The notes under the pieces: generated by a model
The model's database searches: none
The model's input: only the letters and a program-made list of their open reading frames with translations
Told to the model about the DNA's origin: nothing
Part shown: in pieces, positions 1 to 64,000 of the stretch
Numbering within the stretch: position 1 is the stretch's first letter
Layout of the letters: every line of letters begins with the position of its first letter
Translations under genes and position numbers: made by a program
Origin: the human T2T-CHM13v2.0 reference genome, Homo sapiens
Assembly: GCF_009914755.1 (NCBI RefSeq)
Contig: NC_060926.1
Length of the DNA stretch: 64,000 nucleotides
Reading direction: 5' to 3' (one strand)

Positions 1-1720
<1,720 letters not shown>

Positions 1721-2117
1721 CCAGCAGCTGCAGTATAGGAATCATAAAATCAGCTCCTCACTTGCTCCAGGTTTACTCATGTCTCCCTGCACTAAAATAA
1801 TCTCTTTTGAGCCCATTTTCTCTTAAAATCTTCCAAGTTTCTTCTCACCTTTTCTCCCTCAGGAGCGTGACGAGGGCTTCTATCCTCCTATATTTAGCAG
1901 CTCCTGGAAAGAGACCCGTCCCTAGGACACATCTCAACACCCTTAGGAACTGACCACAGCCTGGAGCCACCGTGGCGTAGAATGTGGGGGAAACTTTTGT
2001 GACATGGTGCCAAAGCAATCATTGGGCCTCCTGTGTCACTCTCCTAAATCGAGGCCTGAAACAGCCTGGCTGAAGTAATTTTTTTTTTTTTTTTAAGAAT
2101 GATACCTAATGTTGGCT

Positions 2118-2880
2118 TGATAGGCAGAATAGAACATGACCCCCCAAAGATGCCCGTATCCTAAACCATGGAACTTGTGAATATGTTACACTGCATGACA
2201 AAGGGGAACTGAGGTTGCTAATCAGCTGAGTGTAGGAAGATTGTCCTAGATCATCCAGGTGGATCTGATCTAATGACACAGGCCCTTAAAAGTGGAAGAA
2301 GGCAGGAGAGTGGATCAGAAAGATGTGATGTGAGGAGGACTGACTGCTGTTGCTGGATTTGAAGATGGAGGAAGAAGGCCTTGAGCCAAGGAATGTGGTA
2401 GCCGCTAGCCAGCAAGAAAACAGAGACTTCTTCCTTCAATCACAGGGAATTGAGTTCTGCCAGCAACCCGAATGAGCAAAAAATGAATTTTTCCCTAGGG
2501 CCTCCAGAAAGTAAGGTGATATGCTAACATCTTTTTTTTTTGGGGTCTTGCTCTGTTGCCCAGGGTGGAGTGCAGTGATATAATCACAGCTCACTGTAGC
2601 CTCCAACTCCTGAACTCAAGTGATCCTCCTGCCTTAGCCTCCCATGTAGCTAAGACTACAGTTGCAGGCCACCATGCCCAGCTAGTTTTTAAATTTTTTG
2701 TAGAGATGAGGTCTTGCTTCCTTGCCCAGCCTGGTCTCAAACTCCTGGCCTCAAGCAATCCTCCCACCTCAGCCTCCCAAAGCACTGGGATTTCAGGCAT
2801 GAGCCACCAGTGCGCCTGGCCTAAAGCTGCCTGGTTTATAGCTATTTATAATAGTACAGCAGCAATGGAAAACTGAGATA
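2118..2880 (+). mobile_element. MLT1 (D/E-like) MaLR LTR interrupted by Alu
   Basis: ccccccaaagatgccc...gaacttgtgaatatgttac...gttgctaatcagctga; 3' end cagcagcaatggaaaactgagata. Confidence 0.75.
2532..2821 (-). mobile_element. AluJ
   Basis: Reverse Alu with J-type tcacagctcactgtagcctc and gatcctcctgccttagcc. Confidence 0.9.
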
Positions 2881-3903
2881 GTTGTCAAGGAGGCAAGAAA
2901 ATAGGACTTTCATAAGAAAGCAGGCTGTTTTATCAGAAAAGAATTCACTAAAACATGGATTCTCCAAATAGCCCGTTAATGGAATAAGTCAATAAATGTA
3001 CCAAATTTACTGATTTACAACAACACTGAAAGTAGCCTGTGGATTCTGGAGTACTGTGAGGGATGATGTAGGAAGGGAACCTTCAGAACTACTCCCACTG
3101 TTCAAATGGCTATGTGCTACTTCCAGTAATCATAGATGATTTATATGTTGTAAAAAAATAATAATATCAACTTGGTAGCAATTTTCAGAAAATCTATATA
3201 GCTCACAATCAAGACAAAACTGGTCAAAATATAAAAAAGAAGGTATCAGTGACAGACTAGAATCACCAAATCTGGATACAGATTCGCTATAAATATGAAA
3301 TTAACTAAGAGAGTCAAACACTAATTGGCTCCAAATAGTAGCCCAGAAGATGCGCCAAGCAAGAAAAGGGCAGAAACCATCAGAAGGATTTAAAATAGAA
3401 ACTGATATGCCATTGAGAAATTGACAAAAGAAAGCCCCAAATGACTAAAAATGGGAATGATAGAAAATGGCACGCAGGAGTCCAAAACAATCCTGTGAAT
3501 TCTTTACAGGAGAAATGATAAAAATTTAACAATTTAATGGCTAGAAATGCATTGAGGTTAACACACAATCTGAGGAATTAGCAAATGAATGCTAAAAATG
3601 CATGTAATTGAATAAATGTAAGAGACATTCACCAGCACACTAAAGAGATCAGAGGAAACAATACCATCTAATATGAAATTCTGACATTTTGATGTCTAGC
3701 AAGGAATACTTGGGATCTGAGGACTTAGTAGCAGTTTGCAGAAGAGTTGACAAAAAAGAGTAAACTGTTCCAGGCAGCCAAAAAAGAGTACAGAAATCTA
3801 GGAGAGATTACTTTAATGAGCAGTACAATGAGTGCCTTGAATATGACAGACATTAATGATCAATATACAATAGAAATATATAAAATACAAAAATATTAAG
3901 GAA

Positions 3904-4268
<365 letters not shown>

Positions 4269-4987
4269 CTAAGCTGAGAAACTATGGAGAAAGTAGCTGA
4301 ACACTGAACACTCATAAAAATTTTAAGTGTGGCAACAGAAAATGACATTAAAAAAGAATTCAAAACAAATCAGTAAAAACCGAAAGATTTTTGTTTAAAA
4401 TGACAACATTCTGGTGTCTAATGAGGAAATACACTTTTTGAATATTAAAGATACCCACACACAAAGCCCCATCATTTCAACAAACTGAGTAATCCGTAAT
4501 GCCTGCTTAAGAACAAAATGAAAACCCATCCACTCAGACTTGTTGGTGATCTCCAAAAACCACATGAAAACCTTCTTGCGCAGTAGAAATCTTTACAACT
4601 ATGTTAATCAGTACATTTGTTAAATTATTTACTCTGTTAATTGGTAGTTTGAAGAATTGGCTTTGGCTTGTTCTGTCTGTTCTGTCTGTCTTTGGCTTGT
4701 TCTATCTGTCTGTCTGTCACTCTATCTTCCTAACTGGCTATTTTGTGAATTGGTTATTTGATGAATTGGTTTTTGGAAAAATGGCTTTAGATCGATTCAG
4801 TGTTGGTAAATTCACCCAAAACCACTTCCTCCATGGCAAATGGGAAAGGCAAATAGATTTAAAAAAAAAAAAAAAAAAAAAAAAAGCTTTCTGGAAAGCA
4901 ATTTGGCAACCCTTGTTAGAAACTGTAAAAATGTGAATGGGATTCATTGACCAACAATTCTGCTTCAAATAAATTATTTTTAAAACA

Positions 4988-5328
<341 letters not shown>

Positions 5329-6365
5329 CTACATGGATTTTGTACCAGAATTATCTAATACAGTAAAATATTAAAGACAAGTAAAAATTTCAATAACAGG
5401 TGTTGGTTAAATGGATCAGCGGACTGTTATGAAGCTTTAAAATTTGTGCTGTGAAAGCACATTTGATGTCTTGAAAAGTTCTTCAAGCATTACTGTTTTT
5501 AAAAAGCTGTGAAACAGACTGATACTACTTTAGTAAACACACAAAAAAATGCCATATGCATGTGACTGAGTGGATAAACTCCAAAATATTTAGTTATTTT
5601 GGGGTTGGCATTATGGATAATTTTTATTTTCTTCTTTTTGTTTACCTGAATTTTCTAAAATTTCCACACTGAAAATGTGTTATTCTTTATAAAAAGAAAA
5701 AAGAGTTTTTAATCACTCATTAGCTTAGAAGCCAGGACACGCTTCCAAGGTATATGGCCTTATATAAGCCACTGTGCCTCTCTCCAAGTCTTCGTGTTTC
5801 TCATTTTCCTTGACCTTCACATCTCTTTCGTGGTCTTTCCCTTCCCTTCTTTAAATTTGGTTAGCGACCTACTACTTCTAGAAATTCATACCCCACGAAC
5901 TACAGCATTGCTTGGAGACTGTTTTTTAACACTTACATGTTGTATGCTGACATACAGGGTTTGCATCCTCTAACTGTTGAGTGGCAGGCACTCAAGGAGC
6001 AAAGGACACCAAAAGGAGGAAGACACTCCTAGAAGTTCAGACTCTAGTGGAAGAGACAGATATTTGATCAGAAATGGCACTGCAATGTGGAAAAACACAC
6101 TCATAAAAGTATGAGCAAAGTGGTCTAAGATCACAGAGGTCAGCAGTGACTTCTTGAAGAGGTAAGACTGGAGTTGGATCCTGGAGGAGGGAACATGATG
6201 AGCCCACAGTTATTGGCTATGACCAGGCCCTGTGGTATAGACTTTATGTGCCTTATGTCATATAATTCTCCCAGCAATCATACCAAGCATCCTCTCCCCT
6301 TCCCAACTTTTTCTTAAGCAGTTTAGAACACTGTAGTGTAAGAGGGTAAGTAACTTGCCCAGGTG

Positions 6366-6850
6366 CTGTGTGGTCACTCCTTGCCTTGTCCTCTTCTGCT
6401 GTCTCTCCCAGAGCACTGACCCCGGCAATCTACACTACCTAGACACCATTGCCAACTGGTTCAGCCAAGTGGGAGTCTGGAGGATGGGAGTTAGGGAGAA
6501 ACCACAGAAGTTTCTGCCGCCTTCCTCCCAGCTCCACGTAGCAACTGCAGGTAGTAGCTTCAACAGTGGCTGTTTGCCTCCTTGGTTCCAGCCCCCATAA
6601 ACCTTGACAGCCCTTCCTCAGTGGTCGCAGTTCCCATCAACCCTGGATTCCCAGGTTCTAGTAACCTACCTCCTCCTTTTGTCCCTCCAGCTTAGGCACT
6701 GCCTTCCTACATTCCATCTCTGCTCCGCCTCAGCCTCTCCTGCGTGGACTTGCAGCTCCACTGCCACCTCTATAATTAGTTCCTGATGTTAAAATCCCCA
6801 CATGAACCATCTAGCATGGCCTGTGTTCCTGAACAGATCCTGACCCATAT
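6366..6850 (+). mobile_element. Old ERVL LTR (LTR33-like) splitting a MIR
   Basis: ggttcagccaagtggg...ccttttgtccctccagc...; MIR sequence (taacttgcccaggt / tcacacagctaatcagtggc) resumes on both sides. Confidence 0.5.
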
Positions 6851-9800
6851 AGTCACACAGCTAATCAGTGGCTGAACTAGGATACTCATGGCTCTTGAAC
6901 TCCAAAGTCTTCAAAGATGGTAGCCCACAGTCATTGAATAGTTACTGAGTGTCAAGGTCTTCAAACGTATCATCTCATTTAATCCTCACCACAACCCTAC
7001 CAAGTGAGTGCTCTTATTATCTCCCATTTACAAGAGAAAAAGCCAAAGCCAAGAAACTTTCCCAAAAGGCACAGCAAGCAAGTTGGAGAAAGAAGAGTGA
7101 GACCCAGGCTGTTTGAATCCAGGACCTGTGTTCCTACCTCTTGGCTGTCCCAGGTTGGACAGAAAGGAGCGGGGAGATGGGAGAGATTCCTAAGAGAGGT
7201 GAGAGTTAGAAAAAAGGCAAGGGGAGCCTTGGACCAGTCTTTGACCTCAGGATTGCAGTTCCTGATCTGTAGTTTGAGAGGACAGACCTAGTCACCAATC
7301 CCCCCTTTCCTGGCACCCAACAGCAGTCTTGTCATTCTAGGCATCTATGGGAGAAGACAGTAAATGAAATATGCCAAGAAATCCAAGGTGTAGTGTTCAA
7401 TGGCCATGCCCTTCTCTGCACCTCCCTCTGCTCCTCATCTCCACCCTCCTACTTCCCATGGTCCTCTCTCCTCCATTGGGAAAAAGCCCATAATCCCCTT
7501 GGGAAATCCACCCATCCTTCAGGCTCCCACTGCCTTGGCATTTGCACATCACAGGGAGTGCAGGTTGCTCTGACTCTAATTAGCAGGTGCTGAGCAGTTT
7601 CCACATTTTTTAGTAAATATGTCAAAACACAAAATCCATTCATTCTTTCCTCTCCTCTACCCTTCCCCTCCTCTTGTAAAACACGCTTTTCTCTCTTGGC
7701 TGCTCAGTGGAGAAGTGTTTTTCTTCAGCAAGAGTGAAAGTGGCATTAACACAGGGAGTCTGGCAGTTTTACAATCCTTTTCAAATCCTCATCTGCCCTC
7801 CTGGTCATTCATCCATCTGTTCATTCGTTCATTCATGTGCCTTCTATGGGGCAGGCACTGACTTAGGGCTTTGGGTTTTATTGGGGCCTCTCAAGTATAA
7901 GGCTGGCATCAGCAAGGATCCCATAGAGACCCTCCAGGAGATCCCATTATCACCCAGGACCCAGCCAGGGCAATAAGGTACCATGGAGCCTCGGGGGACT
8001 TAAGCACTTAATTTCCACCATCTCTCTGGGCCTCCTGCTGGGGTGACTGGAAAACAACTCCTTAAATCAAGCAGCAGCTGGCTCCCTCCCTGCTGGGCTC
8101 TCCTCCCCAGCACCCACCCCCTTTCCCTCAAGTCCCTGGGTTGGAGAAGCTGAATTTCCAGCCGTTATCCGCCTCTCCCTTTCCCAAACCTCCCCTGCAG
8201 CCTTTCTTCCCAAGCCCTCGCCCCAAACAAAAGAAACAGGAAGTTGAGAGGGTGGGGCTGCTGTTCAGACCCATCCAATCCCTGGAGCTTTTCCACAAAG
8301 CCTGCTGCCAGATTCCTTTTACAGCCTGGGTGCTTGGAACCAGTCTTAGCTCTCCTGGCCAGAATGAGGGACCTCGGAGTGGGCTGGGAGGGAGTGGGGG
8401 TGGAATTCCCCATCTGAGTGTTGTTTGTTGTTGAATTTAGGGTGACACAAGAATATAAACCCCATAGTGATTTTGAAGGGCTGGCAGTTCGGTTTCACCA
8501 GGAATTCACACAGGCCTCCCTGGCTCTCCTCCTGCAGCCTTCTGAGGCTATCTTTAGAGAAGGGAGAGGAAGAGGCCTGGGGTGTTCCAGGCTTGAGTCA
8601 ACAAACCCCATCCAAATCCAGTCAAGCCAGCAATTTCACCTAATTCCACCAGCACCTACTCTTCCTTTGGCCTTTGTCAGTAGCCCCCCAGGGCTGCCAC
8701 CTGCAACAGTCTTAGCCTACCCTTGGTCCAGCCTCCCAGGGTTGACAGAGCATCTCCCATGCCCCTAGGACTTCATGGACAAAAAGGGAAAGGAAGTGGT
8801 CCCTACCCTTGAGGATGAGCTCCTGGCTGTAGGAGACAGAGCTGTCTATGAGCCAAGTATTTCAACAGAGAAAATACAGTGTTGGGGTAGGGACAAGGGA
8901 AGTATAGTATATAAAACAATATGTGGGGGCCACAGAATAGAGGCTGGCAGGGCCTTGGATGCTGCACTACCCCAGTCTACTCAGTGATATGAAAACTGAG
9001 GCCCAGAGAAGTGAGGCACCTTGTCCAAGGTCACACAGCCAGTCAGGGGCAGCACAAGACTCACACCGAAGCCCCCTGGCTTGGAAAGTTAAATGTCCAG
9101 GTTGTGAACTACGCCCAGTTGTCAGTCAGTCCCTCTTCCTCCTCCTCCCCTCACTCTCCTCGGATCCCCCAGCGTTTACCCTCTCTGAGTGGCTGGGCCC
9201 CAGGAAAGCAGTCACTGGAACTATTCGGAGGAGGCAGTGAGCAGTGCCAGCAGAATCATTTCCATTAGTTTATACCATTTTGCAGCTCCTCCAATCTGCC
9301 TGCTCCCTGCTGGTCCTTCCATGTCCTGACTGAGATGGCTGTTCTGTTTGTTTCCATTGTCTGAGAAATAAAATGGTTTTGATTACACCCACGGTCTCTC
9401 GTGAATGACTGTACTTTGGCTACCCACAAGGCAAAAGGCACCAGCTGCATCCCTCAACCATGGCTCCTAGAAGAGGCCTGCTTGCCTATTCCACAGGGGC
9501 TTGAGCCTGAGCCAAGGGAGCCGCCCAGACCCCACCCACATTCACTGCTGATGCAGACTGAGCCTGGGGAGAGGCAGAGCTGTGCAAAGGGTAGCATCTG
9601 GGAGGGCCCTCTTCTGTTAGCCTCAAAGGAAGGGGAGGGCAAGGCCAAGGAGAGGAAACTAATGGTTTTAAGGGCATAAGGCAAAACTCAGTCCACAAAG
9701 TCAAAGTCCTAGTAGGCTTAGTACCTACTGTGCACCAGATCCTGTTCTCAAAGCTGAGGACTGAAGCAGTGAATGGAGGACAGCAACACCGGTGCCTCCC

Positions 9801-11305
9801 GATGGGAATCTTACTCTAAATCTTTAACAACTGGACCTGCATAGACACCAATCCATCAGCCACCAAGTAGCACAGTCCCAGGGTCTCCCCTACTGGGCTG
9901 GGAATTAACCCTTTAGGTGCTGAATCCTAATTAGGTCTTGGGGGTCCCAGGGAGGGACTGGAGCAGCCAGGATGGTGGAATCCCAGATAGCAGCTGCTCA
10001 CCAACCAGCACAGAAGGACTGCAATATTACGGCAATATTAAATATCAGCCATATGCCCAGAGGGTCAGATGAGAAGGTTGGAGATGACTGTGGCAAACTC
10101 ATCATTAGGGGCAACCACTATTCAGCAGTGGCCCATAATTGCCTCATGGGAGGAAGCAGCCCATTGATTCTGGATCTTCCCATTTTTCAAGAGGAGTCCG
10201 ATCTGAAGTGTGTATGTGTGTGTAGAACTTTTTATTTTAAAACATTTGTTTACATAGCCAGACTAGGCCAAAGAAAATGTATCTTTGCCCATATGCCCTC
10301 TGAGAGCCCCCAGTTTGAGCCCTCTGGCCTTAGGGTACCAGGAACTGTGCTGAACTTTAACTGCAGTTAATTCCTCACAACGACCCACCAGGTTCTTGTT
10401 ATTCTCTCCACTTGAAAGAGGAGAAAACTGAAAATCAGTTTTCTATGGGGTGATGGGAGCCAACAGGAGAACTCATCTGGAACAAGAGAAGGCAGCTGGT
10501 TGAACCCAAATCTGCCTGTCTCCAAGGAGGAGAGAAGACCCTCTTGGGTGCAAAAATGTTTCTGTGCTCCAGTCGGCATGTGTCCTGTTGATGGTTGGGC
10601 TGGGGCTGAGGACAGGTCTGCAGAGGGACTGGCAAGGTTGCTAGGGGTGGCTGAGATGGGCCTAGGATGCCTGCAGGAATGGTGGGAAGGGGTGTGAACC
10701 TGCATGGAGAAGTGGGAATGGGGTAGGTATGTTAGAGAGATTCTGGAGTTCATTCTTGTGGGAGGAATGAGTGGACTTGGGTCTTAGTGAGGACTCAGAG
10801 ACCCCCTAGGAGGGGCTGAGGTTTTGTTTTCTATGATCCTGCAGAAAGGCCCACATGCCACCTTCTCTGCCCTGGCCCAGGGAACTGATTGCCAAGTGTG
10901 GCCGCACGGTACACCCTCCCTTCCAGGATGCCTGCTGCTCCTGGGTTCCAGTCTAGTTCCTTCCCAGGCCCTGGGTGGGGCCACCAGCTGGTAGGTGGGC
11001 TCTTGTGATCACCTTCAGCAAGACTGTGCTGTAGTGACAAGCATGAGAGCAAGGTGGGGCTGTGGGGAGGGTGGGGCAGGCAGAAAGGACTGACTGAGGA
11101 AGAAGCATGGGGACAGGAGCATACATGTCTGTAGGAAGAATGGTGAACTGTCCCCCTGTCCCAAAGGACTGGGACTGGTGGAAAGTGAAGGCTTAAATGG
11201 CAGGCTGTGACCAAGTTGAGGGATTCTTAAAGGACAAGGACCAGAGTTGAGATATTTCATTCAGCAGGCAATAGAGAGCCATGGAAGATTTGCTAGTGGG
11301 GTATC

Positions 11306-11681
11306 TGTCTTAGTTTGGGCTGCTATAACAAAATATCATAGACTGAGTGGCTTAAATAACAGATATTTATTTCTCCCAGTTCTGGAGGCTGGAAAATCTG
11401 AGATCAGGGTGCCAGCATGATTGGGTTCTGGTGAGACCTGTCTTTCTAGCTTGCAGACAGCTTCCCTCTTGCTGTATTCTTACATGGCCGAGAGAGCTTT
11501 AGTCTCTTGCTTTTCTCATAAGGACACTAATCCCATCATGGAGAATCTACTCACATGACCTCATCTAAACTCAATTACCTCCTAAAGTCCCCACCCTTCC
11601 TAATACCATCACATCGGAGGTTAGGATTTCAGCATATGATCCGGGTGCTGGGGGCGGTGCACAAACATTTAGTCCATAATA
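11306..11681 (-). mobile_element. MST/MLT1A-type MaLR LTR
   Basis: tgtcttagtttgggctgctataacaaaatatcatagactgagtggctta...acaaacatttagtccata. Confidence 0.85.
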
Positions 11682-13639
11682 GCGTCAGACACATTGTGAG
11701 GCTGGAAGCTAATATCTGAGCTCCTAACTTGTGCTAGTCCCTTTGTGTATCCTTTATCCAGCTTTATATGTGTATATATATATTTATCTCCATATTCCTC
11801 TGATTCTGAGAACAGCCCTGTGAGAAAAATATTAAATAGTTTCACTTTGCACATAGGGATATTGCAGCTCAGAAATGTCCAACAACATTCCTGAGGTCAT
11901 ATAGCTGCTGGTAAATGACAGATCAGGATTGTAACTGAAGTCGGGGGACTTTGTGAAACTAGAGGCCAGAAGAGTAGCTAGAAGTACTATCTGGATATGA
12001 ATAGTAATATCTGTAACTGCAATTGAGGCAGGAGAATCACGAGAGGGAATGAATGCTGGAGATCTCAGAGTGGGACCTAGTGAGAATTGATCCAGTATGG
12101 ATGGGGCCAGAGGAAGAAGCCACAGAGGATGGGGCAGGGGAGAGGGGACTGATGGGAACCCTGGCAAAACCATTAGCAATGTAGAGAATTTGGGAGAGAG
12201 CTCAGTTTTCAGAAGATAGTCTTACTATGATTTTGGAAATGTTGTGTTAGTTATAGAGGAATGGGAAGTGGCATTTTTACTTCCCAGCTTGGCAGTACAG
12301 AAAGACAAACTAAAACAGAAACTTCCCAACTTTTTAACTCATCCACAGCAAAACAAAAACAGAAACAAACAAACAAACAAACAAAAAAACATGTGACAAT
12401 ACTTGCTCTTCCTCTACATAATGTACTCTGACTTTTCCTATCCTATTCTACTGAATTTCATGGTGGGGGCGTGGGTGGAGAAGGAGAACGCCGGCTGCCT
12501 CTCGTAGAATTGATTTCATGACTCACAAATGGGGAAGGGCCCAAAGTTTGGCTAAGACTTCACCAGAAGCAGGGTGGAGTGGAGCAGCCAGTCCTCATGG
12601 TCACCACACACGGACTTTATGAAAGACAGAACCAAGAGAGGAATTGATATTGGCAAGAATGGGAAATTGAGAATACTTAATGTTCAGGGGAATCAAGGAG
12701 GGCAGGGCTTCTAAAAGGCCCCTTATTTTTACAATGAGGGCATCAGGGACCTTCCAAGGAACTGTTTCAGTCAGTGAGGGAGGTGGAAGCAAGATTGGAA
12801 AATAGGAGTAGGCATAAGGAGATGAAAGAGGGAGGGGTGTTAAAGGCTTGCCTGCATGCAGAGGGGAGGGAGCCAGCAAAGAGGAAGTGATTGAAGGTGT
12901 CCCACAGTGAGCTGTGTGGGTGCGAGCGGAGGTGGTAATGGATGGAGCCAAGTCCACGTGGAGATGGAAAATCCTGGAATGAGCTGGGACAAAGAGCACT
13001 CTGGGAAGGAGGCCGGGTGCTTCTTTCTCTCAGATAGGAAAGGGGAGAGTCTAGGTAAAAATAGATATTTACAGGAGTGAAGAGGCAGTGATGGCAAGCA
13101 GAAGGGGAAAGATGTTGGAATGTGAACGGCTGAACCCAATTTTCTCAGCAATGTAGAAGGCAAGGTCATCTGCTGAGAATGAGGATGGCAACTTCATGTG
13201 AATGAGAAAAGTTGGGAACAGCTGCTAGGAAACATCAACAAGTAAAGAAACAAAAGAAAGGCTGAATAGTGGGAGGTCCAGTGTAGATCCCTTGGTCTGT
13301 GAAACCTGTGGTTTGCTGGTTTGGAGGGCCTCTGCTTTCTCCCCACGAATACTGTAAAAGCACGGCCCCTTCTTCTCCCCAAGGTTACACATCGAGCAAG
13401 GGTTCAGGGGATGTTGTTGATTCCCTGCTAAAAGGCCAAAGAACACAAACTATTATACCCTGATTTTTTTTTTTTTTTAAGAATCTTGCCTCGAGGCTTT
13501 CCAAAATAAGCTACTTCTTTTAGATTTCTGATTCTACTTCCAATAAATCTCTTGACAGCACAGCCTAGCCCATCTGGACCAATCAATCAGCCTTTATCAT
13601 CAAGCTATATTTTTCTCCACTTCCCCCTTCCTGGGATTT

Positions 13640-13970
13640 GCAACCCTGTCTGCACATTGGAATAACCTAGGGAAAGTTAAAAATACCAATGCCTGGTCCC
13701 ACCCCTAGGGATTGACTTAATTGGTCTGGTTTTGTGGCTGGGCATTGGGAAAACCCTCCCAGATAATTCTAATATGCCAGCTAAGAATGAGAACCACTGA
13801 CCCCTTTGCTGCTCAAAGTGTGATCTGTGAATTAGAAGTACCTGCATGAGCCTGGATTCCTGTTTGAAATGCAGAATTTCGGGCTCTACCCCAGATCTGA
13901 GAAATCAGAATCTGCAATTCAACAAGGACTCCAGCCTTGTTCTCCACTGAAGCCTGAGAAGCTCTATGCT
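13640..13970. mobile_element. MER5A/MER5B hAT-Charlie MITE fragments
   Basis: ctgcacattggaataacctaggg...gagaaccactg; ctcaaagtgtg...aatcagaatctgcaattcaacaag. Confidence 0.7.
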
Positions 13971-14220
13971 AGAGAACTAACCTCTTAAATCCACCCACCC
14001 CATGTAAAATCAAATAGGAGGGTCTCCGAGATCACACCTCCTTATCTCTGAGCAGCCTGGCAAAGAGCTGATGTCTGCTTTTCCCTAGAGTGTGAAAACA
14101 GGCACCTATCAACCAATCATGAACAAGTGCTTCCTGACATCTCAGCAAGCAGACACTCAGTATTTGAGTGTTGTCTCTCGGGCTTAACAGTCTACAGTGT
14201 AGTTAGCTGGAGCATTCTTG

Positions 14221-14333
14221 TAAGATGACCAACTGTCCTGGTTTGTTAGGGACTGTCCCAATTTTAGCATTGTAAGTCTCACATCTTGGGAAATCTGTCA
14301 GTTCTGGGCAAACTAGAATAGTTGGTCATTCTA
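14221..14333. mobile_element. MER81-like hAT MITE
   Basis: About 113 bp with terminal inverted repeats taagatgaccaact...agttggtcattcta. Confidence 0.75.
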
Positions 14334-14935
14334 TGTCAAGCAACATTTTGAATCGATTTTAAGCCCTCCACCCCCACCCACCCACACACGCACAGACACC
14401 CCATCAAAGGCAAGCTCTGCTTCTTTGGTACCCACCACCCCCTCATGAACACACATAGCTAGGAACTTGGGTGTTTTTGTGCATATAGTTAATGCTTTAA
14501 AATGTTGGTTCATTCATTCAACAAAAATTCATTGAGTGTCCTCAGTGTGCCAGCCTCTGCAAAATACTGAAGTAGACACAACACCTGCCCTTATGGGGAT
14601 TACAGTTTAGAGGGGAATACAGAGTGATGATATGCAGTGGAGTGAGCGCTGTGATCACTGTCTGAGTGTAGGGATCTGCTGAAGCTTATAGGAGGAACAC
14701 CACACATGTGTGCCAGAAAGGTCTGAAGGATGGGAGAAATTAACCAGGTGGGGGCAAAGGGCATAAGTAAGGAGATGAAAGCTTCTAAGCAGAGGGAATA
14801 GTGGTCCATAGGTTGGGGCAAAAGAGAGCATGGCTCCTTTGAACCTGAAAGAAGTTCAATATTCCTAAGGAAGATACAATGAGAGGTGGGAGGTAAGGGT
14901 AGGCCATGAGTTTAGAGAGGTAGGCAGAGGGCAGT

Positions 14936-15322
14936 TGATAGGGTTTGAGTCTGTGTCCCCATTCAAATCTCATGTCAAATTGTAATCCCCAGTGTTAGAG
15001 GTGGGGCCTGGAGGGAGGTGATTAGATCATGGGGGGGATTTCCCCTTTGGTGCTGCTCTCGTGGTAGTGAGTGAGTTATTGCGGGGTCTGGTTGTTTAAA
15101 AGTGTATAGCAACCACCCCTTTTCTCTCTTCCTCCTGTTCTGGCTATGTAAGGATGTGCCTGCTTCCCCTTCACCTTCTGCCATGATTGTCAGTTTCCTG
15201 AGGCCTCCTCAGCCACGTTTCCTGCACAGCCTGTGGAACCATGAGCCAACTAAACCTATTTTCTTTGTGAATTACCCAGTCTCAGGTATTTCTTGATAGC
15301 AGTGTAAGAATGGTCTAATACA
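14936..15322 (+). mobile_element. MSTA/MSTB MaLR LTR inserted in L2
   Basis: TG...CA termini, gtgtccccattcaaatctcatg, attacccagtctcaggtatttc; 5-bp TSD GCAGT/GCAGC. Confidence 0.9.
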
Positions 15323-15645
15323 GCAGCCTATGAATGACCCTGTAAAACAAGTCAAAGAACGGTGGCATCATTCTAAGAGAAGGGGATCCACAGAAGAATT
15401 TAAAGCCAATTTTGAGAAGCAGACTTGGGTGAAAAATGATCAATCACTCTGCAATTCTGTAGAAAATAGAATGGAGAAAATAAAAATGAAAGCAGGAAGT
15501 CAAAACAAAGGCTTAGTAATCCAGGAGCAAGAGAGGAGGGTAGCTTGAACTGAGATGGTGGCAGTATAAACATCTCTTGAATCCATCCGTTTCTCTTTAT
15601 CCAGAGAGTAGAAGCCATAGAAGAACACGGTGTTTGAAAAATGCC

Positions 15646-15872
15646 GACCAGCCTGGCAAAGATGATGAAACCCCATCTCTACTAAAAATACAAAAATTAG
15701 CCGGGCGTGGTGGTGGGCGCCTGTAATCCCAGTTACTCAGGAGGCTGAGGCAGGGAATTGCTTAAACCCGGGAGGCGGAAGTTGCAGTGAGCTGAGATGG
15801 TGCCACTGCACTCCAGCCTGGGCAACAGAGCAAGACTCCGTCTCAAAAAAAAAGGGGAAAAAAAAGAAAAAA
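15646..15872 (+). mobile_element. 5'-truncated AluS
   Basis: Starts at GACCAGCCTGG; TSD GAAAAATGCC at 15636-15645 and 15873-15882. Confidence 0.92.
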
Positions 15873-16049
15873 GAAAAATGCCCTTGATGGAGATAGGGTG
15901 ACGGTAAAGACAGAGAAGAATTGGGGATTAGGCACAGGGTTCTTTTTTTTTTTTTTTTAACTTTTTATTTTGAACTACTTCCAGACTTACCAAAAAGTTG
16001 CAAAAATACAGTTTTCATACATCCCTCATTGAGTCTTTTCTAATGTTAA

Positions 16050-16915
16050 TGTCAGAGGCATTTTAACCAGAGCAACTCCATCTTGAATAGGGGCTGGGTA
16101 AAATGAGGCTGAGACTCACTGGGCTGCATTCTCAGGAGGTTAAGGCATTCTTTTTTTTTTTTTTTTTTTTTTTAGACAGAGTTTCGCTTTTGTTGCCCAG
16201 GCTGGAGTGCAATGGCGTGATCTCAGCTCACTGAAACCTCCGCCTCCCCGGTTCAAGTGATTCTCCTGCCTCAGCCTCCCGAGTAGCTGGGATTACAAGC
16301 ATGCATCACCACACCAGGCTAATTTTGTATTTTTAGTAGAAATGGGGTTTCTCCATGTTGGTCAGCCTGGTCTCAAACTCCTGACATCAGGTGATCCACC
16401 CTTTGATCGGCCTCTTAAAGTGCTGGGATTACAGGCATGAGCCACCGTGCCTGGCCGGTTAAGGCATTCTTAGTAACATAATGAGATAGGAAGTCAGCAC
16501 AAGATACAGGTCATAAAGACCTTGCTGATAAAATAGGTGGCAGTAAAGAAGCTGGCCAAAACCCACCAAAACCAAGAAGGTGATGAGAGTGACCTCTGGT
16601 TGTCCTCACTGCTACCCTCCTACCAGTGCCATGACAGTTTACGGATGCCATGTGATGTCAGGAAGTCCCCCTATGTGGTCTAAAAAGGGGAGGCATGAAT
16701 AATCCACCCCTGTTTAGTATATCATCAAGAAATAACCATAAAAATGGGCAACCAGCAGCCCTGGGGGCTGCTCTATGGAGTAGCCATTCTTTATTCTTTT
16801 ACTTTCCTAATAAACTTGCTTTCACTTTACTCTATGGACTTGCCCTGAATTATTTCTTGCTAGAAATCCAAGAACCCTCTTTTGGGGTCTGGATCAGGAC
16901 CCTTTGCCTGTAACA
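16050..16915 (+). mobile_element. MER41A solo LTR (ERV1), inserted in an L1 3' fragment and interrupted by Alu
   Basis: TGTCAGAGGC...AACCAGAGCAACTCCATCTTGAATAGG ... GGGGTCTGGATCAGGACCC...TAACA; TTAA TSD both sides; lacks the tandem GAS block. Confidence 0.88.
16153..16456 (-). mobile_element. AluSp-like
   Basis: Reverse Alu; TSD GGTTAAGGCATTCTT at 16138-16152 and 16457-16471. Confidence 0.93.
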
Positions 16916-18157
16916 TTAACATTAGACATATTCACTGCACAATGATCAGAATCAGGAAATTATGGTACACACTAAAGACTCCATTCAAACTTGATCAATT
17001 TTCCACTAACATCCTATTTTTTTGGTTTGGTTCCAGAATTCCACATTGCACTTCATTGTTGTTTATCCTTGGCCTGCTGCCATATATCACAGTCCTTCAG
17101 TCTTTCTTGTCTTTCAGGATTTTGACACCGAGAAGACATCAGTGATTTTGCCAACTATCGGTCAGTTTGGGCTTGTCTGGTGTCTTTAGGTTTCTGCATC
17201 TGAGAGCAAGAAGGTAAGCTCCTTGAGAGCAATTAGTCATTGTTCAGTGACTAATTCCCAGTGTGGTGAGCAGTAACAAATTCAGTGTGCACGTGCAATG
17301 TGCTGAAGAAAGGGCTGAGAGAATGATGTACTAACCACAAGATGGTTAAAAACATAAGTTTCAGGGATCTCTCCTCTCCTGTCTTAGCAGAAAGGGGAGA
17401 ATACTGGTTAGGAAAACAAAAACAAGTTTTTCTTCAGTGGATCCATCAAAGTATCTAAGTGCCTAATTGGCTTCGATTGTGGTAATTACATTACCTTTCT
17501 GAGCCTCTGCGATTGCTAGGCACAAGGTTCTGTATAAAGGTGAACTAGACACATGGAACAAGCTCCCTTGAGCTCATCGTTCACCTGGGAGGAGGAAATG
17601 GAGGTTTCACAGGTACATAGTGATAACAGAGCAGGCGGCCTGCACTGTGTGCTGCAGAAGCACAGCTGGGGATGATGTGAAGTGCAGGAAGGAGGCTTTA
17701 TGGAGAAGGTGACATGTGACAGGCTAGGGCTTGGAGGAGGCTGGGCTTGGAATGGTGATGGAAAAGAGGCCTCAGGGGGGAAGAATGCCTTTGAATGGAA
17801 ATGAAAGGCAGAGAGCTATGGAGTCTATATGGAGATGCAGGCAGTGGGGATTAGCCAGAGTATCTGGTGGGAGGTTAAAGTGACAAGGCTGGAGGCTCGA
17901 CCAAAAGGTTAGGGTCAGACCTCAGGAGTGCCTGGTTGTCACTGGGCATTTAACATTTTTCTCAACAGTGAGAAGCAGCAGAGTGAACTGCTCAAAATCT
18001 TTATTATGTAGGGTCACTGGGTCAGGTCGTGGCCTGATGCTTTCCTCCCAATCTCACTGCAAGGGACAGCTGGGTGGAGGCAAAAAACTAACATGCTCAG
18101 GGGCCTCTGGGCCTTGCCCTCCTGTCTTCTGACACTCATCAAGTGGATTTCTTTCAC

Positions 18158-18700
18158 CTGCCACACCACCTTGCTTTGCCACACCATAATGTGATACAAC
18201 ATGACCTCACTATGCCACAACACAACCATGCTATGCCACACGATGCCACGCCATGCCACACCACCACGACCATGCTATGCCATGGCATTACACTGTGCCA
18301 CAACACAAACATGCTACGCCACTGTCTCATCATGCCACACCCCCTCGCTATGCTACTCCCCCTCACTCTGCCACTCCCCCTCACTCTGCCATACCCCCTC
18401 ACTGTGCTACACCCCCTCACTGTGCCACACCCCTCACTGTGCCACACCCCCTCACCATGCCACACTCCTTCATTACGCCACACTCCCTCACTATGCCACA
18501 TCCCTCACCATGCCACAACCCCTCACCATGCCACACCCCCTCACTATGCCAGAACTGCACACTATGCCACACTACCTTGCTTACCCACACCATCATGTGA
18601 GCCACATAACCTCATCATGCCACACCATCACCACTGTGCCACACCACCACACTGTGCCACACCACCACACTGTGCCACACCACCTCACTGTGACACCAGA
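18158..18700. repeat. Degenerate ~18-bp minisatellite, consensus CACTGTGCCACACC(C/A)C(C/T)
   Basis: About 30 imperfect units; explains the HCATPP/LCHTPS/TVPHPL ORFs in several frames. Confidence 0.92.
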
Positions 18701-19520
18701 CCACCTTGTTTGACAGGTGCCTGCGGGCCCCTTCTCCCCCACCTCTCTGGTCTGCTGTTGCACATGCTCCTACCACCAGCTAGAGGTTCTGTTGTCTAGG
18801 AAGCCACTGGCCTCTGACTCATGCAATCTAAGCATGCCCCTCCCTGTTTTCTGCCCCTGATGTTATTGGAACATCTCATCATCATGGTTTTTTATGACAA
18901 TCATTTGCTCACACACTTATCTCTCTTGTTAAACCGAAAAGTTATTGAGACGGAACCATATTTATTTGTTGAGTTCCTAGGGCTAGCACTATGCTTGGCA
19001 CATCACAGGTACTTGAAAAATAGCTGCTAAATTTAATTATGCTTAATTAAACCGTAGAAAGAGCATTGAACTTGGAGCCAGGAGCCCAGAACCCAAACCC
19101 CAGTCTTACAACAAACAAACAAGTTACCCAACCCTCCAAGTCTGCCTCTAATCCATAGGAGGGGAAAGGGATAATAATCTCAATTTCATAGTTTTCTCCT
19201 GAAGGACCCTATTATATTTCTGGAGCATAATAGCTGTACTTCTGCCCATTGCACTTACCTCAACTGTAATTGTTTATTCAGAGTGAATAGTTTCTAGAGT
19301 GGAAACATGCAAAGAACAGACATTACTGCCACTGGGAGTCCCACTGCATGCCAGGCATCACCACGCGCAAGGAAAAGAACATCTTGGATATTTGAAGCAG
19401 AAATGTAGTGGAGAAAGGACATGAAAGTTGATCAAGAAATTGTCAACCCTTTTCGAGAGGCTGAAGGCTTATCAGCAGAGGGAATGCAAGAGCTACAAGC
19501 AGAACTATGCCAAGAAGCTT

Positions 19521-19621
19521 GGCTGGTCCAAGTGCAGTGGTATTTACAAATAACTGACCACAACCAGTTACAAATTTCTTTGTTCCTTTTCCACCCCCAC
19601 TCCTTCACTTGACTAGCCTTT
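19521..19621 (+). pseudogene. Y3 RNA (RNY3) retropseudogene
   Basis: GGCTGGTCCAAGTGCAGTGG...CACTTGACTAGCCTTT is colinear with human Y3 RNA as recalled (about 9 substitutions in 101 nt); A-rich tail 19622-19661; TSD AAGAAGCT at 19512-19519 and 19663-19670. Confidence 0.95.
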
Positions 19622-20626
19622 AAAAAATAAATAAATAAAATAAATTTTAAAATAATAAAAAGAAGAAGCTGGTGCAGTTCAGCCAAGGGGCCAAGGCCAC
19701 CAGGACCACTATCATGAGCTGAGGACCCACAGTTCTGCTGGACTTCACTTCTAGGGTAAGCTCCATGAGAGTGGAGGCCTTGTCCGTTTTGTTTATGACG
19801 ATATGGCTATGGCTAGCACAGCATCTATGCCTGACAGTAACACAAACACCTCACTTAACCTCTCTAGACCTTGACTGACTCATCTCAAAGATGAAGGAAG
19901 GTCCCTTTCTCAAAGTGCATTATTCTATAAATAACAGAACCTGTTAACCCTTTCCAACATGAGGGTAGGTGGTAATAATGCTGATGGCACCTGGGGATTA
20001 ATTTTAAAAGGACAAAAAAAGGCAAATGTAGTTCCTTGGTTGTGCGTCTACCAGATCCCTACAGGTATGAGCAAATGCAGAATAATGGGAAGGACTAGAT
20101 AATTCCAAGTGCTGAGAAAACTATGGGGTATGTGCTGCATTTCTGACTTTTTTTTGGCTCTCTGTCCAGAAAATGGCCTCTAGGTAAAAGATCTGGAATG
20201 AAAGTATGCATGAGTCTTGAAAGAGATCCGATTTGCCAACCACATTGGAGGGACCTTGGCACGTCCAGGGGTTTGGGGCTTCTGTACTCCCCTTTGTCCA
20301 CCTGTTTTAGTCCCCAGCAACCTGATGTGATTGTTACCATAGTGATCACCCCAAATGGAGGTACTCCTGTGTCCCCCTTCCTCAAGTGGGCTAAGTAAGG
20401 CAGCCTCCTGGTGGAAGCCAGGCTGGGTTAGGCCAGGGCCTGCACAGATGGAGCTCCCAAGTCAAGGGAAACTCAGCTGCCCCAGCAGATGCTCCAGGGA
20501 GGTCGACACAACTCTACTGCCCAGGGTGAGTGTGCAGAGAAAGGAGGATGAGTGAGTGCTTGTGTATGGAAGCAAAGTGGGCCTTTCCCTTCCTCCCAGG
20601 GGTGACATTTCTTTCCTCTCTCTGAG

Positions 20627-20772
20627 CTTTTGCTTTTTTTGTTGTTGTTTTTTTAATAGAGACAGGGTCCCACTATGTTGCCCAGGCTGGTCCTGAACTC
20701 CTGGGCTCAAGCCAGCCTCCCACCTTGGCCTCCCCAAGTGCTAGGATTACAGACATAAACCTCCATGCCCAG
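20627..20772 (-). mobile_element. FLAM/AluJ monomer
   Basis: Single Alu arm with T-rich tail. Confidence 0.85.
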
Positions 20773-21609
20773 CCCCTCTGTGCTTTTGGAAAAGCTCCTC
20801 CTTCGACCTGGAGCGTGTTCCACTCTCTTATCTTGGCTAAATTCAGGTCTACCATAGATATCTCATCTTGTGAGAAGCCATCCCTGACCCTCCTCAAGCC
20901 TGCCCTCCCACAGCACCTTGAGCAGTTCTCAGTCCTTACCATACTATATCTTAATTCCTGCCCTGCAGTCACAAGACTGGCAAAGCACCAAGAAGACAGG
21001 AGCTGTGTTCCAATTCACCATGGTACCCAGAATCCTCATGCGGTTCTGGCACAAAGCAGCTGCTCAATAAATATTTGCAGAATGGATGAACTAGAGATTT
21101 TATTCCCCTTGTGTGGGAGAAAGATAAAACAAGTTGATATCACAGTTTAAATAAAAGCCACCCACCAGCTTCTACAAGATATCCTGTGGTCTGTGAAGCT
21201 AGAACTTCATTTCCTGTGCCTTTTCTAACCACGGAGCCTAACTTCAAATGACAACACTTCAACATAAAAAAAAAAATTGAGGCGATGTTCAAATGCACTG
21301 CCAAGTAGCCTCACATTTTATAAAGACTTTCAACAATAAAACTGAAATAAAACTTACAGGGGTTAGCCCCAAATTCACTAGAAAATCAAATTAACCATAA
21401 ACTCCCACCCATTCTCTTTGATCGCTTCCATTCTCTAAACATTCTGGTAAATTAGTCCTTTACTGCAATATATTAATATGTAGGAAGTGAATAGATGAAT
21501 AGCTCTGAGGCAGGAAAGGGGGTGAAAAAAGGAAGAATTTATTTCTCCTGAAAGGTGCAGATGTATTCACTGATATTTTCTAGTCTAAGAATAGGAAATA
21601 TCAGCTTAG

Positions 21610-21965
<356 letters not shown>

Positions 21966-22991
21966 TCCAGTTTCTCACTTCTAAAGATCAGGAAAACAAT
22001 GCCTACTCTTCCCTCCCACCATAGAAACATGAGCTAGTGGCTGTGCATGTGTTGGAAGATAAGGAAGCTTCTGAACCCACAAAGTTTCTTCCAGACCCTC
22101 TGGTGGCTTCCAGAGAAAAACTCCATTCAATCAACCAAGATGGCTTTGTGGAGTTACTGTTCCCAGGCAGGTGCCTCCAAACACATCCAGACTTCTAGGC
22201 TGCTATTACAGAAAGGTCATTAGGACCAACCACAGAAAGGCTGGGCTTAAGAGGACTAGTTGCTAAAGAGGAGTAAGCACATCTCTCCCATCTCTGCACC
22301 CTACCCCGCATTCTGGGTCTTAAAGCACAGAGGGCAATTTGAAATGCGGTGAGAGAGAGACAGGATTAGGCTGAGTAGGAAGGAACACATTTCTGATGAG
22401 GAGAATCAGGGTTAATCTCTTATTGCCATATTTTGGCATACATTTCCACATGGAGAATTCTCTTAACTGCCTTGACTCCACCTACTCATTCTTACTCAAC
22501 CACTAAAAGGCAAGTCCACGTGGGGTCCTTCTCCAGCTTTCCCAGGCATCACTAGTCACCCCTCCTGTGTGGTTTTTTAGCACAACATATGCAACCCTGG
22601 TCCACGGCACTCATTATGTTTTGTGGTTGTTCTCAGCACGCCAGTTTCTTGCACTAGACTCCAAGCTCTCCATCTTATCTCTGCACTCCTGGGGCCTGAC
22701 ACCCAGTGGTGTTCACTCAACCTGTACTGAGTGGTCACTGATCTTTTTGCTGCCACTAGACCAGGGGAACCAGAAAGGAAATGGACGACAGGACATTTTC
22801 ATCTCTAAATCATGACCTTGGGGGATGGAGGATCCCTTAAGAGGTCATCAAGTTGATTCCCCTCATTGAGCAAGACTGGTGAATACCTGGTGGGACTCAC
22901 TCAGGTCCTCTCTGTCTTTGACTCTGGTCCTCAGCATAATTGTGCCCAAAGCTGTCTTGTCTACTCTCAGTTAATTCCTGCCTGTTCATGA

Positions 22992-23390
<399 letters not shown>

Positions 23391-24605
23391 TAATACTTGT
23401 ATTTTTATAATCTTTTTATTAACCAAACAATATGGAAACTTTCAAGCACATATAAAAGTAGAGAGAAAATCAGAATAAACCCCCCATGTACCCAGCACCC
23501 ACCTTCAGCAATGACATGCAAAATCAGTCTTGTTTTACTTATAGTCACTGGATTATTTTGAAGCAAATTCCAGCCTCATGTCAAAGACACACTTTTTTAC
23601 TTGAATTGCATTTGTAGAAAGAATAAAAATTAATTTAAATTAGGAGGAACCTTTCTCTAGGGTCACTTCCCAATAAGTGGATTTTTTGTTGTTGTTTGGT
23701 CTTTGGTTGGGGGTGGAAAGTCCTTGAAATCACATCACGTACTCTTTCTGATACTCAAACTGATTTTTTATTTTTTTGCAGGCAAATGCGTAATGGATGT
23801 CAAAATCCAGAAATAAGGCAGCAAGTATTGCACAGAATGTCTGCATTGACTTTGCAAAGACCAGACCCTCTGGGTTCTCCCTGGAACAAAGATGCACAAA
23901 AGGCTGGAGCAGCCAAATGGGCCAACCCCTGGAGTGCCTTTTTTCTTCTGTGTTAAAAAGTTGCATTTCATGCAGACCCAGCCTATTCCCCCAACCCCTC
24001 AATCTTCTCCCTCCCTCCTACCCACAAGCACACATACAACAGAAGGGACGCCTCTACACCCTCACCAGCTGCCTACACTCATTCACCTGCCGCTGGCTGG
24101 TTTTGGCACTTGTTTTCCAAACCAGTCAAAGAACTCACAGCCCCAGGACTAGAAAGCTCTTATTGCTCCATAGAGGCTTAAATCTGTGGCTCCTAGAGGG
24201 ATCACCATGGGATAAATAAAAATATACAACCCACATTCCTTCAGTGTGCGAAGGCACTTTTTTGGCGGTGTCAGGTTAAGAAGTGTTCAAGAACACTGCA
24301 TAATGGCCAATGCTGTTTGTGCTGATGATCCTTAACTCTGTTTAGATGCTGAAGGGCCCATATTGGGGAAACTTTCCTGGCCCCTCAACACTGCACTGCT
24401 CAGGTGTCCCTCTTGTCAATCTCAAAGCATGCAGTATACTTATACCTGAGGAACTGCGCGAAGCATGTTTATCATCCGCTTTGGACAGACGGGGAAGGAA
24501 AGACCAGAAAGGGAACTAATACTTCTCAAGAGCCCATTTCATGCACGGTGCTACGTATTGTCTTCTTAAATTCCACACAGTTCTATGAGATATTTATTTT
24601 CATTA

Positions 24606-25154
<549 letters not shown>

Positions 25155-25424
25155 TTATAAAGATAGCACAAAGATTTCTCATATGACTTTCACCCAAGTT
25201 CCCCAAAGGTTAAATCTCATGTAACCATAGTACAATGACCCAAACTAGGAACTCAACATTGATACAAGACTATTAACTAATCTACATATCTTATTTGAAT
25301 TTCACCAAGGGTCCCACTAATGTCCTTTATGTGGTCCAGAATACAATCCAGATTATACATTGTATTTAATTGTTATATCACCTTAGACTCTTCCAATCTG
25401 AGATAGTTCCCCATCATTCTGTAT

Positions 25425-25738
25425 GTACACTTTTATACACACACACACACACAATTTTTTGACATGGTCTTGCTCTGTCACCCAGGCTGGAGTGCAGTAG
25501 TACATCATGGCTCCCTGCAGCCTCTGCCTCTGGGTTCAAGCAATCCTCCCACCTCAGTCCCCTGAGTAGCTGGGACCACAGGCTTGTACCACCATGCTTG
25601 GCTAATTTTTAAATTTTTTGTAGAAACAAAGTTTCACTATACTGCCTAGTCTGGTCACAAACTCCTGGGCTCAAGCAATCTTCCCGCCTTAGTCAGCCAA
25701 AGGGCTGGGATTAAAGGCATGAGCCACCATGTCCAGCC
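25425..25738 (-). mobile_element. AluJ with (CA)n-containing tail
   Basis: J-type diagnostics; flanking TCATTCT(G/A)TAT repeat. Confidence 0.88.
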
Positions 25739-27407
25739 TTCATTCTATATCTTTCGTGATGTTGAGACTTTGGAAAGTACTGGCCAGTTATTTTATAAAA
25801 TCTCTCTAATTAGACTATTTTTAATATTCAAAAAGTATCACAAACCCTCAAATGACTGTAGTTATACTTCAAGTATCTCTTTGAGAATATATTTATTGAC
25901 AAGCTACAGTAAATTGAAGGATGCTTTTGAGTTTGTTCCATATACTTTTGAAAAATAGTAAGTATATCTGTGAGATCATTTTATTTAGCTACAGGCAATG
26001 GTTGGGTATATTTAGTTTCATCGACTCCTGACAGATGATATTATGGCAGCTCCTTCTGAGGTCAGCAGCCCGCAATCATACACAGTCCAAGGCAGAAATT
26101 TTCAAAGTTTGAAGAAAACAATAGCGAGCTTGTGAGGTCAGACAAAAACACCAAGCCCTAATGTTTAATGTATGTTTGTGATTTTATTGTATGTTTGTAT
26201 TCTGCACTATGCTAAGATTTTTGCATTCATTGTATCAGTTAACCTCACAACAACCTCTGGGACAGGTACTATTATTATCATTGCCATTCTACAGTGGAGG
26301 AAATTAAGATTCTGAGTCTATAAGTGACTTGCCCAAGGACACACATCTACTGCACAGTAACAATGGGATCTGAAAGCAGTTCTGCCTGACTCTACAAGCC
26401 CGTGTTCTTATCAACCTTGCTAATTTTCTCCAAAAGCATCTCTGACTCCTTGCTTTCATTGTCCTTATGCCAGGAACAGTCTTCATTTTCTATTTCCCAA
26501 ATTCTTTTCCCTTTTCAGCCTTTAATGTCCAGTTTTTAGAACATTCTTCTAGGGAGGCATCTGCTATAGATAGAAGGAGGAATTGGATTTATATCAGCCC
26601 CAGGTGTGACTGGGGCATGATAAGGCATAAACAAGGACAGCAGAAGTAGAAGCAGCGTGGATATTCCAGAGCACAACCTCCTCTTTTTATAAAAGAGCAA
26701 ATAAGAACAATCACTAGGAATACTTATTGCATGCTTAATGTGGGTCAAGTGGTGTTCTAAAAGCTTGCCATGTGTTTTCTCATTCATTCACTCCCTCTAC
26801 CTTTATTGAGGTAGAGACTTCTAGAACTCACCCATCTCTGGAAAAAAAGCCTTCATCTTTTTGACAGTACCCAGAAGGATTATACTCCCCACCCCTATTG
26901 CTGTTAGGCAGAGCCATGTTCCTAGATGCAGCCAGGCATTTGTAGGCAAAAGTGATACGTCATTCCTGAGCTAAAACACTTCATTGTTGGGACTTAGTGA
27001 GCTGTGAGGGATAGAGCTGTGTACCATCTGTTGCCCTGCTCTGGGACCTAGGGGAAGGAAACCAAATGGGGAGAAATGGGAAGCAAGCCCCAGATTTGGC
27101 TTCACTCAAGAATACCCTCAGAACATAATTCAGGAGTGGGAATTTATGGTTGTATTAGTCAGGGAAATTAACATTAGCTGGGTAACAGACAAACCCCCAA
27201 GCTTCAGTGTCTTAACACAATCAAAGTTAGCATTTCCTTCATGTCAGAGCCCATGTTGGTCAGACTTTCCCATCTTGCAGCTATCCCATATAGGACTCAT
27301 AGTTCTCAGATCCCTGAGGCAGGGGAGAAGAGAGATGTAAGAGGCATCCCTTCCTACCTCTGCCATGGGTGACACATGCCTCTTCTTTCCTAGTCACATG
27401 GTCCTGT

Positions 27408-28031
27408 TGTAGCCAAGCACCCCCATTTTTCTACAAAGAAGAGAATGAATTATTATTTTTATTATTTTTTCCTCTTCTTTTCTCTTTTCTCTGTTTCCCC
27501 CTATTAGCCACTTCCTACTTAGTCCTGTAGAAAGGCAATTACAGCTTTTTACCTCTTCTTCATCAGGCTCTCCCTACAGGGCAAGTTCACCTAACTATGT
27601 GTTTAGAAGCTTGAGTGGAACTCACCCACCAGGAGGTTGCCTCAAGAGACAACAGTCAATCTACAACCCCAAGTATGCCCACTACAAAACTCTCTCCCAC
27701 CTGGAAAGCTTCAGTCGCATTTGCAGTCTAGTTCTGCTCATGAAGGTGCCAGCAGTCACCAGCTTGACTATCCAGTAGATAAGGCACTGAAATGAGTTAT
27801 GCAGACCTCCACCTGCTTGCTTCCTCCACTGTGTGCCTTTCACGCTGAGACCCCTTCTAAAAGCACCTGCTTTCTGCTCTAAAAACGAAGTAGTACCCTT
27901 AAAGCAAGAAACCTGTACTTCTTCCCCTAAGTTAGCTTTGGAATAAAAAGTCACTTTCTTCATAGCAGATCTTGCTCTTATTAATTGAACTCTGCCAGCA
28001 CTGAATGACTGAACTTGCACTTTTGATTATA
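27408..28031 (+). mobile_element. ERV1-type solo LTR (LTR54/MER72-like; subfamily uncertain)
   Basis: TGTAG start; gctttggAATAAAaagtcactttc poly(A) region; U5-like cttgctcttattaattgaactctgc...gactgaacttgc. Confidence 0.6.
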
Positions 28032-28512
28032 TCATACCCTCCCAATTAACTCTCCTCTCCTCCTCCAGGGCCCACACCTCTGTTCCTTGTTCCAGAACCT
28101 CAGGTCTGGTGGACACATTTCTTCTCCCCACTTGATTTCCTACTAATACACGGTATTCCTGAAGTAATCACCTACTTTGGAATTCTCAAAGTCAGAGATT
28201 GAAAATGCAGATCCCAGGGCACTACCCTGGGATCACAGCCTGGGACTCCATGTATCATCCCCTTCCTGAGGCACTTCTTGATGTCCACAGATGTTTCAAA
28301 ACTATTTTAAATTGTAGCCAGGTCAGAATAACTTCAGTCACTTATACTTTTTGATGTATTCATGTACCATTTATACTATTATTTTCTTCAAACTTAACAT
28401 TTGCCTTTAAATGTCTCACATTTCTATTTCAATAAATTTATTTCTAAGGGAGACTTTTTGTCACTGCCATAAATGAAAAAACTGGTACCATTTGCCATAA
28501 AAAGAATAGACA

Positions 28513-29208
28513 AACTCTGGGACATCCATGTGATGGAATATTATTCAGCGCTAAGAAGAAATGTGCTATCAACTACAAAAAGACACCGAGACATGGAGGA
28601 AGTTTAAATGTATATTACTAAGTGAAAAAGCCAATCTGAAAAGGCTACACACTGTATAATTCCAACTATCTGACATCCTGGAAAAGGCCAAATATTTTGC
28701 CGGGAGATCGGGAGTGGAAGCAGGGAGATGAATAGGTGGTGGGGCACAGTGGGTTTTTAGGGCAGTAAAACCATTCTGTATGATACCATAATGGTAGATA
28801 CATGTCACTATATATTGGTCAAAACCCTTAGAATGTACGATATCAACAGTGAACCCTCATGTAATCTATGGACTTTGGGTGATAATGATGTGTCAGTGTA
28901 GGGTCAGTTGTAACAAATGTTCCACCCTGGTGGGATTTTTTTTGCTTTTGTTTTGTTTTGTAGAGATGGAGTCTTACTATGTTGCCCAGGCTGGTCTCAA
29001 ATTCCAGGGCTCGTCTCAAATTCCAGGGCTCAAACGATCCTCCCACTTCAGCCTCCCAAAGTGCTGGGATTACAGGCATGAGCCACTGTACCTGGCCAAA
29101 GTATGGGATGTTGATGGTGGGGTTGCAGGGAGTACATGGGAACTCTGTACTTTCTGTTCAATTTTGCTGTGAACCTAAAGCTGCTCTAAAAAAATTAAGC
29201 CCATTAAA
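28513..29208 (+). mobile_element. L1MC/L1MD 3' end containing a FLAM (minus, ~28935-29097)
   Basis: gccaatctgaaaaggctacacactgtataattccaactat...tgaacctaaagctgctctaaaa; TSD AAAAAGAATAGACA on both sides. Confidence 0.85.
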
Positions 29209-32200
29209 AAAAAGAATAGACACATACAAATATAAACAAAACAAGGTGAGAAATTCTAGCTAAAATAGTGCATGTCCAAAGACTCTGAGTCTAATGCCTT
29301 CTTTCTTTGTTTATAAAGCAGACTGACACCACTAGAAAGGTGTTAAAGATATATTATCACTATGGTGAGATTTTCTCCTAGATATAATCATGAAGCATAA
29401 GAGCAAACTGAAAAGGGAACAACATTCTTACCTGGGGATCAACGTTATTTAAAATCATGTCTGTCTGGGGCTGTCCATCCCATCCCAGGCTTTCAGAAAC
29501 ACTCGTCCAAGGAGGACCCTCAATGCAAATCCCTTGCTGTTACATATTGGGCAACTGTTTCCTCTGCAACTTCTTCTGCATGCTTGTCTGCATGCATGGT
29601 CTGCCCCTGACCTCTAGGTACTCAAAGTCCAGGAAAGTGTCTTTCTACATAGTTCCTGCCAAGCAGAGAGTGCTGCTTAATAAAGATCTGTCAGGGACCT
29701 GGTGATGATGGAGATGGATAAAGACAACTATGTTGGGAGTGAGGGATCCAAGGAAGAGAGGACAGAGTTCAGCTGAATCAGACAACACAGAGGCAGAAAA
29801 TGTGCTAAACAGAGGCTGGTCCAAAACATGTATCCCTGATTGTCAGTCACAAAAACAGCTTGGGGTTTACTGTGATGGAAGCATAGCCTTAGACATCTGA
29901 TTTTTTAAAGACTCCAGTGAGAGAGGGTAGTAGGAAAAGCAACAGTGTGATCTGAGGGCTCCATTCCAGGTCTCTGAGACACACTGGTGGGATGGGGTAA
30001 ATATCACTCTCATTCAATTAGCAGTTGTTGTGTGCCTAGATCTTTAATGCATCATGTCAATTCCTTACAAATGTTCAAATTCAGTATTTTATCTCTGTTT
30101 TATAAACAATAAAATCTAGGTCCAGGGAGGTTAAATAAGTTGCCCAAGACCACTCTGCTGGGAAGGGCCCCAAATGGGAATGAAATCCATGTATTTTGGA
30201 CTTCAAAGCCCATGTTCTTCCCATCATTCTGCAATAGTATAAGGAAATGCATGCTGGCCAAATGGTCTCAAGCCAAGATAATGATCACTATGATTACCAG
30301 GACAAGAATCATTGCTATTTCTCATTATAGAAACAGAAAATGAGGTTGGATGAGATTGCAAGGGGTCATCCATACCCTCATTGCTTGGCCTTTTCGTTTA
30401 TACACACACACACAAATATGTCTTCTACCACACATATACTAGGGACCAAAGATAGCACTATTAATCTGGAATGAACATGTGCAAGTAGCAGGGGAAACGA
30501 TTAGCAAATAATGAGTACCTACTGTATGCAGAGCCCTATGCTAGCCACTGGGGTGGCTTCAAGAGGGTTCTTTCAGACATTGATGTTGATTCTATTCAAT
30601 CACATCCAAAACAATCTTTCCATGAAGGAGAAAAATAATTTGATCTGTCCTTCTCAACCCCTCTATGGACAGGTCCTGCAAAAATCCTCATGAGTACAAT
30701 TCGCTGGGTTCAGGACTGGGGCCCTTGTGTCCCCCTTGTGGGGCATGAGGTCATTCTTGGATTACAGAGTTGGATAGAACCTATATTTGGAAACTCCCCC
30801 CTTTCTTTCCCTGACAATTTGCATCTACCTGGATTTCAAATTGTAACTTACTCAATTGTGCTATTTCGTCATGAGACAGTCAGCCCTGGGTACACCTCAC
30901 CTTTGCTTTTACCATACACAGAAGGAGGTATCAAATGTGTACTATATGCACATGTAAACTCTGGCTTATACCTGATGCATCTCAGGAGGGGGATGGTATG
31001 CAGCTTGGGCCATACAGTATTTTCTTGCCAGCTCCTTTACATCCAGGCTCACTTCCAACTTGGCTTCCTTCCCAGCAAACAAGCAGCAGCTCGCTCATTC
31101 CCACACTCCTTTAAGTGTCTCCTCTCCCTCCAACCTCCTCTCCCTCCCCCATCTCACAGGCCACAGCTGGGCTTTTCCAGCATACCAGCTGGAAAAGGGG
31201 GCAGAAAGAGAGGAGAAAGAGAGAGTCCCAGTATCTCTCCTTTTTCTCTCCCAGCCTCTTCTGAAATCCATATTTCATAACTTCCTGCCCTGCTAGCCTT
31301 AAGTAACTTTCTCAATGGGGGCCTCAGCTAGAAGCCACATCCAATAAATTGGTCAGCTCACCCCAAGCTGATACTGGTAAGTGAAGGATTACTACAAACA
31401 ACACTGTGTAGAGAACCTCACAAACAATTGATTAGAGAACTGCTTCACAACTGTCAAAACACAGGCATCTCCCCTCCTCTCATTCCCAGTTCTGCCCGTG
31501 AAAGTGAGACAGATGCATTCAATGTTGTATCCGTGCTTATGCGTGAGCAAGTTTGTACATGTAAGATAGCTATACCTGTGAAAGAGCCTGTAACCCTGTG
31601 GTGGGGTTTTAACATCCTTACCTTATCTCCCAATAGAGAATTAGAGCTTTGGTAAGAGCCTTGAGTGAAGAAAAGGTTCTTGGAGCTTCCAATTTAAGTA
31701 GGATCAGGACTGACAGAAGTAGGAACTGAAAGCTCAAAACTCTTGGAGGTAACTGTGCTCCCCCTTTCCCAGGATGGTTTTGTATCCTTGGGTCCATAAT
31801 GGTGTCTGTTGCCTATTGGCCATGAAGGGCTTGCTCTCCCATCATGGTGTGTGCATGGTGAAAATTTACAATTGCAGCAACAATGTGGCTGGCAACACCT
31901 TAGGATTTCTATGAACACAGGACAGAGACTGTTCTCTCCAATCTTTGCTGAAGATATATTTGTATATGCCATGTAACATGTTTACTGGGCCTGGATGTCC
32001 TGAGATGAGATGACCCCTTGAATTGGAGAGGCTGAGGGGATCATCCCTTTTTGCTCAGATTAAAAATCTCCTGGACCCCAAAGTGACCTTATTTATGAAT
32101 TCCAACTCCCGAGCTCAGAAAGGATCTTGAGGATTATCTAGTCTCCAGTCCCCATAAGATCCTCCTTCTAAGGTAGCCTATAAGATCTTGGGACAGCTTT

Positions 32201-34659
32201 GATAGAAAGTTTGTATAATAGTGAAACCCAAGTTTACTTCCCTGGAAATTCTATCACTATCGAAGGTACTGCCCTGTGGACCCTTTCTTCTGCAGAGCAC
32301 ACCTTTGGCATTTGACACCGCTTTTTTCCTAAATGTTCTCTTTTCCCCAGTTCTCCTACCTATGAAGCTGCCCACTAGATGAGCTCCAGAGGTTGTCCTT
32401 TCAAGAAATACTCATAGAGCATGAAGCGGGTGCCAGGTACTGGGTTGAGAGCCAATGATCTAACAATGAATGAACACACACAGTTCACTTCTTCCAGGGA
32501 TCTTATAGTCCCTTTGCAGTGCTCCCCTTAGACCCAGGCAAGAGAACCCCTAGCTCTAGAGGACCCCACTCTGCTCCCCATTCAGCTGCACCTCTCCCCA
32601 CAGTGTGAGGAGTCTGCGGGGTCAAGGAACCTCACCTCTCTTCTGGAATATGCTCCAGTTACCCAGAACCCTGGAATTCCTGTCCAGACAGCCATGAACT
32701 TGCTCCCAGGACCTGCAGGACTCTCTTCTTTGGATCCATAAACTGTTCCCTCCTTGGCCTAAGGGCAGGGATTGGGGCAAGGCACCACTGTTTTGGGGAT
32801 GATATGGACAGAGCTTGGACAAGCCAGCAGGACTGTCCATACACGTTGGTCCAAGGCTCATTAGTACAGGCTAGAGTCAGCGTTGGAAAGAGAATCAGAA
32901 TGTCCTGTAGACCAAAGGACAGTTATCCCCATTTGGCTAGTACAGAATCCAGAGACATCTAAAAGTTCTAAATTCAAACCTGTCTTCCAGGTTGCTTTGA
33001 AGGAGCATTTTTCAGGAAAGGAGGATAAAATATATTTTGTTTAACAGTTTGTTAGCTGGATTTACTACTTTTAAATATTTTGGAGCATGGTATGTGAGCT
33101 TCCATTTATACTCCTGCCATAGGGCCTGTAAATGTTAGGGATGGGTCTCTTCTTTGTGGAAGACAGATACTAAATAACCACACAAAGAAATGTAAAATCA
33201 AACCATAGCACTAAGACGAGTAAGTACACCATTTAAGTCTCTTCTAAAATGCTCTACTTGAGCTCCATTCCCAGGTTCTCATTGCATCTTAGGATCTCCA
33301 GATTCCCCAAGCCCTGAAAAGCCATATCTTATTCACAACTAACCAAAACACTGACTAGACTACTCTATACAATTATTGCCCCTTCTGAATGCAGAACTCC
33401 AGGGAAGCCAACCCCAGAAAGAATAAAAAGGCAGATTAAGCCTGCTAAACTTTTCCAGATACACGTCCTACTTTCCATTAGGGCCAGAACAGGTGGCCTC
33501 CCACCCTAGCTTCTGACTGCCATGGTGGATTTCATCTTTGTACCCACTGCTAGGCACTCCACAGCTGCCTAGCTGGGAGGTGGATTCACCTCTTTTCAAG
33601 GTATCCATGTGTGGAGTGCCTGGAGGTTGCTCCACAAAGATAAAATCCACCATGGCAGTCAGGTGTGGGGGTGGGGGACACATCTCTTCTGCTTCCATCT
33701 GTCTAACCTCAGTCTTGCAGCCTAAATCTATTTCTTCTCACTTGGTCTTCAGAAGCAATAGAGAAGCCTTCTCTAACTAACTGTAGATAAAGTGGCAAAT
33801 TCCCCGACTTGTCTTTTTGAGTAGGCACCCCGCCCACTAGCTGCTTTTAAACATGCATCTCCTTCTTGTACCTGATATTACTGTAATTCACTCAGCCTCA
33901 CTGTCTGTGTGTTCTTGATCTCTATCAGCCCCTGTGATGTCTGGGTTAGATTGTGAGACTCCCAGAGGGCAGGACCACATCTACCCTATGTCTCTGGACC
34001 TTGTCCAGCAGAACAGCAGGCAAAAGGTAGGTGCTTAATAAAGACTTTGATGATGGAAACGGACAAGCTCTGCTCTGTGCCTAGAGCATTATAAATCTGC
34101 AAGAAACAGTCCACATCCATGCCACAATCATAGTGGCTTCCTGACAGCCTCTGGGCTGGGGCACACCTTTTCTTTTAAACAAGGCAGGAACAGCACTCTC
34201 TTGCATCTGAGATAGTAATAACAATAACAAAATGCTACGATGGCACTGCTCTTATAGTATTGACTGATTTGATGCTCAGAATAATCTTATGACATGGGGA
34301 CTATTATTATTATTCCATCTTTACAAATGAGGAATCCAAGACACAGGCAGGCTATATAACTTGTTCAGGCCTCCAACTGGGTCCATCTGGCTTCAGAGAG
34401 TTCAGATTACTCACAATGGTACATTGTCCCACAAAGTGGGCTAGTGCAGCTTCAACCAAAAACGGAGAGTGAGGAGGTTGTGAGCTGGACTCTGGTTCTA
34501 CAGTCTCATGGGCCCTGACCCCTGCTCAACATGAATGAATGGTGGAGAGGAGAGAGGCTACTCAGTAGCTTTCTAGGATGGAGCCAAGTAGGTTCTCAAA
34601 GCAAGTGTTCACATCTATCTCTCTCTCTCTCTCTTCCTTTCTTCTCTTCTGTTTTTCCA

Positions 34660-35080
34660 ACATGCTAAGCTCGTTCACATTCACGCTTTTGAACTTGCTA
34701 TTTCCTTCACCTGAAATTCTCTTCCCCTAGACCTATGCATTGCTGGGCCCTTCTCATCATTTAGGTGTCAGCTCAGATGACACATTCTTAGGAAGACTTT
34801 TCCTGATTACCCTATCTAATGTGGTGGTACCTTTCCCACTGCCTCCCTTTCATTCCTTTCTAACTCATTTTCCTTTTTAAATTTCATCACAGAGCTTAAA
34901 TCACCTTATTTACTTACTAGTTTACTTGTCTATTTATGTGTCTCTACTAGAATGTCAGCTTCAGGAGAGCAGAAATCTCATCTATTTTGTTCACTCCTGA
35001 ATACTCATGCCTGGAACAGCAACGGGCACACTGCAGGTGCCCCGAAAAATTTGTTAAATAAACGCATGCACCAATGAATG
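34660..35080 (+). mobile_element. L2 3' fragment
   Basis: ctactagaatgtcagcttcaggagagcagaaat...aaaatttgttaaataaacg...aatgaatg, typical of L2 ends. Confidence 0.65.
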
Positions 35081-35406
35081 GATGCAAAGTCCTTTGTAGA
35101 TAGGTACAAAGGTGAAACTAGCTGGATTCTCTTGCTGTTCCTCACCACAAATATTGCAAGCTGTTGGCAGGAAAAGATCAAATACTCATTTTTTGGCAGT
35201 CGTTTAGCCCCTATAGCAGTAGTAAATGATTGGGGTGATGGGGAGCAGGGAGGTGGGGGTCTGCTTAATTCCTTTGTTTGGGCAGAGATAACACCAAGAC
35301 ATTCAGCTACTAAGATTGCAGCCCACATTTCCTCCAGGGCCATGTGTAGACAATTGCTGGACAGCTCTCTCCCTGAACAGAAATTAAAACACAGAAATTT
35401 TAGCGT

Positions 35407-35552
35407 GTCTCTCTCTCTTTCTCTCTCCCCCTCCCTCCTCCTCCTCCTTCTCTCTCTATCCCTCTCTTTCTCCCTCCCCTTCACTGCTGTTGCCTCTCTA
35501 TCTCTCTCTTCCTTTTCTAGAGTTTCCCTTATCTCCCCTCCTTTGTCTCCTT
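35407..35552. repeat. CT-rich low-complexity tract
   Basis: Nearly pure pyrimidine run on +. Confidence 0.85.
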
Positions 35553-37862
35553 CATAGAAATGCTGTGAAAAAAAAAATGAGAAGAAACTGGGAAACTGTG
35601 TTCTCCACATCTAATGCAGTACTCACATTGCTGTTATTACTACTATAACACAATCCCATTAAAGCCTCTTGGCTCCTGCACAGATAAGGTAAACCCCCAA
35701 AACAAAATAATCATATGCAGGAAGTGCTTAATTTGATCCAGTCTTAATGCAGACAGGGCCCCCTAATCCTCCCACATAATAGAGCCCATTCCTTTACTGG
35801 TGTTAGCTTTTTTATTCAATGCTTTATTTATGACACCCCATCAAAATAATGAACAAGAAAGGAAAGCTTCTAACCTCTGACCAGATCTTGTATCACATGA
35901 GGGTATTTCACAATATTGCCAATGATTTTTTTCTTTTTCTTTTTTCAATAAAATACAGCTTTCTGTTATCAAAATACATGCTCATTATATATAAATTCCT
36001 TCCAAGATATTTTTACACTTCTTTTCTCCTGGATTCTCCCAACACACCTCTGAGGAAAGGAGGGGGGGGCATGAAAAGGTGTCTCCAAATCACGTAAGTT
36101 GGAAAAGCAGCCCAGAGGCATGAAGCTATTTGAAAAAGTTCACACAGTGGGGGAAATATTATCCCAGGGCACCTCCAAGTCCTGCTGTTTTCTAGAGACA
36201 AGAATGCTCTTGCCAGAAGCCACACTCTCAGAAGCCCCTGTGACATGCAGACCTGAGCCCATATGGGAGAAAAAAGAAATGCCTTAGGAATTTAGGAAGC
36301 CAAATAATTCTTTCTTTTGGAGAGTATGAAGTACTTGATGGTGGCAAGATCCTGATATCAAAGTGAGGCACCCTCTTGTTGTCAGCCGAGCCACTCTACC
36401 CCATAGCTCTGCCAGAGCCTGGTGCTGGAAGTAGAGAGAAAGAATGAAGGGAAGGCACTCTGGAGGATTTTTCCTAACAGGAGTTTTCAACTCTGGACAA
36501 CACTTTATTGGATACTTAGGTAATCTTAAGATGGAAGAACCCAGCCCCCAGCCTCTCAGAGACATTTATTCACACTAAGATCTATATCACTTCCCCTCAT
36601 AATTCCAAGCTGTAGCTCCAGGGATCACTGGTCCCCAGAGTTCTTTGTCCATTGAGAGCAAAGCAAGAAAATGAATGAAAATGCCAGCTAAGCCTGCATC
36701 TTACAGAGCACACCCTCAGCAAGAACCAGAGCCAGTCAAAGCCTGGCATGGCATCCTACTGCACTGCCACTTCCTCAAGGAGTATCCAGAAATCCTCCCT
36801 GCACTTCAGGAAACTATTGAAGAAGTGGCTGATAGGAACACATAACCTTGCCCACCTTGCAATTGAATACTCCTTCTCCAGCATCACTAACTGCGTGAGC
36901 CTTTCTATCTGTGATTCTTTGGAGAGTGTTGCCACATTCTATAGTTCCTGAAGAATGTACACATGCTATCCAGCATTGCTGATACTAGATTGTAGGTGAA
37001 CTTGGGAGGGGTGTCTGTGAAAATCTGAATGAATAGGGTAGGGAAAACCTGCCAGACTTGGAAAAGCCCTGGTGCATATGAGAGTTGGCATCCCTATCCT
37101 GGATGGGGAGCATTTAAGGGATTTTCTAAGTCAACACACTTTTTAGGTCTGAAAAGGGAAATAGCAAGATACCTTATTGCCTACGTCAGTCTCTTAAACT
37201 CATTCTCATTCCCATTTACCTGCCTGTTTTCAACATAGAAAAATTTGAGTCTGCCAAGAAGTGTCTCAGCAAATCATATAGTCTTGGACCTAGAATCCCT
37301 CTCCATTTCCTCCTCAGTTGCTAGAACATAATGCTGAGGATGTCAACGTGATATGAAAGGAAGTTGTCCAAAGTAAAAGAACAAGCTTACTGGATTTCAA
37401 CCTATGAGAAAAGGAAAAGAGAACAAGATCTCGGCATACTCTCAGAGCAGGAAGAAGTTGGGATATGGGACTGAAGATGGGCTAGACGAAATGTTACTAA
37501 CAACAAGTTAGATAAAAGGATATCTTGGCAACCAGTGTGAATGTACCACCAAGTTTCTTCACTCCGTTGTTTCTAGATCTTCTATTCTGAGGATGTTTGT
37601 AAAATTTGGAGTTGGAATTGGAGACACTAGCATTGGAAGGAAAATGCAAAACCTAGAACACAAACGAACCACCAAACAGGCTCCACCAGGAACCAGACAC
37701 TCATTGGGCAAACTTAACCACAAGAAACATCAATGAGGGCTCTTAAACATAGAGTCCTCATACTAAAGACAATATAACCGTTCCCCAGGGCAAGCAGGCG
37801 AGTAGCAATCTGCAAGACCTGAAAATACCACAGGAAGCAGGAGAAGAGAAAAGGGGACTCAC

Positions 37863-38378
37863 CTGTTCTGGCCCCTGGAAGCAGATGCGGCAGAGTGGGG
37901 TCCTCATACCACTGTCCAAGCTGCTGCCCAGTGAGTAGCGATCCTCGGTCTTCTCCTTACAGAAGTCATCTGAGGAGGCACTGCTGAGCAGCGAGGCAGG
38001 TGGCTCTGTGGCTGGGCCACCCCAGTCATCTTCCACAGAAGAAGGTGGCAAGGGGGGTGGAGGTGGCACAGGAGGGGGCTCCCTGCCCACCACTTCTCGG
38101 GGGCCCCTCCAGCCTGCCCACCCCCCGGCGCCCAGAGCCGGAAGGGTGTTGTTGGCCGCCAAACCGGGGGGCTGGGGGTCGCCGTGCATGGGCAGGGGCG
38201 CTTGAGGAGGGCGCCGCAGTAAGAAAACCTTCAGGTCATTGAAGAGCATGCGGCAGCGGCACTTGAGGAGACCCTGGTGGCGCAACATCTGGGGGGCTGG
38301 GGCACACAATCCATAGCAGTACCAGCCGGAGCAGCAGCACCACCACCACCAGAGCAGCCCACACAGGGGCATCAGCAT
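37863..38378 (-). CDS. MARCHF4: MARCHF4 (MARCH4) membrane-associated RING-CH E3 ligase, coding part of exon 1 (aa 1-172)
   Basis: ATG at 38378 gives MLMPLCGLLWWWWCCCSGWYCYGLC...SLDSGMRTPLCRICFQGPEQ, recognised as the MARCH4 N-terminus up to the first RING-CH CxxC (CRIC). Ends in phase 0 at CAG|GTGAGT donor (37863/37862); 516 nt = 172 codons. Confidence 0.97.
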
Positions 38379-38827
38379 GTGCCCCGTGGAAGTAGAGAGC
38401 CCAAGAGGGGTGGCTGGAGTCTTAAAAGAGGGGGACAGGACAGGTTTTGGGGGTCCACAGTGGATCTGTGTTGTGGGGGGAGTCTGCTTTCTCACTGGCT
38501 TTTCTTACAACCCCTCCAAGTAGCAAATAAATTGCTCCCAGGACTGAGAAGTGTGAGTCACTGGTTCTGAACTCCACCTGGAAAGCCCAATAACAAAAAA
38601 GTTTTTCTTGCCCTCACACACCCACCCCAACCTCCAACTTTGTTCAGTGTGTCTCCTTTCTGCTTTTGACCTGAGGACACTGGTAGGAGCAGAGGGATTG
38701 AAGAAGCGTGGTGGAGGGGCCACTAGAGCCTCTGTCGAATTGTTTAAATCAATGTCGAATTGTTTAAAAGTTCCCCAGGAAAGGATTATTGGGTTCTTCT
38801 CAAATTCCTACGCAGTGAGAAATCTTT

Positions 38828-38848
38828 CTTTTATATAAAAGGGTGGGG
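38828..38848. promoter_or_regulatory. Palindromic TATA box with adjacent GT/CACCC box; candidate internal promoter
   Basis: CTTTTATATAAAAG (38828-38841) is a perfect 14-bp palindrome reading TATATAAAAG on both strands; GGGTGGGG abuts it. Confidence 0.45.
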
Positions 38849-39114
38849 ACAATTGTAAATCAAATCTGGAGTGGATTGAGCTGGGCTTAGAGAAAACTAG
38901 CTCAATGAAGAATTGAGGACTGCATGTGTGAGAGAGAAAAGATCGTTTTTCTCAGGTGGTAGGGGTTGGGGGAGTCAAGGTAGGGGAGGAGAGAAGATTG
39001 GGAGAAGTTTTAATTCTCCTGGGCAGAAAACTGGGGCAATTAACCCCCAGAAGCACCAGAGTTGCTTTTAAGAGAGCAGTTGGGTGGGGGAGGGGTGTTG
39101 CAGGTGAAACTGGG

Positions 39115-39273
39115 CTAGGGGCTTGTGCTTTGCCTCCGCAGCCAAAGGGTTACACCGAAGAGGGGAAAGCCAATTAGGAGAAGGGAGGTAAAATAGAGGT
39201 TTGGGAAGGAAAAAGGATGGGAGAAAAAGAAAAGATCGTTTAACCCTTGCAGAGGCGCCTCCTTCCTGAGCAT
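39115..39273 (-). CDS. uORF4, 52-aa TM-like peptide MLRKEAPLQGLNDLFFFSHPFSFPNLYFTSLLLIGFPLFGVTLWLRRQSTSP
   Basis: Hand translation from ATG 39273 to TAG 39117-39115; weak start context. Confidence 0.25.
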   Translation of the reverse strand: MLRKEAPLQGLNDLFFFSHPFSFPNLYFTSLLLIGFPLFGVTLWLRRQSTSP

Positions 39274-39382
39274 GAAGATCCTGGCTAGAGGAAGGGTGTG
39301 TGTACCGGGGTGAGAGGGCAGTGGAGCAGAGAATAGGGGTAGAGGAGAGGGGCGTGTGGGAGAGAACAGGAGAAAGGAGTGG

Positions 39383-39454
39383 TTACATTATCTCAGCCCC
39401 CAGCCCACCCCTGCTGCAGTCGGCAAATCCGTGGCGCCCTCCCCTCGGTTCCAT
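39383..39454 (-). CDS. uORF3, 23 aa MEPRGGRHGFADCSRGGLGAEIM (translation unproven)
   Basis: ATG 39454 shares its A with the uORF2 stop (TGATG); ends ATG-TAA at 39388-39383. Confidence 0.35.
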   Translation of the reverse strand: MEPRGGRHGFADCSRGGLGAEIM

Positions 39455-39717
39455 CAAAGGTCCCTTCGGTCGAGGGGCAAGAGCCGAGAGAAGGGCAGGT
39501 CCGGGCGGGCGAGTGGCCTCGCCTTCTCCTCCTCTTCCTCCTCTGGGTCGCGGTCGCCCTCCTCCTCCGGCTCCGGGTCGGCCCGCGCCCGCAGCTGCTG
39601 CTGCGGCGGCGGAGGCGACTGCTGCTCGGCGTCCGGGTGTCTCCGGGGCGGGGGCTGCTCCGGCTCGTCCTCTGGCTGCTGCCCGCCGTCCGGCGCGGTC
39701 GCGACTCCGGCCTTCAT
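39454..39717 (-). CDS. uORF2, 87-aa acidic/Pro-rich candidate microprotein MKAGVATAPDGG...PLDRRDL (translation unproven)
   Basis: ATG 39717 with A at -3 (GGATC ATG A); open to TGA 39456-39454; the ATG-initiated part of track ORF 39454..39891. Confidence 0.5.
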   Translation of the reverse strand: MKAGVATAPDGGQQPEDEPEQPPPRRHPDAEQQSPPPPQQQLRARADPEPEEEGDRDPEEEEEEKARPLARPDLPFSRLLPLDRRDL

Positions 39718-39785
39718 GATCCTCCTCCTCCTCCCCCTTCCCTGGGGGCCAGCCCTGAGCCCCCGCGCCCGGGCAGCGCTGCCAT
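39714..39785 (-). CDS. uORF1, 23 aa MAALPGRGGSGLAPREGGGGGGS (translation unproven)
   Basis: ATG 39785; its TGA (39716-39714) overlaps the uORF2 ATG as ATGA. Confidence 0.4.
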   Translation of the reverse strand: MAALPGRGGSGLAPREGGGGGGS

Positions 39786-40195
39786 GCAACCAGAGGCGAG
39801 GCCGGCGTGGGGGTGGGGGCGGCTGGGGAGTGAGGAGGGGGAGTAATAAAAAATGAAATAATACTAGTGGAATAATTCGGTTCTCAGGCAAGAGTGCTTC
39901 TGGAGGGTGGGGGCGGAGGAGGGCGGCTGCCGGGTCTGCTCGGCAGCTCTGCCCCCGCTACCCCCACCAAGGGCGGCCTCGGCCCGCTCTCTGCCCCCCC
40001 ACCCCGCCCCTTCCTCCTCTCCACCGCCTCTGGCTGGCTAGGCTCGCTGTTGCTACCTCTCCTCGCAGATGCAACGAGGTAAGGCTTGTTTGCGGTGCCA
40101 GCTGAAGGTGGGGAGGGGGGAGCGAAGCAGTGTGGCCGAGGTGGGAGGCAGCCGGCACTTGGCTCCAGCTTGGTCCTCGCGACTCCCCAAAACCG

Positions 40196-40220
40196 TATAT
40201 AAATATATCTCTTATAAAAG
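40196..40220. promoter_or_regulatory. TATA-like cluster inside the CpG island
   Basis: TATATAAATATATCTCTTATAAAAG: TATATAAA and TATAAAAG on +, TATAAGAG and TATTTATA on -. Confidence 0.55.
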
Positions 40221-40447
40221 CCGAGAGGAAGCAAATCAGATTCCAGGCTGCTGCCAGGTGTTGTCTCGTCTTCCGCCGTTGCTCAGCACCCGCCGCTGCC
40301 CCCACTGGCTCGATTCCCAAAGGGGTGGTGCTGGAAGGGAGGTGGCGGGGCGGCGAGCTGACCGTCCGAGAACTGGAAACAAGGTTCTTGCAGCGAGGGA
40401 GGCTCTCGGCTATCTCCGCCGCCGGCGCCGCGGCCGCCGCTGCTGCA

Positions 40448-40476
40448 TTCAGCACCCCGGGCGAGTGGACAGCTCC
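40448..40476 (+). promoter_or_regulatory. Non-canonical (expanded) RE1/NRSE, candidate REST site
   Basis: TTCAGCACC-ccgggcgagt-GGACAGCTCC: both RE1 half-sites, with a 10-nt spacer instead of the canonical 2 nt. Confidence 0.65.
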
Positions 40477-40814
40477 CACCCAGACCCCGCGCGTCACGCT
40501 CGTGGGGGCCTGACGCAGACGCCGCGGAGGGATGGAGGAGGGAAAGGGGATGAGAGGAAAAGAAGCTGGAGGGAGAGGGAGCAAGAGGAGGAGAGAACTG
40601 TGCGAGGGAAGGGGATGGGGAGGGACCAAGGGAAAGGGAGGTAACCAGGAGAGGGAGGGATTTAGGAAGGGAAGGAGGAGGGAGCGAAGTGAAGAGTAAA
40701 AGAAAGAAGGAGAAAGGCCACGGGGAGGGAGGGGAGCGATTCAGGCACTAACTCTTGCATTTCACCTCAGCAGGAACGTGTCGGTGTGGAAGGTCTGGTT
40801 GTAGACTCTCTGCC

Positions 40815-41495
40815 CACTGTCCACTATCACAGCTCCTCTCATTGCACATACAAGACACAGACACCTGTCAACCAGAGACCGTTTCTCTGTTCACATAAAC
40901 ATTTAAAGTAGATCTCAGTCTGCAAGCTTTCGAGGAGATAAAGTTTTGTGACTTCCACAATGAAGCTGGGACTTGATGGAGATTAAATTCCTCATGACTA
41001 AGGAAATGCTTGAGACATGAGACATGAGAAGGAAATGTTTCATTGAGGCTTGAGACATGAGAAGGAAATGCTTCAAATTTTCAAACAGGGAGGAGGTTGC
41101 TAGTACCATTTTTTTGTCAGCTTCTTCGCCTAGAATTTAAGCTCCAATTGACAGAGATAATTTTTTTAATTCATTTGATCCCGTGTGCCTAAGTCAGAGA
41201 TGGCATCTAGTAAATGTTCAATGCATATTTGTTGAATGGCTTGTGGCCACCATCACCACAGTCATCATTACTATAAGTCACAGTGCTCTTTCAATTGTGA
41301 GTCATAAGAATCCAGAGCAATATTTCAGCTTCGTCTTCACCAACATCCCCAGCCTCCTCCCTATTCAAGCCTTTCACTGAGCCGCTGACAAGAGGTAATT
41401 TGAAATGGATTTTAATTTCCTCTCCTATTTCTGCTACTGACTCATGTCACCCTACCCTATTTTTCTCAAGGAGTTTCTTGAGCAGCAAAGTGCCC
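40815..41495 (+). repeat. Local direct duplication, copy 1 (probable donor)
   Basis: Colinear with 46121-46800; 42-bp identity at 41394-41435. Confidence 0.88.
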
Positions 41496-41636
41496 CTAAA
41501 TGTGAAGAGCAAGAAAAAGAAGGAAACTTAAAGTGGTCTATATAAAACCTCAGTGTTTGCAGCTGTAGACTTTGGTCACTGAAAACTTAGGATTGCTTTT
41601 TTTGCCTTTCCTTATAAACCTCTCTCCCCCACCCCG

Positions 41637-41691
<55 letters not shown>

Positions 41692-41835
41692 CTCTAGGGC
41701 CATAGAGAAGATATGCCAGTGATTCATCCAAACAGCCATGGTAATGCCTTTACAAATATTGGAGCCATAGACAGAGTAGCATGCAAAATTTCTGCAGCAA
41801 AATATCATTGGAACGAAGTTCAGTCCAATGAGTCA
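41298..41835. promoter_or_regulatory. AP-1 (TRE) motif cluster upstream of the promoter
   Basis: TGAGTCA 41298-41304, TGACTCA 41438-41444, TGAGTCA 41829-41835. Confidence 0.5.
41637..41688. repeat. Compound (CT)12(CA)14 microsatellite
   Basis: Direct reading. Confidence 0.95.
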
Positions 41836-42463
41836 TAAGAAAACTACCCCTTTGCTGCCATCTCTATGAAATGATTCATTCCTACAAGCTCTAAGGAGAA
41901 AGGACCTACATCTCAGTCTTGGTTAACCCAGCATGGCTACTTGTCTGAATCATGCCCCAGGACTCACCATGGATGCTGAGACCCAGCCCAAGGTGCTCAT
42001 TTAAAGATGATACTAATATTTTTAATAACTACAAAATAATATTTATTGATTAATATCAGCACAAATACTGTGCAGCAACAAAAAACCTCTTTATTTCAAA
42101 AATTCTATTTGTTCTTCAAGAAAATATTTTGTGTTCCACATCACTCTGTATCTGTTTCTGGTATTGCAGAAATCATAGTCTATATAATAATTATCTCACC
42201 ATACATTCATCTCCCTTTGTCTGACTCAGAGCTTCTTTAAGGCTGGGATCAGTATCTATATTTGTATCACCAGCACATAATGCAGCACCTGAAGTTAAGT
42301 AGGTGTTCAAGAAAATGGACTCTGAATAAATAAGTGGCTTTTTTATTTCAGTGAAGCTACCATATTTCTCCCCTTCAGCCTGGACACATACATGTGAGTG
42401 CTCCCACATATGACTGAATATCTGCTTTACCTAAAATTGAGTTTTAGGGTTTTGTGCTCATTA

Positions 42464-42987
<524 letters not shown>

Positions 42988-43053
42988 CTAGAAACAGAGA
43001 ACTGCTAAGGACAGGAAGCAACAACAGGACTGCCTTTAGAAAGATTGAGAAGT

Positions 43054-43423
<370 letters not shown>

Positions 43424-45272
43424 TTAGATTCTTCTTACTAACTGCCTAATCATGAGCCCAAAAGTAAAATCCCCATTATTGTCTAATGAGTTCCAGAGTA
43501 AAAACAACCATAAAGACCATATTAAATCAATGGGTTCCTATTTAGACATTCAAAAAATATTTACTGAACACCCATCATCGGTAAGGCATTGAATTGTGTT
43601 GAAAGATGTGGGGAGCACAAACTGGTTGGAATTGCATCCTCAAGGGTCTAGTACTATAAATATGTATGTAGTCATAATATAAAGCATAAAATAGTAAGTG
43701 TTACAAAAGCATACAAAGTTTGGGGAGTGTTCAAAATAGGGAGATAATGCTTACAGCTTGGCAGCAATTAGGAGAGGTGGGAAGAGGGGGGAGGTGGAGA
43801 TAGTTGCCACAGCTCTGGGAAAGCTTTGAAAGCCTTTTTCAAGAAGTGACATTTGAACTGAGTTAAAATATGTGGAATTTAGAGGAGGGAGGCATATTCC
43901 TGGCAGTGGGAGCGCTGAATACTTTAGCTTTTCCATTAGGCTGTGGTGGAAGGTACTCAAAGGTAAGTAGCTAGAGGAAATGTCAGAAAGGTAGGCTGGA
44001 GCCAGATTCCAGAAGACCCTGGATGTCGCTCTGGGAGAAGATTTATTCATTGACCAGGTACTTGTTTTAATGGTTTTAAAGATTTGGAGCTGAAAGTGAA
44101 GGGCAAAAATAAACTTTATCTCTGAGCAGGTTAATTAACTGGATGGGATTTCATTGCTAACAGGTGGGAAGCAATCAATATTTTTCATTTCACGCCAGAA
44201 AGTTCTCAGCTCCTTAATAGATTTATTCTTTTAAACGAGGTTGTTTTCAGATATATTTCATTACATACAGGGATGCTGAGGTCATAAGAATTAGAAGAGG
44301 AATAGAGGAATGAAAGGCACCAAAAAATGGTCTTCAGGGAGAAATATTAGAAGACCCAGAGATTCAGAAGAGATGCATTATGGAGACCATTGTACTTGTT
44401 TCTCCAACAGAGAGCTCTAAAGGGACTCCATGTTAGTTGTTATTATTTCTTCTTTACCGAGACAGACAGTAACCCAGGCTAGAGGAGATTTTACAGACCC
44501 TTTAAAAAAAGAGGTTTAGAAAAATTGGACAGCTCTATGACTAAGATCTCATTGCAAAGTAAGTGTCAGATAGAGGCCAGAACTCACATACCTCCTCTTC
44601 TAATCCTCAATACAATTTGCTTTCTACTATATCACATTTGACTTTCTTCAAACATATAGCGCCTCAAGAATAGGTGTAGAATTATGGTTAATAGGCAAAT
44701 TAACAGCTACCATGTACTTTTCATATGTACTTAGAAGCACCTGGACACTTATTAAAAATATAAATTCTTAGGTGCCACTGCAAGTCTACTGAGTAAGAAT
44801 TTCTTGGGAAACAACCTGGAAATTCACTTTTTGACAAGTGCCTTACCCAAGTGATTTTTTTAAACCTCAAAATGCCTTAGATGATAGGTGTTATTTTTCA
44901 CATTTTTGAGGTAAGAAAACTGACTCTTGGGGAAACTAAGTCTAAGGTCATGCAGTTGGTAAATACTAAAGCTGAGATTCTAACAGAGGCCTCTCTGAAC
45001 CTGAAGTCTATGCTCTTCTTACTATGAAATACTGCCTTTTTAATTAGATCTCCAGGTGCCACATGGAATCCCCACATAGTTATCTGTCTGCCATACATGT
45101 CCCATGTCAAAAGATAGTTCAAATTCAAGGTAAAGTGTGGTAGGGAGCTTCTTAAATGGCCCCAGTGATCCCTGTCTCCTGGCATCCATGCCTTATTTGA
45201 TTCTAATAATTAGAATACAGTGAAAGTGATGGGATGTCACTTCAGAGATCAGGATACAAAAGACTGTGATTT

Positions 45273-45741
45273 GGCTGGGTGCGGTGGCTTACACTTGTAA
45301 TCCCAGCACTTTGGGAGGCCAAAGAAGACAGATCACTTGAAGTCAGGAGTTCAAGACCAGCCTTGCCAACATGGTGAAAATACAAAATACAACTAAAAAT
45401 ACAAAAATTAGCGAGGTATTGTGGTGTGCACCTGTAGTCCCAGCTACTTAGGAGGCTGAGGCTTGAGAATCACTTGAATCCAGGAGGTGGAGGGAGGTTA
45501 CAGTGAGCTGAGATTGTGCCACAGCACTGTAGCCTGGGTGACAGAGTGAGACCCTGTCTCAAAAATATATAAGAAGAAGAAGAAGAAGGAGAAGGAGAAG
45601 GAGAAGGAGAAGGAGAAAGAGGAGAAGGAGAAGGAGAAGGAGAAGAAGAAGAAGAGGAAGAAGAGGAGGAGGAGGAGGAGAAGGAGGAGGAGGAGGAAGA
45701 AGAGGAAGAAGAGGAGGAGGAGGGGGAGGGGGAGGGGGAGA
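45273..45741 (+). mobile_element. AluS with ~170-bp (GAA/GGA)n polypurine tail
   Basis: Alu body to ~45565, tail 45571-45741; flanking CTGTGA(T/C)TTG repeat. Confidence 0.92.
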
Positions 45742-46120
45742 GCTGTGACTTGCACCCTGCTTGCCCTTGCTCTCTCTGGCTCTTCTCACTTGTTCACTGT
45801 GATGGAGACCAGGTGCCATAGTGTGAGCTGTCCTATGGAGGCTCTCCCATGTGGTGAGGAACTGAGAACAGACTCCAGCCAACAGCGAGCAAGGAACCAA
45901 GGCCCTTAGTTCAACAGCCCATGAGGAACTAAATCTTGCCAACAGCCCTGTGAGTGAGCTTGGAAGTGGATCCTTCCCCAGTTGAGCCTTGAGATGACTA
46001 CAGTATTGGCTGACACCTTGATTGCAGCCTTATGAAAGCCCTGAGCCAGGGGTCCCAGAAAAGCTGTGCCTGAATTCCTAACTGTCAGAAACTATTAGAT
46101 AGATGTGGTTGTCTTAAGCC

Positions 46121-46800
46121 CTCTATATGTGATCACAGCTGCCACCTCCAAAACACGTACACAGAGATAATTGCCTGTCAACAAGAGTCCGCTTCCCTGC
46201 ATAAAAACATTTTGGACAGATATCAATCTGCAAGCCTTGGAAGAGATAAAGTTTTCAGAATCCCTCATTGAGCTTCGGAACACAGTGTAGATATCAAGTG
46301 ACCATGGCATGTGGTGGGATGGGAACTAGAGACTTATTTACTTGGTGTAGACCAAGTCTCTAATGACTAAGAACTCAAGAATGAAATGTTCCAAACATGG
46401 AAGGGGAATCCCAGAACCATCTTCTGTTTCCTTTTCTGAAATTTAGACTCCATGGGGCAAGTATTCTAGAGGGGATCCATTTTGATCCCATGTGCCTAGA
46501 TCAGTGACGGGACATAGCAGGCGCTCAGTAAAAATGTGTTGAATGGGTTGTGTCCATCATCACTGTAGTCAGCATAATTCTAAGCCTAGTTCTCTTTGAC
46601 TTATAGATCATAAGAATCCAGAGCAATATTGCAGCCTCATCTTCACCAATATCCCCAGCCTCTTATCCAAGCCTTTCACTAAACCATTGACAAGGGGGTA
46701 ATTTGAAATGGATTTTAATTTCCTCTCCTATTTCTGCTCCTGACCTATGTTACTCTGCTCCATACTTCTCAAGGAGTTTCTGGTGAGCTGAGAGGAGCAC
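46121..46800 (+). repeat. Local direct duplication, copy 2 (inserted in MLT1F)
   Basis: Colinear with 40815-41495; 42-bp identity at 46697-46738. Confidence 0.88.
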
Positions 46801-47439
46801 ACTACGTTGTGGGGTAATTTGTTACACAGCAATTGATAACCCATAAATAAGGGCACTTAGAACACCAACCATTATGCCCATACTTCCTGTATCTCAAGGT
46901 ATGCTACCCTAACCTCAGACAGAGTTTGATCATTCATAAGGCATTGAAAGTATAAATGTGAGAGCTCATGGGGGTGGGGAGGGGGAAGTATTTTGATATG
47001 CTTAATTGGTGAGCATGAATTCATGCCCTAAGATTATCTTAAGGATCACCTGTGGTGCTCATTAAAGGGGCAGATTCCTTGGTAGACTCTCGCCTCCAGA
47101 GATTCCAATTTAGTACAGTGTAGGATTTAGGTTATGCACTTTGGATTAGTTCCTTGGGCAATTCTGAGACAGGTGATCCTTGAGCTCCCTTGTGAAGAAC
47201 ACTGACTTAAAAGGTAAAGCCCAGAGCCAGGACCCCACCCTTCAAAGTTATCAGCTACTGTGAGAGCAGAGCTAGCCACTGCCTGCCATGAGTTAATATT
47301 ACTCTGTAGACATGAGTGAGTAAAGAGCAATTTCTGGATCAATGTCAAAAAGAAGCAACATAGTGAAACAGAAAAGATGCTGAACAGAGATTTGATCATT
47401 TGGCACTGGAGCCCTAGACCCTCCCAGTGATAGGTGTAC

Positions 47440-48030
47440 AGTAGGGAGCAAGACAGATCATGTCCACGCCCTCACAAAGTTAGCCTAGTGTGAAAGACAG
47501 AAAAGTAAGCAAATGAAATAAGTTAATTTCCTGTGTTGATAAGTGCTATAAGTAGACTAAACACAGTAATGTGATAGAGAATGACCCACTAGAATGTGTG
47601 TTGATGAGAGGAAAATAGATGGTAAGGGCTGCGATGGCTTTCCTGAATTTAGACCTCAAAGAGAAGGAACTAATGATGTGAAGATCTGAGGCTGTTTTCA
47701 ATCAGAGAAGTCAGCAAGCACAGAGCCTGAGGTGAGACTGATGTGGCACATTAGGGGAACAGAAAAAAAGGCCAGTTGGAGGCAAGGCAACGAGAGGCGG
47801 GGTAATGGAAGATGAAATGAGAGAGGAGGGCAGGAATCATGTTATGTAGGCTCCTGTAACAATGGGAAAAGAGATTGCATTTAATTCTAACTGAGCTGGA
47901 AAGCCACTGAAAGATTTTAAGTAATGGATTTTTATTTTGTAAAACATCCCTTTGGTTGCTGAGTAGGGAGTGGACTGGAAGTAGGCAAGAGTGGAAACAG
48001 CTTGGCCACTAATCAGCTGTATGACTCCAG
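47440..48030 (-). mobile_element. L2 fragment
   Basis: gataagtgctataag...gaaagccactgaaagattttaag...ctttggttgctgagtaggg, typical reverse L2. Confidence 0.6.
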
Positions 48031-50805
48031 AGATTGAGTACACTTGGGGCCTCAGTTTCCCAATCAGTAAAATGTTTGCTTGGCACCAAGGGAGCAGTAT
48101 GGTTCCTTCTAGCTTCACTATTCCATGAATACACCGTGGTAGCCTGAATTTGAGCCAAGCTCTTATATGTGAGTGGAAAATAAGTCTCTGGTTTCCATCT
48201 CACTGCATGGCATGGTCACTTGATATCAGCTCAGCACTTCCTCTTCTTCTCCAAGGCTCCTGACTAGTGCCTGAAACCACACAGATGGCCTCCTTGCCTG
48301 TCGCATCCCAGCCCAGAGCCATCTGCCGGGGTTTCCAGTCTGGGGATGCTCCTGGGGGGAAATAACTGGCCAGCCTGCTCTGTAGCATCACCGGCCCTGC
48401 TACCCACCCCCAGCACCACCCTGCTGCCTACCGCCAGCCTGTGCAGGCTTCTTGGAGCTCTTTTTCTGGGAAGGCAAATGGCATTATTAAATATTCAATA
48501 TGCCTGCAAAGAGGCAGTGGACATGATAGACGGAACCTGCTTTTCAATTGTGCTGAGAGGGCAGCTGCCTACTCAGAGTGAGGCTGGGACAAAGGAGGTG
48601 TGGTCTCAGCCCATGCTTCCCGGGGCTTCTCTGATGTGTCCACCCTACATGTGGTCCCAGACATGAGGGCTTTTACCCTTCATGGGGACAAGTCCCTCCA
48701 CAGACCATTCCTCATTGGTGACATATCATCTTGTTCAAGTGACATGTGACAATATATGGAATTATAGGTGTCTGAGATGTATGTGTGTACATATATAGTT
48801 CTAAACAGAAATGTAATCTGTATTTACCTCAAATTCCCCCAGCTCATATGTGTACAGTGATACCCACATTCTGCAAATGTTAGCCATGTACACGTAACCC
48901 ATTTTAACACAGGGCCCACTTAAAACAATGTGGCTTTAAAAACAGCCTGTTTTAAATGGCTGCCCAATGGGCACATGTAGCTTGATAGTCAGACAAATAG
49001 AAATATTGATTTTTAGATACAGACATAACAACAATAAAACCTTTAATTTATACACGTCCTTCTCCTGGGGAATCTGCAGGATGTGTCACTTCTCCCCTAT
49101 GTGGAGAGTCTAAAAGTTTATCTCTGCATGAGATGTGAAGCAGAATTAATATAAACACAGAGAAAGTCCTATGACATTCTAGTTAATGCTACCTATGCAC
49201 CACATGCACCCTAAGTATCTGAATTCACACACCATCCAAAATATAAATTATAACAAGAATTTGTATGTAATACCATACACATGCATGCTATGTGACTATG
49301 TCCTAAGTAACATTACCTGGAGATTAAAAAAACCTTTGTAAGTGCATTTTCATTTCTGCCTTTTCAGATTAGGTATAGTTATTGATATAGAACACTATTA
49401 CATGATTAGATAATTGGGTAAAAATCCATTAAGTGATTCACTTAAGATTCGTGCAATTTGCTATATATAGGTAAATACCTCAATATTAAAAAGTGAGAAA
49501 AAACAAAGTTGCCTCTTGAAATCCAGGATGCTGTCTCATAACCTGGGGCCAGGGTAATAAAGAGTATAGGCATACCTCGTTTTATTACATGTCACTGTAT
49601 TGCACTTCACAGATCTTGCATTTCTTACAAATTGAAGGTCTGTGGCAACCCTACATGGAGCAAGTCTATCGGTGACATTTTCACAATAACCTGTGCTCAT
49701 TTCATGTCTCTATGTCCCATTCTGGTAATTCTCACAATACTTCAAACTTTTTCATTATTATTATATCTGTTATGGGGATCTGTAATGAGTGGTCTTAGAT
49801 GTTACTATAGTAATTGTTTTGAGGTGTCATAAGCCATGCCCATATAAAACAATACATTTAATTGATAAATATTGTGTATGTCTTGATTGCTCCACTGACC
49901 GGCCATTCCCACATCTCTTTCCTGCTTCTCAGGCCTTCCTATTCCCTGAGACCAAACCATACTGTAATTAGGTCAATTAATAACACTACAATGACCTCTA
50001 AGGGTGCAAGTGAAAAGCAGAGTTGCATGTCTCTTATGTTAAATTGGAAACTAGAAATGATTATGCTTAGTGAGGAAGCCATTTTGCAAGTAGAGATAGG
50101 CCAAAAGCTAGACCTCTTGAGCCAAACAGCAAAGTTATGAATACAGAGAAAAAGTTCTTGAAGGAATTTAAAAGTACTACAGTGAACACATGAATGATAA
50201 GAAAGCAAAACTGCCTCATTGCTGATATGGAGAAAGTTTTAGTGGTCTGAATGGAAGGTCAAACCAGACACAACAGTCTTTTAAGCCAAAGACTAATCCA
50301 GAGCAAGGACCTAACTCTCTTCAATTCTATGAAGGCTGAGAGAGGTGAGGAAGCTGCACAAGAAAAGCTGGAAGCTAGCAAAGGTTGGTTCATGATCCTG
50401 TCTTCATAACATGAAAATACAAGGCGAAGCAGCAAGTGCTCGTGGAGAAGGGGCAGCAAGTTACCCAGAAGATCTAGCTAAGACAATAAATGAAGGTGGC
50501 CACACTAAATAACACATTTTCAGTGTAGACAAAACAGACTTATATTGGAAGAAGATACTATCTAGGACTTTCACAGCTAGAGAAGTAATTGCCCAGCTTT
50601 GATGCTTTAAAGGACAGGCTGACTGTCTTGTCAGAAGCTAATGCAGCTGATGACTTTAAGTTGAGACTAATACTCATTGACCATTCCAAAAATCCTGGGG
50701 CCCGTAAGAATTATGCTAAATCTACTCTGCCTGTGCACTATAAATGTAACAACAAAGCCTGGATGACAAGACATTTGTTTATAGCAAGGTTTACTGAATA
50801 TTTGA

Positions 50806-51902
<1,097 letters not shown>

Positions 51903-52702
51903 TGGTTTACTGAATATTTTAAGCTCACTGTTGAGAACTACTGCAAAGAAAAAAAAGATTCCTTTCAAAATATTACTGCTCATTAACAATGCACCTGGCC
52001 ACCCAAGAGCTCTGATAGAGATGCACCAGAAGATTAATGCTGTTTTCCTGCCCTGTTAACCCAACGTCCACTCCATAGCCCATGGATCAAGGAGTCATTT
52101 TAACTTTCCTGTCTTGTTGTTTAAGAAATACATTTTGTAAGGCTATAGCAGCCATACATAGTGATTCTTCTGATGGATCTGGGTAAAGTACCTTGAAAAC
52201 CTTCTGGAAAAGATTCATCATTCTAGATGTCATTCAGCACATTTGTGTTTCATGGGAGGAGGTCAAAATATCAACTTTAAACATGAGTTTGGAAGAAGTT
52301 GATTTCAACCCTCATGGATGACTTTAAGGGGTTCAAGACTTCAGGGGAGGAGGTCACTGCAGATGTGGTGGAAATAGCAAGATAATCATAATTAGAAATT
52401 ACAGCCTAAAGATGCTGCTGAGTTGCTGTAATTTTATGATAAAACTTAAATGAATGAGGAGTTGCTTCTTATGGATGAGCAAAGAAAGTAATTTCTTGAG
52501 ATGGAATCTACTCCTGGTGAAGATGCTGTGAACATTGTTGAAATGACAACAAAGGATTTAGAGCATTCCATACACTTAGTTGATCAAGCAGCTGCAGGGC
52601 TTAAGAGGAGTGACTCCGTTTTGAAAGAAGTTCTACTGTGGGTGATATGCTATCAAACAGCATCACATGCTACAGAGAAATCTTTCTTAAAAGAGCCAGT
52701 TG

Positions 52703-52999
52703 GGCCAGGAACGGTGGCTTGTGCCTGTAATCCCAGCACTTTGGGAGGCCAAGGCAGGCAAATCCCTTGAGGTCAGGAGTTTGAGACCAGCCTGGCCAAC
52801 ATGGTAAAACGCCGTCTCTACTAAAAATATAAAAATTAGCCAGGCATGGTGGTGGGCATCTGCAATCCCAGCTACTCTGGAGGCTGAGGCAGGAGAATCA
52901 ACCTGGGAGGCAGAGGCTGCAGTGAACTGATATCATGCCACCACACTTCAGCCTGGCAACAGAGCAAAACTCTGTCTCAAAAAACAAACAAACACAAAA
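52703..52999 (+). mobile_element. AluS in Tigger1
   Basis: Full dimer with A-rich tail. Confidence 0.92.
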
Positions 53000-53053
53000 G
53001 AGTCAATCAATGCAGCCAACTTCTTTATTGTCTTATTTTAATAAATAACCACA

Positions 53054-53318
53054 TGCCAGGTGCGTGACTCATGCCTGTAATCCCAGCACTTTGGGAGGCT
53101 GAGGATTGCTTGAGCCCAGGAGTTCAAGACCAGCCTGGGCAACATAGCAAGATCCTGTCTCTACAAATAATTTTTAAAAACTAGCCAGGTGTGGTGGCAC
53201 GTGCCTGGTGTCCCAGCTACTTGAAAGGCTGCAGTGAGCTGTGATTGCACCTCTGCACTACAACCTAGGTGTGACAGAGTAAGACCCTGTCTCAAGGAAA
53301 AAAAAAACAAAAACAAAA
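53054..53318 (+). mobile_element. AluJ (internally deleted) in Tigger1
   Basis: ttgagcccaggagttcaagaccagcctgggcaacatagcaaga. Confidence 0.88.
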
Positions 53319-55839
53319 CCCACTGCCACTCCAACCTTCAACAACCACCAGCCTGATCCACCAGCCACTGTCAACATAGAGACAAGGCCCTCCACCGGCA
53401 ATAAGATTATGACTAGCTGAAGGCTCAGATGATCACTTGCATTTCTGGCAATAAAGTATTTTTTAATTAAGATGTGTACATTGTTTTTTAGACACAATGT
53501 TATTGCACACTTAATAGACTACAAGATAATGTAAACATAACTTCTATTACATTGGGAAAACAAAAGTGTGTGTAACCTGCTTTGTTGCAATATTCATTTT
53601 ACTATGGTGGCCTAAAACTGAATCCGCAACATCTCAGAGGGATGCTGGAACTTACTACATGGGGCACTTCTCAGAACTCTGTTAGTTCAGATAAGGTGGA
53701 GCATTGAGTCTGGATTCTGATAATTCATGGTCATGTCACCTTGGCCACTTTACTCCTTGTGCTTGCTTCCTCATCCACAAACAAAACAGATCAAACCTCA
53801 TAGAGCTGCAGAAAAATCAAATGAAAAAAATTAACGTAAAGCACTTTGCATGGTGTCTGGCACATAGTAACTCTCAGCAACAGTGGGCTCTTTCCAAGAT
53901 GATCATGACCACCCCTTACTCCTCACACTGACAGAGCCAGAAGACACTCAATGCATAGCACTATTTATGGGACACAACCTCTGCCCTGAAGAATCTGTGA
54001 AAGCAAAAAAGGATTACACATAATCAGAGACCTAATGATTCTTAATGTCCTGGTTGTCCAACTCCATCCACAACAGTTGATCTCCCAATTCCTTGATGAG
54101 TCATCATGTTTTCTAACTTCCTCAGCAAACAGCACAACCTTGTTCCATCACCAGCTTCCCCATCTTAACACGTTGCCACACCTCTGCTTGCCTTTCCTAA
54201 CCTAGAGACTCTACCTCCCCGTCCTGTCCTTCCCAGCAATTCCCCTTCTTATACACCCCTGCAGTTATGTACCCCAGAAAAATTAGCCCAATCAGTGTTA
54301 TCTTGTAATTCATTTACGTGGGGTACGAGAGCATGAGTGAGCAGAGTGTGTATGCATGTGCACGCGTGTGTGTGTGTGTGTGTAATAGATGCCAGATGCA
54401 TCCCTCAGTGCAAGTCTCCTGACCTCTCAGAGCCTTGGTTTCCTCATCTAGAAAATGAGGCTATTCACTTCCACATTGAAGGGTTGTTGTGAGGATGGAA
54501 TGAAAACACACATATCAAGTAAGTGCCTAGCACAATGCCTGGCATTAACACTACTGAAGATAAACATGTTCATGCTAAATAAGAAGGAGCTTGCTGCAAA
54601 TTCCTTACTTAGGAGAAGATTTGCAGTTCTATTGGGCAGGATAACTCCTTATTAGCTAAAATTAAATCCCCATACCTCCTTGAGAATTACCTCTCTGAGC
54701 ATTTTCACTCTGAGTTCGTCCCAGCTAGAGCTGGCAGGATTTGTGCAATGTACATATACTTGTGAAATTCAAGCACACTGTCTCTTGCTGACAGACTATA
54801 ATGACTGTAATAAACAGGGAAACCTCTGTTCTAATAAACAAGTAATTACAGTTGACAATAAATGTGTAAACATGATGCTAATTAGCAAATTGTCTCATAG
54901 CTGCTTCCAGCTTGGGGACACGTGTACACATGCCCTGAAATATGGATAAGATGGGTCACCATTCTATGTTCTCATCCATAGGTATATAAAGATGTGGGCA
55001 ATAAGTACCACCTTCTTTGTCAAATCTTTTTTTTTTCCTTTCTATAGAAAGTATTATCTTTTTCACTCCAGAAAAAGAGGTCATTTTAGCATCTTGGTTT
55101 CCTATGTAATCCCTTTAAACTCAGGTTTTCTAGTAACCTTGGGGGACTGTGATTTATTATACAAAGTGCCTTTAGATCCATGAACACTGGCCTCATTACC
55201 TGGGTTCTTTCCAAACTTAGATACGAAGACACGGCCTGTCGATCCTTGGGATTTGAGAGCAGTAGGTGATGAAGGGCTGAAAGGAGGAGGTGGTTAAGAT
55301 TAATAAACAGTGTTAAACCAGCAAATTGTCTTTATTGAACCAAAAAAAGAGATAAACCACACAGGGAGACAATGACCCGAATGGAGTTTCCGTCCTGCTT
55401 TCCGGCAAAGGGGCTGTTGCTTGAAGCTTCTCTTCTAAAGCAGACAGAATTTCCACTTCTACTTCCCTAGAGATGGGCTGCAAGTTATTTTCAGTAAGAA
55501 GCAGCCACAATTAATTCCCTGGCCAAGAGCAAAAATCCTGGAGGCCTTATGTATAAACATTTTTCTAAAGATTCCTCTCTTTTATTTTCTTTAATTTTTT
55601 TATTGACATGGGGAGTAAAGGAAAGACAAGCATGATTTTTTGCTAATCCCTTTTCTAACATTTTTATTCCTTCAATAATAGTCCTCATGAGTATCACTTT
55701 CTTTTCTTTTGTCCCCTTTCACTCATCCTTCCAAAACCATAACCTTCAAGAAATTTCCATGGATTAAGAGGTAGGGAGAAGAAGTATTATCCAGTGGTTA
55801 AAGACACTGACTTTTGATTTGATCCTGGCTCCTTCACTG

Positions 55840-56260
55840 TTTCAGTCGGATAGGTTAGGTTACGCTGCAGTAACAAGCAGCACCAAATTTTCAGTTTCTG
55901 AACACAATAAAAGCTTATTTTACCTTTATACCAAGTCAGTGCAGGTCCAGGTGACTCTGTAGGGCAACCACCTTCATGCAGTGGGTCAGCAATCCACATC
56001 TCTTCAATCTTTTGGCACCTCCATTTCAACAAATGCCTCCATGACTGCTGGAGCAGAGGAATAAAGCATTAAAGCCCACATGAGAGCTCTTACATGTGTC
56101 AGCCTAGAAGCACCTTATCACTCAAAGTCACAACACATTGGCAAAACTAGTCACAAGACCCTACCCAATTGCCAAGAAAGATGGAAAACAAAGTTTTCCA
56201 TGTATCTAGGAAGAGGAAGAGAATTGAAAATATTGGTGACCACTGGTATTAGCTACCACA
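55840..56260 (-). mobile_element. Old MLT1 (J/K-like) LTR inserted in MIR
   Basis: aggttacgctgcagtaacaagc...cattggcaaaactagtcacaag...ctaccaca; MIR resumes after it. Confidence 0.6.
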
Positions 56261-56704
56261 GCCACTTACCAGCTGTTTGATCTTGGGCAAGACTTAATTC
56301 TCTGAGCCTCAGTTCCCTCAACTGTAAAATGTGAAAAACAAGAGTATCTAACATATAAGTTGTTGTGAAGATTAAATGAAGTAAAGCATCTTAAGTGTTT
56401 ACCATAGAGTCTGGCACATAATGTGTTCAAGAAATGGGAGGCACCTTCATCAAATGTATCATGGTTAGTATACTTTTTACTTGCTTAGAAAATAGGGAGA
56501 AGAGGTTGGCAGAGATTGGAAGGAGAGAGAGAGAATAACCTGCAAATCCATCATTTTAACTACTAGGCTTCTCAAGAAGGCTAGGTCCTAAAAACAGGTA
56601 TGAGTAGATGTTCTTTAGGCTCACAGAGCACTGGGTGTGATCAAAGCATGTGGTACCCGGGCACAACAGTCTCGCACGAGAGGCTCTTGTGCCTCCCACC
56701 TGCC

Positions 56705-57130
56705 TGTTAGTCAGGATCCTTATAGGAACCAGACAACACACTCAGACTTTCTAATGAAGGTACTATTTACAGATGTATAGGTAGAATTAAGAAAACCAAC
56801 ACTGACTCATCTAGGAAGGTACCATCAGTAATGTAATGTCACCTTTAGACCTAAAGGAGCAAAGGGAGGAAGTGGTGTTATGGGGAACCACCCAACAGAA
56901 GCACTAGTCAAAGCTGGATGTAGCGACTGCCAGAACTGTGACAAGTAGGGGAGGAAACAAGAGGAACAAATATCCCAATCTCTCATTCCTCCTCCCTTTC
57001 ATCCCCTGATAATGCCACCCATTGACCAAACCCAACTGAAAGCCACAAGACAGGGAAGCCTGGGTTTCTGGGTCATAGAAATGGCCCCCAGCCCAGAGAA
57101 GTCACCTGGGGTTGGGGACAAACAGTATAC
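56705..57130 (-). mobile_element. ERVL LTR (LTR41-like)
   Basis: ttagtcaggatcc...gtactatttacaga...cccattgaccaaacccaactgaaagcca. Confidence 0.5.
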
Positions 57131-57843
57131 CTGTGCTCCAACTCTCCCTCTCTCTGCACTCTTCTTAGCTGCTGCCTCCTCCTCTCCTTCTTCCTTCTCT
57201 GCTCCTCCCACTTTCACTTTGCTAGGTTGACTGAGCATCTCCTCAGGTGAAAAGTACTTCCTGGATGGTGATAATTAAAGTCAGTACTTCTATCTACCAT
57301 GCGGAGTGAGAAATCCATGGAGTCAGCCCAGAGAGTTCCTGGACAGTCCCATTAGCATGCTGTTGCTGCTGATGCTGCTGCTATCCAAGTCAAAGCACAT
57401 GCACAATTTTTGCCCACAGTTTCTCAGTAAGAGGACTGGGGTAGTGGACATCTGGGGTTTTGTTTGTTTGTTTGTGTTTGTTTGTTTGTTTGTTTATTGG
57501 TGCTCATCATATATTTATCTTATCTTGATGACATTCTTGCTTCTCTCTAGGGTATCATCCTTTCCTCCCCAAGTCTCAGCTCATGTGTTTCAGGTAGAGT
57601 TGACTTGAGCCTGGCTCAGAGGTGGAACATGTGACCTAGGCTTAATCCAATAATTGCGTCCCATTTTCCTATACACAGAAATTGTTTCAGGGGTGGATAT
57701 GTGATGCAGTCAGAGCCAATAAAATGTAGTGAAATTTTGCTAGAAATTCTGGAACAAAGACTTTTCCTAGAGCAGACACTGCAGAAGACATTATGGCTGG
57801 TTGACTTTCCACCAGCCATTCCACCCTAGGTGATCGTCTAAGC

Positions 57844-58064
57844 CAGGATTCTCAACATTACACTATTGACACTTTGGACAAGAGAATTTTTTGTTGTAGA
57901 AGAATTGTCTTGTGCAATCTGGAATGTTTAGCAGCATTTCTGTCATCTACCTACTAGACTGCGGGAGCACCCCACCCCACCCCACTCAGTGACAACCCAA
58001 AATGACTCCAGACTTTGTCAAATGGCCCCAATGGGGCAACATCTCCCCTGATTGAGAACCACTA
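57844..58064 (+). mobile_element. MER20 hAT-Charlie MITE
   Basis: ttctcaac...actattgacactttggac...gaatgtttagcagcat...gtgacaacccaaaatg...ttgagaaccact. Confidence 0.85.
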
Positions 58065-58437
58065 GTCTAAGCTAACTGTGAACATTTTATCCTACTTATC
58101 AGTGGCTGGGTGAGGAATGGGCATGTGATGCAATTCTGTCCCATAAGATGTAAAAAGCCTTCTACGAGATTCTGGGAAACATTTCCTTTTTCTGACAAAA
58201 GAGCAGAAGGGAGAGGTAGTTTCACTTCTTTTTCTGCACATTGCAGTGTCTGAATATGACACTTAAAAATTTAACAGCCATTGTGTAACCATGAGGGAAG
58301 CCATCCTGAGAGAATTGACACTGAAAATGAAGGGGTGGGAAAAACCTGGCATCTCAGCTACATTGTTGAGGTGCTTAATCAACCATTCTGGATCTCACCA
58401 CATCTTTATATTTCTTGTGCACAGAGAAAAATTTCTT

Positions 58438-58754
<317 letters not shown>

Positions 58755-58816
58755 CTAAGCTACTTTGGGGTCAGATTTTCTCCTGTTTGCAGCTCAAATT
58801 ATCCTAACTGACATAG

Positions 58817-59170
<354 letters not shown>

Positions 59171-60008
59171 TGGAAGTTTTCTTCTAATCATGAAGAAAGG
59201 CCCTATCTAAGACTCGAGGATGCAGAGCTGAGGACAGGGAAGAAGTGGATCTTAGTGACAAATGGTTTAGATTTATGAGACAATACGTTTTCTTTGCTTG
59301 GCTTTAGTCCATTAGGGTTGGGGTTTCTGTTGCTTGCAACAGAGTGATTTGACTGATACAGATGGAATAGGAATAGAGTTTCCAGTACCCAAAAGTCACC
59401 CCAGTGAGACAACAGATATAAGTATTTTCAAATTAATCTGAACCCAACAAATAAATCTAATCTATACCAGCAAATAAAGTAGAATGAAGCACTACCCAGC
59501 CCCCTCCCACCCCATACCTTTCCCAAATATAACAAAATACTTCTCCTTAAAATATTAATAAAATTAAGGAAAGTATAGGCCTCAAGTTTGGACACTTGTC
59601 ACAATTTCAAATGCCACCGAATCATTGCAGATACTGCCTGGATGCTTCATACAGATATTTGGTCATAAGAATCATATTAAATCCGTAAAAAGGAAGCGTT
59701 AAAAGGAAATAGATACAACCTATCTAGCCTTCTCATTTTACAGAGGAGGAAATGGAGGCCTAGAGAAGGAAATAATCACTAAGGTCACTCAGTTACTGAG
59801 AGGCAGAGTCAGGACCAGAAGCCACATCTCCTCACTATTCTACCCCAGCTCATTTTCCCTCACCAACTCTATCTGATAGTAGGTCCCATTTTCTGAAATG
59901 ATCCATGTAGAGATTGAGGATTTGGCCTGAAGTGCTAGAAGTCACTATCCCTGCAACCCAATCTCAGTCGGTGGCACCTATGAGAAAACATGCTTTCAAA
60001 TCTCTCTT

Positions 60009-60333
60009 GGCCGGATATGGTGACTCACACCCATAATCCCAGCACTTTGGAAGGCAGAGGAGGGCAGATCACCCGAGGCCAGGAGTTTAAGACCAGCCTG
60101 GCCAACATGGCAAAACCCCGTTCTACTAAAAATACAAAAATTAGGCTGGGCATGGTGGTACACGCCTGTAGTCCCAGCTACACAGGAGGCTGGGGCACAA
60201 AAATCGCTTGAGCCCAGGAGGCAGAGGCTGCAGTGAGCCAGGAGTGGAAATCGCGCCGCTGCACTCCAGCCTGGGCAACAGAGTGAGACACTGTCTCAAA
60301 ATTAATTAATTAATTAATTAAAATAAAATAAAA
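60009..60333 (+). mobile_element. Alu (S/J type)
   Basis: Full dimer, (AATT)n/(AAAAT)n tail. Confidence 0.9.
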
Positions 60334-61227
60334 TCTTCTTCTTGGAGCAGTTGTATCAGCAGCCCTGGGAGGCCTTGGGATAGGTGGGACTGCCACCCTC
60401 CTCTGGGACAGATGGCCAGTCTAGCAAGGCTGGTCTGGCAGCCTGCTGTCCTTCAAGCTGAGTGGAGCCAGCTGGGTGCTGGGGTCAGCGGGGAGGAGAA
60501 GGATGGAACATCCAGAGAATGGCAGGGTGGGAGAATGGGCCCTCCCAGTGGCAGGAGGCATAGACTCTTCTGTGCCACCAAAAATACCATCCAAATTTAA
60601 AGCTGACAACACAGGTGGAGTGGGCGGGCCACTGTGATTTGACGGGTTCTCAGAGGCTCTGCCTGCCTAAAAATATCTCCTCTACCCACCTGCCTGGGAC
60701 ACCGTCCCTTCTTATCAAGCCTGAAATTCCTACCATTAGAGTTGCTAAGGGTTTAGATGACAAAGAACGGGGCATGTTTCCCAGCAGGTCACCATTAAAG
60801 CAGGCTTCCTGGGAGTGGAAGGGAGGCCCTTGAGTCTGCTCCTTTTAGCACAAAGAGCTAATACGGCCAGAAGCTCAGAGGAGGCAGGAGTGGCCTACTT
60901 TACAATTTTGCCTCCTACTGAGATGCCAGTCACTTAATTCATTCATGCCCATATGACCAGGGCCCTGAAGAAATTAGGAAGCAGGCTGTAAAGAAAATAA
61001 GACAATGGGCCCACAAGTAAAGCATCATATTCTGCTTCTCCTTTGCAGTTCCATTTAGGTTTTGCATTTTCTCCTCACGGGAATCTGGGTCCAAGTTGGA
61101 GAACTTTTTTATGTGCTCGGGGCAGCCAGGCATTAGGGTGCACCCAAAGCCCCACAGGACCCCCCAGAGTTTGTTGTTCTCCCTAAGTTCTTCCCCACTT
61201 CTTCTCATCACCACTTCCCCTTGGCTA

Positions 61228-61908
<681 letters not shown>

Positions 61909-63244
61909 TTAAGAAGATGCTTGGTGTAGGCCTTGTTGGTTGGAATTAGGGTGGGTACCTTGACTTAGGTCACATCATTCATTGCTTCATCAATAAGGTG
62001 CACAGGAATAAGACTAGCAAACCCAAGTGAAAAAATTCATTAATGTCAGGCCATTCTGTGGTTGTCTTATCTAGGCCAGACACACCCTGGTGGAGGAACG
62101 GGGAGGGCTTGCCCTTGAAGCTAATGGATGCTCTCATTGTCCATCATCCTGGCAAGAATTTGATTTGACGCTGGCTATAAGGATATAAAGAGGAGAGACA
62201 GAGAGTGGAAAGAAAAAAAAGTGTTCGTTTTCCCCAGAGCAGGGTATGTCTTTATCTGGCGTCCCAAGAGAGGAGTGGGATATTCCCAGTGAGTGCATTT
62301 TGGGGCAGAAGGAAGGCTACCCTTTGCCAAATGTAGGCAGCCCAGGAGCCAAACAAGGAAACAGATCCTAGGGAAGAACCTGATATCGGGCAAGAGTTTT
62401 GGTAATTTTCAGTTTTTATATTTCCTTCCATTAATCTCCGACTTACAGAAAAGTCTCTTTAAGATTTGCAGCCTGGTCTCAGTGATGCTGTAGAGGCTGA
62501 GGGAAGAGTCTGGTACCCATTTGGGACCAAAGAGCAGAGCAGTGGGCAGTGTCCCCTCCCTTGAGACCAGGGAAGTCAAATCAGTGGTAGTAGCAGGGCA
62601 ATCATATCCAGTCGAAACACGGTGAAGGTCAGTGAAGGAGGCAGTGGCTCAGAGATAAGGCAAGAGTAATCATCTCCTGGATTTCTTTCTGGACACATGC
62701 AAGGCAGCACTCTGGGAAACTCTCAGAAACAGTTTGGGGGTCTCTGAGGACTGGGGCTTCAGCTCAGCCACTGGCATTTGAGGGGTTTTATCTTAGACAT
62801 CAAACATGTCCTGCAAGACCCAGCATTGTGTTGGGCTCTAAGGATACAGGGATGAATTCAATATGACCTTCCCACTTAAGTGACTTTACCCTGTCTCTCC
62901 AGGTGCCTGGAACCACAGGACCCTCTATAAGAAAAGGCACCCTGAGTCCTGGCTAAACAGGACCACTCATTTTCCTGTACATTGCCCATATTGCCAGGCC
63001 AATGGCTCAGGTTTAGGGACCACAGGTTTTTAAGATCTCAAAGAGAGGTTTGAGATTATCTGGCCCAAGTCTCCATTTTGGCAGATGTTGAGACATATAT
63101 ATAATACAATCTGTTGGGGAAAAGGGCATCTAGACCTGTCCTTTTTGCAAGTTGATATCAGAGCATCACCCTCACTCAGAAGCAGAGAAAAGGAGGTGAG
63201 TCCTGCAGCCATTGTAAGTTGGGGAGCGTTTGTGTTTCAGTGTG

Positions 63245-63681
63245 ACCATCACGGGGTCTATGCTGAAGCCCTAACCCCCAATTCCAGAGAATGTGACTTC
63301 ATTTGGAAATAAGGTCTTTGTGGATGATTAAGTTAAGAAGAGGTCATTAGGGTGCACCATAATCCAATATGACTAGTGTCCTTATAAAAAGGGGAAATTT
63401 TGAAACAAAGAGATAGACACAGGGGGAATGTCATGTGAAGATGAAGGCAGAGATCACATGATGCAGAGGAAGGCAGGAAGTGCTAATGATTTGCAGCAAA
63501 CCACCAGAAGCTTGACAAGAGGCATGGAGCAGATGCTTCCTCACAGCCCTCAGAAGGAACCAACCCGCCAACCCCTTGATCTCAGATTTCTGGCCTCCAG
63601 AACCGCGAGACAGCAGATTTCCATGGCTTGAGCCGCCCGGTTTGTAGTACTTCATTATGGCAGCTCCAGCAAACAAATACA
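63245..63681 (+). mobile_element. MLT1B/C MaLR LTR
   Basis: gaatgtgacttcatttggaaataaggtctttg...aatccaatatgactagtgtccttataaaa...cagcaaacaaataca. Confidence 0.85.
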
Positions 63682-64000
63682 GATTTATGACCTCGTCTAC
63701 CCGACGAGGATGCCTGGCCCAAGCTGGCATACTAAGAGTTTTCCTGGAACTTGGGAACTGGGACAAAGAGGGACTAAGCCAGCAAGACCGAAAAGCATGG
63801 CAGTCCCAGGACAGCCATGAAAACCATATGTGAATTAATGAGTGAGCAGATTGGAGCAGGTAAGGAGAGGAAGCAGAGATGCCATGGGAGGGAGGTCCTA
63901 AGGCCCCACAAGCCAGAGAGAGCAGCACGGTGGTTGGAGTTTTGGTTCTCTTAACCCCCAGAGGTGCCTTGTGCCTTGTCCATTTCCCTAGAGTCCTCTG

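What the first reader, a model, noticed from the sequence alone, without database searches (positions are those of the whole stretch)
39454..39717. 87-aa acidic, Pro/Gln-rich uORF2 is the best candidate unannotated microprotein
Seen: the best start context in the leader (A at -3). The sequence MKAGVATAPDGGQQPEDEPEQPPPRRHPDAEQQSPPPPQQQLRARADPEPEEEGDRDPEEEEEEKARPLARPDLPFSRLLPLDRRDL uses in-frame GAG/CAG/GAC runs rather than the Arg/Gly/Ala typical of spurious CpG-island ORFs, and ends in a compact hydrophobic/basic tail. Inference: a disordered protein with a C-terminal linear motif, which would make the mRNA bicistronic.
Basis: partly seen in the sequence, partly recalled or inferred. Interest (0 to 1): 0.7.

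Follow-up and report, generated by a model that had tools for sequence, protein, structure and literature searches.

The report
Known translated uORF upstream of MARCHF4
This 87-codon reading frame in the long leader of the human MARCHF4 mRNA is real and already catalogued as a ribosome-occupied upstream ORF. Other mammals keep it intact, but nothing shows that its peptide is a constrained protein, so it most likely tunes MARCHF4 translation.

Summary
The ORF is as described: 39454-39717, minus strand, 87 codons, A at -3. Its length is not beyond chance. The stretch is open in all six frames, and dinucleotide shuffles give an ATG-ORF this long in 19-68% of trials.

It is not new. Sandmann 2023, supplement 2, lists it as GENCODE Ribo-seq ORF c2riboseqorf167. 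That name marks the replicated class. The table gives: MARCHF4 uORF, 'primatomorpha - young', 0 MS studies, PhyloCSF +12.74 in primates and -538.52 in mammals.

New here: 16 non-human protein clusters carry the same full-length ORF at 53-78% identity. One is named, from reindeer. All 16 share the start Met, 15 share the stop position, and all 17 gap blocks are in frame. Only one frameshifted and one N-terminally replaced relative turned up. The 'young' label therefore looks too narrow.

Peptide-level constraint is not seen:
- 8 of 87 columns are invariant.
- Replacements are no more conservative than random (P 0.12-0.19).
- Net charge runs from 0 to -13.
- The flanks are equally conserved.
- No fold is predicted.

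Readings: conserved cis-acting translated uORF 0.5; functional disordered microprotein 0.25; neutral by-product 0.2.

The parts
39454..39717 (-). uORF2, 87 codons plus stop. It equals GENCODE Ribo-seq ORF c2riboseqorf167 (hg38 chr2:216371336-216371599, minus).
   Evidence: sequence, context; identical peptide in Sandmann 2023 supplement 2; 16 full-length non-human relatives
39714..39785 (-). uORF1, 23 codons. Its TGA stop (39716-39714) overlaps the uORF2 ATG (39717-39715) as ATGA. It equals c2norep257, the non-replicated Ribo-seq ORF class.
39383..39454 (-). uORF3, 23 codons. Its ATG (39454-39452) shares one base with the uORF2 stop (TGATG). An internal ATG-TAA minimal ORF lies at 39388-39383 with A at -3.
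40410..40448 (-). First upstream ATG of the leader, in weak context. Its 12-codon ORF is rich in Arg.
39115..39273 (-). uORF of 52 codons in weak context, lying between uORF2 and the main start.
   Evidence: its region is also recognisable in relative P0018
38902..38925 (-). Last upstream ATG, with a 7-codon ORF in weak context.
37863..38378 (-). MARCHF4 coding part of exon 1. The annotated start at 38378 has context gggcacATGc (C at -3, C at +4).
   Evidence: hub annotation
39400..39850 (.). GC maximum of the CpG-island-like part of the leader (GC 0.74-0.77). Within uORF2, CpG observed/expected is about 0.95.
39522..39543 (.). Short triplet repeat (7 copies) that encodes the Glu run. A second one lies at 39720-39738, just upstream of the ATG.

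Best explanation
uORF2 is a genuinely translated upstream ORF that is kept intact in other placental mammals and acts mainly in cis. Scanning 40S subunits pass a weak first AUG at 40448. They then reach uORF1 and, 68 nt further on, the uORF2 AUG (A at -3). That AUG can also be reached by ribosomes that have just finished uORF1, because the uORF1 stop overlaps it (ATGA). Ribosomes that translate 87 codons reinitiate poorly. They then face four more AUGs and about 1.07 kb before a main AUG in weak context. uORF2 therefore lowers and buffers MARCHF4 synthesis. Because its stop lies 1.59 kb upstream of the exon 1 splice donor, it may also expose the mRNA to nonsense-mediated decay. The peptide is a disordered, fast-evolving by-product. 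Shown: the ORF and its context, Ribo-seq catalogue membership, intact orthologous ORFs, and lack of detectable amino-acid constraint. Inferred: the effect on MARCHF4 translation, reinitiation from uORF1, and NMD.
For: Anatomy: there are 7 upstream ATGs in 2223 nt, uORF2 has A at -3, the main AUG has C at -3 and C at +4, and the overlaps are ATGA and TGATG. Translation: the ORF is listed as c2riboseqorf167, a uORF of MARCHF4, and 'riboseqorf' names were kept for ORFs called as replicated. ORF conservation: 16 non-human clusters match at 99-100% coverage and 53-78% identity. One is an annotated 87-aa protein of Rangifer tarandus platyrhynchus, order Artiodactyla. They fall into 12 groups at under 80% mutual identity. 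The Met is at the aligned column in 16 of 16 and the stop at the same column in 15 of 16. All 17 distinct gap blocks are in frame. A search with the human +1 frame found only 2 proteins among 148 candidates. A substitution-only neutral simulation gives P(ATG kept and no new stop) of 0.09-0.18 at the divergence that yields 64-74% identity. No peptide-level constraint: 8 of 87 columns are invariant. The 146 single-nucleotide replacements have mean BLOSUM62 -0.514 against -0.62 to -0.65 expected, P 0.12-0.19. Net charge runs from 0 to -13. Out-of-ORF flanks read in the same frame are as conserved as the ORF: 11 of 14 upstream in P0013 and 19 of 28 downstream in P0007, against 74% and 68% inside the ORF. 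Published PhyloCSF in mammals is -538.52 and the MS-study count is 0. No fold is predicted. Context from passages read: many uORFs keep their ORF structure without amino-acid constraint (1,335 of 2,915 uORFs have placental ORBLq above 0.9, while 74 of 2,915 have PhyloCSF above 10). Longer uORFs reinitiate less and are more likely to trigger NMD.
Against: Nothing here measures an effect on MARCHF4 translation. A purely cis-acting uORF does not need its frame. The two other frames stay open and end only 61 and 71 nt further on (at 39393 and 39383), so the near absence of frameshifted relatives is not predicted by this model unless the Arg-rich +1 product is harmful or the stop position matters. 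Primate PhyloCSF is positive at +12.74, the highest of the 45 rows read, of which only 2 are positive. The number of mammals whose ORF is broken by a stop or a lost ATG is unknown, because such ORFs would be too short to appear in the searches. The published analysis scored the ORF below its conservation cutoff, which is based on the median over aligned non-primate mammals. What share of MARCHF4 transcripts carry this part of the leader is unknown.
Confidence: 0.5

Rival explanations
1. uORF2 encodes a functional, intrinsically disordered microprotein of 83-96 residues that is conserved in placental mammals. Selection acts on the frame, the length and a few anchor residues rather than on the overall sequence, as in many disordered proteins with short linear motifs.
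For: The frame is kept in 16 of 18 related clusters, with 17 in-frame gap blocks including +8, +3 and -4 residues that are not simple triplet slippage. Start and stop positions are conserved. Two better-conserved blocks stand out, human residues about 14-30 and 66-87. Invariant residues are M1, D10, Q14, E20, A46, P58, A66 and R85. Primate PhyloCSF is +12.74, the top value of the 45 rows read. Ribo-seq detection was replicated. The peptide has five tryptic peptides of 9-23 residues, so it is in principle detectable.
Against: PhyloCSF in mammals is -538.52 and the MS-study count is 0. No occurrence turned up in the supplements that could be searched: 10 files of PMC12865046 and 12 of 27 files of PMC11909191. 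Replacements are not more conservative than random. Net charge is not conserved, at -11 in human, -2 in reindeer and 0 in P0008. The flanks are as conserved as the ORF. There is no domain, no fold, no paralogue and no deeper relative. Several gap blocks lie in Gln, Pro or Glu runs, where 3-nt slippage is favoured whether or not the sequence codes.
Confidence: 0.25
2. uORF2 is a chance ORF in a stop-poor CpG-island leader, and its translation is noise. Its apparent conservation reflects DNA-level constraint on the promoter-proximal leader, plus the fact that only intact ORFs enter a protein database.
For: All six frames are open, and shuffles give an ORF this long in 19-68% of trials. The flanks are equally conserved. 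The alternative frame is open for 181 codons in relative P0018. Relatives broken by a stop or a lost ATG could not have been seen, because the length windows were 47-153 and 45-200 residues. The published label is 'young' with negative mammalian PhyloCSF.
Against: Frameshifted relatives are visible in the database (P0012, P0018) yet are 2 of 18. With 17 in-frame gap blocks, a comparable or larger number of frame-breaking indels would be expected without selection (the expected share of 3n indels is my estimate, not a call). The start Met is kept in 16 of 16 clusters, although the gene caller can use other starts (P0013).
Confidence: 0.2
3. The ORF is seldom on the translated MARCHF4 mRNA in vivo, because most transcripts start downstream of it. 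On this reading the catalogue entry reflects cell lines with unusual promoter use.
For: The leader is unusually long (2223 nt) with 7 upstream ATGs before a weak main AUG, which makes efficient MARCHF4 translation from the full-length leader hard to picture. The GC-rich island spans about 39400-40600, which would be compatible with dispersed start sites. That last step is inference.
Against: RefSeq's selected transcript includes the ORF (hub annotation). The catalogue maps it to an annotated transcript and calls it replicated. No start-site data could be examined here.
Confidence: 0.05

Closest known systems
GENCODE / TransCODE Phase I Ribo-seq ORF c2riboseqorf167 (uORF of MARCHF4)
   Same: It is the same object. 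The peptide is identical, the strand is the same, and the hg38 span is 264 nt.
   Different: There is no difference in sequence. The published table calls it 'primatomorpha - young' with mode of origin 'unknown'. Here, full-length relatives were found outside primates, including reindeer.
Structure-conserved regulatory uORFs (high ORBL, low PhyloCSF) described by Deutsch et al. 2026, and classic regulatory uORFs such as those of ATF4
   Same: Translated, in a 5' leader, ORF kept intact across placental mammals, and no amino-acid-level constraint.
   Different: At 87 codons it is far longer than the ATF4-type short uORFs (a 4-codon example is named). No regulatory effect has been measured.
uORF-encoded proteins now annotated as coding (MIEF1 uORF/L0R8F8; c1riboseqorf55 in PTP4A2; c3riboseqorf98 in CGGBP1)
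   Same: An AUG-initiated uORF of microprotein size with Ribo-seq support.
   Different: Those were promoted on their evolutionary profile or peptide evidence, according to passages seen. This ORF has a strongly negative mammalian PhyloCSF and 0 MS studies in the table seen.

Membership tests
Translated uORF (GENCODE Ribo-seq ORF catalogue, Phase I criteria) | Lies wholly in the 5' UTR of an annotated coding transcript, upstream of the CDS and not overlapping it | tested here: met
   The ORF spans 39717-39454 and the CDS starts at 38378, both within exon 1 (37863-40601) (hub annotation).
Translated uORF (GENCODE Ribo-seq ORF catalogue, Phase I criteria) | AUG start and more than 16 codons | tested here: met
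   ATG start and 87 codons. The criteria were read.
Translated uORF (GENCODE Ribo-seq ORF catalogue, Phase I criteria) | Ribosome-profiling evidence of translation | tested here: met
   Looked up, not recomputed. It is listed as c2riboseqorf167, with a name of the replicated class. The source studies and tissues could not be seen.
Evolutionarily young, primate-restricted ORF | No intact homologous ORF in non-primate mammals | tested here: not met
   An 87-aa protein of Rangifer tarandus platyrhynchus matches at 66% identity, 100% coverage and E 1e-18 against 5.8 billion sequences. Fifteen further unnamed clusters also match.
Conserved functional microprotein / conserved-peptide uORF | Purifying selection on the amino-acid sequence | tested here: not met
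   Published PhyloCSF in mammals is -538.52. Eight of 87 columns are invariant. The replacement test gives P 0.12-0.19. The flanks are equally conserved. dN/dS itself could not be computed, because no orthologous DNA was available.
Conserved functional microprotein / conserved-peptide uORF | Reading frame kept across species (indels in multiples of three) | tested here: met
   Sixteen of 18 related clusters are in frame and all 17 gap blocks are in frame. Caveat: ORFs broken by stops would not be seen.
Conserved functional microprotein / conserved-peptide uORF | Peptide detected by mass spectrometry or in HLA peptidomes | tested here: inconclusive
   The 2023 table gives 0 MS studies. No occurrence was found in the supplements searched.
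Cis-regulatory uORF | Its translation changes the translation or stability of the main-ORF mRNA | not testable with these tools
   This needs reporter or endogenous mutation of the uORF2 ATG.

The most novel reading that the evidence does not exclude
The peptide is a real microprotein conserved across placental mammals and encoded upstream of MARCHF4. A median-based conservation score mislabelled it as primate-young. Selection keeps its frame, its length, a conserved N-terminal block (residues about 14-30), a C-terminal tail and an invariant Arg three residues from the C-terminus, while the acidic middle drifts.
Probability: 0.22. Interest if true: 0.55.

Novelty: already known. Interest (0 to 1): 0.3.

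Why it matters
MARCHF4 encodes a membrane RING-CH ubiquitin ligase (hub annotation). Its mRNA has an unusually long leader with many AUGs. A conserved, translated 87-codon uORF in that leader is a plausible handle on how much ligase is made. More generally, the case shows that an ORF filed as 'young' by a median score over whole-genome alignments can still have full-length counterparts outside primates. That matters when catalogued Ribo-seq ORFs are sorted into de novo and conserved classes. The ORF itself is already catalogued, and nothing here shows a functional protein.

Tried and rejected
- Protein families: Pfam found nothing for uORF1-4 at E up to 1.
- RNA families: Rfam found no match at E up to 0.1 in 37000-41500.
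- RNA structure of the ORF: z-score -0.02 against 200 shuffles, so there is no special fold beyond GC content.
- Paralogues in the human genome: only the ORF itself was found, as DNA and as protein (1 match of 23 candidates).
- Deeper relatives or fused forms: the profile search of 1.84 billion representatives gave 4 proteins, all already in the set. The 'longer' and 'shorter' options of the word-indexed search were not run.
- Fold search: not run, because the model has pTM 0.15 and no secondary structure.
- Tandem repeats as the whole explanation: only two short triplet runs were found.
- A KDEL-type retrieval signal or an acidic dileucine motif in the tail: judged against patterns recalled from memory, the last residues do not fit. 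No tool test was made.
- Literature: no paper in the library holds MARCHF4 or MARCH4 together with uORF, none of the 15 papers listed holds MARCH4 or MARCHF4, and none holds any of four peptide strings.
- Sources that could not be read: Mudge 2022, Duffy 2022 and Chen 2020 are not held. The supplement of PMC13010147 is too large to read. The brain microprotein atlas PMC13577902 does not name the gene in its main text.

Full report
OBSERVATION. The minus strand of window 39454-39717 holds an ATG...TGA ORF of 87 codons. It lies in the 2223-nt leader of MARCHF4 exon 1.

The leader has seven upstream ATGs:
- 40448: 12 codons, weak context.
- 39785: uORF1, 23 codons.
- 39717: uORF2, context aggatcATGa.
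- 39454: uORF3, 23 codons.
- 39388: a one-codon ORF, also with A at -3.
- 39273: 52 codons.
- 38925: 7 codons.

The annotated main ATG at 38378 has C at -3 and C at +4. Three ORFs are chained. The uORF1 stop overlaps the uORF2 start (ATGA), and the uORF2 stop shares a base with the uORF3 start (TGATG).

IS IT MORE THAN CHANCE? No, as far as length goes.
- The ORF sits at the GC maximum of the leader, 0.74-0.77. Its own GC is 0.746 and its CpG observed/expected ratio is about 0.95.
- Window 39383-39957 is open in all six frames, for 106, 166 and 167 codons on the minus strand and 147, 167 and 180 on the plus strand.
- In 1000 dinucleotide-preserving shuffles each, an ATG-ORF of at least 87 codons arose in 19%, 55% and 68% of trials, for the 575-nt, 1219-nt and 2223-nt segments.
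- The other two frames of the same strand read Arg/Ser-rich and Ala/Gly/Arg-rich. The acidic, Pro/Gln-rich reading is therefore one frame of three, not a mark of coding.
- Only two short triplet runs are present.

ALREADY KNOWN. Supplementary file 2 of Sandmann et al. 2023 (PMC10032668) lists this exact peptide (I saw the rows and read methods sections of that paper). The row reads: Ribo-seq ORF c2riboseqorf167, gene MARCHF4, biotype uORF, hg38 chr2:216371336-216371599 minus, 'primatomorpha - young', mode of evolution 'unknown', number of MS studies 0, PhyloCSF primates 12.74, PhyloCSF mammals -538.52.

uORF1 is listed as c2norep257. Passages of the v45 catalogue paper (PMC13010147) say that 'riboseqorf' names belong to ORFs called as replicated and 'norep' to those not replicated. 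They also say that Phase I drew on 7 studies and 139 samples.

Of the 45 rows in the part of the table I read, 2 have a positive primate PhyloCSF, and this ORF has the highest. No paper in the library holds MARCHF4 or MARCH4 together with uORF in its main text.

RELATIVES OUTSIDE HUMAN. This part is new here.
- A search of 5.8 billion predicted proteins with the human peptide gave 12 hits among 26 candidates. Eleven are full-length (83-114 aa, 60-78% identity). One, P0012, matches over 28% of the query.
- A profile search gave 16 proteins, all at 99-100% coverage, 53-78% identity by BLASTP and 61-78% in alignment A2.
- One cluster carries a name: an 87-aa 'unnamed protein product' of Rangifer tarandus platyrhynchus, a ruminant. 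The others are unnamed and I did not try to place them.
- At under 80% mutual identity they form 12 groups.
- All 16 have Met at the human start column. This includes P0013, whose predicted start lies 16 codons upstream.
- Fifteen of 16 end at the human stop column. P0007 has lost the stop and runs on for 29 residues.
- The alignment has 17 distinct gap blocks of 1-8 residues, all necessarily in frame.
- No hit above 78% identity was returned, so close primates could not be compared.
- The exhaustive profile search of 1.84 billion representatives found 4 proteins, all from this set. The human genome holds one copy. The family is therefore this orthologous set only.

IS THE FRAME REALLY KEPT, OR ARE ONLY INTACT ORFS SEEN?
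- Frameshifted forms are visible in the database. P0012 follows the human peptide for 24 residues, 22 of them identical, and then reads the human +1 frame.
- As a control I searched with the human +1 frame. Only P0012 and P0018 came back, among 148 candidates.
- P0018 (181 aa) begins with 21 residues unrelated to the human leader. It then follows the human +1 frame through the rest of the uORF2 span with two one-residue gaps. It switches human frame near 39360-39390, which is outside uORF2.
- So 16 of 18 related clusters keep the frame.
- ORFs cut short by a new stop or a lost ATG would fall outside the length windows and could not be seen. The share of mammals with a broken ORF is therefore unknown.
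- A substitution-only simulation gives P(ATG kept and no new stop) of 0.09-0.18 per lineage at the divergence that yields 64-74% identity.
- The published score is the median BLASTp E-value over aligned non-primate mammals, with a cutoff of 8. That this ORF fell below the cutoff means many aligned species match poorly, either through real loss or through patchy alignment of a GC-rich exon. I cannot tell which.

IS THE PEPTIDE CONSTRAINED? I see no sign of it.
- Eight of 87 columns are invariant.
- There are 146 distinct replacements reachable by one nucleotide from the human codon, and 26 more need at least two. The 146 have mean BLOSUM62 -0.514, against -0.62 to -0.65 expected for random non-synonymous neighbours (P 0.12-0.19).
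- Net charge runs from -13 to 0, with human at -11 and reindeer at -2. For this count P0013 and P0007 were trimmed of their extensions.
- Sequence just outside the ORF, read in the same frame, is as conserved as the ORF: 11 of 14 upstream in P0013 and 19 of 28 downstream in P0007. This control is small, 42 codons from two relatives, and those flanks are themselves uORF1 and uORF3 in other frames.
- AlphaFold2 on the 17-row alignment gives pLDDT 63, pTM 0.15 and no real secondary structure.
- There is no Pfam match.
- The last 30 residues have Kyte-Doolittle mean -1.25. That is more hydrophilic than the -0.53 reported for MANE isoforms in PMC12863090.
- No orthologous DNA was available, so dN/dS was not computed.

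MECHANISM. The best reading is a conserved, translated uORF that acts in cis.
- It takes scanning ribosomes at an AUG with A at -3. It may also take ribosomes terminating on uORF1 at the ATGA overlap.
- After 87 codons few ribosomes resume scanning. Four more AUGs and about 1.07 kb then precede a weak main AUG.
- Its stop lies 1.59 kb upstream of the exon 1 donor, so NMD is possible. That is inference. The inverse relation of uORF length to reinitiation, and the link of longer ORFs to NMD, were read.
- One fact fits this model poorly. The other frames end only 61 and 71 nt further on, so a frameshift would barely change uORF length, yet frameshifted relatives are rare.
- Either the +1 product is selected against (27 Lys+Arg including a run of basic residues), or the stop position matters, or the peptide itself matters. 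The last is the microprotein rival, which I put at 0.25. A neutral by-product gets 0.2.

COMPARISON AND NOVELTY. The object is the catalogued ORF c2riboseqorf167, so its novelty class is 'already known'. It behaves like the many uORFs that keep their ORF structure across placental mammals without amino-acid constraint, as described by Deutsch et al. 2026 (passages seen). It fails the test for a primate-restricted ORF, because of the reindeer relative. It also fails the test for an amino-acid-constrained microprotein.

WHAT COULD NOT BE SEEN. These sources bear directly on the peptide and tissue evidence and on how many mammals keep the ORF:
- The per-ORF peptide tiers and ORBL scores (supplements of PMC13275300, closed).
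- The v45 catalogue table (too large).
- The Phase I source studies (Mudge 2022, not held).
- The human brain Ribo-seq (Duffy 2022, not held).
- Chen 2020 (not held).
- Fifteen of the 27 supplementary files of PMC11909191.

Noticed in passing
window 39383-39785 (-): Three consecutive upstream ORFs are chained by overlapping stop and start codons: ATGA at 39717-39714 and TGATG at 39456-39452. In relative P0007 a single change removes both the uORF2 stop and the uORF3 ATG (the residue pair reads C-W there).
   Followed up: partly
window 38376-38378 (-): The annotated MARCHF4 start codon is in a weak context (C at -3, C at +4). It lies behind a 2223-nt leader with seven upstream ATGs.
   Followed up: no
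window 40410-40448 (-): The first upstream ATG opens a 12-codon ORF made almost wholly of Arg.
   Followed up: no
window 39457-39465 (-), residue 85 of uORF2: An Arg three residues from the C-terminus is invariant in all 17 aligned rows. From memory only, Arg at that position has been described as a C-terminal degron. If that holds, the peptide would be short-lived, which would fit the lack of MS evidence. This was not tested.
   Followed up: no
window 40069-40644 (+): A 191-codon ATG-ORF lies on the opposite strand, across the 5' end of the leader and the promoter. It is Arg/Gly-rich and is most likely another chance ORF of the GC-rich island.
   Followed up: no
window about 38733-38768 (-): A direct repeat of about 16 bases, in two copies a few bases apart, lies in the AT-richer part of the leader (seen).
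   Followed up: no
P0018 (protein), residues 1-21: The first 21 residues of this relative match nothing in the human leader. The match to the human +1 frame begins at about uORF2 codon 20. This could be an insertion, an alternative 5' exon or an assembly join in that record.
   Followed up: partly
Sandmann 2023 supplement 2, rows around c2riboseqorf167: The published label 'primatomorpha - young' conflicts with a full-length 87-aa relative in a ruminant. Median-based conservation scores may under-call conservation at GC-rich first exons.
   Followed up: partly

What the first reader, a model, noticed from the sequence alone, without database searches (positions are those of the whole stretch)
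39383..39785. Operon-like chain of three stop/start-coupled uORFs (AUGA then UGAUG) in the MARCHF4 leader
Seen: uORF1 (39785, 23 aa) ends TC-ATGA, so its stop overlaps the AUG of uORF2 (39717, 87 aa). uORF2 ends TGATG, so its stop overlaps the AUG of uORF3 (39454, 23 aa), which itself ends in AUG-UAA. The first three AUGs below the TATA cluster therefore tile 403 nt without gaps, in GC-rich sequence where AUGs and stops are scarce. Known: AUGA and UGAUG/UAAUG overlaps mark translational coupling in bacteria and termination-reinitiation in some eukaryotic RNA viruses, and are rarely described for cellular mRNAs. I saw no calicivirus-type UGGGA motif 40-80 nt upstream of either junction. Inference: a polycistronic relay that makes a microprotein and meters ribosome flow to the ligase ORF. 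AUG and UGA share bases, so chance overlap is not negligible.
Basis: partly seen in the sequence, partly recalled or inferred. Interest (0 to 1): 0.85.

Follow-up and report, generated by a model that had tools for sequence, protein, structure and literature searches.

The report
Abutting uORFs in the MARCHF4 leader
Three small upstream reading frames in the long MARCHF4 mRNA leader do touch end to start as described, but two are already catalogued as young, translated uORFs and the touching is most likely an ordinary by-product of sequence, not a ribosome relay.

Summary
The sequence observation is correct. On the minus strand, uORF1 (39785-39714, 23 codons) ends in TC-ATGA. uORF2 (39717-39454, 87 codons) ends in TGATG. 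uORF3 (39454-39383, 23 codons) ends ATG-TAA. The annotated exon holds one earlier AUG at 40448.

Dinucleotide shuffles produce such a three-ORF chain in 0.04-3.7% of trials, depending on the null. The same 64-kb window holds 32 such chains in mostly non-genic DNA.

uORF1 and uORF2 are already GENCODE Ribo-seq ORFs: c2norep257, and c2riboseqorf167 (the replicated class). Both are classed 'primatomorpha - young', with 0 MS studies and PhyloCSF-mammals scores of -216.5 and -538.5. uORF3 is not in that table.

Three other ATGA overlaps between catalogued ORFs appear in 134 further rows. No UGGGA motif, unusual RNA stability, Rfam family or Pfam domain was found.

Best reading: an ordinary stack of young uORFs. 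uORF2 has the best Kozak context and is reached by leaky scanning. It is too long for efficient reinitiation. Coupling is untested and unlikely. Interest is low.

The parts
38379..40601 (-). Annotated MARCHF4 exon-1 leader (5'UTR), 2223 nt with 7 AUGs
   Evidence: Hub annotation (NM_020814.3). ATG enumeration. Shuffles give a mean of 12.9 ATGs against 7 observed, and 2.9% of shuffles have 7 or fewer.
40410..40448 (-). uORF0: 12 codons in a (CGG)n tract, stop TAG, weak context (U at -3, C at +4).
   Evidence: TRF finds a CCG repeat at 40416-40440.
39714..39785 (-). uORF1: 23 codons (MAALPGRGGSGLAPREGGGGGGS), context U at -3 and G at +4. Equals GENCODE Ribo-seq ORF c2norep257.
   Evidence: Identical peptide in Sandmann 2023 Table S1.
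39714..39717 (-). Junction 1: ATGA, where the uORF1 stop TGA overlaps the uORF2 ATG
   Evidence: The 4-nt overlap also shows in the hg38 coordinates of the two catalogued ORFs.
39454..39717 (-). uORF2: 87 codons, Pro/Glu/Arg/Asp-rich, net charge -11, context A at -3 and A at +4. Equals GENCODE Ribo-seq ORF c2riboseqorf167.
   Evidence: Table S1. No Pfam family.
39452..39456 (-). Junction 2: TGATG, where the uORF2 stop TGA shares its A with the uORF3 ATG
39383..39454 (-). uORF3: 23 codons, context U at -3 and G at +4. No row in the Ribo-seq ORF table searched.
   Evidence: The search of 5 supplementary files for MARCHF4 found only uORF1 and uORF2 (file 4 was not searched).
39383..39388 (-). ATG-TAA start-stop (A at -3), in frame at the end of uORF3
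39115..39273 (-). uORF4: 52 codons, weak context, lying between the chain and the main ORF
38902..38925 (-). uORF5: 7 codons, weak context
37863..38378 (-). Start of the MARCHF4 coding sequence. The main AUG at 38378 has C at -3 and C at +4, and a second in-frame AUG lies at 38372.
   Evidence: Hub annotation

Best explanation
This is an ordinary stack of evolutionarily young AUG uORFs in a very long (2.2 kb) MARCHF4 leader whose 5' part is a G+C-rich CpG island.

Proposed mechanism:
1. Scanning 43S complexes mostly leak past the weak AUGs of uORF0 and uORF1, both with U at -3.
2. They are captured at the uORF2 AUG, the only one of the chain with a purine at -3.
3. After 87 codons, most ribosomes terminate and are recycled.
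4. uORF2, with uORF1, therefore acts as a cis-acting barrier that lowers the flow to the main AUG 1.08 kb downstream.

The ATGA and TGATG overlaps are by-products. ATG and TGA share letters. In this T-poor stretch all three frames stay open for 100-170 codons, so any TGA ends whatever ORF is open in its frame.

Shown: the sequence anatomy, published Ribo-seq calls for uORF1 and uORF2, and their lack of coding conservation.
Inferred: leaky scanning as the route to uORF2, poor reinitiation after uORF2, and net repression of the main ORF.
For: - Anatomy and Kozak contexts.
- Frames are open from 39960 to 39456 and from 39886 to 39385. Only two stops lie between 39866 and 39395, which is a T-poor stretch (34 T in 403 nt).
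- Overlaps are common in real DNA: 185 of 2342 ATGs and 32 three-ORF chains in this window.
- Overlaps are also common among translated ORFs. 4-nt (ATGA) overlaps between catalogued Ribo-seq ORFs occur at EXTL2, TPT1-AS1 and ZNF142, which is 3 loci in 134 rows other than the two MARCHF4 rows.
- The catalogue status tracks Kozak strength. uORF2 is in the replicated class ('riboseqorf' ids are called replicated). uORF1 carries a 'norep' id. uORF3, uORF4 and the short uORFs are absent from the files searched.
- Both catalogued ORFs are 'primatomorpha - young', the modal class (4,914 of 6,506 young sORFs). PhyloCSF-mammals scores are -538.52 and -216.53, with 0 MS studies.
- Reviews: reinitiation-permissive uORFs are usually under 30 codons in mammals, and short-uORF reinitiation needs a minimum intercistronic distance. 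[quoted passage not shown]
- No TGGGA near the junctions. RNA folding is no more stable than shuffles, with z of 0.06, 1.62 and -1.07. No Rfam family reached its gathering score. No Pfam family was found.
Against: - Under the stricter nulls the chain is nominally rare: 0.075-0.33% for the local 484 nt, and 1 of 585 or 0 of 617 leader shuffles with 7 or fewer ATGs.
- Both of the only two stops in about 470 nt coincide with AUGs.
- uORF1, at 23 codons, is within the length range permissive for reinitiation, so some hand-over at junction 1 cannot be excluded.
- PhyloCSF-primates for uORF2 is slightly positive at +12.74.
- The start codons and at least 70% of both ORFs are reconstructed back to the primatomorpha ancestor.
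- Absence of uORF3 from a catalogue is weak negative evidence, because short ORFs are hard to call.
- I saw no footprint tracks, no TSS data and no multi-species alignment.
Confidence: 0.72

Rival explanations
1. Partial coupling at junction 1 only. Some 40S subunits that finish the 23-codon uORF1 stay on the mRNA and reinitiate on the overlapping AUG of uORF2 (AUGA). This adds to leaky scanning and has no dedicated regulatory role. Junction 2 is inert.
For: uORF1 is shorter than the roughly 30-codon limit for reinitiation-permissive mammalian uORFs. Both ORFs carry Ribo-seq calls. Cellular precedents for overlapping stop-start reinitiation exist: 5 of 24 tested human transcripts, and the SLAMF1 leader and mouse GAD with UGAUG.
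Against: Zero intercistronic distance is unfavourable for reloading the ternary complex. There is no UGGGA motif and no unusual structure upstream. Known overlap-coupled events are inefficient: under 5% in a hypovirus, and about 82-fold lower downstream product in CASQ2. uORF2 has the stronger Kozak context, so leaky scanning suffices.
Confidence: 0.15
2. A selected three-cistron relay (uORF1 to uORF2 to uORF3) works by termination-reinitiation at both overlaps. It meters ribosome delivery to the MARCHF4 ORF and produces an 87-aa microprotein.
For: The tiling is gapless. It is nominally rare under local and ATG-conditioned shuffles. Two of the three ORFs are translated. A start-stop closes the chain. 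A review describes DENR-MCT-1-dependent reinitiation at start-stop uORFs as enriched in neuronal genes.
Against: uORF2 has 87 codons. uORF3 is not catalogued. The ORFs are young, with strongly negative PhyloCSF-mammals scores and no MS evidence. No tethering motif or structure was found. A further 1005 nt with two more AUG uORFs separate the chain from the main AUG. Chains of this kind are frequent in non-genic DNA.
Confidence: 0.04
3. uORF2 encodes a functional, primate-restricted acidic and proline-rich microprotein, whatever the role of the junctions.
For: It has a replicated-class Ribo-seq id. PhyloCSF-primates is +12.74. The ORF structure is traced to the primatomorpha ancestor.
Against: 0 MS studies and PhyloCSF-mammals of -538.52. 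No Pfam family. 86% of residues are P/E/D/Q/R/G/A/S/K and 11% are aliphatic or aromatic, which is the composition expected from translating GAG/GGA/CCG-rich DNA. All three frames are open here.
Confidence: 0.05

Closest known systems
Other GENCODE Ribo-seq uORF/sORF pairs with ATGA overlaps (EXTL2 c1riboseqorf132 to c1riboseqorf130/131; ZNF142 c2norep265 to c2norep264; TPT1-AS1 c13norep26 to c13norep27)
   Same: Two catalogued translated small ORFs on one transcript overlap by exactly 4 nt, which forces ATGA. Most are 'young' ORFs.
   Different: Those are pairs. Here a third, uncatalogued ORF follows through TGATG. None of them, including MARCHF4, has been shown to be coupled.
Human SLAMF1 (CD150) long-isoform leader, as described in the Gunisova et al. 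2018 review
   Same: A cellular 5' leader with several uORFs and a UGAUG stop-start overlap.
   Different: In SLAMF1 the overlap joins a 29-codon uORF to the main ORF, and a UGGGA-related sequence is reported. Here the UGAUG joins an 87-codon uORF to another uORF and no UGGGA is nearby.
CASQ2-type cellular coupled termination-reinitiation (Gould et al. 2014)
   Same: A human mRNA with overlapping ORFs in different frames. The screen found 4368 transcripts and 2214 genes with such pairs.
   Different: That mechanism needs an aspartate-rich C-terminus encoded by GAUGAU repeats, with several AUGs in the overlap. It concerns the main ORF and a 3' ORF of at least 50 aa. uORF1 ends GGGGGGS and uORF2 ends LPLDRRDL, with a single AUG at each junction.
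Calicivirus and influenza B TURBS-dependent termination-reinitiation
   Same: UAAUG- and AUGA-type overlaps with out-of-frame ORFs.
   Different: It requires an upstream structured element with UGGGA complementary to 18S rRNA. That motif is absent here, and folding is not unusual.
Prokaryotic translational coupling at ATGA/TGATG
   Same: The same overlap motifs (abstract seen in the listing, PMC6728339). A GGAGG-rich (GGA)n tract happens to lie just upstream of the uORF2 AUG.
   Different: This is a human nuclear mRNA translated by scanning 80S ribosomes. Shine-Dalgarno pairing and 70S scanning do not apply (established knowledge).

Membership tests
Translated uORF (GENCODE Ribo-seq ORF class) | AUG-initiated ORF lying wholly in the 5' leader of an annotated protein-coding transcript | tested here: met
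   with the hub annotation of exon 1 and the CDS start
Translated uORF (GENCODE Ribo-seq ORF class) | Ribosome-profiling evidence of translation | not testable with these tools
   No footprint data are available here. Published table: uORF2 = c2riboseqorf167 and uORF1 = c2norep257. uORF3 is absent (file 4 of that supplement was not searched).
TURBS-dependent termination-reinitiation (calicivirus / influenza B type) | Stop and restart codons overlap or are closely adjacent, in different frames | tested here: met
   ATGA at 39717-39714 and TGATG at 39456-39452
TURBS-dependent termination-reinitiation (calicivirus / influenza B type) | UGGGA motif 1 a few tens of nt upstream of the overlap | tested here: not met
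   TGGGA occurs only at 40478 and 40319. The nearer copy (40319) lies about 600 nt upstream of junction 1.
TURBS-dependent termination-reinitiation (calicivirus / influenza B type) | Defined upstream RNA structure (motif 2/2* stem) | tested here: inconclusive
   Folding energies are not below shuffles: z of 0.06, 1.62 and -1.07. A predicted 13-bp stem encloses junction 2 but is not significant. No Rfam match was found.
TURBS-dependent termination-reinitiation (calicivirus / influenza B type) | Downstream ORF translation depends on termination of the upstream ORF | not testable with these tools
   Needs reporters or profiling
Short-uORF 40S reinitiation (GCN4 / ATF4 type) | uORF short enough to be permissive (usually under 30 codons in mammals) | tested here: inconclusive
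   uORF1 and uORF3 have 23 codons, which meets the limit. uORF2 has 87 codons, which does not.
Short-uORF 40S reinitiation (GCN4 / ATF4 type) | Intercistronic distance long enough to reacquire the eIF2 ternary complex | tested here: not met
   The distance is zero or negative at both junctions.
CASQ2-type peptide-dependent coupling (Gould 2014) | Aspartate-rich repeat at the ORF-1 C-terminus, encoded by GAUGAU repeats in the overlap | tested here: not met
   uORF1 ends ...EGGGGGGS and uORF2 ends ...LPLDRRDL. The feature is as described.
Conserved functional microprotein | Coding-type conservation beyond primates | not testable with these tools
   No mammalian genomes are held. The published table gives 'primatomorpha - young' and PhyloCSF-mammals of -538.52 (uORF2) and -216.53 (uORF1).
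Conserved functional microprotein | Recognisable domain or peptide-level detection | tested here: not met
   0 Pfam families at E of 1 or less. The published table lists 0 MS studies.

The most novel reading that the evidence does not exclude
The chain is a selected, primate-lineage cellular termination-reinitiation relay. Ribosomes finishing uORF1 restart on the overlapping uORF2 AUG. A fraction finishing uORF2 restart on uORF3 and then on the AUG-UAA start-stop. This sets, in a factor-dependent way (eIF3, DENR-MCTS1 or eIF2D), how many 40S subunits survive to reach the MARCHF4 AUG in neurons. It would be a TURBS-independent three-cistron relay in a human leader.
Probability: 0.04. Interest if true: 0.6.

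Novelty: already known. Interest (0 to 1): 0.15.

Why it matters
If the relay were real, it would be a rare cellular example of serial termination-reinitiation without a viral-type tethering element. It would also give a handle on how a brain-expressed RING-CH ligase is dosed.

As it stands, the value of the check is negative and practical:
- Two of the three ORFs are already catalogued as young translated uORFs.
- ATGA/TGATG abutment is frequent both in non-genic DNA and among catalogued Ribo-seq ORFs.
- Such overlaps alone should not be read as translational coupling in human leaders.

Tried and rejected
- **Mudge et al. 2022 (the catalogue paper):** not held under DOI or PMC id. I could not see which datasets or cell types called the two ORFs. 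The meaning of 'norep' is recalled, not read. 'riboseqorf' meaning replicated is supported.
- **Supplements of PMC13275300 (peptide evidence for ncORFs):** answered as closed. These files may bear on whether any uORF2 peptide has been detected.
- **Supplement of PMC10506109:** one small file held, with no occurrence.
- **Supplements of the primate-heart study PMC11473369:** MARCHF4 appears only in gene-level tables, with no ORF rows.
- **The brain Ribo-seq study:** held only as a bioRxiv preprint (listing). Its supplements are closed, so I did not open it.
- **Literature searches:** MARCHF4 + uORF and MARCH4 + uORF each returned 0 papers. In the library searched, nothing in print discusses these junctions.
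- **TP53BP1 paper:** it matched 'AUGA' only through 'AUG^a^' and is irrelevant.
- **Rfam:** three matches at E of 1 or less, all far below gathering scores (27.1 against 84, 24 against 60, 21.5 against 69), so rejected.
- **Multi-species alignment of the junctions:** not possible, because no mammalian genomes are held by any tool here.
- **Large protein-database searches and structure prediction for the uORF2 peptide:** not run. It is a low-complexity query, the databases are mostly prokaryotic, and a blank result would say nothing about mammals.

Full report
**1. The observation**

I read the minus strand of 37800-40700, listed ATG ORFs under the standard code and enumerated every ATG in the annotated leader.
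- uORF1: ATG at 39785, 23 codons, stop TGA at 39716-39714.
- uORF2: ATG at 39717, 87 codons, stop TGA at 39456-39454.
- uORF3: ATG at 39454, 23 codons, last sense codon ATG, stop TAA at 39385-39383.
- The junctions read TC-ATGA and TGATG. The three ORFs tile 403 nt at 73% G+C, with only 34 T.
- No TGGGA lies near either junction. The only copies down to 39300 are at 40478 and 40319.

One omission: measured from the RefSeq start (40601), the 2223-nt leader has seven AUGs. The first is at 40448, a 12-codon ORF in a CGG repeat. The chain is therefore AUGs 2-4.

Downstream of the chain lie a 52-codon uORF (39273) and a 7-codon uORF (38925). After uORF3 ends, 1005 nt separate it from the main AUG at 38378.

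**2. Chance**

In 20,000 dinucleotide-preserving shuffles per test, a chain of three or more stop/start-overlapping ATG ORFs appeared at these rates:

| Null | Rate |
|---|---|
| Whole leader (2223 nt) | 3.5-3.7% |
| G+C-rich sub-stretches 40601-39383 and 40215-39383 | 1.4-1.7% |
| Local 484 nt (39866-39383) | 0.33% |
| All three ORFs of 20 codons or more, leader | 0.82% |
| All three ORFs of 20 codons or more, local | 0.075% |
| Leader shuffles with 7 or fewer ATGs | 1 of 585 |
| Local shuffles with 4 or fewer ATGs | 29 of 16745 |

Per locus the arrangement is therefore uncommon, with P between roughly 0.0004 and 0.04 depending on the null. It was, however, selected after the fact.

Real sequence gives the better yardstick. 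On both strands of this same, mostly intergenic or intronic window, 185 of 2342 ATGs are the downstream partner of an ATGA or T[AG]ATG overlap. There are 32 three-ORF chains. Three of those entries (2 loci) have all ORFs of 20 codons or more, and one is this locus. In the window, 25.5% of ATGs are followed by A and 6.1% of TAA/TGA are followed by TG.

The local reason is visible. uORF2's frame is open from 39960 to 39456 and uORF3's frame from 39886 to 39385. Only two stops lie between 39866 and 39395. In T-poor sequence the few T-containing patches supply both ATG and TGA. By inference from the window rate (about 0.25 chains per kb of strand), human leaders as a whole should hold many such chains by chance. 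I could not count them.

**3. What is known about these ORFs**

A search of the supplements of Sandmann et al. 2023 (PMC10032668; Table S1, parts 1, 40 and 85 read, plus passages of the main text) gave two matches:
- uORF2, with an identical 87-aa peptide, is GENCODE Ribo-seq ORF c2riboseqorf167 (hg38 chr2:216371336-216371599, minus strand).
- uORF1, with an identical 23-aa peptide, is c2norep257 (216371596-216371667).

Both are annotated as uORFs of MARCHF4. Both are classed 'primatomorpha - young' with mode of evolution 'unknown' and 0 MS studies. PhyloCSF-primates scores are +12.74 and -11.20. PhyloCSF-mammals scores are -538.52 and -216.53 (header).

In that paper 'young' means no consistent amino-acid similarity in non-primate mammals. 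'Primatomorpha' means the ATG and at least 70% of the ORF are reconstructed in that ancestor. It is the modal class, at 4,914 of 6,506 young sORFs.

'riboseqorf' ids are called 'replicated Ribo-seq ORFs' in the GENCODE 2023 paper. That 'norep' means a single dataset is my recollection of the catalogue paper, which is not held.

uORF3, which at 23 aa I recall to be above the catalogue's minimum length (not read here), has no row. Neither do uORF4 or the two very short uORFs. This holds for the 5 files searched. File 4 could not be read.

So the region is in the mature mRNA and is translated. The ORFs show no coding conservation outside primates and no peptide evidence in that table. Searches for MARCHF4 or MARCH4 together with uORF returned no paper.

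**4. How common are such junctions among translated ORFs?**

The table gives coordinates including stops, so a 4-nt overlap on one strand must be ATGA. In the three parts I read there are 136 rows, and 134 of them are not MARCHF4. Three further loci show this overlap:
- EXTL2: c1riboseqorf132 into c1riboseqorf130/131.
- ZNF142: c2norep265 into c2norep264.
- TPT1-AS1: c13norep26 into c13norep27.

I saw no 1-nt (TRATG) overlap in those rows. Three loci in 134 rows is a small sample, read by eye. It suggests on the order of a hundred such pairs in the 7,264-ORF catalogue.

**5. Mechanism**

That a purine at -3 and G at +4 matter most is established knowledge.

| AUG | -3 | +4 |
|---|---|---|
| uORF0 | U | C |
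| uORF1 | U | G |
| uORF2 | A | A |
| uORF3 | U | G |
| Start-stop at 39388 | A | U |
| uORF4 | U | C |
| uORF5 | C | C |
| Main AUG | C | C |

Plain leaky scanning therefore predicts the heaviest initiation at uORF2, some at uORF1 and little further down. This matches the catalogue status: replicated, 'norep' and absent, respectively.

Three points from reviews argue against coupling:
- Reinitiation-permissive uORFs are usually under 30 codons in mammals (passages of Gunisova et al. 2018). uORF2 has 87.
- Short-uORF reinitiation needs a minimum intercistronic distance to reload the eIF2 ternary complex. Both distances here are zero.
- Known overlap-coupled systems need a tether, namely a TURBS with UGGGA or another upstream structure, or an Asp-rich nascent peptide as in CASQ2. 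Even then they are inefficient: under 5% in a hypovirus and about 82-fold lower product in CASQ2.

None of these features is present here:
- No TGGGA.
- Folding energy equal to shuffles for the 403 nt (z of 0.06, with 49 of 100 shuffles folding as well). It is also unremarkable for 111-nt windows ending just past each junction (z of 1.62 and -1.07).
- No Rfam family.
- C-termini GGGGGGS and LPLDRRDL.

Sherlock et al. [quoted passage not shown]

My best reading, at 0.72, is an ordinary stack of young uORFs. The main consequence is a cis barrier at uORF2, helped by uORF1, in an already long and G+C-rich leader. A minor, non-selected hand-over at junction 1 remains possible (0.15). The full relay (0.04) and a functional uORF2 microprotein (0.05) are not excluded.

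The uORF2 peptide is 86% P/E/D/Q/R/G/A/S/K with net charge -11 and no Pfam match. That is what translation of GAG/GGA/CCG-rich DNA gives.

**6. Comparison with known systems**

It works like any translated, repressive uORF cluster. It is a member of the GENCODE Ribo-seq uORF class for uORF1 and uORF2.

It shares the overlap motif with the TURBS systems, the SLAMF1 leader and the mouse GAD UGAUG cases, the CASQ2 class and prokaryotic coupling (abstract in the listing). It fails the defining features of each that I could test: UGGGA, the Asp-rich tail, uORF length and distance.

**7. Verdict**

The components are already catalogued.

Limits of this check: I had no footprint tracks, no TSS data and no mammalian alignments. 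Several supplements could not be seen, and the brain Ribo-seq tables are closed.

Noticed in passing
window 40410-40448 (-): An earlier AUG in the annotated exon. It opens a 12-codon uORF (ATG CAG CAG then a CGG/CCG run, stop TAG) in weak context, inside a (CCG)n tandem repeat. The repeat could vary in length between people and would keep the frame.
   Followed up: partly
window 39383-39395 (-): Three stops, one in each frame, fall within 13 nt (TGA 39395, TAA 39390, TAA 39385). They lie at the boundary between the CpG-island part and the pyrimidine-rich part of the leader. An ATG-TAA start-stop (39388-39383) with A at -3 lies here. A review links start-stop uORFs to DENR-MCT-1-dependent reinitiation in neuronal genes.
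   Followed up: partly
window 38379-38924 (-), and 38828-38840 (-): The last 546 nt before the main AUG hold no ATG, against 4.6 expected from dinucleotide content. The bounds were chosen after the fact. A TATA-like TTTTATATAAAAG sits at 38840-38828. A downstream alternative start site giving a uORF-free leader is conceivable but could not be tested here.
   Followed up: no
window 38372-38378 (-): The annotated MARCHF4 start AUG has a weak context (C at -3, C at +4). A second in-frame AUG lies two codons downstream, also in weak context.
   Followed up: no
window ~39994-40010 (-) and 39733-39770 (-): A canonical G-quadruplex motif (GGGGCGGGGTGGGGGGG) lies on the mRNA strand upstream of the chain. 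A looser one, with loops up to 12 nt, lies inside uORF1 just before the uORF2 AUG. Either could slow scanning.
   Followed up: no
window 39720-39738 (-): A (GGA)n tract lies immediately 5' of the uORF2 AUG (GGAGGAGGAGGAGGATCATGA). It looks like a Shine-Dalgarno box and adds to the operon-like appearance. It has no such role on eukaryotic ribosomes.
   Followed up: partly
window ~39435-39496 (-): A predicted 13-bp stem (GCCCUUCUCUCGG paired with CCGAGGGGAGGGC) encloses the UGAUG junction. The 111-nt window is not significantly more stable than shuffles (z of -1.07, with 29 of 200 shuffles folding as well).
   Followed up: partly
window ~38737-38775 (-): A short direct duplication, 'TTTAAACAATTCGACA', occurs twice in tandem in the A+T-richer part of the leader. 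It was seen by eye.
   Followed up: no
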